36,654 nt of DNA, from the IMG/VR virus record IMGVR_UViG_2609459834_000011, positions 1-36,654 of that record; one strand, 5' to 3'. Under the pieces are notes generated by a model. The model was not told the origin of the DNA. It saw only the letters and a list, made by a program, of their open reading frames with translations, and did no database searches. A program made the position numbers and the translations under genes. Below, in pieces: positions 1 through 36,654 of the stretch; within the stretch, counting starts at the first letter, position 1; the number at the start of each line of letters is the position of its first letter. Source of the stretch: a virus. Lineage: Duplodnaviria; Heunggongvirae; Uroviricota; Caudoviricetes.

Positions 1-1194
1 ATGATCACCGACACAAAGCTCAGGAAGGCGCTCGGCAAGAAAAGAGATGATATCGAGATTATTTCTGATTCGCACGGGCTCAACGCCAGAATCAGCCAGG
101 CCGGAAAAATATCATTTTTCTATCGGTATCGCTGGGCCGGTAAAGCGGTAAAACTCAATGTTGGTGATTATCCTGCAATGAGTATCACCCAGGCAAGAGA
201 GCGTCGCCAACAATTCAGAAACTGGTTAACTGAGGGACTGGATCCGCGAGAGCAGGTGAAGCTGGATAAGCAGACCCGACAGGAAGCGATGTCCGTTGCC
301 GAAGCGTTCAATTACTGGATTGAAAGGCACTGTATCGCTAACGGGCTAGTTAAAGTCGATTACTATCGCCAGGTGTTTGAGAAACATATCGCCGAACCGA
401 TGAAGAATGTCAAAGTCGATAACACAGCGAAAATGCACTGGATCAACGTCTTCGATTCTATAGAAAGCAGGGTGATGGCTCATTACATGCTTTCGCTGTG
501 CAAACGGGCGTTTAGGTTCTGCGTTAACAGAAGTGTGATCGCCTCAAACCCACTCGAGGGATTACTGCCATCTGATGTCGGGCAAAAGCCTAAAAAGAGA
601 ACTCGCAGGATGGACGATGACGATCTGCGCAAAATCTATCAGTGGTTGAAAAGCCATATGTCGATAGAGTCCGTTTTCCTGGTGAAATTTATTATGCTTA
701 CCGGATGCCGTACGGCTGAGATTCGACTTAGTGAGAGATCATGGTTTCGATTGGATGATAATGAGTGGGTCGTGCCTGCGGGCAGTTATAAAACTCGGGT
801 ACATATTAGAAGGGGACTCTCAGACGCCGCCGTTAACCTGGTCAGAAATCACCTCAAGAAAATAAACACCAATCACCTGGTGACTTCACAACGTAAAATT
901 GATGGCGGGATCAAAGATTCGCCCGTTCATTCACCTGTGGCATCCAATTACGCCCGTTCTATTTGGAATGGAACAGGTATGGCAGAGTGGTCGCTTCATG
1001 ATATGAGGCGGACGATAGCCACAAATCTCTCTGAGTTAGGTTGCCCGCCGCACGTAATTGAAAAGCTGCTCGGGCATCAGATGGTGGGGGTTATGGCGCA
1101 TTACAACCTTCATGACTATATCGATGATCAGAAACACTGGCTCCGCGTTTGGCAGAGCCATCTTGAAGAGATCATCGGAGAGCCCTTCAGTTAA
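1..1194 (+). CDS. int: Tyrosine recombinase / phage integrase (P4-like family)
   Basis: 397 aa ORF; N-terminal arm-binding-like region ([11 protein letters not shown]...YRYRWAGK) and C-terminal catalytic region ending ...[18 protein letters not shown] typical of tyrosine integrases; sits at the edge of the phage module. Confidence 0.88.
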
Positions 1195-1433
1195 TTTATC
1201 TTCTTTTTATCCTCCCACTCTTTGATTGACTCAGAGCGCCAGCGGTTAGGGTTGCCGGGCCAGTCAGGGGGTGGGAACGGGCATACGAAGCCCCGAGGCA
1301 TTGTGTCTGCACTTTGCCATGACCAAAGGGTTTTGCGTGAAATTTTGTAGCGACTGGTCAGGTCTGACGTTACCAAAATATCATCCATAGCTCTCTCCAG
1401 TTGCCCGTTCGGGCCATTCAAAATCTTTTTCAA
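1191..1433 (-). CDS. Excisionase-like / AlpA-family small DNA-binding protein
   Basis: 80 aa ORF convergent with int, overlapping its stop by 4 nt around a TTAA; small basic protein with putative HTH ([13 protein letters not shown]); position next to int. Confidence 0.55.
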
Positions 1434-1675
1434 CCAACCTGCCCGGGCAGGGAGCGGAGACGGCGCATGCCGGTCATCGCTGTGGCCACGTAGCTCGCCT
1501 TTCGGTTCACCACCTCCACCCAGACTTTCACGCCTTCAACCTTCACCGTATAAGTCTCTTTCATCTTGCTTCGCCCATAGTCGCCATATGTTTGCAAGTG
1601 AGCCGCCAGCGCAACATCGCAAGCGCGGCGACCAATAGGTGATTGCTTACTGCGATTAATCAGCTTCATCATCAC
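1430..1675 (-). CDS. Hypothetical phage protein
   Basis: 81 aa ORF whose stop overlaps the start of the excisionase-like gene on the same strand; no recognisable motif. Confidence 0.45.
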   Translation of the reverse strand: MMMKLINRSKQSPIGRRACDVALAAHLQTYGDYGRSKMKETYTVKVEGVKVWVEVVNRKASYVATAMTGMRRLRSLPGQVG

Positions 1676-1777
1676 TGCACTCCCAAAGTGGCTACGACAT
1701 CACTCGCTGTTTCGCGGGTACTGCCTTTGCTGGATATAGCCCGGTGCGCCCTGGCCTGCGGTAAAATGGTGTGCGTT

Positions 1778-2395
1778 TCATGCTGCACGCTCTGTGATTT
1801 TCTGAATTTCCGATTCCAGATCTGCAAGGAAGCTCTTAACCTCAGATTCGATTTCGCGCGCCAGCTCTTCATCGAAATGAATCCGCTTCTTGAAATAGGC
1901 GAGGTCAGGCGGCAGGCGATCATCGAAACTAACGAAATCACACCATTTCCGCCCGGTGCACATCATCTGTGCATGCATTTGCAGCATGTACTGGCGCTTT
2001 GGCTCACCAGTTTTCAGCGTTTCAAGATGGGTCCAGGTGTTGGGGCATTTGATTTCGATAAGCCCGTCGTCGTTGACAAGTCCGTCCGGGCTGGCTGCGA
2101 ATCCGGGTATGGTTGGGTGATCGATGAGCCCAACTTCAGTGATTGCCGCATTGAACTCATTCAGCGCGTACATTTCGCGTGCCACTGGCTCAAGTTCAGT
2201 GCCGCGCATCATCGCGGCATTCGAAAACCCTTCCTCCAGCTTCCCGGTCAGCCGTTGGCAAATCAGCTCGGCCATGTAGTTCTGGCGGCTGGTGGAGTAG
2301 CCCGACTTAGTCCGGGCCATGACATCAGCCAGGCGACTGGCTGTGACCTTGCCGCAGCGCGCAGCAAACCATTCAGGGGTGCGTTGCTCTATCAT
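1778..2395 (-). CDS. YqaJ-like viral recombinase exonuclease
   Basis: 205 aa; N-terminus MIEQRTPEWFAARCGKVTASRLADVM is the hallmark of YqaJ-family exonucleases; translationally coupled to the upstream RecT gene (4-nt overlap). Confidence 0.85.
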   Translation of the reverse strand: MIEQRTPEWFAARCGKVTASRLADVMARTKSGYSTSRQNYMAELICQRLTGKLEEGFSNAAMMRGTELEPVAREMYALNEFNAAITEVGLIDHPTIPGFAASPDGLVNDDGLIEIKCPNTWTHLETLKTGEPKRQYMLQMHAQMMCTGRKWCDFVSFDDRLPPDLAYFKKRIHFDEELAREIESEVKSFLADLESEIQKITERAA

Positions 2396-3153
2396 TCAGC
2401 CTCCGTCTCTGCGACATTGACAGGTTCGGCGTTGTCGACAGCAAGACTCATGTCATACATGCGTCGTTTCTCAACTGCGCCGATCACCTGTTTCTCTTCG
2501 GCGCTCAGCGCCACCCAGAACTCCTGATACTTAACGGTTCCAAGGCGCGCGGCGGACTCACCTTTTGCGATCAGTTCCGGGCGGCGGCTATCTGATTCAT
2601 GGCCCGCATGAACCTCTGCCGTTGTTCCTTCAATTACTCGCTCTGCCTCGTCCTGGTCGAAGATGCCAGCGAAACCAAAGGCCAGACGCGCGCACTGGAT
2701 CAGCGTCTTGTGGCGAAGCATGCGGGTAGGGTGGGACTGCCATGGCTGAGTGTTGCGTTTGCACTCTCCCATGTACTCGGTGACGATGGTCGGGTGCTTA
2801 CGGTCTTTGCGGTAAATCTTGCAGGTACACGCGCCTTCCTCCTTGTCGTAAGAGAATTCCATGCCGTCAAACTGAGGATGCTCGTTGATAATGCGAGCCC
2901 ATCCATCAACGCCGACGACCGGGACAATCCCGCCTTTATCTGGGAATGCGTAAATCTCTTTGGTCCATGGGTTCAGGCCGTACTGGTTGGCGACGATCAA
3001 CAGGGCTGTAAACTGCTCGTCCGTGACGTTGCCACCTTTGAACGCTGTATTCTTCAGCGTATTCATCAGGTCTGTACCGGCATCCATGCCGAGGCGTGCG
3101 GCCAGTTTCCCGGCCATGGTGGAAAGTGCAGTACTCATTGTTAAATCCCTCAA
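2392..3153 (-). CDS. recT: RecT-family single-strand annealing protein
   Basis: 253 aa; RecT-like sequence and classical RecT plus YqaJ-exonuclease gene pairing. Confidence 0.85.
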   Translation of the reverse strand: MRDLTMSTALSTMAGKLAARLGMDAGTDLMNTLKNTAFKGGNVTDEQFTALLIVANQYGLNPWTKEIYAFPDKGGIVPVVGVDGWARIINEHPQFDGMEFSYDKEEGACTCKIYRKDRKHPTIVTEYMGECKRNTQPWQSHPTRMLRHKTLIQCARLAFGFAGIFDQDEAERVIEGTTAEVHAGHESDSRRPELIAKGESAARLGTVKYQEFWVALSAEEKQVIGAVEKRRMYDMSLAVDNAEPVNVAETEAE

Positions 3154-3156
3154 AAA

Positions 3157-3441
3157 TTAAAACGGGCAGCCGGTACGGTGTTCCCAGTCGTATTCCGCCT
3201 GGGCGTAAGCAACTACCGAAATGAAATCGTTGTAGGCCTCGCCAGCTTTATCGCTGCGAAGCCCTTCGTATGGGCTGGAGTCTATCGGGATCGTGAAGTG
3301 GAAGAGGCCGGACGGCTCTTTAGGCATCATGTCGATGATTTTCTGCGCCCGGTCGTCGATCCACTTCTCTTTCTCGTCGGTGATCTGCTGCTCAGCCCAG
3401 CGCCGATCTTCGATGCGGTCGTAAGTGAGGTATGCGTTCAT
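3157..3441 (-). CDS. Hypothetical early protein
   Basis: 94 aa ORF with SD-like GAGG upstream; tightly packed in the leftward early operon. Confidence 0.5.
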   Translation of the reverse strand: MNAYLTYDRIEDRRWAEQQITDEKEKWIDDRAQKIIDMMPKEPSGLFHFTIPIDSSPYEGLRSDKAGEAYNDFISVVAYAQAEYDWEHRTGCPF

Positions 3442-3448
3442 GGTTGCC

Positions 3449-4420
3449 TCAGTAATGAATTTTCGCGCAGGGGATCAGGTCATCTTTCAGAGCGGTAAGC
3501 ACTTCGATAGCCTGCTCGCGGGTTAAGCTGGTTTGGCTGGTGAGCGCGTTAACGATGTTGGTGCCGACCGTCTTGCGGTGCTTAACGTCAGCTTCACGCT
3601 TTGCCTGCTCATCGGCGAGGCGCTTCTCTTCGGCCAGGCGGGCATCTTCGGCCTGTTTGGCCTTCAGGCGCTCGGCTTCAACCGCCGCGGCTTTTTCGCG
3701 TTCCGCCCGGGCTTCCGCTTCCTGCTTCTCGCGAGCTGCACGCTGTTCCGCTTCGACGCGCTGGCGCTCCGCCAGTTCAGCGCGGGCTTTCTCTTCGGCT
3801 TCACGGCGCGCTGCGGCTTCAATCTCCGCTTTGTGCTTCGCTTCGGCATCGCGGCGGGCTTGTTCTGCCGCTTCCTGTTTCAGCCGCTCATCACGTTCAC
3901 GCTGAGCCTGTTCCGCCAGACGGCGCTGCTCTTCGCGGTCACGGTCAAAATCCTTGTTCATCAGTAGAGCCATTTCGTGGTCCGCTTCGAACTTGGCAGC
4001 CAGCTCCTGATCGAACCTGATGTTCATCTCCAGCGCTTCGGCGTGCATCGCGTTCATGGCTTCTTCAGCCTTAATGCGTTCCTGCTCGGCTTCCCATTCG
4101 GTGAGTGGGCGGCGGGTCGCATCGCGCAGCTCGTCGCAGGCATCAACGAATCGCTTAATTTCGGCCTCAGCCGGACGCACAGCCTCTTTCAGGCGCTTCA
4201 GGTACTCACGGCCCGGCTTTTCGATTGCCGTCTTGCTGCGGGACACCTGCGCTGCCAGAGAGGCAACACGGTCACGGCCTTTCTTCGTGGACAGGTCCGG
4301 CACTTCGTTTACAGCCTGGCGGATTTGCTCAAGGTACGCGTCAAGGCCGCCCGCTACGTAAAGCACTGGGGCCTGTTCCGGCTTGATTTCGATGACGGTT
4401 AAATCCATTATTTCGCTCAT
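3449..4420 (-). CDS. Coiled-coil protein with low-complexity Glu/Ala/Arg/Lys repeat core
   Basis: 323 aa; central region is a long EAxRAEREKAAA-type repeat; the repetitive GC-rich DNA leaves three overlapping open frames on the opposite strand (3533-4020), which I treat as artefacts. SD AGGGGA upstream. Confidence 0.6.
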   Translation of the reverse strand: MSEIMDLTVIEIKPEQAPVLYVAGGLDAYLEQIRQAVNEVPDLSTKKGRDRVASLAAQVSRSKTAIEKPGREYLKRLKEAVRPAEAEIKRFVDACDELRDATRRPLTEWEAEQERIKAEEAMNAMHAEALEMNIRFDQELAAKFEADHEMALLMNKDFDRDREEQRRLAEQAQRERDERLKQEAAEQARRDAEAKHKAEIEAAARREAEEKARAELAERQRVEAEQRAAREKQEAEARAEREKAAAVEAERLKAKQAEDARLAEEKRLADEQAKREADVKHRKTVGTNIVNALTSQTSLTREQAIEVLTALKDDLIPCAKIHY

Positions 4421-4507
4421 GGTTTCCCCTGAAATTTGGTTGTGAAACGCCCGGCACCGTAATGGCTGCCTGATAGCTCTGTTAAATTCGTGCGCTGAAA
4501 TGCGCGG

Positions 4508-4702
4508 TCAATGCGTCCCGGCTGGAACCAGGTTCGGCTCGATATTGCGTGAAGCGTATGGCCGGCGGATGTGGCGCAGATTGCCCTGCGGCTCATGCCA
4601 GTAGCTGCCGTCGCGATAGTCGAAGCTGACCAGCCAGGCGGCGCCGGTGCGGCGATTGCGCATCATCACGGCGCGTCCGTTGTTAGGAATTGAGTTAGCC
4701 AT
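4508..4702 (-). CDS. Hypothetical small early protein
   Basis: 64 aa ORF, basic; start overlaps the stop of the upstream micro-ORF. Confidence 0.4.
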   Translation of the reverse strand: MANSIPNNGRAVMMRNRRTGAAWLVSFDYRDGSYWHEPQGNLRHIRRPYASRNIEPNLVPAGTH

Positions 4703-4805
4703 TGAACACCCCCGTAGCGTGCAGAATTTTGATAATCAACGCTGTCCAGATAACGCCGCAGATCAGCAGGCAGTAAATCAGTGAACGAATGCCTTGTTTG
4801 CTCAT
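4695..4805 (-). CDS. Small hydrophobic peptide (about 36 aa, single predicted TM helix)
   Basis: Hand-translated MSKQGIRSLIYCLLICGVIWTALIIKILHATGVFNG; ATGA start/stop overlap with the upstream peptide gene; below the ORF-track length cutoff. Confidence 0.35.
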   Translation of the reverse strand: MSKQGIRSLIYCLLICGVIWTALIIKILHATGVFNG

Positions 4806-4909
4806 TTGCCACCCCAGCACTGAATGCTAACTACGAGGACTGCAACCAAAAACGGAACGACCTTTAACCAAAAATTACGCCATGCAGGCTTGTCTTCTTC
4901 GCGGATCAT
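4802..4909 (-). CDS. Small hydrophobic peptide (about 35 aa), first gene of the leftward early operon
   Basis: Hand-translated MIREEDKPAWRNFWLKVVPFLVAVLVVSIQCWGGK; SD-like AAGGTGA 8 nt upstream; lies just downstream of the OL-type operator cluster. Confidence 0.35.
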   Translation of the reverse strand: MIREEDKPAWRNFWLKVVPFLVAVLVVSIQCWGGK

Positions 4910-4991
4910 CTCTTCACCTTTGCCTTAAAGCCGGCCAGCTGAGCGTTGTTACGATTACCCGGCGTTGCCGGTGTTGTTTGGATGAGGTGAT

Positions 4992-5061
4992 AATACTCCG
5001 GGTATTATTTTATATCAATACCGCTAGTATTATAATATTTAATAAAAATACTAAAGGTATG
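4992..5061. promoter_or_regulatory. Left operator cluster (OL-like): three 15-bp palindromes AATAC-N5-GTATT in an AT-rich divergent promoter region
   Basis: AATACTCCGGGTATT (4992-5006), AATACCGCTAGTATT (5017-5031), AATACTAAAGGTATG (5047-5061); same motif as the operators between cI and cro. Confidence 0.55.
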
Positions 5062-5130
5062 ATTTTAAAGTTAATTTATTTTTGTAAAGAGTGCTGTTAT
5101 GCTCAAAAAAACATCAGTAAGGGTGGCGGC

Positions 5131-5334
5131 ATGTCAAATGAGAATGAGTTTTTCGCAGAAATGCACCCGCAGATAGCGCAGGTTATCGGGATAGCGGTTA
5201 TGCAACTGCTGGTTGAGAAGCGCGAGCCCTCAAGAGAGGCGCTGATAGAGATGATTCAGGTGCTGTGGCAGGGTGACCAGGTAGAGCTGGCGGTGGAGCT
5301 GGCACTGGACGTGCTGATGCAGAGGGAAGAGTAG
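5131..5334 (+). CDS. Small acidic helical protein (67 aa), function unknown
   Basis: ATG at 5131 preceded by AAGGGTGG; MSNENEFFAEMHPQIAQVIGIAVMQLLVEKREPSREALIEMIQVLWQGDQVELAVELALDVLMQREE; transcribed rightward away from the OL-like operators. Confidence 0.5.
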   Translation: MSNENEFFAEMHPQIAQVIGIAVMQLLVEKREPSREALIEMIQVLWQGDQVELAVELALDVLMQREE

Positions 5335-5343
5335 GGCAGTAAC

Positions 5344-5365
5344 AACCCGGCGCGGTGGCCGGGTT
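5344..5365. terminator. GC-rich hairpin between convergent genes (possible bidirectional terminator, no clear U-tract)
   Basis: AACCCGGC-GCGGTG-GCCGGGTT, perfect 8-bp stem, between the stop of the 67-aa gene (5334) and the stop of the minus-strand 305-aa gene (5374). Confidence 0.35.
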
Positions 5366-5373
5366 AACGTCTA

Positions 5374-6291
5374 CTACCAGTTCGGTAGCTCACGCAAAGA
5401 ATACTTAGGCTTTCCATTACCTACCTGAGTGCAGAGGAATTTTGCAATAACTTTTTCTCCGCGGTGATCGTTGATAATGTCTGGATTGTCTATGTAATTA
5501 CTGATTTTCGCTACAAAAATTGATTTAGATTCATCATGCTCCATAATAAACTCGCATTGACGTTTATGAGGAAGGGCTCCCAAGAAGCTAACTTCTAATA
5601 ACTGCAAATCTTCTTTAACACTATCTTTACTTAGCTTGAGGACCGCTCTTTCAATATCATTGATATTGTTTGCAACAAGCGCTTGGTTGTTATGCCTTAA
5701 AGTAAAAGTTGCTTTGTTATCAAATAGTATTTGTATAAATCCACGTATTTTATCTAAAGCTCGGTCATCCAAATCACTAATCGCCTCAGCTAGACCATCA
5801 TCGTCTCCCCTTATACTCATTTGCAGGATAGATTGAGTCTGGTTCAGAGCTTTTTGAACAGAAGATTCCTCATCAAAGTTAAGCGGGGCATCTGGCCTAA
5901 ATTCCTCAAGTGTAAATCCAAAAGAACCTTTGGCTGTTCCAGTAATCATAAGCAAATTATTTTCAAGATTTGGAATTTTACCTTTGGCCGGTAATTTCCC
6001 TGAAAATGAAGATGCAACATGAGAAACCGCATCATTAAAGGCGTTAACTATTTTGGTTCCGAAATTTGCAGCTATGCCATATGTACCAAGTACAGGGGCT
6101 CCTCTAAATGTTAAAGTGGCTTTAACTGGCGGATGCTCATCGATAACAATATGAGAAATCTCATCATTTAGCTCATGGAGCCTGCTTTCAAGGCTCATTT
6201 TGCCAATAATGTCATCATCAGTAGTGGTTTCTAAAAGAGACAGGATTGAGTCCCGCTCACTTAGAACGAACAAGTAATCGTCGCGATTCAT
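5374..6291 (-). CDS. Hypothetical protein, second gene of immunity-region accessory cassette (no recognised domain)
   Basis: 305 aa, visibly AT-rich codon usage; start ATG overlaps stop of upstream gene (ATGA) and is preceded by strong SD GAAGGAGGTG; no hydrophobic segments or motifs I recognise. Confidence 0.7.
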   Translation of the reverse strand: MNRDDYLFVLSERDSILSLLETTTDDDIIGKMSLESRLHELNDEISHIVIDEHPPVKATLTFRGAPVLGTYGIAANFGTKIVNAFNDAVSHVASSFSGKLPAKGKIPNLENNLLMITGTAKGSFGFTLEEFRPDAPLNFDEESSVQKALNQTQSILQMSIRGDDDGLAEAISDLDDRALDKIRGFIQILFDNKATFTLRHNNQALVANNINDIERAVLKLSKDSVKEDLQLLEVSFLGALPHKRQCEFIMEHDESKSIFVAKISNYIDNPDIINDHRGEKVIAKFLCTQVGNGKPKYSLRELPNW

Positions 6292-6875
6292 TGCTCACCT
6301 CCTTCTGATAGCATTGTTTCTAAAATGGTTAATGCCTGTTGATCCAGTGTAATATCTAGAGGAATCTGCAAGAATCCCTTCCATGTAAGATCCCTTCTAT
6401 GAGACCACATACTGTACCAATATACAGTCCTTTCTACAAGCTGCTCCTTAGAAACGCCCAGTGACTGGAAGTAAGAATCAACTCTAAACTCTTGCTTTCT
6501 CCACTTACCCATATGTGGCACAAACAGATTCGGGTTACGCATAACGACATCTTGCTGCGTTTCGTTAAACGCCAAATTAAAAAAAGTCACAACATCAATG
6601 TCATTTGGCGGACGTTTTTCAATGAGTTCAACATCTTCTATGAAACTACCATCGATCCATTGAAAACCATCCGTTAACCCAGTTTTATTAATTTCTTTAC
6701 GAAATTTGATGAAACCGAGTAAGATCTCGATCCTTTGTGGGCTTGTAGCGTACCGCTCTACAAATTTTAATATATCTGTCTTATATGGGGAGCGATAGGC
6801 GCTGGTTGGATGCTCCATATCCATTGGTGGGATTACACCAATTTCATTCCAGTTAGGAATTTCCTGAATCACCAT
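6288..6875 (-). CDS. Hypothetical protein with nucleotidyltransferase-like motif, first gene of immunity-region accessory cassette
   Basis: 195 aa, AT-rich; contains WIDGSFIEDVELIEKRPPNDIDVVTFF, matching the G[GS]-x(10-15)-DxD pattern of Pol-beta-superfamily minimal nucleotidyltransferases; same strand as and downstream of cI. Confidence 0.7.
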   Translation of the reverse strand: MVIQEIPNWNEIGVIPPMDMEHPTSAYRSPYKTDILKFVERYATSPQRIEILLGFIKFRKEINKTGLTDGFQWIDGSFIEDVELIEKRPPNDIDVVTFFNLAFNETQQDVVMRNPNLFVPHMGKWRKQEFRVDSYFQSLGVSKEQLVERTVYWYSMWSHRRDLTWKGFLQIPLDITLDQQALTILETMLSEGGEQ

Positions 6876-7185
6876 GCTGTGGCCTTAAATTTCTTATTGG
6901 TTGTAAGAAAAAATGTCATTATTTTCAATGGAGTCATTGATTTTTTTATCGCTTTATCAATATGACTTCTCTCGCTCGCTTAATCAGAGCCTTTCTCTGA
7001 AATTTCATCAGGGATCGCATAAAATTATTGTTTGCCTCATTCACTGCGCGAGCGAAGCCTTTCCTTCATTTACTTCTCGTACATGTTATCTAGCCTTCCG
7101 CCTGAGTCGTAAATATACAATCATTCCCTGTTGTTTTAGGTGGCTTCTTATCCATGCTTCCTGTACGTCTGCGGCATGCTGCCGA

Positions 7186-7896
7186 TCACACAAGTCTCAA
7201 CTTAGTTTCTACAGCCACACCAATGATCCGGCAATTCCCATTGATGGGAACCAATGGCCATTGAGGGTTTAAGCCCTTCAGGTACTTCTGGTCACCATCA
7301 ATGATCAGTTTTTTGAATGTCGCCTCGTTTGATTCCGAGAGTTTTGCAATAACGAGACTTCCGTTGACCGGCTCCCTTCCGGTATCAAAAAGAACATATG
7401 TACCCTCTGGTATGCTGAGCCCGACCGGGGCAGTCATGGATTCCCCCTCGACCAACAACCAGAACGCATCCCCCTGGATGTGAGCGTCTGATTCGAGCCA
7501 TAGATCGATATCTTTAAGTGCATACGGCTCGCACGCTTCCGACCAATGCCCAGCCTGAATCTTGCTTAATACAGGGTATTTAATGCCTGGGGTGTACTGG
7601 CCTACATACTTGGCATTCGATGTAGCGGCAGCACTCATTGCAGATATTTCTTTCGCAAGGCTGGGGCTAAAATCAGAGACATCCACCTGGAGGGCTCTGG
7701 CAAAAACAGCAGCCACGGCAGCATTAAGGGCATTCCTGCCATTCAAGTAATGCCCAACGCCACCCTGAGATATGTCTAGCATGTCAGCTATTGATTGCTG
7801 TGTTATCCCAAGCTCTTTTTTCTTGGCTTCATAGAGGGCTTTCAGCCTTTCTGCGTCAGCGATCTGAGCCGATGTCAGTGTCTTTTTCTTTTCCAT
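7186..7896 (-). CDS. cI: CI-type prophage repressor (HTH plus LexA/S24-like autocleavage domain)
   Basis: N-terminal HTH (GITQQSIADMLDISQGGVGHYLNG); Ala-Gly cleavage site (KIQAGHW); Ser nucleophile (VEGESMTAP) and downstream Lys. The ORF track opens at a TTG (7902); the first ATG is at 7896 and the start may be leaderless as in lambda PRM. Confidence 0.9.
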   Translation of the reverse strand: MEKKKTLTSAQIADAERLKALYEAKKKELGITQQSIADMLDISQGGVGHYLNGRNALNAAVAAVFARALQVDVSDFSPSLAKEISAMSAAATSNAKYVGQYTPGIKYPVLSKIQAGHWSEACEPYALKDIDLWLESDAHIQGDAFWLLVEGESMTAPVGLSIPEGTYVLFDTGREPVNGSLVIAKLSESNEATFKKLIIDGDQKYLKGLNPQWPLVPINGNCRIIGVAVETKLRLV

Positions 7897-7907
7897 TTTC
7901 AAATAGT

Positions 7908-7971
7908 AATACCAATGCTCTTATTTTAAAAATACTTGCGGTATTGCAATGTTTAATACTTGTGGTATTGT
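7908..7971. promoter_or_regulatory. Right operator/promoter region (OR-like) with PR and PRM candidates
   Basis: Palindromes AATACTTGCGGTATT (7931-7945) and AATACTTGTGGTATT (7955-7969) plus a degenerate copy (7908-7922); candidate PR -35 TTGCAA (7944-7949) and -10 TATTGT (7966-7971) at 16-bp spacing, overlapping the second operator. Confidence 0.6.
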
Positions 7972-8000
7972 TTGCTCATGAGTTGATAGGAGCTAACCAC

Positions 8001-8192
8001 ATGAAAATTTCTTTAGCTGAATACGTTGACGAAGTTGGACAGGCAAGAGCTGCTGATGCCATCGGCGTTCACCAGACCGCAATTAGTAAAGCTATCCGGG
8101 TAGGACGGAAGATTTTCGTTAACACCCTGCCTGATGGAAAAATTAAGGCTGAAGAGATCAAGCCTTTCCCACATAACAGAAATCCTGATTAA
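8001..8192 (+). CDS. cro: Cro-like small HTH repressor
   Basis: 63 aa; ATG at 8001 preceded by TAGGAG; HTH-like GQARAADAIGVHQTAISKAI; divergent from cI across the operator region. Confidence 0.7.
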   Translation: MKISLAEYVDEVGQARAADAIGVHQTAISKAIRVGRKIFVNTLPDGKIKAEEIKPFPHNRNPD

Positions 8193-8197
8193 ACAAA

Positions 8198-8239
8198 GCT
8201 GAATTGAGCAGTCAGCGGGTTCTGACTGAGTAATTCAGC
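8198..8239 (+). other. Long imperfect RNA hairpin between cro and cII (8-bp stem, 3x3 internal loop, 7-bp stem, 6-nt loop)
   Basis: GCTGAATTGAGCAGTCAG-CGGGTT-CTGACTGAGTAATTCAGC; no U-tract follows, so not a typical intrinsic terminator. Confidence 0.4.
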
Positions 8240-8271
8240 CATTCCAAACAACACCAGAGGAAGTATCACAA

Positions 8272-8493
8272 ATGGAGAGTTCAACGACACGCAACAAAGT
8301 GGAGGCTCGCAGGATAGAAAGCTGGTTACACAGCCAGATAGCTGAACTGGGAACCACGAATATCGCCAAAGTGGCCGGAGTGAATAAGTCGACGGTGAGT
8401 CGCTGGCGGGAAAGTCTGCTGCCGAACATGTCGTTACTGCTGGCCATCCTGATTTCTAACAGGCCGGGAGAGAAAGGTGACTTTGAAGCATGA
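8272..8493 (+). CDS. cII: CII-like transcriptional activator
   Basis: 73 aa; RIESWLHSQIAELGTTNIAKVAGVNKSTVSRWRESLLPNMSLLLAIL closely parallels lambda CII (RIESALLNKIAMLGTEKTAEAVGVDKSQISRWKRDWIPKFSMLLAVL) as recalled. Confidence 0.7.
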   Translation: MESSTTRNKVEARRIESWLHSQIAELGTTNIAKVAGVNKSTVSRWRESLLPNMSLLLAILISNRPGEKGDFEA

Positions 8494-8578
8494 GTGGGAA
8501 CAGAAAGGCGAAAGCCGCAGTGCGCTAACACTAACGGCTTTCTACGCGAATTAACTGAACAAATTCACAGGAGTAATT

Positions 8579-9433
8579 ATGGCAAATACTGCCGAGGTAA
8601 TCAATTTCCCTGTGCCTGTCGTGGCACTACAGGAGCTGCGCGTGGCAGATCTCGACGATGGGTTTACGCGCATCGCCAATGAGCTCCTTGAAGCTGTCAT
8701 GCATGCGGGTTTGTCGCAGCATCAGCTTTTGGTGTTCATGGCTGTCATGCGTAAAACATACGGCTTCAACAAGAAATCTGACTGGGTCAGTAACGAGCAG
8801 CTCTCGGAGCTGACCGGCATTCTCCCGCATAAGTGCTCAGCTGCAAAAAGCGTCCTGGTTAAGCGGGGGATATTAACTCAAACCGGTCGTGTTATCGGGA
8901 TTAATAAAACGGTCAGCGAATGGTCATCTTTACCCGTAAAAGGTACAGAAAAGAAACCTTACCTGAAAAAGGTAACATTACCCGAATCAGGTAAGAAAAG
9001 TTTACCCGAATCAGGTAACGCCTATTACCCGAATCAGGTAAACACAAAAGACAAACATACAAAAGACAATAAAGACAATATTAATAACCCCCCTAAATCC
9101 CCCCGGGCGGTTTTGTTCGATGCGTTAGCTGTTCAGTTGCCTGACTGGCTTTCTGCAGAAATCTGGTCGTCATGGGTGGCATATCGTCGCGACCTGAAAA
9201 AGCCGATCAAGTCTCAGCAGACGGTCACCCAGGCTATCAACCTGCTGGACCGCTGCAGACTGAACGGTTACGCGCCCGAAGAAATTATCAACCGCAGCAT
9301 CGCCAATGGCTGGCAAGGCCTGTTTGAGCCAAATGGTGCCAAGCCTCAACCAAGTCAACAGGTGCGAGTTGCCGAAAATTTCGCAGGGAAGGATTACGGG
9401 CAGACTGAAATCCCATCATGGGCGAGGGACTGA
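8579..9433 (+). CDS. Replication initiation protein (lambda O-like) containing the origin iterons
   Basis: 284 aa; N-terminal replisome-organiser-like region; the coding sequence carries four iterons plus an AT-rich tract, as lambda ori lies within O. Confidence 0.75.
   Translation: MANTAEVINFPVPVVALQELRVADLDDGFTRIANELLEAVMHAGLSQHQLLVFMAVMRKTYGFNKKSDWVSNEQLSELTGILPHKCSAAKSVLVKRGILTQTGRVIGINKTVSEWSSLPVKGTEKKPYLKKVTLPESGKKSLPESGNAYYPNQVNTKDKHTKDNKDNINNPPKSPRAVLFDALAVQLPDWLSAEIWSSWVAYRRDLKKPIKSQQTVTQAINLLDRCRLNGYAPEEIINRSIANGWQGLFEPNGAKPQPSQQVRVAENFAGKDYGQTEIPSWARD
8959..9087. repeat. Putative replication origin: four 17-bp inverted-repeat iterons followed by an AT-rich tract
   Basis: TTACCTGAAAAAGGTAA (8959-8975), then TTACCCGAATCAGGTAA three times (8978-8994, 9002-9018, 9025-9041) at 23-24 bp spacing, then an A-rich tract AACACAAAAGACAAACATACAAAAGACAATAAAGACAATATTAATAA. 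Confidence 0.6.
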
Positions 9434-9435
9434 TC

Positions 9436-10287
9436 ATGGAACTGGAAGAAAAAATCACTGCCATTGAGCGGATGCTTGATCAGCTGAGTAAGCCACCGGA
9501 AGACATCCCGAATTGCGAAGTGGTTATCGAGCGCGTCTGTTGCGAAAAGCATGGCGAGTATGAGCAGCGCAAGCGGATCCTGACCAGCAGCATCATCAAT
9601 CTGCCATCACCGCCGACACGCTGCCCGGGCTGCCTGCAAGACGAACTGAATTTTCTGAAGGATGAAAAGGTTCGCTGGGATAAGCGAGTTCGCCAGCAAA
9701 CTGCAGAAAGGCTGCTTCGACAGCTGGACATACCAGAGCGCTTCTCCACGTGCACTCTGGACAGCTACAAGCCTGTTGGGAAGGATTCTGAGCGAGCATT
9801 ACGGGTCTGCCAGGCCTACGCATCGAAATGGACTGATCGCCTCCAGCAGGGCGGTGGGTTGGTTATGTGTGGCAAACCTGGTACCGGTAAAAACCACCTT
9901 GCGCTGGCCATTGCCCGTCATGTGATTGAGCACCACCAAAGCTCAGTCATTTTCACGACGGCGCTCAAGATTGCCCGGGAGTTTAAATCGACCTGGTCAA
10001 AAACAGCCACGCGCACTGAGGATGAGGTGATCCGCTACTTCACGAAGCCAGACCTTCTGATTGTCGATGAGGTTGGTGTGCAGTTTGGCAGCGAAGCCGA
10101 GAAGATGATCATGTTTGAAATCATCAACACCCGCTACGAGCGCCTGAAGCCGACGATCCTGATCAGCAACCTGCCGAAGGATGAGCTGACGCAGTTTATC
10201 GGCGAGCGCGTCATCGACCGCATGAACGACGGCGGCGGCTGCACGATTTCGTTTACCTGGGACAGCTATCGGGAGAACCGGTCATGA
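9436..10287 (+). CDS. DnaC/IstB-like AAA+ helicase loader
   Basis: Walker A GKPGTGKNHLA and Walker B LLIVDEVG; ATG at 9436 lies 2 nt after the O-like stop (the ORF track also allows an overlapping start at 9418). Confidence 0.85.
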   Translation: MELEEKITAIERMLDQLSKPPEDIPNCEVVIERVCCEKHGEYEQRKRILTSSIINLPSPPTRCPGCLQDELNFLKDEKVRWDKRVRQQTAERLLRQLDIPERFSTCTLDSYKPVGKDSERALRVCQAYASKWTDRLQQGGGLVMCGKPGTGKNHLALAIARHVIEHHQSSVIFTTALKIAREFKSTWSKTATRTEDEVIRYFTKPDLLIVDEVGVQFGSEAEKMIMFEIINTRYERLKPTILISNLPKDELTQFIGERVIDRMNDGGGCTISFTWDSYRENRS

Positions 10288-10577
10288 CAGGAAAAGACGC
10301 AATTCTGAACTACCTGAAAACGCATAAAACCTGCAGCTCTCCAGATGTGGCTGCGGCTTCCGGAATGACGCATACCTGCATCAACCAGGCTGCCAACATC
10401 CTGGCAAAGCAGGGGGTACTGGTAGCTGAAGCTCGGGTATGGCGGACGGTTTACTACCGGCTGGCCACTGAAGAAGAAATTGCAGGCAGAAAGAGCACCA
10501 ATCAGATTTTCAACGAGTGTCGGCAAAGCCCGGCGATGAAGCGGGTACTGGCTGTTTACGGGAGAACATCAGCATGA
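10284..10577 (+). CDS. Hypothetical small protein
   Basis: 97 aa ORF, start overlaps the DnaC-like stop; no motif recognised. Confidence 0.45.
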   Translation: MTGKDAILNYLKTHKTCSSPDVAAASGMTHTCINQAANILAKQGVLVAEARVWRTVYYRLATEEEIAGRKSTNQIFNECRQSPAMKRVLAVYGRTSA

Positions 10578-11101
10578 CTATCACACTACAGGCAGTAAAC
10601 GAGCTCATCGCCTCCCTGGAGAGCGCAGGCGAGCTGTCGATCAGAGAGCAGAAGTTCCTGAAGCTGGCGAAAGCACATGTACAGTTGGCTGCGGAGAATG
10701 TGGCGCTGAAAAAATCAGCGCCGGCACCGTTCAGTAAGCTGATGATGGAAGCGCTTGATACTTATCATTCGAAAGCTGACGACGTGCCTGAGTTGGCCAT
10801 GCTGAGCGCATACGTAAAACTGCGCGATGGGCTAAAAACCCCCGCCACCGATCGCATCGTAGCCGGGATTAAGGCTGATGGTCGCATTGAAGGTGCGCAC
10901 TTCGTTGCTAACCGAATGCTGGCTGCCTGGGATGCAGGTTTTATCGAAGACACAGCCAAAAACGCCGCCGATATCGCCCGTATGATTCTTACCTCAACCG
11001 AGTTTATGGCAGCTGCACCAGAGGGTGATTTCGACCGCTCCTTTGCTGATGGCATCCTGGAAGATATCGCCCAGCAGCTGCGCGAGGGGGCAGACAAATG
11101 A
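10574..11101 (+). CDS. Hypothetical protein
   Basis: 175 aa from ATG at 10574 (ATGA overlap with upstream stop, SD GGAGA); the ORF track opens at a GTG at 10517. Confidence 0.45.
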   Translation: MTITLQAVNELIASLESAGELSIREQKFLKLAKAHVQLAAENVALKKSAPAPFSKLMMEALDTYHSKADDVPELAMLSAYVKLRDGLKTPATDRIVAGIKADGRIEGAHFVANRMLAAWDAGFIEDTAKNAADIARMILTSTEFMAAAPEGDFDRSFADGILEDIAQQLREGADK

Positions 11102-11534
11102 GCCTCGCCACTTATCTCAATACCGGTGCAGCGGAACCGATTTGGATGTGAAAAAGCATTTGCGTGGGGCCACAGCATTTACTTGGGAAGGAATTAGATT
11201 TGAGATTATTGAGCCGGTAAAGCGCAGCCAGCAGTAACATCCAGGCCTCTACGGAGGCCTTTTTCTTTGATTATTCAAACTTAAGCAGCCATGATGACCT
11301 CGTCAGCCTGAACACCTCCGAGAATACTTCATGGAGCGCGTCCGCTACTACCGCGAGCAGAGTATCCAGCTACCCAAGGCATCCGATCCGCGCTATCTCG
11401 AAATGGCTGAGCAGAACGCCAAGAAATAGCGATTTTCTCGTATATGCTCATTTTGCTTTTATCCCCGGGAAGGGCGATAATTACCTCGTCAGCCTGAGCA
11501 ACTGACACGATTATCCGGCGCCAAGTGGGGACAC

Positions 11535-12131
11535 ATGGCGCAAACACTGCAATTTGAGAAGAGTTATCAAAACGTACTGATTCCCGCAGAGCCGGGAACC
11601 AGCGAATACCTGCAACTTATCCCTGTAGGGCAACTGCTTTGCGGTGAGTTTCGCAAGCCCCGGAATTACGCATTCCACAAGAAGTTCTTCAAACTTCTGA
11701 CTCTCGGGTATCACTACTGGACGCCTTCCGGTGGCCTCATTGAGCCAGCGGAGCGCAACCTCATATCCGGGTTTATCGACTTCCTCTCACCCGAATTCGA
11801 TCAGCGCGCTGCACTCCAGAACGCCGCGGAGATGTATCTCTCCTCGGTCGGTATCTCCCGTTCCCGCGATATGGCGCTGCTGAAACACTTCGAATCCTTC
11901 CGCGAGTGGGCAACCATTCAGGCTGGCTTTTACGACGAATACCAGATGCCTGACGGTAGCCGTCGTCGTGTCGCAAAGTCGATCTCCTTCGCCAGCATGG
12001 ACGACAGCCAGTTTAACGGCGTCTACAAATCAGTGCTGAATGTGCTCTGGAACTACATTCTGCGTCGCAAGTTCCACTCGCCAGCTGAGGCTGAAAACGC
12101 CGCCAGTCAGCTGCTGAGCTTTGCGGGGTGA
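11535..12131 (+). CDS. Conserved hypothetical nin-region protein
   Basis: 198 aa; first gene of a chain of six start/stop-overlapping genes ending with the Q-like gene. Confidence 0.5.
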
Positions 12132-12304
12132 TGGCTATGCAATGTCTTCTCGCCAAAGTAATGGAGCGCGGCATCTTCCGCGTGCCGGCGCGCCGCAAGC
12201 GCAAGGTAGAAGTTAAGCCTTCCGATATCCCCACCTTTCACTATACGGCTCACCTGGCAGATGTCCGCTGGCTGCGCCGCGCTGCCAGAAGGAAAATTGC
12301 ATGA
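12131..12304 (+). CDS. Small basic protein (57 aa), nin region
   Basis: Hand-translated [57 protein letters not shown]; overlaps neighbours on both sides (TGATG upstream, ATGA downstream); below the ORF-track cutoff. Confidence 0.4.
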
Positions 12305-12975
12305 GCATTTATCAACGCATTAACGGCGCTGACTGGCGCAATATCTGGGTTGTTGGCGACCTGCACGGCTGCTACACCAACCTGATGAACCGGCTGGACG
12401 CGGTCGGGTTCGACCCAGCACAGGATCTGCTGGTTTCGGTTGGCGACCTCATCGACCGCGGCACCGAGAACGTCGAATGCCTCGACCTGATTAATCAGCC
12501 ATGGTTCCGCGCGGTGCGCGGCAACCATGAGCAGATGATGCTGGATGCTATCGCAGCCGGATACGGCAGCAAGGAGATTCACTGGAGGCAGAACGGCGGA
12601 ACCTGGTACTACTTCCTCAACCCGGAGCAGGAGATTTTGGCAAAGTCACTAATCCGCAAAGTTGCAGAACTGCCGTTCATCATCGAGGTGGAGAAGGACG
12701 GCAAGAAGTTCGTCATCTGCCACGCGGATTACCCGGACGATGATTACGAGTTCGGCAAGCCAGTGGACGCAGATCTGGTGATCTGGAATCGTGAGCGGGT
12801 TAGCGACGCTCAGGGCGGCATTGTCTCGCCGATAGCCGGTGCTGATCTGTTTATCTTCGGCCACACCCCTGCGCGCCAGCCCCTGAAGTATGCCAACCAG
12901 ATGTACATCGACACAGGAGCGGTGTTTTGCGGAAACCTCACGCTGGTTCAGGTGCAAGGTGGTGACCATGAGTAA
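12301..12975 (+). CDS. Ser/Thr protein phosphatase (lambda NinI-like metallophosphoesterase)
   Basis: GDLHG, GDLIDRG and GNHE metallophosphatase motifs in canonical order; 224 aa. Confidence 0.9.
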
Positions 12976-13252
12976 AACCTACCGCAGCAAGAAGTGGCTC
13001 GCCGCAGTCGGCCAGATTGAGCAATGCGTCCTTTGCGGAGCGTGGGGCGTACAGGTAGCACACCGCAATGAAGGTAAGGGAATTGGCATGAAGACAGACG
13101 ACTGCGCCACCGCCGCTATCTGTGTCACCTGCCATTCAGAGATTGATAACGGGAAGGGGCTTAGCCGTGACGAGCGCCGCCAGTTAATGGATCGCGCCAT
13201 CGTCCTGACCATTATTCAGATTGCCCGTCGTGGCTTGGTGGTGCCTGCATGA
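12968..13252 (+). CDS. YbcO-like (DUF1364-type) Cys-rich protein
   Basis: 94 aa from ATG at 12968; CVLCGAWG...VAHR...CVTCHSEID pattern resembles E. coli YbcO as recalled; sits before a RusA-like gene as ybcO does in prophage DLP12. Confidence 0.55.
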
Positions 13253-13608
13253 AAATCTACGACATCACACCAATCGGCAAGCCTCGCATGACCCGCGCCG
13301 ACAAATGGAAAACACGGCCTGCGGTCATGCGTTACCGCGCATTCTGCGATGAAGCACGTCTGCGCAAAATCAATCTCCCTGAGTCCGGCGCGCATATCAC
13401 CTTCGTTATGCCAATGCCCCCGAGTTGGAGCAAAAAGAAGCGGGAACAGCTCAACGGCAAGCCGCACCAGTCAAAACCAGACTGCGACAACATGCTTAAA
13501 GCACTGATGGATGCCCTGTTTGATGATGATTCCAGTGTCTGGGATTGTCGCATTACAAAGCTATGGGGCGAGAAAGGCCAGATCATCATTCGGGAGAACG
13601 GACAATGA
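13249..13608 (+). CDS. rusA: RusA-like Holliday junction resolvase
   Basis: 119 aa; KPDCDNMLKALMDALFDDD matches the RusA catalytic DxDNxxKAxxDAL...D signature (E. coli RusA [22 protein letters not shown], as recalled). Confidence 0.65.
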   Translation: MKIYDITPIGKPRMTRADKWKTRPAVMRYRAFCDEARLRKINLPESGAHITFVMPMPPSWSKKKREQLNGKPHQSKPDCDNMLKALMDALFDDDSSVWDCRITKLWGEKGQIIIRENGQ

Positions 13609-14288
13609 CACGCAACGACATTAACAATTACCAGAAAGCGTCTGTTGAGCGTACCAACCCGCAAAACGCCTGGGTGACGCTAGCAGCAGCTCCACGCAGA
13701 TCTTACCTGGGGAAATACCGCCGACTTACACCATCGCAAAGCCGTTGGGTTCGTTCGTTGCTGAACCACTGGGGCGGCATGTACGGTGGCAGTGGAACAG
13801 AGCACCTTTCTGGTGGCGGTGGTATGTGGTCAATGATATTGACCGGCTGGACTGGCGAGCAGCAGGAGCGGATCGCTACCGTGCTGTCTGGTCTGCGTAA
13901 AATTGGCTATACCGGCGATGCGTTGTTTGAGCAGGCGAAAGCCATCATCTGGCCGAAGAAATCACTTTCTGACCTGATCGGCAACGCCGGGGATCAAGAG
14001 GAAGCTGCATTCATGGAGGCTATCATCCTGAAGTCCTTCAAGCCGGGGAATCCCGTGTATGAGATAGGGAAGGACTATTACACCTGGAGGAAAACCATTA
14101 ATGACATGGCACGGTGGATGCAATATTACTACGCGCCGTTTCTGACCGAAAAGCAATGTATTGACCGCGTGCGCTGGTGTATTGAGTTGTTTAATTCTGC
14201 TGTCTTCTTCACGTTAAAAGATGAATTTGGCTTCGAAAATGCAAAAACTTGCGAAAAAGACTTGAAAACGAGTTTTGAAACTGCATAA
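13605..14288 (+). CDS. Putative late-gene antiterminator (Q-like), assigned mainly by position
   Basis: 227 aa from ATG at 13605 (ATGA overlap with the RusA-like gene); last gene of the nin-like operon, directly upstream of a terminator, tRNA and the lysis cassette. No lambda-Q zinc-finger motif seen. Confidence 0.45.
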   Translation: MTRNDINNYQKASVERTNPQNAWVTLAAAPRRSYLGKYRRLTPSQSRWVRSLLNHWGGMYGGSGTEHLSGGGGMWSMILTGWTGEQQERIATVLSGLRKIGYTGDALFEQAKAIIWPKKSLSDLIGNAGDQEEAAFMEAIILKSFKPGNPVYEIGKDYYTWRKTINDMARWMQYYYAPFLTEKQCIDRVRWCIELFNSAVFFTLKDEFGFENAKTCEKDLKTSFETA

Positions 14289-14372
14289 TTCAGATATGCT
14301 CGGACGTCAAAGGCGAAAGAGCTTACCCACCAGCGGAGATGCCTTGCGCGGAGCGGTGTGAACCACATTTAA

Positions 14373-14399
14373 GCCCTTGCAGAAATGCAGGGGCTTTTT
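14373..14399 (+). terminator. Intrinsic terminator (tR'-like) downstream of the Q-like gene
   Basis: GCCCTTGCA-GAAA-TGCAGGGGC (9-bp stem with one G-U pair, GNRA loop) followed by TTTTT. Confidence 0.6.
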
Positions 14400-14406
14400 G
14401 CATTCA

Positions 14407-14481
14407 GGGTCAGAAGCACAGAGGTTGTGCGATCGGCTGTTAACCGATTGGTCGAAGGTTCGAATCCTTCCTGTCCCGCCA
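14407..14481 (+). tRNA. tRNA-like gene, anticodon GTT (Asn)
   Basis: 75 nt folding as a cloverleaf: acceptor GGGTCAG/CTGTCCC (one U-U mismatch at 4:69), D-arm GCAC/GTGC, anticodon stem ATCGG/CCGAT with loop CTGTTAA, T-arm GAAGG-TTCGAAT-CCTTC, discriminator G, encoded CCA. Confidence 0.7.
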
Positions 14482-14531
14482 AATACCTACCAGGACCATA
14501 AGAGCAAAAGCTCAACGCACTACCCTCTATT

Positions 14532-14555
14532 GCCCACCGCGCCGTGGGCTTTTTT
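14532..14555 (+). terminator. Intrinsic terminator upstream of the lysis cassette
   Basis: GCCCAC-CGCGCC-GTGGGC followed by TTTTTT. Confidence 0.6.
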
Positions 14556-14663
14556 ATTGCAGGCCGCAGATATCATTTTCAGATGCCATGTAGCAATCAG
14601 AGTCTGACGGCCTTTCCCCTACAAACACACACAGCACCATCCGGAAAATCGGAGGTGAGGCCT

Positions 14664-14987
14664 ATGAAAATGCCATACAAACAAGATTTCATCGCTGCGC
14701 TACTTGCCGCCAAGGAGCAGGGTATTGGTGCAATGCTGGCTTTTATCATGGCGTATCTGCGTGGTCGCTATAACGGCGGCGCGGTAACAAAAACGCTAAT
14801 TGATGCGCTGATGTGCGCGATGATTGCCTGGTTCGTTCGTGACCTTCTGGACTTTATCGGCCTGAGCAGCAACCTCGCCTACATAGCCAGCGTCTTTATT
14901 GGATACATCGGCACCGATTCGATCGGCAATCTGATTAAAAAACTTGCAGCAAAAAAGGCGGGAGTTGACGATGCAAACCAGTCCTGA
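14664..14987 (+). CDS. S: Class I holin, lambda S-like, with dual-start MKM motif
   Basis: 107 aa; [39 protein letters not shown]...[25 protein letters not shown] is near-identical in pattern to lambda S as recalled; SD GGAGGTGAGG upstream. Confidence 0.9.
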
Positions 14988-15420
14988 CGGAATTGCTCTG
15001 ATAAAAAAATTTGAAGGTTGTCGACTGACTGCTTACCCCGACCCCGGAACGGGAGATGCGCCGTGGACCATCGGCTATGGCTGGACCCATCCGGTTGACG
15101 GAAAGCCAGTAAAGCGCGGTATGACTATCGACCAGCAAACCGCTGACAGGCTTCTGAAAACAGGGCTTGTTGGTTATGAGAATGACGTGCTGAAAGTTGT
15201 CAGGGTGAAGCTGACACAAGGCCAGTTCGACGCACTGGTGTCGTTCGCTTACAACGTTGGGTCGCGTGCTCTTTCCACATCTACACTGCTGAAAAAGCTG
15301 AATGCTGGCGATATAAAAGGCGCGGCAGATGAATTTCTGCGCTGGAATAAATCAGGCGGAAAGGTGATGCCGGGGCTCACGAATCGCCGCAAGGCAGAGC
15401 GAGCTCTGTTCCTGTCATGA
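14971..15420 (+). CDS. R: Endolysin (phage lysozyme, GH24-like)
   Basis: 149 aa from ATG at 14971 (SD GGAG); [22 protein letters not shown]...TIGYGWT lysozyme motif; start overlaps the holin 3' end. Confidence 0.9.
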
Positions 15421-15884
15421 TTAGCGCACTGGTTAAGCGTTACTGGCTGCAGTTGCTGGTGCTGGCGTTAATCGGCGCACTGGCTTTCTTCGTGAACCAC
15501 TACCGCGACAACGCCATCACTTACAGAGACCAGCGCGATAAGGCCACTGAGAAACTCCTCCTGGCGACCGCCACCATTAAAGACATGCAGACCCGCCAGC
15601 GTGATGTCGCTGCACTGGATGCCAAATACACCGGAGAACTGGCTGATGCGAAAGAAACCATTGAGCGTCTGCATAGCGATGTCATTGCTGGCCGTAAGCG
15701 CCTGCAAGTCGCCGCCACCTGTGCAAAGTCAACGACCGGAGCCAGCAGCATGGGCGATGGAGAAAGCCCAAGACTTACAGCAGATGCTGAACTCAATTAT
15801 TACCGTCTCCGAAGTGGAATCGACAAGATAACCGCGCAGGTTAACTACCTGCAGGAATACATCAGGACGCAATGCCTGAAATGA
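15417..15884 (+). CDS. Rz: Rz-like inner-membrane spanin
   Basis: 155 aa; N-terminal TM helix then coiled-coil periplasmic domain; ATGA overlap with endolysin; contains the embedded Rz1 frame. Confidence 0.8.
15646..15831 (+). CDS. Rz1: Rz1-like outer-membrane lipoprotein spanin, embedded in the +1 frame of Rz
   Basis: 61 aa from ATG 15646: [20 protein letters not shown] (signal peptide plus lipobox Cys) followed by a Pro-rich mature region. Confidence 0.75.
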
Positions 15885-15920
15885 TCGGGCGATGAAAACC
15901 AAAAAAAACAGGAGCAATAC

Positions 15921-16196
15921 ATGACTAAGCTTTATCACCGCATCTCAACTTTTCTCTCTGGTTGCTGGGCGTTTATCACGTCTATTTCGTTCGCCATCTT
16001 TAGTTTCGGTAGCACAGCGTGCTCGCTTAGTCGGGGTCTGTGGCGTGCTATTTCAGCACTAGCGCCGAAATTTTTACCTGAAAAGGCTGTTTGGCGAATT
16101 GTAGAGCGAATGTGTAGTGAGAGCGTTCGCGAGAAGATTAACGTATTTGGACGTCATCCTCGAAATACAGGCGCATTGTGCAGTCCGTTACTGTAG
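15921..16196 (+). CDS. Hypothetical protein with hydrophobic N-terminal region
   Basis: 91 aa; SD AGGAG upstream; first ORF of the accessory cluster between lysis and terminase. Confidence 0.45.
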   Translation: MTKLYHRISTFLSGCWAFITSISFAIFSFGSTACSLSRGLWRAISALAPKFLPEKAVWRIVERMCSESVREKINVFGRHPRNTGALCSPLL

Positions 16197-16197
16197 T

Positions 16198-16234
16198 CAT
16201 TACAAAGCCCATCTACGGGTGGGCTTGATAATGG
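16198..16234 (+). repeat. Hairpin-containing repeat, copy 1 (CATTACAAAGCCC...GGGCTTGATAATGG)
   Basis: Begins 2 nt after the stop of the 91-aa ORF; stem AAGCCCA/TGGGCTT; related in sequence and context to the copy at 16502-16539. Confidence 0.45.
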
Positions 16235-16315
16235 TTATCCCCGAAAGCGGATAAGGTAATGAAAATCCCTTCTCAGGGATAAATTTGAAAAATTATCTAA
16301 TGTGGAGGCCGCAGG

Positions 16316-16501
16316 ATGTCCAGGCTAAACGTTGAAGTTACCCCACCAGACAGCGAGGCGCTGAACGGGATTTTTGCAGAGATTGAGCGCAAATATGCGC
16401 GTCAGCCGCTGACGCCAAAAGTAATTGATGAAATGCAACGCGAAGCGACGCGCCTTGTACGGCGAATGATAACCACAAAGGTTACGTTCGTCCGGGACTG
16501 A
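16316..16501 (+). CDS. Hypothetical small protein (61 aa), bracketed by two hairpin repeats
   Basis: MSRLNVEVTPPDSEALNGIFAEIERKYARQPLTPKVIDEMQREATRLVRRMITTKVTFVRD; SD GGAGG upstream. Confidence 0.45.
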   Translation: MSRLNVEVTPPDSEALNGIFAEIERKYARQPLTPKVIDEMQREATRLVRRMITTKVTFVRD

Positions 16502-16539
16502 CATTACAGAAGCCCTTCACTGAGGGGCTTCGATAATGG
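16502..16539 (+). repeat. Hairpin-containing repeat, copy 2 (CATTACAGAAGCCC...GGGGCTTCGATAATGG)
   Basis: Starts immediately after the stop of the 61-aa ORF; stem GAAGCCC/GGGCTTC with 8-9 nt loop; shares CATTACA-stem-GATAATGG flanks with copy 1. Confidence 0.45.
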
Positions 16540-16555
16540 AGCACTGGGATTATTC

Positions 16556-17176
16556 ATGAACAGACCACACCCACCAGCGCATTTTACGATGCCACCTGAC
16601 CCGAAGCCTTACATCAGCATAATGCCCGCCATTGACGTTGGCGAGTGGCTGAATCAGCACATCCTGAGCGATGAGGGTGACCTCTACAACCCTGACCACC
16701 AGCATTTGCTTGAAGCGGATCTGTGCTTTCTCTGGGCGTCGAACGCTTTCGAGAAGAAAGGGCGTTCCGTGCTGGGGCAGGCGGAAGAAGTGGCAATGCG
16801 GGCTGGAGGCTGGCAGAAAGCGCGGATGGAGCAGCAGATGTATGAATGGTTCGGCAGGGTGCCGCAGTTCATCATCACGCTGGCCGCCGATTACTGCTCG
16901 CAATGTTCCGATCTGGAATTCTGCGCGCTGATAGAGCACGAGCTTTATCACATCTGCCAGGCGACAGATGAGTTTGGCGCGCCGAAGTTCACGCAAGAGG
17001 GGCTGCCAAAGCTGAAGCTACGCGGCCACGATGTGGAAGAGTTTGTTGGCGTGGTTCGCCGTTACGGTGCGAGCCGTGATGTGCAGGAAATGATTGATGC
17101 GGCGAATCAGCCTGCGGAGGTTGCTCATCTCGATATTGCCAGAGCGTGCGGGACGTGCATGCTGCGACTGGCTTAA
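16556..17176 (+). CDS. Putative zinc metallopeptidase-like protein (HExxH motif)
   Basis: 206 aa; ALIEHELYHICQA contains HExxH; several Cys near the C-terminus; located between lysis and packaging genes. Confidence 0.5.
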   Translation: MNRPHPPAHFTMPPDPKPYISIMPAIDVGEWLNQHILSDEGDLYNPDHQHLLEADLCFLWASNAFEKKGRSVLGQAEEVAMRAGGWQKARMEQQMYEWFGRVPQFIITLAADYCSQCSDLEFCALIEHELYHICQATDEFGAPKFTQEGLPKLKLRGHDVEEFVGVVRRYGASRDVQEMIDAANQPAEVAHLDIARACGTCMLRLA

Positions 17177-17207
17177 ATACTGGACTGTATAAGACGAATG
17201 GTGATTT

Positions 17208-17681
17208 ATGGCTGCATTAAAACCTGATGTGAAAGCCTTCATCATTCAGTCGCTTGCGTGCTATGACACGCCATCGCAGGTGGTCGAGGCTGTCCAAAAA
17301 GAATTCGGGATCAGGATCACCCGCCAGCAGGCTGAATCTCACGACCCCACGAAGGCCAGCGGTAAGACGCTCGCCAAAAAGTGGATCGAGATGTTCCACG
17401 CGACGCGCGAACGGTTCCTGACCGAAACCAGCGACATTCCGATAGCGAACAAATCCTATCGCCTCCGCGTGCTTGACCGCATGGCAACCAAAACCGAGGG
17501 GATGAAAAACTTCTCCCTGACGGCGCAGCTTATCGAACAGGCCGCGAAAGAGGTTGGCGACGCTTACACCAATAAGCTGAAGGTTGAGAGCACTGGCAAG
17601 GATGGCGGCCCGATCAAGACCGAGACGACCAACCTCACCGCAGATCAGGCCGCAGAGATTTACCGCAAGATGATGGGGTGA
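17208..17681 (+). CDS. Putative terminase small subunit
   Basis: 157 aa immediately upstream of and overlapping the terminase large subunit; assignment mainly positional. Confidence 0.5.
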
Positions 17682-17683
17682 TC

Positions 17684-19306
17684 ATGCCTCTCCCGTTTGA
17701 ATTCGATTTCAGAAACCCTGATTACCAGATGGTTTTTGAATGGCGGATGGAGCGCTTACAGCGCATTCGCCAGAACCCTGAAATGCTGCCAGCGCTAAAG
17801 CAGTTTTATCGCACCAACCCGGCACAGTTCATCATCGACTGGGGTATGACTACTGACCCGCGTAACATCGATTATGGCCTGCCGGTCACCATCCCTTTTC
17901 TGCTGTTCCCGAAACAGGAAGAGTGGATTCACTGGATCATGGAGCGGCGCGAACGACTGGAGAACGGCATCACCGAAAAGAGCCGCGAAATGGGGCTCAG
18001 TTGGACCGCGATCGGGCTGGCCTGCTCGCTTTGTCTCTTCAACAAAGAAATGGTTATCGGTTTCGGCTCCCGTAAAGAGGAATACGTCGACAGCACCGGT
18101 GACCCGAAGGCGCTGTTCTGGAAGGCGCGAAAGTTCGTGGAAACACTGCCCATCGAGTTTCGTGGTTCGTGGGACGAGAAGAAGCATGCGCCGTATATGC
18201 GCGTTGAGTTTCCAGATACTGGCGCGGTTATCAAAGGCGAGGCTGGCGACAATATCGGACGTGGTGACCGTACCACGCTCTACCTGGTGGATGAAGCTGC
18301 ATTCCTCCAGCGTCCTCTGTTGATTGATGCGGCGCTGTCGCAAACCACCCGTTGCCGTATTGACCTGAGCTCGGTTAATGGCATGGCGAACCCGTTCGCG
18401 CAGAAGCGCCACGGCGGAAAGATACCAGTATTCACGTTCCACTGGCGAGATGACCCGCGCAAGGATGAAGAGTGGTATCGCAGGGAGTGCGAGAAAATCG
18501 ACAATCCGGTGGTGGTGGCGCAGGAACTTGACCTGAACTACAGCGCATCTGCGGAAGGCGTCCTGATCCCGTCCGACTGGGTACAGGCTGCCGTCGACGC
18601 GCATATCAAACTTGGTATTCAGCCAACGGGCAAGCGACTGGGCGCGATGGACGTCGCCGACGAAGGCCGGGACAAAAATGCCTTTTCGACCCGTCACGGC
18701 TTCCTTCTGGAGAACGTGCGTGAATGGTCCGGCGTTGGCAGCGACATTTACCAGTCTGTTGAGAAGGTCTTCGGCTTTTGCGAACAGGACAACCTCGAAG
18801 AATTTCGCTTCGACGAGGACGGCCTGGGCGCTGGCGTTCGCGGCGATGCACGCGCCATCAACGAACTGCGTAACGCTGCGCGCCGACCGTCAATACTCGC
18901 CACACCGTTTCGCGGTAGCGGCGCGGTGTTTGATCCGGACGACGAAGCGGTGCGCGGCGACAACGGACAGGCCGCCCGCCTGAACAAGGACTTCTTTGCT
19001 AACGCCAAGGCCCAGAGCTGGTGGTGGCTACGCAAGCTTTTCCAGAACACCTATCGCGCCGTGGTTGAGGGCATGGCCTACAACCCGGACGAAATTATCT
19101 CAATCAGCAGCGCCATGGCGAGCAAAGACAAACTCATCATCGAGCTGTCGCAACCGACCTATTCCATTAACGGCGTGGGGAAAATCGTTGTTGATAAACA
19201 GCCTGACGGCACCAAGTCGCCGAACCTCGCCGACTCGGTGATGATCAGCTACGCGCCAATGAATTCAGCCCTGAACATCTGGGAGCTGCTAGGGAGACAG
19301 GCCTGA
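17684..19306 (+). CDS. Terminase large subunit
   Basis: About 540 aa; ATPase (Walker B-like LYLVDEAAF) and nuclease regions in terminase order; the ORF track begins at an overlapping GTG (17678), ATG at 17684 chosen. Confidence 0.9.
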
Positions 19307-20775
19307 TGGCACGAAACAAGCAATCCTCTCAGCGAACGGCACAGGCCACCGCTGACGGCTACGAGAACTTCGTCGCCCGCGTTGGGATGCAGACGCCTAA
19401 CCAGCATTCAGCATCGACCTACCGGGCGAACTTCCCCAGCCGCAACCGCATGCTGGTGGAATGGTCATATCGCGGTTCGTGGGTTATCGGTGAAGCGGTC
19501 GACGCTATCCCGGACGATATGACCCGAAAGGGCATTCGCATCACTTCGGAGATTGACGCCAAAGACCGTGGCACCCTCGAAGCGCAACTGGATGAGTTGC
19601 AGATCTGGGATGCGCTGAACGACGTGCTGAAATGGTCGCGCCTCTACGGCGGCGCGGTCGGCTTCATCATGATCGAGGGGCAAGCACCAATGACCCCGCT
19701 GCGACTCGAAACCATTGGCGAGGGCAAGTTTAAGGGCATTCTCCCGCTCGACCGCTGGATGATTAACCCGGTGCTGACACGCCGCATTAAAGAGATGGGG
19801 CCGGACCTCGGCAAGCCTGAGTTTTACGACGTGGTGACCACCGCAACGGGCATTCCGGCCTGGCGCATCCATCACAGCCGCCTGATCCGCTTTGATGGCG
19901 TCACGCTGCCATTCCAGCAGAAGATGACCGAAAACGAATGGGGAATGTCGGTTGTAGAGCGTATCTGGGATCGGCTTACTGCGTTCGATAGCGCCACTGT
20001 CGGCGCGGCGCAGCTGGTCTATAAAGCGCATCTGCGTACCTATAGCGTGGAGAAGTTGCGCGAGCTTATCGCGCTTGGAGGCCCGGCGTTCGAAGCGTTG
20101 CTGAAGAACATCAACCTGATCCGCCAGTTCCAGAGCAATGAAGGTATGACGCTCATGGACTCGCGGGATAAGTTCGAAACCCACCAGTACAGCTTTAGTG
20201 GTCTGGATGACATTCTTTCGCAGTTTGCTGAGCAGATCAGCGGTGCCGTTGGTATCCCGCTGGTACGCCTGTTCGGTCAATCCCCGAAAGGCTTCTCTAC
20301 TGGTGATGCAGACCTCGCCAACTATTACGACCGGGTGAGCTCATTGCAGGAGCGCCGCTTACGGCTGCCGATGCGCCGGATACTGGACATTATGCACCGC
20401 TCGGAACTCGGAAAGCCGCTGCCGGACGATTTCACGTTTGAGTTTAACCCGCTATGGCAAATGTCAGACGTTGACCGATCAACGGTGGCCGTAAACACCA
20501 CCAACGCGATCAGTACCGCGCTGGGCGACGGATTGATGACGCGTAAGGCGGCGATGACCGACCTGCGCGAAAACTCTGACGTCACCGGCATCGGGGCATC
20601 CATTACCGACGAGGATATCGAGAATGCCGAAGACGAAGCGCCGCCAGGCATCGGCGAACTTGGCGACAAACCGCCAGAGCCGCCAGGCGGAGATCCGATA
20701 TCGAACGAGCCTACGGCAGATAGCGCGGGCGGTCGGGGATATCGTAAATGGTCGCTACGATGGTTCAAACGATAG
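19306..20775 (+). CDS. Portal protein
   Basis: 489 aa directly after terminase (TGATG overlap); acidic C-terminal tail; position and size typical of a portal. Confidence 0.8.
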   Translation: MARNKQSSQRTAQATADGYENFVARVGMQTPNQHSASTYRANFPSRNRMLVEWSYRGSWVIGEAVDAIPDDMTRKGIRITSEIDAKDRGTLEAQLDELQIWDALNDVLKWSRLYGGAVGFIMIEGQAPMTPLRLETIGEGKFKGILPLDRWMINPVLTRRIKEMGPDLGKPEFYDVVTTATGIPAWRIHHSRLIRFDGVTLPFQQKMTENEWGMSVVERIWDRLTAFDSATVGAAQLVYKAHLRTYSVEKLRELIALGGPAFEALLKNINLIRQFQSNEGMTLMDSRDKFETHQYSFSGLDDILSQFAEQISGAVGIPLVRLFGQSPKGFSTGDADLANYYDRVSSLQERRLRLPMRRILDIMHRSELGKPLPDDFTFEFNPLWQMSDVDRSTVAVNTTNAISTALGDGLMTRKAAMTDLRENSDVTGIGASITDEDIENAEDEAPPGIGELGDKPPEPPGGDPISNEPTADSAGGRGYRKWSLRWFKR

Positions 20776-21397
20776 CGTCACCGAAATAATGGATGCGCTG
20801 GAGCGCTACAGCGAAATCATCACCCCCTGGGCGACTAAGGTTGCTGAGAGCTTCACCGCCGACATTGCGCGCCAGAATGAAAAGCAGTGGCGTCAGCACA
20901 GCCGGAACATCAGCGCAGAACTACGCAACATGGTCGACCGCGCCCCGGTAGGCCAGGTGATGAAATCCATCGTCGCCGAGCAAATTAAGTACATCAAATC
21001 TCTGCCTCTTGAGGCCGCCGATCGGGTGTATGACATTCAGAACAAGGCCATCGAGGCTGTAGTAACTGGTGGCCGCGCTGAGCCATTCGCGAAAGAGATA
21101 GCTGCTTCCGGTGACGTGTCACGCTCACGAGCGAACCTTATCGCCCGGACTGAGCTTGGGCGCGCAACCGGTGCACTGGATCAGGCGCGTGCGCTGTCAA
21201 TCGGCTCGAATGGTTATATATGGCGTACAGCCGAAGATGGCGACGTCCGGCATTCTCATCGGGAGATGGAAGGGAAGTTTGTCGAATGGGGCCGACCTCC
21301 AACGCTTGACGGCATGACCGGTCACGCTGGCGAGCTCCCGAACTGCCGCTGTTACAAAGAAATCGTCTTCCCCAACCCTCATTCTTATCTCGCCTGA
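20624..21397 (+). CDS. Head morphogenesis protein (Mu F / SPP1 gp7-like minor head protein)
   Basis: 257 aa; follows the portal as minor head proteins usually do; start overlaps the portal 3' end by about 150 nt in another frame (alternative in-frame ATG at 20789). Confidence 0.7.
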   Translation: MPKTKRRQASANLATNRQSRQAEIRYRTSLRQIARAVGDIVNGRYDGSNDSVTEIMDALERYSEIITPWATKVAESFTADIARQNEKQWRQHSRNISAELRNMVDRAPVGQVMKSIVAEQIKYIKSLPLEAADRVYDIQNKAIEAVVTGGRAEPFAKEIAASGDVSRSRANLIARTELGRATGALDQARALSIGSNGYIWRTAEDGDVRHSHREMEGKFVEWGRPPTLDGMTGHAGELPNCRCYKEIVFPNPHSYLA

Positions 21398-21411
21398 ATC
21401 GCAGGTAAACC

Positions 21412-22644
21412 ATGAAATATTTTTTCAATACCCGGCTGGGGGAAACCCGTTATCAGCTGGCTGACGGCTCGCTGCTGTGCAAAGACGTGCCGATAGGTCG
21501 AACGGGTAAGCAGCTTTACGGCGCTGCCGATCTGCCAAACCTCAAACCCGACAAGCTCGGCGAGATAGTCGTAACGCGCTCTCCTGATCAGGTATTCCAT
21601 CCGGCCACGCTCGCCTCATTCGAAGGGATGAGCATCACGATCCTGCATCCTGAAGATGAAAACGGGAATGTGCGGCTGGTCAACCCCGAGAACTGGAAAG
21701 AGCTTGCGGTCGGGCATCTTCAGAACGTTCGGCGCGGGACTGGTGATCAGTCTGATTTGATGCTGGCTGACCTTATCGTCAAAGACGAAAGCGCCATTCA
21801 GCTGATCGAAGATGGTCTGCGCGAAGTGTCGTGCGGCTATGACGCTGAGTACGAGCAGACCGAACCCGGAAAAGCCGAGCAGGTCGATATTACCGGAAAC
21901 CATGTGGCTCTTGTCCCTAAAGGCAGAGCCGGAAATCGTTGTGCAATTGGAGACAGAGACACAATGGCAAATCAAAAGAAAAGCTGGTGGACCCGCATGC
22001 GCACGGCCATCAAAACGGGTGATGCTGACACCATGAACGAACTGCTGGACTCTGCGCCAGCGGCGGTAACGGGCGATGAAGGGGATCTGCCGAGCGGCGT
22101 TAACCTCAACATTAATCTTTCACCGCAACAACCATTGCCGGACAAAAAGCCGGAAATGGGCGGAGAGCCAACCGGCGACGGCGAGGACGATATCAAAACC
22201 TTGCTCAAAGCCCTGCTGGCTAAGCTGGAAGGTACTGCAACGGGCGATAACGACGATAAGCCTGACGGCAAAGATAACAAAGACCCTACCGGCGACGGTG
22301 AGGACGACGAAGAGGAAACCACGATTACCGGTGACGCTGCTTATCGTGCCGAAGTTATCGTTCCGGGTATCGATCTGAGCCGTAAGGTGAAACCGACCGC
22401 GTTCAAACGTGATGTGCTGTCCGCCGCTGACAAAACACTGGTTCGCCAGGTTGTCGGTGATGCAGATATCCGCAAATTGCCCAAGCAATCGGTAGATATG
22501 GCGTTTAACGCCGTGTCAGAGATTGCCAAAGGGCGAAACACCCGCAGCACCACGGGCGATGCACAACGTCCAAATATGGGCATGACCAGCATCGCTTCCC
22601 TGAACAAACAAAACGCCGACTTCTGGTCTAACCGCAAAGGATAA
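21412..22644 (+). CDS. Putative prohead scaffolding and/or protease protein
   Basis: 410 aa with a long acidic low-complexity linker (TGDGEDD...DNDDKPDGKDNKDPTGDGEDDEEE); sits between the minor head and capsid genes. Confidence 0.45.
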   Translation: MKYFFNTRLGETRYQLADGSLLCKDVPIGRTGKQLYGAADLPNLKPDKLGEIVVTRSPDQVFHPATLASFEGMSITILHPEDENGNVRLVNPENWKELAVGHLQNVRRGTGDQSDLMLADLIVKDESAIQLIEDGLREVSCGYDAEYEQTEPGKAEQVDITGNHVALVPKGRAGNRCAIGDRDTMANQKKSWWTRMRTAIKTGDADTMNELLDSAPAAVTGDEGDLPSGVNLNINLSPQQPLPDKKPEMGGEPTGDGEDDIKTLLKALLAKLEGTATGDNDDKPDGKDNKDPTGDGEDDEEETTITGDAAYRAEVIVPGIDLSRKVKPTAFKRDVLSAADKTLVRQVVGDADIRKLPKQSVDMAFNAVSEIAKGRNTRSTTGDAQRPNMGMTSIASLNKQNADFWSNRKG

Positions 22645-22648
22645 TCCA

Positions 22649-23152
22649 ATGACTGCATATCTGTACCGGATGCCTGTTGGCATTGCCGGGGCTATCTCTC
22701 GCCCGCAGGACTTAACCGTCGAACCGGTGATCCTTAAATCCGCTAACGCCTTCGCTGCCTATGGTCTGGCTGGCAAATATGACGCTGACGGCTTTTTCGT
22801 GCCGCTGGCGGACGGTGACACCGCCGACAAGGTGAAGGGGATCTACGTTCGTCCGTATCCGACCACATCGCAGCCAGACATGGTTCGCCAGGTGGGGACG
22901 GATAAGAACTTCCCGGGTGACGCCATGAAGCGTGGCTACATGACCGTTAATCTCGGTTCTGATTTTGATGCCAGCACCATCAAAAAAGGCGACCCGGTAT
23001 ACGTTGTCGTCTCCACTGATGAATCCATCAAAGTGCCGCTGGGCGGCTTCATGTCCACGTCCGTCAGTGGCAAAAACGTGGCGCTGACCAACGCCGAATT
23101 CACAGGGGCCGGTGACGCTAACGGCAATGCAGAAATCTCCTGGAAGATTTAA
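22649..23152 (+). CDS. Head structural protein (possible decoration protein)
   Basis: 167 aa ORF immediately upstream of the major capsid gene. Confidence 0.4.
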   Translation: MTAYLYRMPVGIAGAISRPQDLTVEPVILKSANAFAAYGLAGKYDADGFFVPLADGDTADKVKGIYVRPYPTTSQPDMVRQVGTDKNFPGDAMKRGYMTVNLGSDFDASTIKKGDPVYVVVSTDESIKVPLGGFMSTSVSGKNVALTNAEFTGAGDANGNAEISWKI

Positions 23153-23163
23153 GGAACAGACGA

Positions 23164-24105
23164 ATGATTACTTTTGATCAGGCAACCGTTGATAGCTCTG
23201 GTGCCTTTCTCATCGGGGAGCTGGAGCGACTCGACCAGACGCTGAACCTGCCGCTGGTGGGTTACACCTGGACCCGCGATATTCAGCTGCGTGAAGACGT
23301 TTCTATCGCAGATGACATTTCCAGCTGGACTAACACCAGTTTTGGCGCTGCTGGTACTGGCGCAAATCCGAACGGTAAAAACTGGGTAGGCAAAGACTCC
23401 ACTGCTATTGCTGGCGTGAATGTTGATATCGGCAAAGACGGCAATCCGCTGAACCTCTGGGGCATGGAACTGGGCTGGACCGTTGTAGAGCTGGCAGCAG
23501 CTCAGCAGGTAGGTCGCCCGATTGATACCCAGAAGTACGACGGGATGCAGCTCAAATGGCAGATGGACAACGACGAGCAGGTTTACATTGGCGATGATGC
23601 GCTCGGCCTGAAAGGGCTGGCAAACCTTGTCGGTGTGACGCTGAACAATGCGCCGAAGACCTGGGCGAACTCCACCAACGACGAGATTCTCGATAGCGTG
23701 AACAGCATTCTGTCGAATGCCTGGTCAGCATCCGGTTATTCCGTCGTGCCTTCTGATCTGCGCATTCCGCCAGAGCAGTATTCACTGCTGGCGAGCCGTA
23801 AGGTTTCCGAAGCGGGTAACCAGTCGCTGCTGACCTATCTGGCCGTGAACACTATCGCTTTCCACCAGAACGGCGTTCCGCTGGAAATCAAAGCGGTTAA
23901 ATGGCTGAAAGGGCGCGGGGTTGGCGGTAAAGACCGTATGGTCGCCTACACCAACGACAAGAAATACGTGCGCTATCCGCTGGTGCCGTTGCAGAGCGTT
24001 CCTGTCCAGTATCGCGGTCTGTATCAGATTGCGACCTACTACGGCAAGCTCGGTGCGGTTGAGCCAGTGTACAAAGAAACCCTGTCCTACGTGGACGGTA
24101 TCTGA
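23164..24105 (+). CDS. Major capsid protein
   Basis: 313 aa; position after the scaffold-like gene; followed by a strong GNRA hairpin, as often seen after highly expressed capsid genes. Confidence 0.6.
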   Translation: MITFDQATVDSSGAFLIGELERLDQTLNLPLVGYTWTRDIQLREDVSIADDISSWTNTSFGAAGTGANPNGKNWVGKDSTAIAGVNVDIGKDGNPLNLWGMELGWTVVELAAAQQVGRPIDTQKYDGMQLKWQMDNDEQVYIGDDALGLKGLANLVGVTLNNAPKTWANSTNDEILDSVNSILSNAWSASGYSVVPSDLRIPPEQYSLLASRKVSEAGNQSLLTYLAVNTIAFHQNGVPLEIKAVKWLKGRGVGGKDRMVAYTNDKKYVRYPLVPLQSVPVQYRGLYQIATYYGKLGAVEPVYKETLSYVDGI

Positions 24106-24115
24106 TAACCAGAAC

Positions 24116-24131
24116 GGCCCCGAAAGGGGCC
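24116..24131 (+). other. Perfect hairpin GGCCCC-GAAA-GGGGCC downstream of the capsid gene (RNA stabiliser or partial terminator)
   Basis: 6-bp GC stem with GNRA tetraloop, 11 nt after the capsid stop and 15 nt before the next start; no U-tract. Confidence 0.4.
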
Positions 24132-24146
24132 AGAAGGGAACTGAAA

Positions 24147-24536
24147 ATGGCGAAAGAAAAGCTGGTTACCATCCATGTTCACACCCCGTTTACGCTGACG
24201 CTCGGCGATCAGTCAAAAAGGGAGTTTGGCCGGGGACGGCATAACGTACCGGAAGAGGTCGCGTCGCACTGGTTCACCCAGGCGCACTCCGAGCTTTCCG
24301 AAAGCGTGATTAGCGACACCGATGATCTGCAACCCATTATCGACAGCCTGCAAGCTCAGATTGCCGACAAAGATAAGCAGATTATCGATAAAGATCAGTT
24401 GATTGCCGATCTGCGAGAAGCGCTGCTCAAGCTGCAAGAGCAGAACGACAGCCTGCAAGCGCAGATTGCTGCCGCCCAGACTGGCGGTAATGGGGCGAAA
24501 GATGCCAAAGAATCAAAGCCTGCCAACAGTAAGTGA
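24147..24536 (+). CDS. Hypothetical head-tail region protein with C-terminal coiled coil
   Basis: 129 aa; SD GGGAA upstream; C-terminus [44 protein letters not shown]. Confidence 0.45.
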
Positions 24537-24909
24537 TTTTCGGCGCGACTTTCCACAGTTTGCTGACCCTGCCAAATATCCCGAAGCACAAATCCAGTTT
24601 CGTCTGAATCTGGCTGATGTGCTGCTGAGCGAAAACGTCACCGGCAAAGAGTTGTTTCCGTACTTTGTCGAGTTGTTCGTGGCTCACTACATGACGCTCT
24701 GGGCGGCAGATAGCCGGGCAATGCTCGTCGGCGGCCCGGGTGGCTCAACCAATGGTGTTCAGTCCTCCAAGTCCGTTGACAAGGTAAGCGTCAGCTATGA
24801 CACCAGCGCGACGCTAAACCCTGACGCAGGCTTCTGGAATAACACCCGATATGGCGCTGAATTTTATCAGCTGATCACGATGTTCGGTGCGGGCGGTCGC
24901 CAGCTATGA
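24502..24909 (+). CDS. Hypothetical head-tail joining protein
   Basis: 135 aa from ATG at 24502 (alternative ATG 24490; the ORF track frame opens at 24403); start uncertain. Confidence 0.4.
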
Positions 24910-25493
24910 GTTTCAAAAGTGGTGTAACAACGAGGGTTGATAACGCTCAGGCCATTCTGGATGCGCTCCGGTCGCTAACCAAAAAGGATGTGCTGGTGGG
25001 CATCCCGGAAGAAGACAGCGAGCGTGAGGATGTTCCGTTTGGTAATGCCGGGATCGGTTACGTCAACGAATACGGCTCACCAGCGCAAAACATACCCCCA
25101 CGCCCGCACCTGATCCCCGGCGTTAAATCCGTAGAGGAACAGACGGTGCCGCAGCTCAAAGCAGCGGCGCAGGCTGCGCTTGATGGAAATGCGGCGGGTG
25201 CGGAAAGAGCGCTTAACCGCGCCGGAACGCTGGCCGCGAATGGCGTCAGGCGTTACATGACCATTACCGGCTTTACACCGCTTGCTGATAGCACCGTTGA
25301 AGCACGCGCGCGTCGAGGGCGCAAAGGGGCGAAAGCTGAGTTAGCACGCAGATCGGCAGACGGAAAGCTTAATGCTATCAACCCAGATTCTGGTCAATTG
25401 ATAAGCAATGAGAATGTAAGGCCGTTGATTGATACCGGACAGTACCGCAGAGCTATTACCCATATTGTGAGGGATAAAGATGCCGAATCTTGA
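24906..25493 (+). CDS. Hypothetical virion morphogenesis protein
   Basis: 195 aa; ATGA overlap with the upstream gene. Confidence 0.45.
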
Positions 25494-25869
25494 TGTGACG
25501 GACGTGCTTTTTGACCCCGATTTTTGCGACTTCAACCTGTGGGTAACGCGTCGCGCGCAAACGGTGGACGATGACGGGATCGGCAGCGACAGCGAAGTTA
25601 AAACGCAGTTTGCCGGGGTTGTTACTGTTGACCGCTCCCTGGAAAACCGCCGCATGCAGGCCGGGCAGGTTATCAGCGGCGCGATTCTCATCGTGACAAC
25701 TGAGCGGCTGACGCAGGGGCAGACTGGCCGTGATGCCGATATCGTGACGTATCAGAACCGTGATTATCGCGTGACATTCGTCGACCCGTATACGGCTTAC
25801 GGTGCTGGCTTCGTCCAGGCTCATTGTGAATTACTGCCGTTTGATGGGGGAACTCCCGTTGAGCAATAA
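25480..25869 (+). CDS. Hypothetical head-tail / tail completion protein
   Basis: 129 aa; overlaps the upstream gene by 14 nt. Confidence 0.45.
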   Translation: MPNLDVTDVLFDPDFCDFNLWVTRRAQTVDDDGIGSDSEVKTQFAGVVTVDRSLENRRMQAGQVISGAILIVTTERLTQGQTGRDADIVTYQNRDYRVTFVDPYTAYGAGFVQAHCELLPFDGGTPVEQ

Positions 25870-26407
25870 CACCAGCACAGAGCGCGGCTGGCTGATACCA
25901 ACCAGTGGCGATCCGGATTATGACGAAGCGCTCGACAGGCTGCTAAGCCAGTGGATGCGCAATGTTTCCGGCTTGCCGTCTGGAATGGTTCGTCCGCGCT
26001 GGCAGAAAAATCAGCCGCCACTGCCACCCGTTGAAACGAACTGGTGCGCGTTTGGCGTTACCGGGTTGCTCATTGATAACAACCCTGCATTCACCAATCA
26101 GACCGACGAGGGCGCTCAGCTCTGGCGGCATGAAACGTTCGAGTGCATGGCGTCGTTCTATGGCCCGGCTGGTATGTCTTATGCGTCCCGTTTTCGCGAT
26201 GGCATATCTGTCCCGCAAAACAATGCTGAGCTGAACGCGCTTGGTTTGTCTCTGGGCGACTATACCGGTCTGACCCCTTTCCCCGAACTTATCAACCAGC
26301 AATGGGTTCGCCGCTACGACATGACGGTGCGCCTGCGCCGGAAGGTTGTGCGCGAGTACGGTATTAAATCGCTGGTGGAAGCGCCAGTCACCTTTTTTGG
26401 AGAATAA
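25844..26407 (+). CDS. Hypothetical tail-associated protein
   Basis: 187 aa from ATG at 25844 (the ORF track frame opens at 25802); immediately upstream of the sheath gene. Confidence 0.45.
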   Translation: MGELPLSNNTSTERGWLIPTSGDPDYDEALDRLLSQWMRNVSGLPSGMVRPRWQKNQPPLPPVETNWCAFGVTGLLIDNNPAFTNQTDEGAQLWRHETFECMASFYGPAGMSYASRFRDGISVPQNNAELNALGLSLGDYTGLTPFPELINQQWVRRYDMTVRLRRKVVREYGIKSLVEAPVTFFGE

Positions 26408-26410
26408 ACT

Positions 26411-27571
26411 ATGACGCAGGGCTTACCTGTATCCAACGTTGTAAACGTTGATGTGATCATCTCGCCGAAAGCGGCTACTGGTCGTAACTTCGGCGCGCTG
26501 CTAATCCTTGGCTCTTCCACTGTCATTCCGGTGACAGAACGTACTCGCCTATATGCTTCCATTGAGGACATTGGCGAAGACTTCGGTGTCGACAGCCCGG
26601 AATATAAAGCAGCGCAGGTTTTCTTCAGCCAGTCACCGAAGCCGACACAGGTTTATGTTGGTCGCTGGGCGAAGACGCTGAGTTCTTCCGAGAGTGGAGA
26701 TACTGAAACTATCGTGCAAGCCGTTAATGCCTGCCTGCAATATACCAACTGGTATGGGCTGGTTGTCGCTGATGATGTTGTCGCTGGTGGCGATGTGCTT
26801 GATGCTGATGACGTGATTGAGGTCGCCAAACTTATTGAAGCGTCCAGCCTTAGCCGTATCTTTGGTGTGACCTCTGCCGACGCCGAGATTATCAGCACGA
26901 CTTCGACGACCGATGTTGCGTCGAAATTAAAGGCTGGCAAGTATGCCCGTACCTTTATTCAGTATTCCACCAGCAGCCCTTACGCAGCGGTTTCTGCTTT
27001 CGGTCGTGCGTTTACTGTCAATTTCAACGGCAGCAATACCACCATTACCCTGAAGTTCAAACAGGAACCAAGCGTAACCTACGAAACGTTGACGGTAGGC
27101 CAGGCGGCTGCGGTGGATACGAAGAATGCGAACGTGTTCGTGTACTACGCCAACGACACGGCGATCCTGCAACAGGGTGTCATGGCGAACGGTGACTTCT
27201 TCGACGAGCGCCACGGGCTCGACTGGTTGCAGAACTACGTTCAGACCAACCTCTATAACCTGCTTTACACCAGCACCACCAAAATTCCGCAGACTGATGC
27301 CGGTGTGACCCGTCTGCTTTCCAACGTTGAACAGTCCATGGATCAGTCCGTCACGAACGGTCTGGTAGCTGCTGGCGTGTGGAATGGTGGCCCTATCGGA
27401 CAGCTGAATTCCGGCGATACGCTGACCAAAGGCTATTACGTGTATGCGCAACCGCTGTCCGAACAGGCGCAGGCCGACCGCGAAGCGCGCAAAGCACCGT
27501 TAATCCAGGTGGCCTGTAAGCTGGCTGGCGCAGTTCATTATGCCGATGTGCAGATCAACGTGGTTCGCTAA
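26411..27571 (+). CDS. Tail sheath protein (contractile tail)
   Basis: 386 aa; first gene of a sheath, tube, frameshifted chaperone, tape measure series; assignment by synteny and size. Confidence 0.55.
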
Positions 27572-27581
27572 GGAGCGATAA

Positions 27582-36010: not shown

Positions 36011-36654
36011 GCAAATACACCGAACTAATCACGAACTACCACGCCACCAAACCTAAATTTCTTGCGCATGTTGATCTGATGACCCGGCCGCTTATTGATG
36101 TTGCGGCTGCCACCAGAGGGCTGATTACTGCATTTGATATTGACTCTGCGGTTGGTGTGCAACTTGACATTCTGGGATTGTGGATCGGGCGTAGCCGTGT
36201 TGTCAGCCAGCCTATATCAGGTGTCTATTTCAGCTGGGATACCGACGGGCTTGGATATGATCAGGGGGTATGGCAGGGGCCGTATGACCCGGATTCGGGC
36301 TATACGTCACTGAGCGATGACACCTACCGCATCATTCTGAAAGCGAAAATCGCTATCAACAACTGGGACGGTCGGAACGACTCTCTGCCTCCCATCCTTG
36401 ACGCTGCGACTGCAGGCTCAGGCCTGAGGATGCAAATTGTCGACAACCAGGACATGACGATATCGGTTTGGGTATTCCCCGAGACTGATATTTCTGATGT
36501 GTCTCTTGAACTGATTGCCGCTATCAAACAGGGCTATCTCACCGTTAAAGCAGCTGGCGTATGGGCCGGTGATGTTGAAACGCCTTCGGTAGAAGCACCA
36601 TCCGAGGGCTCTAAATTCTTTGGGTTTGATATGGATAACGAATACATCGGCGGG
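36007..36654 (+). CDS. Tail protein I-like baseplate protein (3' partial, runs off the window)
   Basis: ATG at 36007 overlaps the J-like stop (ATGA); hand translation MSKYTELITNYHATKPKFLAHVDLMTRPLIDVAAATRG... stays open for 216 codons to the window end. Confidence 0.5.
   Translation, partial: MSKYTELITNYHATKPKFLAHVDLMTRPLIDVAAATRGLITAFDIDSAVGVQLDILGLWIGRSRVVSQPISGVYFSWDTDGLGYDQGVWQGPYDPDSGYTSLSDDTYRIILKAKIAINNWDGRNDSLPPILDAATAGSGLRMQIVDNQDMTISVWVFPETDISDVSLELIAAIKQGYLTVKAAGVWAGDVETPSVEAPSEGSKFFGFDMDNEYIGG

Follow-up and report, generated by a model that had tools for sequence, protein, structure and literature searches.

A two-gene cassette in the rexAB-equivalent slot of a lambdoid virus is a candidate anti-phage defence module related to PDC-M63

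The interval between the cI repressor gene and the OL/PL region of lambda harbours rexAB, two genes located downstream of cI on the same strand. The viral contig IMGVR_UViG_2609459834_000011 (36,654 nt; this entire stretch of DNA is referred to as the window) carries a two-gene cassette at the corresponding site, raising the question of what such a cassette contributes to the lysogen and whether it belongs to any of the systems described so far. An earlier note on the same DNA had proposed a candidate novel defence or exclusion module of horizontal origin. In the following, the genes, their locus, their distribution and their predicted products are considered in turn with respect to this proposal.

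The cassette is composed as follows.

6288..6875, minus strand: gene A, 195-aa DUF6932 protein, predicted minimal Pol-beta-type nucleotidyltransferase
5374..6291, minus strand: gene B, 305 aa, without Pfam family
6288..6303, minus strand: translational-coupling junction, formed by AGGAGGTG (6296–6303) and the ATGA stop/start overlap (6288–6291)

Both minus-strand reading frames were recovered at exactly the positions and lengths given earlier, as was the coupled junction: the stop codon of A (6290–6288) and the start codon of B (6291–6289) share the ATGA, and AGGAGGTG, the Shine-Dalgarno (SD) sequence, lies within the final codons of A, 4 nt ahead of the ATG of B. The arrangement recurs among the 78 paired loci of the species survey described below, 52 of which show a 4-nt and 15 an 8-nt overlap, and an SD-like motif is present at the junction in 75 of them. 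Best homologues were found at E-values of 1e-127 (A) and 3e-192 (B), and dN/dS amounts to 0.08–0.10 for A and 0.03–0.045 for B. On the grounds of these homologues and ratios, both are real genes, each under strong purifying selection, with the stronger constraint acting on B. The encoded proteins are acidic (net charge −6 to −7 for A, −10 to −13 for B). Maximal 19-residue hydropathy (KD19) stays below 1.0 in both proteins (highest value, 0.92); judged from these profiles, a transmembrane helix is not likely in A or, as previously stated, in B. Both are soluble proteins.

The surroundings of the cassette comprise the following features.

7186..7902, minus strand: cI-type repressor gene (HTH_3 and Peptidase_S24), upstream of the cassette on the same strand; RefSeq start at 7896
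8001–8192: cro, on the other side of OR from cI
7932..7968, no strand assigned: OR, two ATACnnnnnGTAT copies between cI and cro
4993..5060, no strand assigned: OL, with three ATACnnnnnGTAT operators and, overlapping them, promoter-like sites that face each other
5018–4990, leftward: PL candidate, overlapping the OL operators
5009–5036, rightward: promoter-like site overlapping OL, which would drive the 67-aa gene
5131..5334, plus strand: 67-aa gene (phrog_3946), conserved left flank of the cargo slot and outside the cassette
5344..5365, no strand assigned: GC-rich hairpin where the 3' ends of B and of the convergent 67-aa plus-strand gene face each other
6876..7144, minus strand: AT-rich cassette leader, containing the fossil of a repressor-gene 3' end; right island boundary at about 7144

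Five copies of ATACnnnnnGTAT are present in the window versus 0.2 expected by chance. Because they cluster at 4993–5060 and 7932–7968, the cassette and the 67-aa gene are located between OL/PL and cI, and the proposed rexAB-equivalent slot is thereby borne out, the operators bracketing cI together with the cassette. The equivalence to RexAB is positional only. Both pairs consist of two genes on the cI strand, downstream of cI and between cI and OL/PL, and both are presumably expressed in the lysogen; however, no sequence or profile similarity to RexA or RexB was detected. RexB of lambda is a polytopic membrane protein, whereas the window pair does not include a membrane protein.

The earlier description of the cassette as lying directly downstream of cI applies insofar as A follows next on the same strand, but the two genes are separated by a 310-bp gap (6876–7185). 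A promoter and terminator scan of the coding (minus) strand of this gap revealed neither a consensus promoter nor a terminator, and an Rfam search of 4300–8300 yielded no match. Since no terminator was found in the gap, read-through from cI is the likely source of cassette transcripts, so that the cassette would be transcribed with cI from PRM or PRE. The GC hairpin at which the unit had been said to end is real (ΔG −23.9 kcal/mol, z −3.9, minus strand), but it cannot be regarded as a canonical intrinsic terminator, because it lacks a U-tract and is situated between convergent genes; it may possibly act as a bidirectional transcription stop.

Windowed base composition delineates an island of about 1.8 kb (5335–7185) with a GC content of 0.40, versus 0.528 for the whole window and 0.52–0.63 for the left flank, in accordance with the AT-rich segment noted before. 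The leader retains a trace of its provenance. Positions 7037–7093 (minus strand) read LDNMYEK*MKERLRSRSE*, the degraded C-terminal end of another repressor, which is not of the S24 type; the remnant possibly reaches to about 7125. In the IMG/VR contig L105, an intact 161-aa repressor ends with LDEMYEKYMKGRIRSQGE* and is encoded 162 bp 5' of an A gene of 95 % identity, as the adjacent gene on the same strand. From window position 7144 onwards, Klebsiella phages are again homologous in megablast, and the right recombination boundary of the island lies at about this point. On the evidence of the repressor fossil, the cassette arrived by recombination from another prophage, in which it was already located downstream of that repressor. 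Horizontal acquisition, as had been supposed from base composition, is thus supported by a compositional island with recombination scars.

In sibling prophages, the slot is bounded as in the window, by the 67-aa gene at one end and by cI, cro and cII at the other, but holds different cargo.

Klebsiella phage ST11-VIM1phi8.2: ParA-like gene
E. coli DY612: KilA-N protein, homologue of BstA (E 1.6e-20)
Strain ES2: DUF3037 pair with PDC-M66-like matches
Strain JNQH497: two hypothetical genes, the first with a PDC-M66A match

The BstA homologue (BstA being known from prophage BTP1) occupies exactly the slot of the window cassette between the same flanks, but is an unrelated single KilA-N protein. 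The complete cassette itself was retrieved at an identity of at least 99 % from 26 out of 5,426 complete E. coli genomes.

Beyond this slot, a degenerate-pattern scan of about 100,000 species genomes (one genome per species) yielded 364 loci, 80 of which were kept for neighbour analysis. These loci span Bacteria and Archaea, among them Methanomicrobiales, Methanoperedens, Methanosaeta, Planctomycetota, Chlorobiaceae and Verrucomicrobiota. A full-length B is located directly downstream of A on the same strand in 78 of the 80; the two exceptions represent a contig end and a decayed B, respectively. Among 92 viral contigs with A in IMG/VR, 80 were kept, and B adjoins A in every one of them. The pairing of A and B is obligate, and the co-occurrence across genomes expected of a two-gene module is evident in both sets. 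A conserved third gene was found neither beside the pairs of the 80 species loci nor beside those of the 80 viral contigs. Searching 50,697 GenBank phage records with A and B (tblastn) gave no match.

On viral contigs, the pair tends to keep company with a repressor. A cI-type S24 repressor is encoded at most three genes upstream in 58 of the 80 contigs, and in 40 it directly adjoins the pair on the same strand. Whatever gene comes next upstream on the same strand, it is mostly separated from the pair by 12–100 bp. Four repressor types were encountered ahead of the pair: S24 cI (window, Gilliamella), non-S24 proteins of 155 aa and 130 aa (Salmonella and other Enterobacteriaceae), and the 161-aa repressor of L105. 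An N antiterminator gene follows downstream in eight of the 80 contigs.

The genomic loci display a second type of context. Neighbour clustering with Pfam confirmation identified HsdS (22), HsdR (19) and HsdM (17) next to the pair in the 80 species loci, the gene order in type I restriction-modification (R-M) operons being hsdM-hsdS-A-B-hsdR; such operons account for about 28 % of the genomic loci (22/80). Examples are Halomonas and Accumulibacter, with a DarT fragment in addition in two of the three Halomonas loci. Stand-alone copies adjoin toxin-antitoxin (TA) pairs, i.e., MNT-HepT in L018 and DUF433-PIN in L019, and many copies are non-phage chromosomal loci without R-M genes nearby.

Enrichment beside or inside known defence systems was found, 22 of the 80 loci residing inside type I R-M operons and the slot being shared with a BstA-like gene. 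The pair thus occupies defence-island as well as immunity-slot contexts. The cassette is therefore probably a self-contained, horizontally exchanged two-gene anti-phage defence module of the superinfection-exclusion or abortive-infection type, carried as lysogen-expressed prophage cargo in the manner of rexAB in lambda and belonging to a divergent branch of PDC-M63 (see below). This agrees with the defence or exclusion module initially suspected, to which R-M embedding, the four upstream repressor types and the BstA-like gene in the sibling slot now lend support, with the defence function itself deduced from context.

Two other readings of the same context were weighed. According to one, A and B would form an addiction or stabilisation (toxin-antitoxin) module that helps prophages, R-M islands and other mobile DNA to persist, any anti-phage effect being incidental. 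A compact, translationally coupled two-gene unit that recurs on mobile elements and has stand-alone copies beside MNT-HepT (L018) and DUF433-PIN (L019) would conform to it; yet a DNA-binding domain, by which the pair could regulate itself, is lacking in both proteins, typical type II pairs consist of smaller proteins that are far less conserved between phyla, and repeated placement in R-M operons together with a slot hosting BstA-like genes fits defence better. Such a module is accordingly regarded as improbable. The second reading assigns the benefit to the phage, by restriction alleviation, Ral-like regulation of type I R-M or another lysogeny function. In lambda, the gene for Ral is found close to this region, the family and type I R-M genes occur in association, and the strongly acidic B (net −10 to −13) is reminiscent of DNA-mimic anti-restriction proteins. 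Nevertheless, the PL early operon does not include the pair, which lies between OL and cI and would hence be expressed in the lysogen rather than early in infection; many chromosomal copies are neither phage-borne nor close to R-M genes, and an anti-restriction gene within the hsd operon of its own host would be self-defeating. A phage-serving role consequently appears very improbable, and anti-phage defence is retained as the preferred reading.

Is this defence candidate new? PADLOC lists 145 PDC candidates, which were picked out because they are nested in BREX, DISARM or type I R-M loci ('guilt-by-embedding'); PDC-M63 among them denotes the cassette FAM_00167>>FAM_00523 with 45 instances, while the combination FAM_00167>>FAM_01519, with the same first family, has 269 instances and was labelled 'Reject' without a stated reason (Payne et al., bioRxiv 10.1101/2024.01.29.577857). 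Like the window pair, PDC-M63 comprises two genes in the order A>>B, and its cassettes are found within type I R-M, BREX or DISARM systems. The PDC-M63A models match window A at E 2.7e-11 and its relatives at 1e-11 to 1e-14. Window B, in contrast, did not match the PDC-M63B models at E≤1, and the locus is not called by PADLOC as B falls outside these models. Weak collinear PDC-M63B matches (E 0.0017–0.025) were obtained with three of 15 B relatives tested, and the model length of 306–313 positions is close to that of B. From these profile comparisons, the window pair is read as a separate, larger sister branch of PDC-M63 (1625 B clusters), which implies that the current PDC-M63B models of PADLOC miss the largest branch of the family. 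PDC-M63AB from a prophage of E. coli NILS69, a distant relative of the window pair, conferred no defence against 10 virulent phages. The pair is a strong defence candidate, already partly flagged by others. Its supposed novelty holds for the branch and for the unannotated B family, but not for A, which is already covered by DUF6932 and PDC-M63A.

Except for PDC-M63A, PADLOC v2 returned no match with any of its systems, including RexAB, HEPN/MNT, AbiE and CBASS; together with the lack of HEPN features in B this substantiates that the pair is neither RexA/RexB-like nor a HEPN/MNT pair. A PADLOC match to Csx19 (E 0.007) and a match to ArsA below threshold, the only one in NCBIfam, were treated as noise. 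TgvAB, Clover and the systems from DefensePredictor and a domain-centric screen, considered from the literature, were unrelated to it, and no mention of DUF6932 was found in the literature searched.

Gene A belongs to Pfam DUF6932 (E 6e-29), phrog_9194 and PADLOC PDC-M63A (E 2.7e-11). All 139 distinct relatives share G76, D92 and D94 (139/139), whereas S77 and D133 are each replaced once (138/139; by G and E, respectively). The G[GS]...DxD motif recognised earlier is hence conserved far beyond chance. Essentially invariant are also R88, K127, W153, H159 and W165-K166-G167. A carries a YWYSMWSH...WKG motif towards its C-terminus. The AlphaFold model of A (pLDDT 89.6) consists of a helix (46–64), a strand (70–75) leading into the G-S, a short helix, the DxD followed by a strand (93–99), and a further strand (132–138) carrying D133; as modelled, this is the topology of a minimal nucleotidyltransferase. 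The characteristic elements of Pol-beta enzymes are in place, namely hG[GS], [DE]h[DE]h on the next strand and, with D133, a third acidic residue on an adjacent strand. Foldseek ranked 2rff first, followed by three chains of two Shewanella TA-complex entries (5yep and 7bxo), all at weak scores (E 0.009–0.025, probability 0.54–0.80), and CdnC at ranks 26 and 31. No Pfam nucleotidyltransferase (NTase) family, MNT included, was found in a lenient scan of 56 A members, the A profile had no match among PDB sequences, and hhalign of this profile with a single MNT sequence gave a probability below 1 %. Judged by the model, A probably has a Pol-beta nucleotidyltransferase fold, and its conserved residues indicate a catalytically intact enzyme family with the Pol-beta NTase triad. 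The likeness to minimal nucleotidyltransferases put forward before therefore stands with respect to the signature; the fold is supported at weak scores, and a Pfam NTase profile match is lacking.

Gene B is predicted to encode a protein, as well conserved as A, with a helical hairpin at its N-terminus, an ITGTAxGSFGF beta-hairpin, a bundle of helices and, at the C-terminus (225–301), an OB-like beta-barrel. Its invariant residues are mostly structural; in addition, T117 and G122–F126, including S123, are invariant within the beta-hairpin. No match was obtained among Pfam, NCBIfam or PDB sequences and no catalytic motif was recognised, in line with the original failure to discern any motif in the second protein. 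Profile searches retrieved 833 clusters at 90 % and 1625 clusters at 50 % identity, nearly all comprising unnamed proteins of about 300 aa. These 1625 relatives include no informative domain fusion, and the longer proteins gave no domain matches. The few longer relatives comprise two with TPR-like N-termini besides apparent frameshift artefacts. A BAG-domain match of the B profile among PDB sequences was treated as noise. A generic ssDNA-binding role of the OB-like barrel is weakened by the acidic charge of the protein and by the barrel not being basic.

How could a predicted nucleotidyltransferase with an intact catalytic signature and such a partner act together? A precedent is MntA-HepT (type VII TA), with which the window pair shares a minimal Pol-beta NTase, in A a predicted one, encoded first, an overlapping downstream partner, the GS...DxD signature in both NTases, and the 5yep and 7bxo chains among the top four Foldseek matches of A; we take these two entries to be the Shewanella MntA-HepT complex. 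In contrast to HepT, B has another fold and neither the Rx4-6H motif with an invariant His nor a HepT/HEPN profile match, and A, at about 195 aa, differs from MntA by extra conserved N- and C-terminal motifs and by the missing match to the Pfam MNT profile. A type-VII-toxin-antitoxin-like circuit could be envisaged, in which A would keep B inactive, by nucleotidylylation or in another way, with invariant S123 or T117 of the B hairpin as candidate acceptor residues; Tyr297 was dismissed in this respect, as it is replaced by Phe in 20 of 138 relatives. Infection would disturb the control exerted by A, and the released B would block phage development or host growth. This MntA-HepT-like circuit, with A restraining B until infection, is tentatively favoured because the genes stand in the same order, the closest structural matches of A are of this type, B is under the tighter constraint and A is acidic; the acidity of both proteins makes them a poor fit to a tRNA- or DNA-modifying effector.

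Within a defence or abortive-infection module, the roles might also be reversed, A being a toxic NTase effector, either similar to AbiEii/MenT or NMPylating an essential host or phage protein like enzymes of the GlnE/DrrA type, and B its sensor or antitoxin, which would keep A in check as long as no phage cue is received. AbiEii and MenT add nucleotides to tRNA acceptor ends, and NTase toxins are established in defence (AbiE). AbiE/MenAT likewise are two-gene modules, linked to abortive infection, in which an NTase of Pol-beta fold, the fold predicted for A, is combined with a protein of about 300 aa. Moreover, A is the only component with a recognisable, invariant catalytic site, B being devoid of a catalytic motif, and R88 of A at position −4 from the DxD presumably resembles the RxTxDhD motif II of DUF1814 toxins. 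Against such a reversal, A has no AbiEii or DUF1814 match in PADLOC or Pfam and is much smaller and acidic; a net charge of −6 to −7 is not what a tRNA-binding enzyme would be expected to have. In abiEi-abiEii and menA-menT the two genes stand in the opposite order, B lacks a wHTH and no COG5340-type antitoxin gene precedes the NTase gene. The nearest folds of A are MNT and MntA-type antitoxins rather than MenT, and B is more constrained than A. A toxic A is thus deemed unlikely.

Alternatively, A may synthesize a nucleotide-derived messenger or decoy that is bound by the barrel of B, which would then execute or gate the response following the logic of CBASS, Panoptes and Clover. The probable NTase fold with its intact triad, a small beta-barrel of a type able to bind ligands and the lower-ranked Foldseek matches to CdnC are compatible with signalling of this kind. 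However, A with only 195 aa falls far short of CBASS CD-NTases in size and matched no CBASS model of PADLOC, B has no known effector domain (TM, nuclease, TIR, phospholipase) and no such fusions were found in its 1625 relatives, and no conserved third gene accompanies the pair. Messenger synthesis by A therefore carries little likelihood, and restraint of B by A is kept as the working mechanism. It is conceivable, albeit somewhat doubtful, that the pair represents a new class of immune module, in which a non-HEPN effector, composed of an undescribed domain and an OB-like barrel, is under the control of an MntA-like NTase, exerted either through nucleotidylylation or through a nucleotide product.

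If validated, the very widespread pair would move from hypothetical proteins to a defined immune system, with B defining a new effector or sensor domain. It would serve as a model for the repeated nesting in type I R-M operons at the PrrC position and for the reuse of minimal nucleotidyltransferases outside HEPN pairs. The cassette of the window in particular would offer a clean model for defence-cargo swaps in the lambdoid cI–OL slot, with a fossil of the donor repressor left here. Should the new class prove true, a new effector or sensor fold would extend from methanogenic archaea to enterobacterial prophages, and the module would function on its own in the lambdoid immunity slot and form a second layer where it resides in type I R-M operons.

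Comparison of the sibling prophages L181, L182, L183 and L100 revealed different cargo in the same slot between cI and OL and within the same flanks: a homologue of BstA (E 1.6e-20), a DUF3037 pair giving PDC-M66A/B-like matches (PDC-M66 being a PADLOC defence candidate), a further two-gene pair of which the first gene has a PDC-M66A match, and a ParA-like gene. Judged from these sequences, the cI-OL interval is a hotspot of cargo exchange. Between cI and gene A of the cassette, which consists of A (DUF6932, predicted nucleotidyltransferase) and its partner B, a repressor-gene remnant was detected:

7037-7125, minus strand: decayed 3' end of a non-S24 repressor gene, reading LDNMYEK*MKERLRSRSE*

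The intact counterpart of this repressor is found in the IMG/VR contig L105, where 162 bp separate its end from a 95%-identical cassette downstream. The remnant looks like a recombination scar, the cassette apparently having moved along with the tail of the donor's repressor. Elsewhere in the window, a 323-aa protein (3449-4420, minus strand), whose gene is flanked by gam on one side and by the small PL-proximal ORFs on the other, displays an extreme content of E, A, R and K and would form a long charged helix or coiled coil; RefSeq annotates it only as hypothetical.

At the junction of the two cassette genes, the Shine-Dalgarno sequence of B (window 6288-6305) falls on the conserved GG that A-family proteins have at their C-terminus (consensus ...GGxx), and the conservation of this GG may reflect an RNA-level rather than a protein-level constraint. 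The sole genomic locus with A but without intact B is that of Cupriavidus sp. U2 (L078, 6600-6750), in which only residues 5-56 of B remain recognisable, suggesting recent decay of the partner. Two longer B-family proteins, P0430 and P0434, carry a TPR-like N-terminal extension of ~117 aa in place of the N-terminal helical hairpin, which hints at the N-terminus of B being a swappable recognition module. Copies embedded in R-M loci contain additional ORFs between B and hsdR, of 184-189 aa in Accumulibacter (L014-L016) and of 60 aa plus 395 aa in Halomonas (L006-L008); these small to medium-sized ORFs are not conserved family-wide. A DarT fragment is present in two of the three Halomonas loci.

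FAM_00167, the family that comes first in PDC-M63, pairs more often with another partner family, FAM_01519 (269 instances), according to Table S8 of Payne et al. (bioRxiv 10.1101/2024.01.29.577857); there the cassette with FAM_01519 is labelled 'Reject', the reason not being stated. The FAM_00167-FAM_01519 cassette may be the branch carried in the window, which, if so, was left out of PADLOC.

The operator motif ATACnnnnnGTAT occurs in three copies at OL (4993-5060) and in two at OR (7932-7968), compared to a chance expectation of 0.2; a third, degenerate OR copy may reside near 7908. Two further features were identified at or next to OL:

5009-5036, plus strand: promoter-like site (TTTATA-16-TATAAT) of the 67-aa gene, interleaved with the three OL operators
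5131-5334, plus strand: 67-aa gene (phrog_3946, no assigned function), reading towards the 3' end of the cassette

Prophage induction would derepress this promoter-like site, from which antisense transcription could enter the cassette, and the cargo might thereby be silenced while the prophage grows lytically.

Follow-up and report, generated by a model that had tools for sequence, protein, structure and literature searches.

The window, by which we mean the whole 36,654-nucleotide stretch of viral DNA that was analysed, contains a tRNA-Asn(GUU) gene lying between a Q-like late antiterminator gene, with its associated promoter and terminator, and the lysis cassette, all in the same orientation. 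The features of this region are as follows.

13605–14288, + strand: Q-like late antiterminator gene (PHROG 753 match; position right after RusA)
14262–14289, + strand: PR'-like sigma-70 promoter (−35 TTGAAA, 16-nt spacer, −10 CATAAT; predicted start at about 14296)
14371–14399, + strand: terminator 1, tR'-like (11-bp hairpin at 14371–14396, U-run to 14399)
14407–14481, + strand: tRNA-Asn(GUU) gene (ARAGORN, Rfam RF00005, covariation, and annotated homologues), with the anticodon at 14439–14441, the discriminator G at 14478, and an encoded CCA at 14479–14481
14482–14531, + strand: 3' trailer or spacer, AU-rich right after the CCA (AAAUA)
14532–14555, + strand: terminator 2 (6-bp GC hairpin GCCCAC-CGCGCC-GTGGGC at 14532–14549, then TTTTTT)
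14664–14987, + strand: holin of the lambda S family (PF05106, E = 8.5e-30), with an MKM dual-start motif
14944–15884, + strand: endolysin (PF00959) and Rz spanin (PF03245), the remainder of the lysis cassette

The Q-like reading frame is open from a TTG at 13545, but the likely start is the ATG at 13605, which overlaps the rusA stop and yields a protein of 227 amino acids; the homologue in E. coli EC2001 is annotated at the same length. The protein matches PHROG 753 ("anti-termination protein Q-like") at E = 1.1e-57, while Pfam, NCBIfam, and PDB sequence searches gave no match, and BLASTP against the Q21-type protein of HK639 gave only a marginal match over 18 residues. The gene directly follows RusA (PF05866), which is the canonical Q position. 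A single promoter-like site was found between 13500 and 15200, a count not above shuffle expectation, and the PR'-like assignment thus rests on position, at the end of the Q-like gene and 80 nt upstream of terminator 1. Terminator 1 ends 10 nt before position 1 of the tRNA and folds at −18.9 kcal/mol (z = −4.2), none of 200 shuffles being as stable; no promoter belonging to the tRNA itself was found in the 10-nt gap between the two. Terminator 2 folds at −11.2 kcal/mol (z = −2.6), and relatives have a different GC hairpin at this position, followed by the same TTTTTTATT(T/G)CAGG. Terminator-like sites in the region are not above shuffle expectation (three found versus 1.9 expected), so what supports the terminators is their stability, together with the conservation of hairpins with differing stem sequences in relatives. 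The trailer has neither a significant fold nor an Rfam match; aligning the leaders showed that its motif ACC..AGGACCATAA reappears after the last tRNA of the longer arrays in relatives. A permissive Rfam scan of 14200–14700 for a leader sRNA or other element returned only sub-threshold noise (isrJ, 17.6 bits versus 37). The first late protein gene downstream of the tRNA is the holin. An earlier note on this DNA had placed the tRNA between the Q-like gene and the holin and between two intrinsic terminators, and all of these elements were found where it had put them.

Identity and structure of the tRNA-Asn gene

Positions 14407–14481 are a genuine tRNA-Asn(GTT) gene. ARAGORN, which the earlier note had suggested as a check, called tRNA-Asn with anticodon gtt at exactly these positions on the + strand. 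The same note had counted the lack of a covariance-model call as an argument against a tRNA; the match to Rfam RF00005 scores 62.7 bits (gathering score 29; E = 1.9e-11), is full length (model positions 1–71 of 71), and is the sole Rfam match in the whole 36.6-kb window. The 75-nt cloverleaf it had described, with anticodon GTT, T-loop, discriminator G, and CCA, is likewise present. As read from the sequence, the acceptor stem is GGGUCAG/CUGUCCC with a single mismatch, U4·U69, the anticodon loop is CUGUUAA, the T-loop is UUCGAAU, and the discriminator G is followed by an encoded CCA; the anticodon stem is AUCGG/CCGAU. The minimum free energy fold of the isolated 75 nt is a cloverleaf at −26.2 kcal/mol. 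This energy is not significant relative to shuffles (z = −1.7), and the statistical weight is therefore carried by the covariance-model score and the comparative data, not by energy.

The tertiary nucleotides A14, G18G19, U33, T54-Psi55-C56, and A58 are all present, as is A37, but U8 is replaced by A8. The acceptor stem falls short of the seven pairs of a bacterial elongator tRNA, U4·U69 being unpaired. In E. coli, the established identity set for AsnRS consists of G34, U35, and U36 together with the discriminator G73. This set is complete in the window tRNA (GTT at 14439–14441, G at 14478).

Relatives, conservation, and comparison with known systems

The gene call itself is already known, near-identical copies being annotated as tRNA-Asn in GenBank and RefSeq. 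Fifteen phage records match at 91.7–99.7% identity over the matched stretch, and 7 of the 15 are annotated as tRNA-Asn. Among 5426 complete E. coli genomes, 79 carry the lineage as one chromosomal copy each, all annotated as tRNA-Asn among the matches listed, and the prophages concerned occupy many different chromosomal positions. At least 120 IMG/VR contigs of 30–50 kb also carry it, and a scan of species-representative genomes found 19 matching stretches, 18 in Enterobacterales and one in a Phocaeicola MAG. The nearest non-lambdoid relatives are tRNAs of the virulent phages AhSzw-1 (83%) and pSal-SNUABM-01 (79%); the lineage is also found within multi-tRNA arrays of virulent phages. Klebsiella phages GZ7, vB_Kpn_Chronis, RCIP0034/0098, and ST11-VIM1phi8.1 and E. 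coli prophages (e.g., EC2001 and FDAARGOS_433) carry the same gene at 91–99% identity, in the same Q–lysis position and with the same terminator–tRNA junction as the window. These annotated copies differ from the window tRNA by point changes (A27-U43 in the window versus U27-A43, and A16 in the D-loop versus C); in addition, many relatives have further tRNAs, for Arg (UCU), Thr (UGU), and Gly (UCC), behind the tRNA-Asn, whereas the window has Asn alone, and the upstream Q family is different.

Double changes occurred at four stem pairs (5-68, 27-43, 50-64, and 51-63), and over the 21 stem pairs 93% of the cells among homologues are paired, compared with 40–51% in slid controls; the search pattern itself fixed many columns of the alignment, though not the covarying ones. 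In unconstrained columns, the anticodon loop, G73, CCA, and T-loop are invariant or nearly so, G73 being kept in nearly all copies. The U·U mismatch is kept in most of the ~130 copies of the lineage, position 69 being usually U but sometimes G, A, or C, and it also occurs in another, divergent tRNA-Asn lineage of lambdoid phages (HK446 type). A8 is conserved in the window lineage and in the relatives of this lineage from virulent phages; the HK446 type does not share it. Bases 27 and 43 are paired in the window tRNA, and only a sub-family has them unpaired. The earlier note had both recorded the acceptor mismatch and taken it as a possible sign of degeneracy. The mismatch is real, but degeneracy does not fit its conservation or the compensated changes at other stem pairs; because it is conserved, U4·U69 appears to be tolerated or selected and not a product of decay.

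In 99 of 123 related copies, a strict test places a hairpin and its U-run immediately before the tRNA, and these hairpins comprise 46 distinct sequences. The tRNA-Asn is nearly always the first tRNA, ~10 nt past the terminator hairpin, frequently with Thr(UGU), Arg(UCU), or Gly(UCC) after it; the window has the minimal, Asn-only form. In all five annotated loci inspected among E. coli prophages and Klebsiella phages, as well as in HK639, the tRNA-Asn is found with a Q-type gene on one side and the lysis cassette on the other. All 8 related loci inspected share this layout, as read from annotation except for Omnitron, whose record is unannotated. Upstream Q proteins in relatives belong to PF03589, PF06530 (Q21 type, PDB 6P18), or PF06323, and that of the window to PHROG 753; the lysis and structural modules that accompany the cassette differ as well. 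Note that the tRNA genes are unannotated in two reference genomes, HK639 and HK446 (NC_019714).

The Asn(GUU)-Thr(UGU) cassette of HK446 directly follows tR', and its tRNA-Asn is identical to that of the window in the acceptor stem (GGGUCAG/CUGUCCC, including U4·U69), G73, and CCA. Both have C39 where the host has U39, but their D arms, anticodon stems, and T arms differ. Of 121 copies of the HK446 type, 106 have Thr(UGU) after Asn, whereas the window has no Thr. The host tRNA-Asn (asnT/U/V/W), found in 5425 of the 5426 E. coli genomes (median four copies), shares the anticodon loop CUGUUAA, G73, CCA, and the T-loop core with the window tRNA; overall, however, the two are only 54% identical, the host molecule differing in its U8, an acceptor stem without mismatches, and its anticodon stem, GCGGA/UCCGU.

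That lambdoid phages can carry tRNAs in the late leader has been known since the genomes of Stx phages, and Stx phage 933W reportedly has ileZ-argN-argO between Q/PR'-tR' and stx. As in the window, the tRNAs of 933W-type phages are downstream of PR' and a terminator, upstream of the lysis genes, and co-oriented with them, and this position past the PR' terminator would tie their expression to Q antitermination. A comparative paper on Stx pR' makes no mention of tRNAs. The 933W tRNAs are for rare Ile and Arg codons and are unrelated in sequence, whereas the window tRNA reads common Asn codons; in the window family, furthermore, Asn is the constant first member and is fused to the terminator.

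Proposed expression and possible benefit of the tRNA

Taken as a whole, the locus probably provides a functional tRNA-Asn(GUU) of phage lineage, situated in the untranslated late-operon leader of an Omnitron-like lambdoid temperate phage and expressed by Q-dependent read-through; the layout is consistent with such control. RNA polymerase would start at the PR'-like promoter (14262–14289) and, in the prophage state, would mostly halt at terminator 1 (14371–14399), 10 nt short of the tRNA. After induction, the Q-like protein (13605–14288) would render polymerase resistant to termination, so that it could pass both terminators, and the tRNA between them, and continue into the holin, endolysin, Rz, and structural genes. 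Cleavage by RNase P at G1 and trimming by RNase E and exonucleases to the encoded CCA would then release the tRNA. Host AsnRS would presumably charge it by way of the GUU anticodon and G73, and the charged tRNA would supplement or replace the host tRNA-Asn pool during late protein synthesis.

The most likely selective benefit is that Asn decoding would be sustained when Toprim/OLD-family nucleases that act in defence by cutting tRNAs (P2 Old, PARIS AriB, or relatives) destroy host tRNA-Asn. Nearly as likely is a simple gain in supply for late proteins rich in Asn, and both benefits could apply together. PARIS AriB cleaves E. coli tRNA-Asn(GUU) between positions 40 and 41 within U36AAUC↓C41, an instance of the published U36AAUC↓N41 (PMC12409363), and P2 Old cuts tRNAs with a paired CNG at 28–30 and 40–42, tRNA-Asn(GUU) included (PMC12445682). 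The host anticodon arm, GCGGA/UCCGU, has both motifs. The window tRNA has the same anticodon as this doubly targeted host molecule, but reads UAACCG (U39C, C41G) at the AriB site and UCG and CGA in the CNG registers. Both motifs are thus absent in register, although CGG/CCG persists one base pair nearer the loop and overall divergence is high. A shortened anticodon stem was considered alongside the Old motif; in the window tRNA the 27-43 pair is intact. A cleavage-resistant replacement of host tRNA-Asn is therefore plausible, because the window tRNA lacks both published recognition motifs in register. The loss of these motifs could also be incidental, because the tRNA is 46% different from that of the host throughout.

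Phage T5 offers a precedent for Asn: its tRNA-Asn(GUU) likewise has the anticodon of the AriB-targeted host tRNA and changes at 39–41 (PMC12409363), positions 36–41 being UAAGUU in T5, UAACCG in the window, and UAAUCC in the host. The T5 tRNA is, however, of another sequence lineage and comes from a virulent phage that has ~24 tRNA genes and promoters of its own; moreover, the Lys, Thr, and Asn variants of T5 jointly neutralise PARIS, Asn having been shown to matter only together with Lys and Thr (PMC12409363). Sister arrays of the window cassette add Thr(UGU), Gly(UCC), and Met(CAU), all of them Old or AriB targets. The Thr(UGU) of the HK446 cassette gave strong counter-defence against Old (bioRxiv 10.64898/2026.07.10.737580), and its stem, GUCGC/GCGAA, has three pairs in common with the window tRNA-Asn (28-42, 29-41, and 30-40). 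Against a counter-defence role, the primary targets of AriB and Old are Lys(UUU) and Thr(UGU), Asn being secondary (PMC12409363, PMC12445682), and since the window has Asn only, its tRNA alone should not rescue infection from AriB or Old. In addition, the commonest lambdoid Thr(UGU) partner retains the CNG in register. This partner is not the HK446 Thr tRNA, as had been considered, but was found by searching to occur in Enterobacter and Hafnia phages.

We propose only tentatively that the tRNA-Asn invariably leads a counter-defence cassette under Q control: a variable, cleavage-resistant array (Asn GUU, optionally joined by Thr UGU, Gly UCC, Met CAU, and Arg UCU) that is fused to the late terminator, is swapped among enterobacterial lambdoid phages whatever their Q type, and replaces host tRNAs cut by Toprim/OLD-family tRNases (P2 Old, PARIS AriB, and variants) that rival P2-like prophages and P4-like satellites carry. 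On this view, changes in the anticodon stem would serve evasion, and U4·U69 and A8 might do so as well. If this is correct, Asn-only versions such as that of the window would point to an as yet uncharacterised nuclease that has tRNA-Asn as its main target.

It is comparably possible, though again well short of probable, that the tRNA is functional and Q-controlled but has no link to defence, its benefit being simply more tRNA-Asn for structural proteins rich in Asn (AAC) during the late burst. The window late genes contain 4.59% Asn and 30.2 AAC per 1000 codons, compared with 3.32% and 17.8 per 1000 in a sample of 28 E. coli core genes, i.e., 1.4 and 1.7 times higher (Fisher p = 7e-5 and 1e-6), and several structural genes reach 5–7% Asn. 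Such a supply effect works with one tRNA, and the additional tRNAs of relatives (Arg UCU, Thr UGU, Gly UCC) read codons that are rare in the host, which is the classical pattern. However, AAC and AAT are common codons, and the median four host tRNA-Asn genes read both; the cassette also moves with different Q, lysis, and structural modules, so that it is not co-adapted to one gene set. Codon demand as the sole driver is further weakened by HK97, which has no tRNA gene, yet its late genes have an Asn content equal to that of tRNA-carrying HK446 (5.0% versus 5.06%).

It is improbable that the sequence is instead a non-decoding, tRNA-like element, i.e., an RNase P/RNase E processing site or structural punctuation in the late leader that would part the PR' leader from the lysis mRNA or set mRNA stability, and would be poorly charged or uncharged owing to A8 and U4·U69. 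Both of these features are indeed unusual in a working tRNA, the distance to the terminator is fixed at ~10 nt in most copies, and the copy in E. coli 730V1, which has a hybrid 3' acceptor strand, indicates that defective versions persist. Nevertheless, a pure processing signal needs neither GUU nor G73, whereas the AsnRS identity set is complete, the anticodon loop, G73, CCA, and T-loop scarcely vary, and the stems change in a compensatory manner; a processing-only role also makes little sense for the members of this lineage that lie in the multi-tRNA arrays of virulent phages.

Integration often targets tRNA-Asn genes, and the gene could in principle be a functionless host tRNA or attachment-site remnant from imprecise excision or recombination. 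In a variant of this idea, the tRNA compensates for a host tRNA disrupted by integration, tRNA-dependent lysogeny being known in other temperate phages (PMC10865867). The earlier note had allowed for a host tRNA fragment at a recombination junction, but this is largely refuted and very improbable in either version, given the 54% identity to host tRNA-Asn, a full-length gene with CCA located 14 kb from the integrase at window positions 1–1194, carrier prophages at many E. coli chromosomal positions, and a tRNA that lies behind a terminator instead of a lysogen-active promoter in a host that retains its four copies. A suggestion that the tRNA relates to satellite integration sites was dropped, as phage tRNAs play no part in the paper on helper-embedded satellites.

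Implications for temperate phages

What could matter beyond the gene call is the context. One tRNA-Asn lineage, and with it a second that has the same odd acceptor stem, almost always supplies the first gene past the late terminator, a pattern that spans hundreds of enterobacterial temperate phages and four antiterminator families, and the tRNAs that accompany it overlap the target lists of the PARIS and P2 Old tRNA-cutting nucleases published in 2024–2026. If these cassettes are counter-defences, then minimal "spare tRNA" kits, with their timing set to late expression, would be a feature of temperate phages as well as of large virulent ones, and the Asn-only kits would provide a handle for finding nucleases that target tRNA-Asn.

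Structure and conservation of the tRNA-Asn gene

ARAGORN made a single call in the whole window, a tRNA-Asn(gtt) at 14407-14481 (+), and RF00005 matched it over its full length at 62.7 bits, well above the gathering score of 29 (E=1.9e-11). This was the sole Rfam family above threshold across the 36.6 kb, and a permissive Rfam scan of 14200-14700 gave nothing credible beyond the tRNA. The tRNA-Asn and two flanking terminators that an earlier note had placed at 14373-14555 are present, as judged from these matches, the sequence itself, and the hairpins listed below. Folded by minimum free energy, the 75 nt form the cloverleaf; its energy relative to shuffles (z=-1.7) was not significant and hence was not counted as evidence.

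Features of the window tRNA and its leader (tRNA parts read from sequence)
14262-14289 (+): sigma-70-type promoter, TTGAAA-16-CATAAT, overlapping the 3' end of the Q-like gene
14371-14396 plus U-run (+): terminator 1, 11 bp, -18.9 kcal/mol, z=-4.2
14407-14481 (+): tRNA-Asn(GUU), made up of the following seven parts
acceptor stem (+): GGGUCAG/CUGUCCC, one U4.U69 mismatch
positions 8-9 (+): A8-A9
D arm (+): stem GCAC/GUGC, loop AGAGGUU
anticodon arm (+): stem AUCGG/CCGAU, loop CUGUUAA
variable loop (+): UGGUC
T arm (+): GAAGG-UUCGAAU-CCUUC
3' end (+): discriminator G, CCA encoded
14532-14549, then TTTTTT (+): terminator 2, 6 bp, -11.2 kcal/mol, z=-2.6

The window gene is a structurally sound, conserved, and co-oriented tRNA-Asn with a complete identity set for AsnRS, the asparaginyl-tRNA charging enzyme. 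The 131 copies of its lineage comprise 27 distinct sequences; over 24 distinct 75-nt sequences, 93% of cloverleaf cells were paired, compared with 40-51% when the 3' partners were slid. In four pairs both members changed: C5-G68 became G5.U68, A27-U43 became U27-A43, and in the T stem one A-U became C-G and another became U-A. The observed covariation score was reached by 0/500 shuffles, a control that ignores kinship among copies; many alignment columns were fixed by the search pattern, and the covarying columns were free. U4 (window 14410) is invariant among copies, and position 69 (window 14475) is U in the great majority, with G, A, or C in minorities. The identical acceptor stem, including U4.U69, is found in the HK446 type, a second and otherwise clearly divergent lambdoid tRNA-Asn lineage. 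U4.U69 is not a lesion of the window copy; with the mismatch conserved, the stems covarying, and the cells so largely paired, the window tRNA is not degenerate, and the earlier suggestion that it was partly so was abandoned.

A8 (window 14414) replaces the near-universal U8 and is conserved in the lineage and its virulent-phage relatives. Over 371 nt, the window and Citrobacter phage Omnitron show a single difference, in the D stem, where the window pairs G10-C25 and Omnitron has G10.A25. One defective copy lies at 3001-3075 of the locus from E. coli O19:H7 730V1 (L008): its 5' two thirds are tRNA-Asn, but from the 3' strand of the T stem through the 3' acceptor strand to discriminator A it matches an array tRNA-Met of another contig exactly, and PGAP annotates a tRNA-Asn of 67 nt only. 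The copy is a chimera, a recombinant through the T arm that both tRNAs share, and it suggests a deletion by such recombination and with it one route by which tRNA arrays shrink.

Genomic setting and predicted expression

The phage of the window is lambdoid and temperate. The integrase lies at 1-1194, and further genes encode a YqaJ/RecT recombination pair, a CI-type repressor, an O-like initiator, and a DnaC-like loader; next come a DUF1367 protein, a NinI-type phosphatase, a YbcO-like protein, and RusA, followed by a 227-247-aa protein, the tRNA, a lambda-S-type holin, a lysozyme, and an Rz protein, with terminase and myovirus-type structural genes downstream of the lysis genes. The holin start (14664-14672) reads Met-Lys-Met, the dual-start (holin/antiholin) motif as in lambda S. 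Omnitron is the closest deposited phage, at 99.7% identity over 14290-14660 and 96% across three quarters of 8000-32000. Adjoining the CI repressor is a two-gene unit at 5374-6875 (-), encoding a 305-aa protein without a Pfam or PADLOC match and a DUF6932 protein of 195 aa with a match to PDC-M63A, a candidate defence family in PADLOC (E=2.7e-11); the unit is a possible prophage-borne defence moron.

The protein at the Q position (13545-14288, likely start 13605) matches PHROG 753, "anti-termination protein Q-like" (E=1e-57), but nothing in Pfam, NCBIfam, or PDB sequences, and its E. coli homologue is a "hypothetical protein" in PGAP. The N-terminus of the Q21-type protein of phage HK639 matches PHROG 753 weakly (E=5e-9). 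From these matches, the PHROG 753 protein may be a fourth Q family without a curated model, possibly a distant relative of Q21.

The promoter at 14262-14289 is the only sigma-70-type match in 13500-15200 and lies ~80 nt 5' of terminator 1. Only 10 nt separate that terminator from tRNA position 1, and there is therefore no space for a promoter of the tRNA's own. The window cassette thus runs terminator, tRNA-Asn, short trailer, terminator; the trailer (14482-14531) opens with AAAUA, AU-rich as is usual 3' of E. coli tRNAs, and has no significant fold. A motif, ACC..(A/T)GGGACCAT(T/A)A, occurs in cassette trailers (window 14482-14531; equivalents in related loci L002, L003, and L006-L008), with the variant CCAGGGTAT in other loci, and recurs 3' of the cassette's last tRNA whatever the tRNA number.

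With a promoter-terminator pair at the end of the Q-type gene preceding it and lysis genes downstream, the gene is probably a functional, late, Q-dependent tRNA-Asn. Following the established lambda/933W paradigm, the promoter would fire constitutively and, in the lysogen, polymerase would halt at terminator 1; upon induction, the Q-like protein would permit read-through, RNase P, RNase E, and 3' exonucleases would free the tRNA, and AsnRS would charge it. More speculatively, leak past the first of two serial terminators might give some tRNA in lysogens, the holin still being shielded.

The cassette family and its origin

In the leader alignment, loci with different Q types have unrelated sequence 5' of terminator 1; the hairpin base, U-run, and ~10 nt to the tRNA are conserved (AAGCCC...GGGCTTTTTCATTTCA|GGG), and the upper stem varies among relatives through compensatory changes. 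Of the 123 copies with enough flank, 99 passed a strict terminator test that required a T-run and a hairpin at least as stable as -12 kcal/mol, with 46 different hairpin sequences. By ARAGORN on the flanks, tRNA-Asn is first after the hairpin in all temperate-phage-sized contexts but one, where an additional tRNA-Gly lies 574 nt upstream. In 48 loci, the window among them, no tRNA follows Asn; Arg(UCU) follows in ~38, Thr(UGU) in ~39, and Gly(UCC) in ~13, with Phe or Met occasionally. The HK446 type has the same layout directly behind a lambda-type tR', with Thr(UGU) next in 106/121 copies. Relatives' cassettes are likewise closed by a second GC hairpin, then TTTTTTATT(T/G)CAGG. The window is the minimal form of a common cassette.

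Two reference lambdoid genomes harbor late-leader tRNAs absent from their GenBank annotation: Asn(GUU) and Thr(UGU) at 35097-35252 in HK446 (L135, NC_019714), and Asn(GUU) at 2521-2595 in HK639 (L001), followed by a tRNA-Gly(UCC)-like sequence uncalled by ARAGORN.

Fifteen deposited phages, from Klebsiella, Enterobacter, Escherichia, and Citrobacter, have copies 91-99% identical to the window tRNA, and in seven the copy is annotated as tRNA-Asn. The lineage is present in 79/5426 complete E. coli genomes, as one chromosomal copy each (tRNA-Asn in PGAP), and in at least 120 IMG/VR viral contigs, mostly of 30-50 kb; a one-genome-per-species scan gave 19 matching stretches, 18 in Enterobacterales and one in a Phocaeicola MAG. 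The tRNA lies between the Q-type gene and the lysis cassette in 5/5 annotated E. coli prophage and Klebsiella phage loci opened, and HK639 has it, itself without annotation, in the same location. The earlier reading of a phage tRNA-Asn in the late leader between the Q-like gene and holin is supported. The Q proteins of the inspected loci belong to PF03589 (lambda type), PF06530 (Q21 type, confirmed against PDB 6P18/6JNX), PF06323, and PHROG 753, and the tRNA is therefore a module moving independently of the antiterminator.

Host tRNA-Asn is present in 5425/5426 E. coli genomes (median 4 copies), but the window tRNA is only 54% identical to it. Its nearest kin outside temperate phages are tRNA-Asn genes in virulent-phage tRNA arrays, namely those of T5-like Aeromonas phage AhSzw-1 (83%) and Salmonella phage pSal-SNUABM-01 (79%). 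These identities place the gene in a phage tRNA lineage and rule out capture of a host tRNA fragment. Rouxiella badensis plasmid pSP2 (CP114059; L138/L150) carries two copies of the lineage on 116 kb, approximately T5-like phage size, and could be a phage-plasmid or else a phage genome that was misassigned.

Possible benefits to the phage

Two readings of the benefit both fit and are not mutually exclusive. The first, plausible but somewhat short of probable, is that the phage tRNA replaces host tRNA destroyed by defence nucleases. AriB, the PARIS effector, cleaves E. coli tRNA-Asn(GUU) at 40|41 in U36AAUC|C41; a U39 change abolishes its cleavage of tRNA-Lys, and PARIS is neutralised by T5 Lys, Thr, and Asn variants acting together (PMC12409363). 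Old of P2, known classically for the exclusion of lambda, amputates the anticodon arms of tRNAs with paired CNG at 28-30 and 40-42, preferring Thr(UGU) and also cutting Asn(GUU), and resistance of phage Thr tRNAs involves motif changes and 27-43 pair loss (PMC12445682). According to a 2026 preprint, Old depletes Thr(UGU), Gly(UCC), fMet, Val, and Pro tRNAs, and the Thr(UGU) tRNA of HK446 confers strong counter-defence (bioRxiv 10.64898/2026.07.10.737580). The latter is the second gene of HK446's unannotated late-leader Asn-Thr cassette, which is similar in kind to that of the window; the experiment concerns that Thr tRNA, and counter-defence by lambdoid tRNA-Asn is predicted from sequence.

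The host tRNA-Asn arm, GCGGA/CUGUUAA/UCCGU, contains both published motifs; in that of the window, AUCGG/CUGUUAA/CCGAU, positions 36-41 are UAACCG and the two CNG registers hold UCG and CGA. The window arm has the pairs 28-42, 29-41, and 30-40 in common with the Thr tRNA of HK446 (GUCGC/GCGAA), which resists Old. U27.U43 in one sub-family of the lineage shortens the stem. However, the window tRNA differs from its host counterpart everywhere, so motif loss may be incidental; a CGG/CCG pair persists in its arm, shifted by 1 bp; the commonest Thr partner in the lineage has CNG still in register; and Asn is only a secondary target of AriB and Old, and it is the window's sole tRNA.

The second reading, of similar or slightly lower likelihood, is pure supply, the tRNA boosting Asn for late genes. 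The late-gene codon comparison proposed in the earlier note leans this way, with Asn used 1.4x and AAC 1.7x more in the window's late genes than in 28 E. coli core genes; however, AAC and AAT are common codons read by four host genes, and HK97, a close structural relative of HK446 without any tRNA gene, has a late-gene Asn content of 5.0%, about that of HK446 (5.06%) with its Asn-Thr cassette.

The tRNA-Asn gene is annotated in public records at 96-99% identity, and tRNAs behind PR'/tR' are the textbook arrangement in Stx phages; the feature is therefore already known, and the window holds an ordinary example of it. In the literature searched, we found no description of how constantly Asn, fused to the terminator, heads a variable array over four Q families, of the odd acceptor stem common to two lineages, or of array membership overlapping the Old and PARIS target lists. 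These three points are comparative observations and a hypothesis rather than a demonstrated new system, and the proposal that the array is a counter-defence cassette is testable.

Follow-up and report, generated by a model that had tools for sequence, protein, structure and literature searches.

Lambdoid phages are the textbook example of genome mosaicism, yet few of the junctions between their modules have known conserved sequences. The lysis-packaging junction examined here, in a lambda-like prophage sequence of 36,654 nucleotides (the whole of which we call the window), raises the question of why two related hairpin-forming sequences should each stand immediately behind the stop codon of a small accessory gene. 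A sequence-only reading of this DNA had taken the two repeats either for the borders of a mini-cassette or for paired RNA structures, and had suggested that the genes around them could form a small toxin/immunity or anti-defence unit. We find that the segment is an ordinary mosaic accessory stretch of a lambdoid late operon, and that its punctuation is a real and widespread structured RNA element.

On the left, the lysis cassette ends with the Rz i-spanin gene (15417-15884, plus strand; Pfam PF03245, E = 3.8e-39), in which Rz1 is embedded (15601-15831). On the right lies the gene for a DUF2280 small terminase subunit (17208-17681, plus strand; Pfam PF10045, E = 8.7e-50). The interval between them holds three real genes, as the earlier reading had held, all on the plus strand: orf91 (15921-16196), orf61 (16316-16501) and orf206 (16556-17176), named for the number of amino acids that they encode. 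orf91 has an AGGAG 8 nt 5' of its ATG, and its product is predicted to contain one N-terminal transmembrane helix at about residues 11-29 (Kyte-Doolittle maximum of 1.69 in a 19-residue window). It matches PHROG 34701 (E = 7e-57), a family of unknown function, and has homologues of 90-91 amino acids in Enterobacteriaceae prophages (53 clusters, 55-99% identity); in phage HK140 it is likewise located after Rz. At 47.5% G+C, orf91 is somewhat AT-richer than orf61 (52.2%) and the window (52.8%). The orf61 product is predicted to adopt a beta-alpha-alpha-beta fold, for which comparison with known folds returned no informative match. Neither protein has an assigned function or a match in Pfam, NCBIfam or PADLOC. 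Viewed as morons, the two genes vary in presence among relatives, and neither a promoter nor a canonical terminator was found for them; the scan detected no promoter-like site upstream of either. orf91, encoding a membrane protein, and orf61 are genuine small cargo genes.

The 206-aa protein does contain the HExxH motif attributed to it (...CALIEHELYHICQ..., with the motif at residues 128-132), and it matches Pfam PF18894 (PhageMetallopep, 'putative phage metallopeptidase') over profile positions 2-134 of 134 with 146.2 bits against a cut-off of 23.7. The motif lies on the active-site helix of a zincin fold, and a third metal ligand is present as well. The fold is closest to those of the minigluzincins (jannalysin, selecase) and the SprT/Spartan/Wss1 proteases, at a sequence identity to the solved structures of only 11-16%, and a sequence search of the PDB gave no match. 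It differs from these proteases in having extra N- and C-terminal elements and a nearly invariant HxH...CxxC set (H48, H50, C198 and C201), which could bind a second metal. We regard the protein as a zincin-type, metalloprotease-like member of a known uncharacterised family; in the literature searched, PF18894 receives only passing mention and we found no experimental activity data. The PHROG 513 label of 'transposase' is supported by neither fold nor context.

The family is very large (3507 clusters) and is linked to one terminase type. A DUF2280 terminase gene follows orf206 in every examined prophage context with terminase genes, and an identical orf206 follows either orf61 or a gene of the Rha family. 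orf206 is the first gene of a conserved DUF2280-terminase module and lies outside the variable cassette. Three related DUF2280 modules (L014, L009 and L047) lack it, so that it does not qualify as a universal packaging factor, and the earlier reading is not refuted by the condition that it had set for this protein. That the 61-aa and HExxH proteins make up a toxin/immunity or anti-defence unit now appears highly improbable: the two genes are not co-inherited, orf206 travels with the terminase genes, orf61 offers no fold match to build on, and the sole PADLOC match was weak (a GlgB-annotated model, E = 0.013) and was taken as chance. orf206 is of more routine interest than the hairpins, which we consider in the remainder of this report.

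Copy 1 of the hairpin (hairpin A, type I; CATTACAAAGCCCATCTACGGGTGGGCTTGATAATG) occupies 16198-16233 and starts 1 nt past the TAG of orf91, while copy 2 (type III; CATTACAGAAGCCCTTCACTGAGGGGCTTCGATAATG) occupies 16502-16538 and starts 0 nt past the TGA of orf61. The two are related elements of 36-37 nt; that they directly follow stop codons had been noticed from the sequence alone. The pattern that they share has exactly two occurrences in the 36.6-kb window and none in 100 dinucleotide-preserving shuffles, and a covariance model run with filters off identified these two copies only. Both lie on the plus strand, with scores of 29.3 bits for copy 1 (16.1 on the minus strand) and 66.8 bits for copy 2 (40.4 on the minus strand). 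The RNA folds show the same preference: -22.6 kcal/mol for copy 1 (z = -3.8) and -23.0 kcal/mol for copy 2 (z = -5.05), as compared to -16.1 and -18.4, respectively, on the minus strand. In copy 1, the outer helix (CAUUA/UAAUG) has 5 bp and by chance of context reaches 10 bp; beyond a 2x2 internal loop (CA/GA) comes an inner helix of 9 bp, capped by a UACG loop. In copy 2, the CA/GA loop again separates the two helices, of which the outer has 5 bp and the inner 10 bp, one of them a U.G pair, and the cap is an ACU triloop. The inner helix is G+C-rich in both, with 4-5 G-C pairs. A search of the whole window against Rfam 15 at the gathering score returned tRNA only, and a permissive E-value search of 15850-16620 returned chance-level matches only (E of at least 1.5).

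Both copies belong to a family with the consensus CAUUACA-N7-UUC-triloop-GAG-N7'-GAUAAUG, which folds into two helices on either side of a 2x2 CA/GA internal loop: the outer one is of 5 bp, and the inner one, of 10 bp, includes a conserved U.G pair. A scan in which the 7+7 stem positions were left unconstrained recovered 96 loci and 60 unique variants, giving 420 free cells. Pairing is retained in 408 of these cells (97%; 359 Watson-Crick and 49 G.U), and 12 are mismatched. Twenty distinct 37-mers have 98.3% of cells paired, with double changes at 6 of 15 pairs. Neither this level of pairing nor the covariation score was reached in any of 500 shuffles, and pairing in slid controls is 37-58%. 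Mismatches of the A.C or C.A type, which would be G.U pairs on the opposite strand, number only 2 as against the 49 sense-strand G.U pairs; therefore, selection acts on the sense-strand RNA. The sense strand is also the better fold in 87 of 91 variants (-17.2 versus -12.4 kcal/mol, p = 3e-16). The family thus shows compensatory base-pair changes together with strand-specific G.U pairs, as expected of a structured RNA, and of the two proposals made for the repeats it is the paired RNA structures that these data bear out. As G.T pairs are tolerated in single-stranded DNA hairpins, it may also be that the same strand has a role at the level of single-stranded DNA.

The variants were aligned as 37-mers only and by the covariance model. 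Part of the conservation of CAUUACA and GAUAAUG stems from the searches themselves, in which the outer motifs were fixed. Variants with divergent outer motifs do exist (UAUUGCA/GACAAUG and UUCUACA/GAUAGAG), and a Providencia member preserves the outer helix through compensatory changes. The internal loop is not essential, because eight perfectly palindromic variants close it.

Over 230 lambdoid phages and prophages from the Enterobacterales were found to carry a member of the family; they include P22-like, HK97-like and other lambdoid phages from many genera. At the approximately two-thirds of hairpin sites where neighbouring genes are recognisable, the hairpin is preceded by lysis genes and followed by terminase, HNH or orf206 genes, which share its strand, with two exceptions among about 200 sites. 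One of these (L209) has a lysozyme gene downstream of the hairpin; the other (L169) has a holin gene downstream on the opposite strand. At 68 of 98 sites, a stop codon lies 0-11 nt before the start of the hairpin. Copy number is low, with two copies in the window, both at the one junction, and one in the whole P22 genome, at 40311-40347 of NC_002371; this distribution is not that of ordinary genome-wide terminators. Copy 1, over about 36-41 nt, recurs as an isolated island of 97-100% identity in about 90 phage records, and its sequence is present in 387 of 5426 complete E. coli genomes (median of 1 per type I carrier). The hairpin is absent from the E. coli K-12 prophage DLP12. It is unannotated in the records of ST64T, HK140 and even the curated record of P22, where called CDSs, probably mis-called, run through it. 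The family is widespread and apparently unnamed: no earlier description was found in the literature searched, and Clark et al. (2001), writing on the 'boundary sequences' of HK620, may already mention the sequence. The prophage small RNA svsR (PMC12803456) was considered as a possible identity for the hairpin and rejected, as it maps to cI and is unrelated.

The junction was expected to be a variable cargo site, with a cassette present or absent in otherwise syntenic prophages, and this is what we observe: prophages with 94-99% identical flanks have a Rha-family gene in place of orf91 and orf61. In Omnitron/L129-type relatives, homology stops at the Rz stop codon and restarts exactly at position 16502, the first nucleotide of copy 2, and more generally homology among related phages starts or ends at hairpin edges. 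The left flanks of 237 sites fall into 101 clusters and the right flanks into 110, and 144 pairings of the two occur. Left and right flanks show equal linkage to the hairpin variant (AMI of 0.40 and 0.39), with no asymmetry that would assign the hairpin to the upstream module in preference to the downstream one, and one hairpin (L026) looks chimeric. These observations do not fit a repeat-bounded mini-cassette: the hairpins are members of a junction family present in hundreds of phages and linked equally to both flanks. The claim that the repeats flank orf61 holds in the window and fails in relatives L124, L126-L128 and L130, which carry orf61 with the downstream hairpin only; in L124, the orf61 segment has its left border away from a hairpin.

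From these sequence comparisons we infer, with a probability of roughly 0.55, that the hairpin is an intercistronic processing or stability element of the late mRNA that doubles as a recombination joint. It would be transcribed within the Q-antiterminated late mRNA and would act after transcription and not as a terminator, either by blocking 3'-5' exonucleases or by providing an RNase III-type site, cleavage of which would uncouple the lysis and accessory segment from the packaging and head segment. RNase III substrates are typically of about 20-22 bp, whereas the hairpin, with 15 bp and the 2x2 loop, is shorter. The invariant flanking and apical nucleotides may be recognised by a host or other common factor. 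Homologous recombination at the hairpin would swap the adjacent genes and so generate the orf91/orf61 and Rha alternatives; recombination is placed here because the hairpin is the sole conserved stretch, of about 37 nt, between otherwise unrelated cassettes.

Stable hairpins just 3' of a cistron in a polycistronic mRNA are well known from the REP elements of malE-malF, the RNase III sites of T7 and the sib/tI region of lambda. The architecture of the hairpin resembles that of T7 R1.1-type sites, which have an upper stem, an internal loop and a lower stem. It may also be likened to sib, in which the inner hairpin gains an outer helix only in read-through RNA. Unlike REP/BIME elements, the hairpin has no dispersed copies across the genome, and its sequence is presumably unrelated to the REP consensus. 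A more specific form of recognition, in which the hairpin is either a sib-like retroregulator or a single-strand recombination site that captures ORF-plus-hairpin cassettes, is conceivable and in our view unlikely. In the sib-like version, the outer helix would form only in Q-read-through RNA and create a nuclease site, by which upstream cargo would be switched between lysogenic and lytic states. If the recombination-site version were true, the lysis-packaging junction of lambdoid phages would amount to a cassette array like that of an integron but lacking the integron integrase.

Several other explanations have to be set against an mRNA processing or stability element. The hairpins could be terminators or insulators of moron-type cargo that stop RNA polymerase not modified by Q and are read through during lytic growth. 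Their position directly 3' of accessory-gene stop codons and their G+C-rich inner stem would suit this role, and P22-like late operons do hold intra-operon terminators of unknown role (phage L; PMC8022706). However, neither helix, inner or outer, is followed by a U-tract; the stem is succeeded by GAUAAUGG..., the flanks past the outer helix are variable and not T-rich, and a consensus scan that requires at least 5 T in 8 called neither copy. Nor do orf91 and orf61 have a promoter-like site before them, and termination has no need of a conserved outer helix and internal loop. We consider this role decidedly unlikely. About as unlikely is a purely DNA-level 'boundary sequence', kept for recombination between modules and without an RNA function. 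Such sequences are already a concept for lambdoid phages, in a passage of PMC3029335 that cites Susskind and Botstein (1978) and Clark et al. (2001) for 'boundary' or linker sequences at module junctions. The concept as given in that passage, of a short conserved sequence at the joints of exchangeable modules and a proposed focus of homologous recombination, matches the islands of near-identity between unrelated flanks, the breakpoints at hairpin edges, the free reassortment of left and right flanks and the equal linkage of the variant to either side. It operates at the level of DNA, however, whereas the hairpin conserves a sense-strand RNA structure with covariation. A linker needs identity and not structure, but the stem sequence varies widely while pairing is held at 97%; G.U pairs outnumber their A.C mirror images 49 to 2; and orientation to transcription is constant where neighbours are identifiable.

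The hairpin might instead govern the translation of flanking genes, by sequestering an AUG, by coupling or by blocking re-initiation. The last bases of its 3' arm, UAAUG, contain a stop and a start codon that overlap, and the outer helix has to be melted by a ribosome that terminates 0-11 nt before the hairpin. In copy 2, this AUG begins an ORF of 7 codons, the stop of which in turn shares bases with the start of orf206 (ATGA). Against this, the sequences behind the hairpin are unrelated across phages and the frames opened by the AUG are short and unconserved, and of 172 distinct right flanks only 56 have a detectable Shine-Dalgarno sequence with a start codon, the median distance past the hairpin being 33 nt. 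Translational control is thus very unlikely to be its main function. The least probable of these explanations, which we hardly credit, is a mobile or site-specific element, either an attC-like single-stranded DNA site or a MITE, through which a dedicated recombinase would move cassettes of an ORF and its hairpin. The likeness to integron attC sites is in the form: an imperfect palindrome directly after a stop codon, conserved 7-nt ends around a variable middle that covaries and keeps its structure, and tandem ORFs all in one orientation behind a strong promoter. But the ends are CATTACA...GATAATG and not the RYYYAAC...GTTRRRY of attC; the element keeps to a single genomic position with 1-2 copies per phage; no recombinase is linked to it in the gene orders read, and an IntI-type integrase is absent from the genes listed for related loci. 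The non-hairpin left border in L124 also argues against cassette movement of this kind.

A close parallel for exchange at such an element is provided by the PeSLs, or promoter-early stem-loops, of T4-type phages (Arbiol et al. 2010, PMC2839356; Comeau et al. 2014, PMC4122927), in which a strong sigma-70 promoter is joined to an efficiently terminating stem-loop and which are present in many copies per genome. PeSLs and the hairpin are alike in being short, conserved intergenic motifs with a stem-loop, set beside small non-essential ORFs of variable regions that recombination shuffles; like a PeSL, the hairpin flanks small variable ORFs and coincides with the breakpoints of insertions, deletions and replacements. 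The differences are that the hairpin has neither promoter nor U-tract, is present in 1-2 copies at one fixed junction and belongs to temperate lambdoid phages. No promoter-like site was found at or beside either copy, and the count for the region (3) is below the shuffle mean of 3.9. A promoter overlapping GATAAT or TTGATA was sought by eye and by scan and rejected for want of an acceptable -35/-10 pair, and an IHF site in TTGATA was rejected as the YAA element is absent at the correct spacing.

The hairpin represents a precisely defined, covarying 37-nt element at a very active lysis-packaging cargo site. Phages P22 and HK140 allow direct tests of whether late mRNA is processed or differentially stabilised at the hairpin. 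A further question is whether a functional RNA element is also the crossover point that moves cargo genes. In the window, copy 1 is followed by a secondary pair of hairpins of the UUAUCC...GGAUAA type (hairpin B; 16235-16282, plus strand), which lies in the spacer ahead of orf61. Its members, at 16235-16254 and 16265-16280/82, were identified from an inverted repeat (I5) and from the fold of 16190-16300. The same motif occurs 3' of the hairpin in P22 and L026, and in 16 of the 172 distinct right flanks.

Hairpin A, the junction stem-loop family of the form CAUUACA-N7-UUC-triloop-GAG-N7'-GAUAAUG, is a conserved, covarying, strand-specific and position-specific element that is no canonical terminator and that coincides with homology breakpoints. 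The window, a lambdoid prophage, carries two copies on the + strand: copy 1 (type I, 16198-16233), which starts 1 nt past the orf91 stop codon, and copy 2 (type III, 16502-16538), which starts 0 nt past that of orf61. Both repeats, and the three small + strand genes orf91 (15921-16196), orf61 (16316-16501) and orf206 (16556-17176), lie where the sequence-only reading had placed them. Upstream on the same strand are a tRNA-Asn (GTT; 14407-14481), which sits between the Q region and the holin gene, then the holin gene itself, the lysozyme gene (14944-15420) and Rz with embedded Rz1 (15417-15884); downstream follow the DUF2280 small terminase (17208-17681), large terminase (17678-19306) and portal (19306-20775) genes. 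Over 8 kb (13001-21000), the window is 100% identical to contig JNPE01000034.1 of GCA_000703505.1. A pattern common to both copies occurs twice in the window and in 0 of 100 shuffles, and an unfiltered covariance model built from relatives recovers the two copies as the only sites in 36.6 kb. As + strand RNA, copy 1 folds at -22.6 kcal/mol (z = -3.8) and copy 2 at -23.0 (z = -5.1), the - strand being clearly poorer. Neither copy is followed by a T-run or appears in the terminator scan list, and an Rfam search gave no family matching them. On either side of the tRNA-Asn is a terminator-like hairpin with a T-run (14371-14396 and 14532-14549); the former has the stem sequence AAGCCCTT...GGGGCTT in common with hairpin A, but a U-tract is present.

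Circularity in the pairing test was avoided by taking one genome per bacterial species and fixing the outer motifs and the apical UUC/GAG, which left 7+7 stem positions free. The 60 distinct variants have 420 free cells, of which 408 were paired (359 Watson-Crick and 49 G.U), and only 2 of the 12 mismatched cells were A.C or C.A, the type giving G.U on the opposite strand. For 20 distinct 37-mers, 98.3% of cells were paired, with changes on both sides in 6 of 15 pairs; pairing fell to 37-58% when the partner was slid by 1-3 columns, and none of 500 shuffles came up to the real sequences in either pairing or covariation score. Of 91 variants, 87 have the better fold on the sense strand (p = 3e-16). 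In the consensus, a 2x2 internal loop (CA opposite GA) separates a 5-bp outer helix from a 10-bp inner helix; the inner helix is capped by a triloop, and its third pair from that loop is a conserved U.G. A Providencia member keeps the outer helix via compensatory changes (UUCUA/UAGAG) and the CA/GA internal loop as well.

The family is widespread. Megablast of the region returned about 90 phage records, including the P22-like ST64T, L, ST160 and SPN9CC as well as HK140, HK544 and IME10, in which the match (97-100% identity) is confined to copy 1, some 36-41 nt, and neither flank shows homology; the site is unannotated in most of them. More than 100 additional sites came from a pattern scan of IMG/VR, and a covariance model search added more diverged members (e.g., UAUUGCAGAGACCAUUCAAUGAGUGGUCUCGACAAUG) and found many phages with two copies 158-815 nt apart, as in the window. 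Type I is present in 387 of 5,426 complete E. coli genomes (median one copy) and the exact copy-2 variant in 17. When one genome per bacterial species was scanned, 95 of 96 loci were in Enterobacterales (genera including Serratia, Pectobacterium, Yersinia, Erwinia, Rahnella, Pantoea, Kluyvera, Citrobacter and Enterobacter), the exception being an Advenella MAG. The 41.7-kb P22 genome has exactly one copy (40311-40347), downstream of rha and overlapped by the called 'orf25'. P22-like and HK140-like phages have either two copies 158-217 nt apart, with no consistently conserved ORF between them, or one after a conserved leader of about 100 nt. The segments compared (P22, 40200-40410; ST64T, 2506-2737; HK140, 2849-3079) might represent a processed non-coding RNA, and the annotated CDSs P22 orf25 and ST64Tp48 both cross a hairpin and are probably mis-called.

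Neighbours were recognisable at all but roughly a third of the sites, and there hairpin A lies between lysis genes on its 5' side and terminase, HNH or orf206 genes on its 3' side, all of which share its strand. This order is independent of the lysis cassette (Rz or DUF2570 spanins) and of the head module (P22-like, HK97-like with HNH, or DUF2280-type). Exceptions were found at 2 of 97 genome sites, one with a downstream lysozyme gene (L209) and one with a downstream holin gene encoded on the other strand (L169). An ORF of 40 codons or more ends 0-11 nt before the hairpin at 68 of 98 viral sites. Three Pectobacterium prophages (L155, L168 and L171) have it directly 3' of a secreted or lipoprotein-like cargo gene of 292-323 aa, not a small ORF; hence, the lysis-packaging junction also hosts larger morons.

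Homology breakpoints coincide with the hairpin. Up to the Rz stop codon, Citrobacter phage Omnitron and prophage L129 match the window at 94-99% identity; an unrelated Rha-family gene comes next, and identity picks up again precisely at 16502, where copy 2 starts. Strain TOK-001, the best match in E. coli, shows this Rha replacement too. Upstream of an identical orf206 protein, orf61 is found in six contexts and Rha in two. The flanks of 237 sites form 101 left and 110 right sequence clusters in 144 combinations, and linkage between hairpin variant and flank is only moderate and equal for left and right. One locus (L026, 415-451) has the hairpin GAAGCCCTTCACTGA|TGGGCTTTGATAATG, whose 5' arm resembles type III and whose 3' arm resembles type I, as in a chimera. 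It is followed by the sequences of a second stem-loop, hairpin B, that come after type I in the window. A crossover within the hairpin could have left this footprint. The window pair is therefore not a fixed cassette boundary, and relatives carry orf61 with the downstream hairpin alone. The sequence-only observation is confirmed, and its view of paired RNA structures at a cargo site is right in outline.

In lambdoid late operons, hairpin A appears to represent a structured RNA motif, hitherto undescribed, whose positions coincide with mosaic joints; its family is the part of this locus worth pursuing. We have only moderate confidence, on sequence grounds, in a functional role in the late transcript. 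The hairpin would act within the Q-antiterminated transcript as a processing or stability element, probably recognised by a common, likely host, factor, to which the conserved flanking and apical nucleotides point; its conservation would make it the preferred crossover point in cassette exchange. Typical RNase III substrates have a longer helix than hairpin A. The element could conceivably have a role as same-strand ssDNA, or fit a sib-like or attC-like reading. Of the analogues described so far, the nearest are T4-type phage PeSLs (PMC2839356) together with the 'boundary sequences' that, as cited in PMC3029335, have been proposed for lambdoid phages.

The toxin/immunity unit first suggested is unsupported. 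Defence-system models gave no meaningful match for orf91, orf61 or orf206. The first two are conserved small genes for which no recognisable function was found, orf61 having 31 homologue clusters and a predicted beta-alpha-alpha-beta arrangement and orf91 having 53 and one predicted transmembrane helix. The orf206 product is a PF18894 zincin-type metalloprotease-like protein. In every Escherichia-type and Providencia prophage context examined, its gene precedes those for DUF2280 TerS, TerL and the portal protein, also when the portal belongs to a different family. The gene is missing from related DUF2280 modules and so is a linked accessory of that terminase module. This link may be limited to the enterobacterial branch, as a 51%-identical PF18894 homologue on a short metagenome contig (L132, P0128) lies among small unknown genes with no terminase genes nearby. 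Conserved family residues include H48, H50, C198 and C201 in addition to HExxH and H158; these four may form a second metal site, of a structural kind, that links the N-terminal part to the C-terminal one. CSQC (residues 113-116) is not conserved in the family. The match of orf206 to PHROG 513 (E = 8e-97) brings the label 'transposase / integration and excision', which neither fold nor gene context backs.

Hairpin B (UUAUCCC-loop-GGGAUAA or GCGGAUAA) occurs twice on the + strand directly 3' of copy 1 (16235-16254 and 16265-16282), and each of these coincides with a 7-codon mini-ORF, MVIPESG (16231-16254) and MKIPSQG (16259-16282). The motif recurs 3' of hairpin A in P22 and, as two copies, in L026; among 172 distinct right flanks, 16 contain it.
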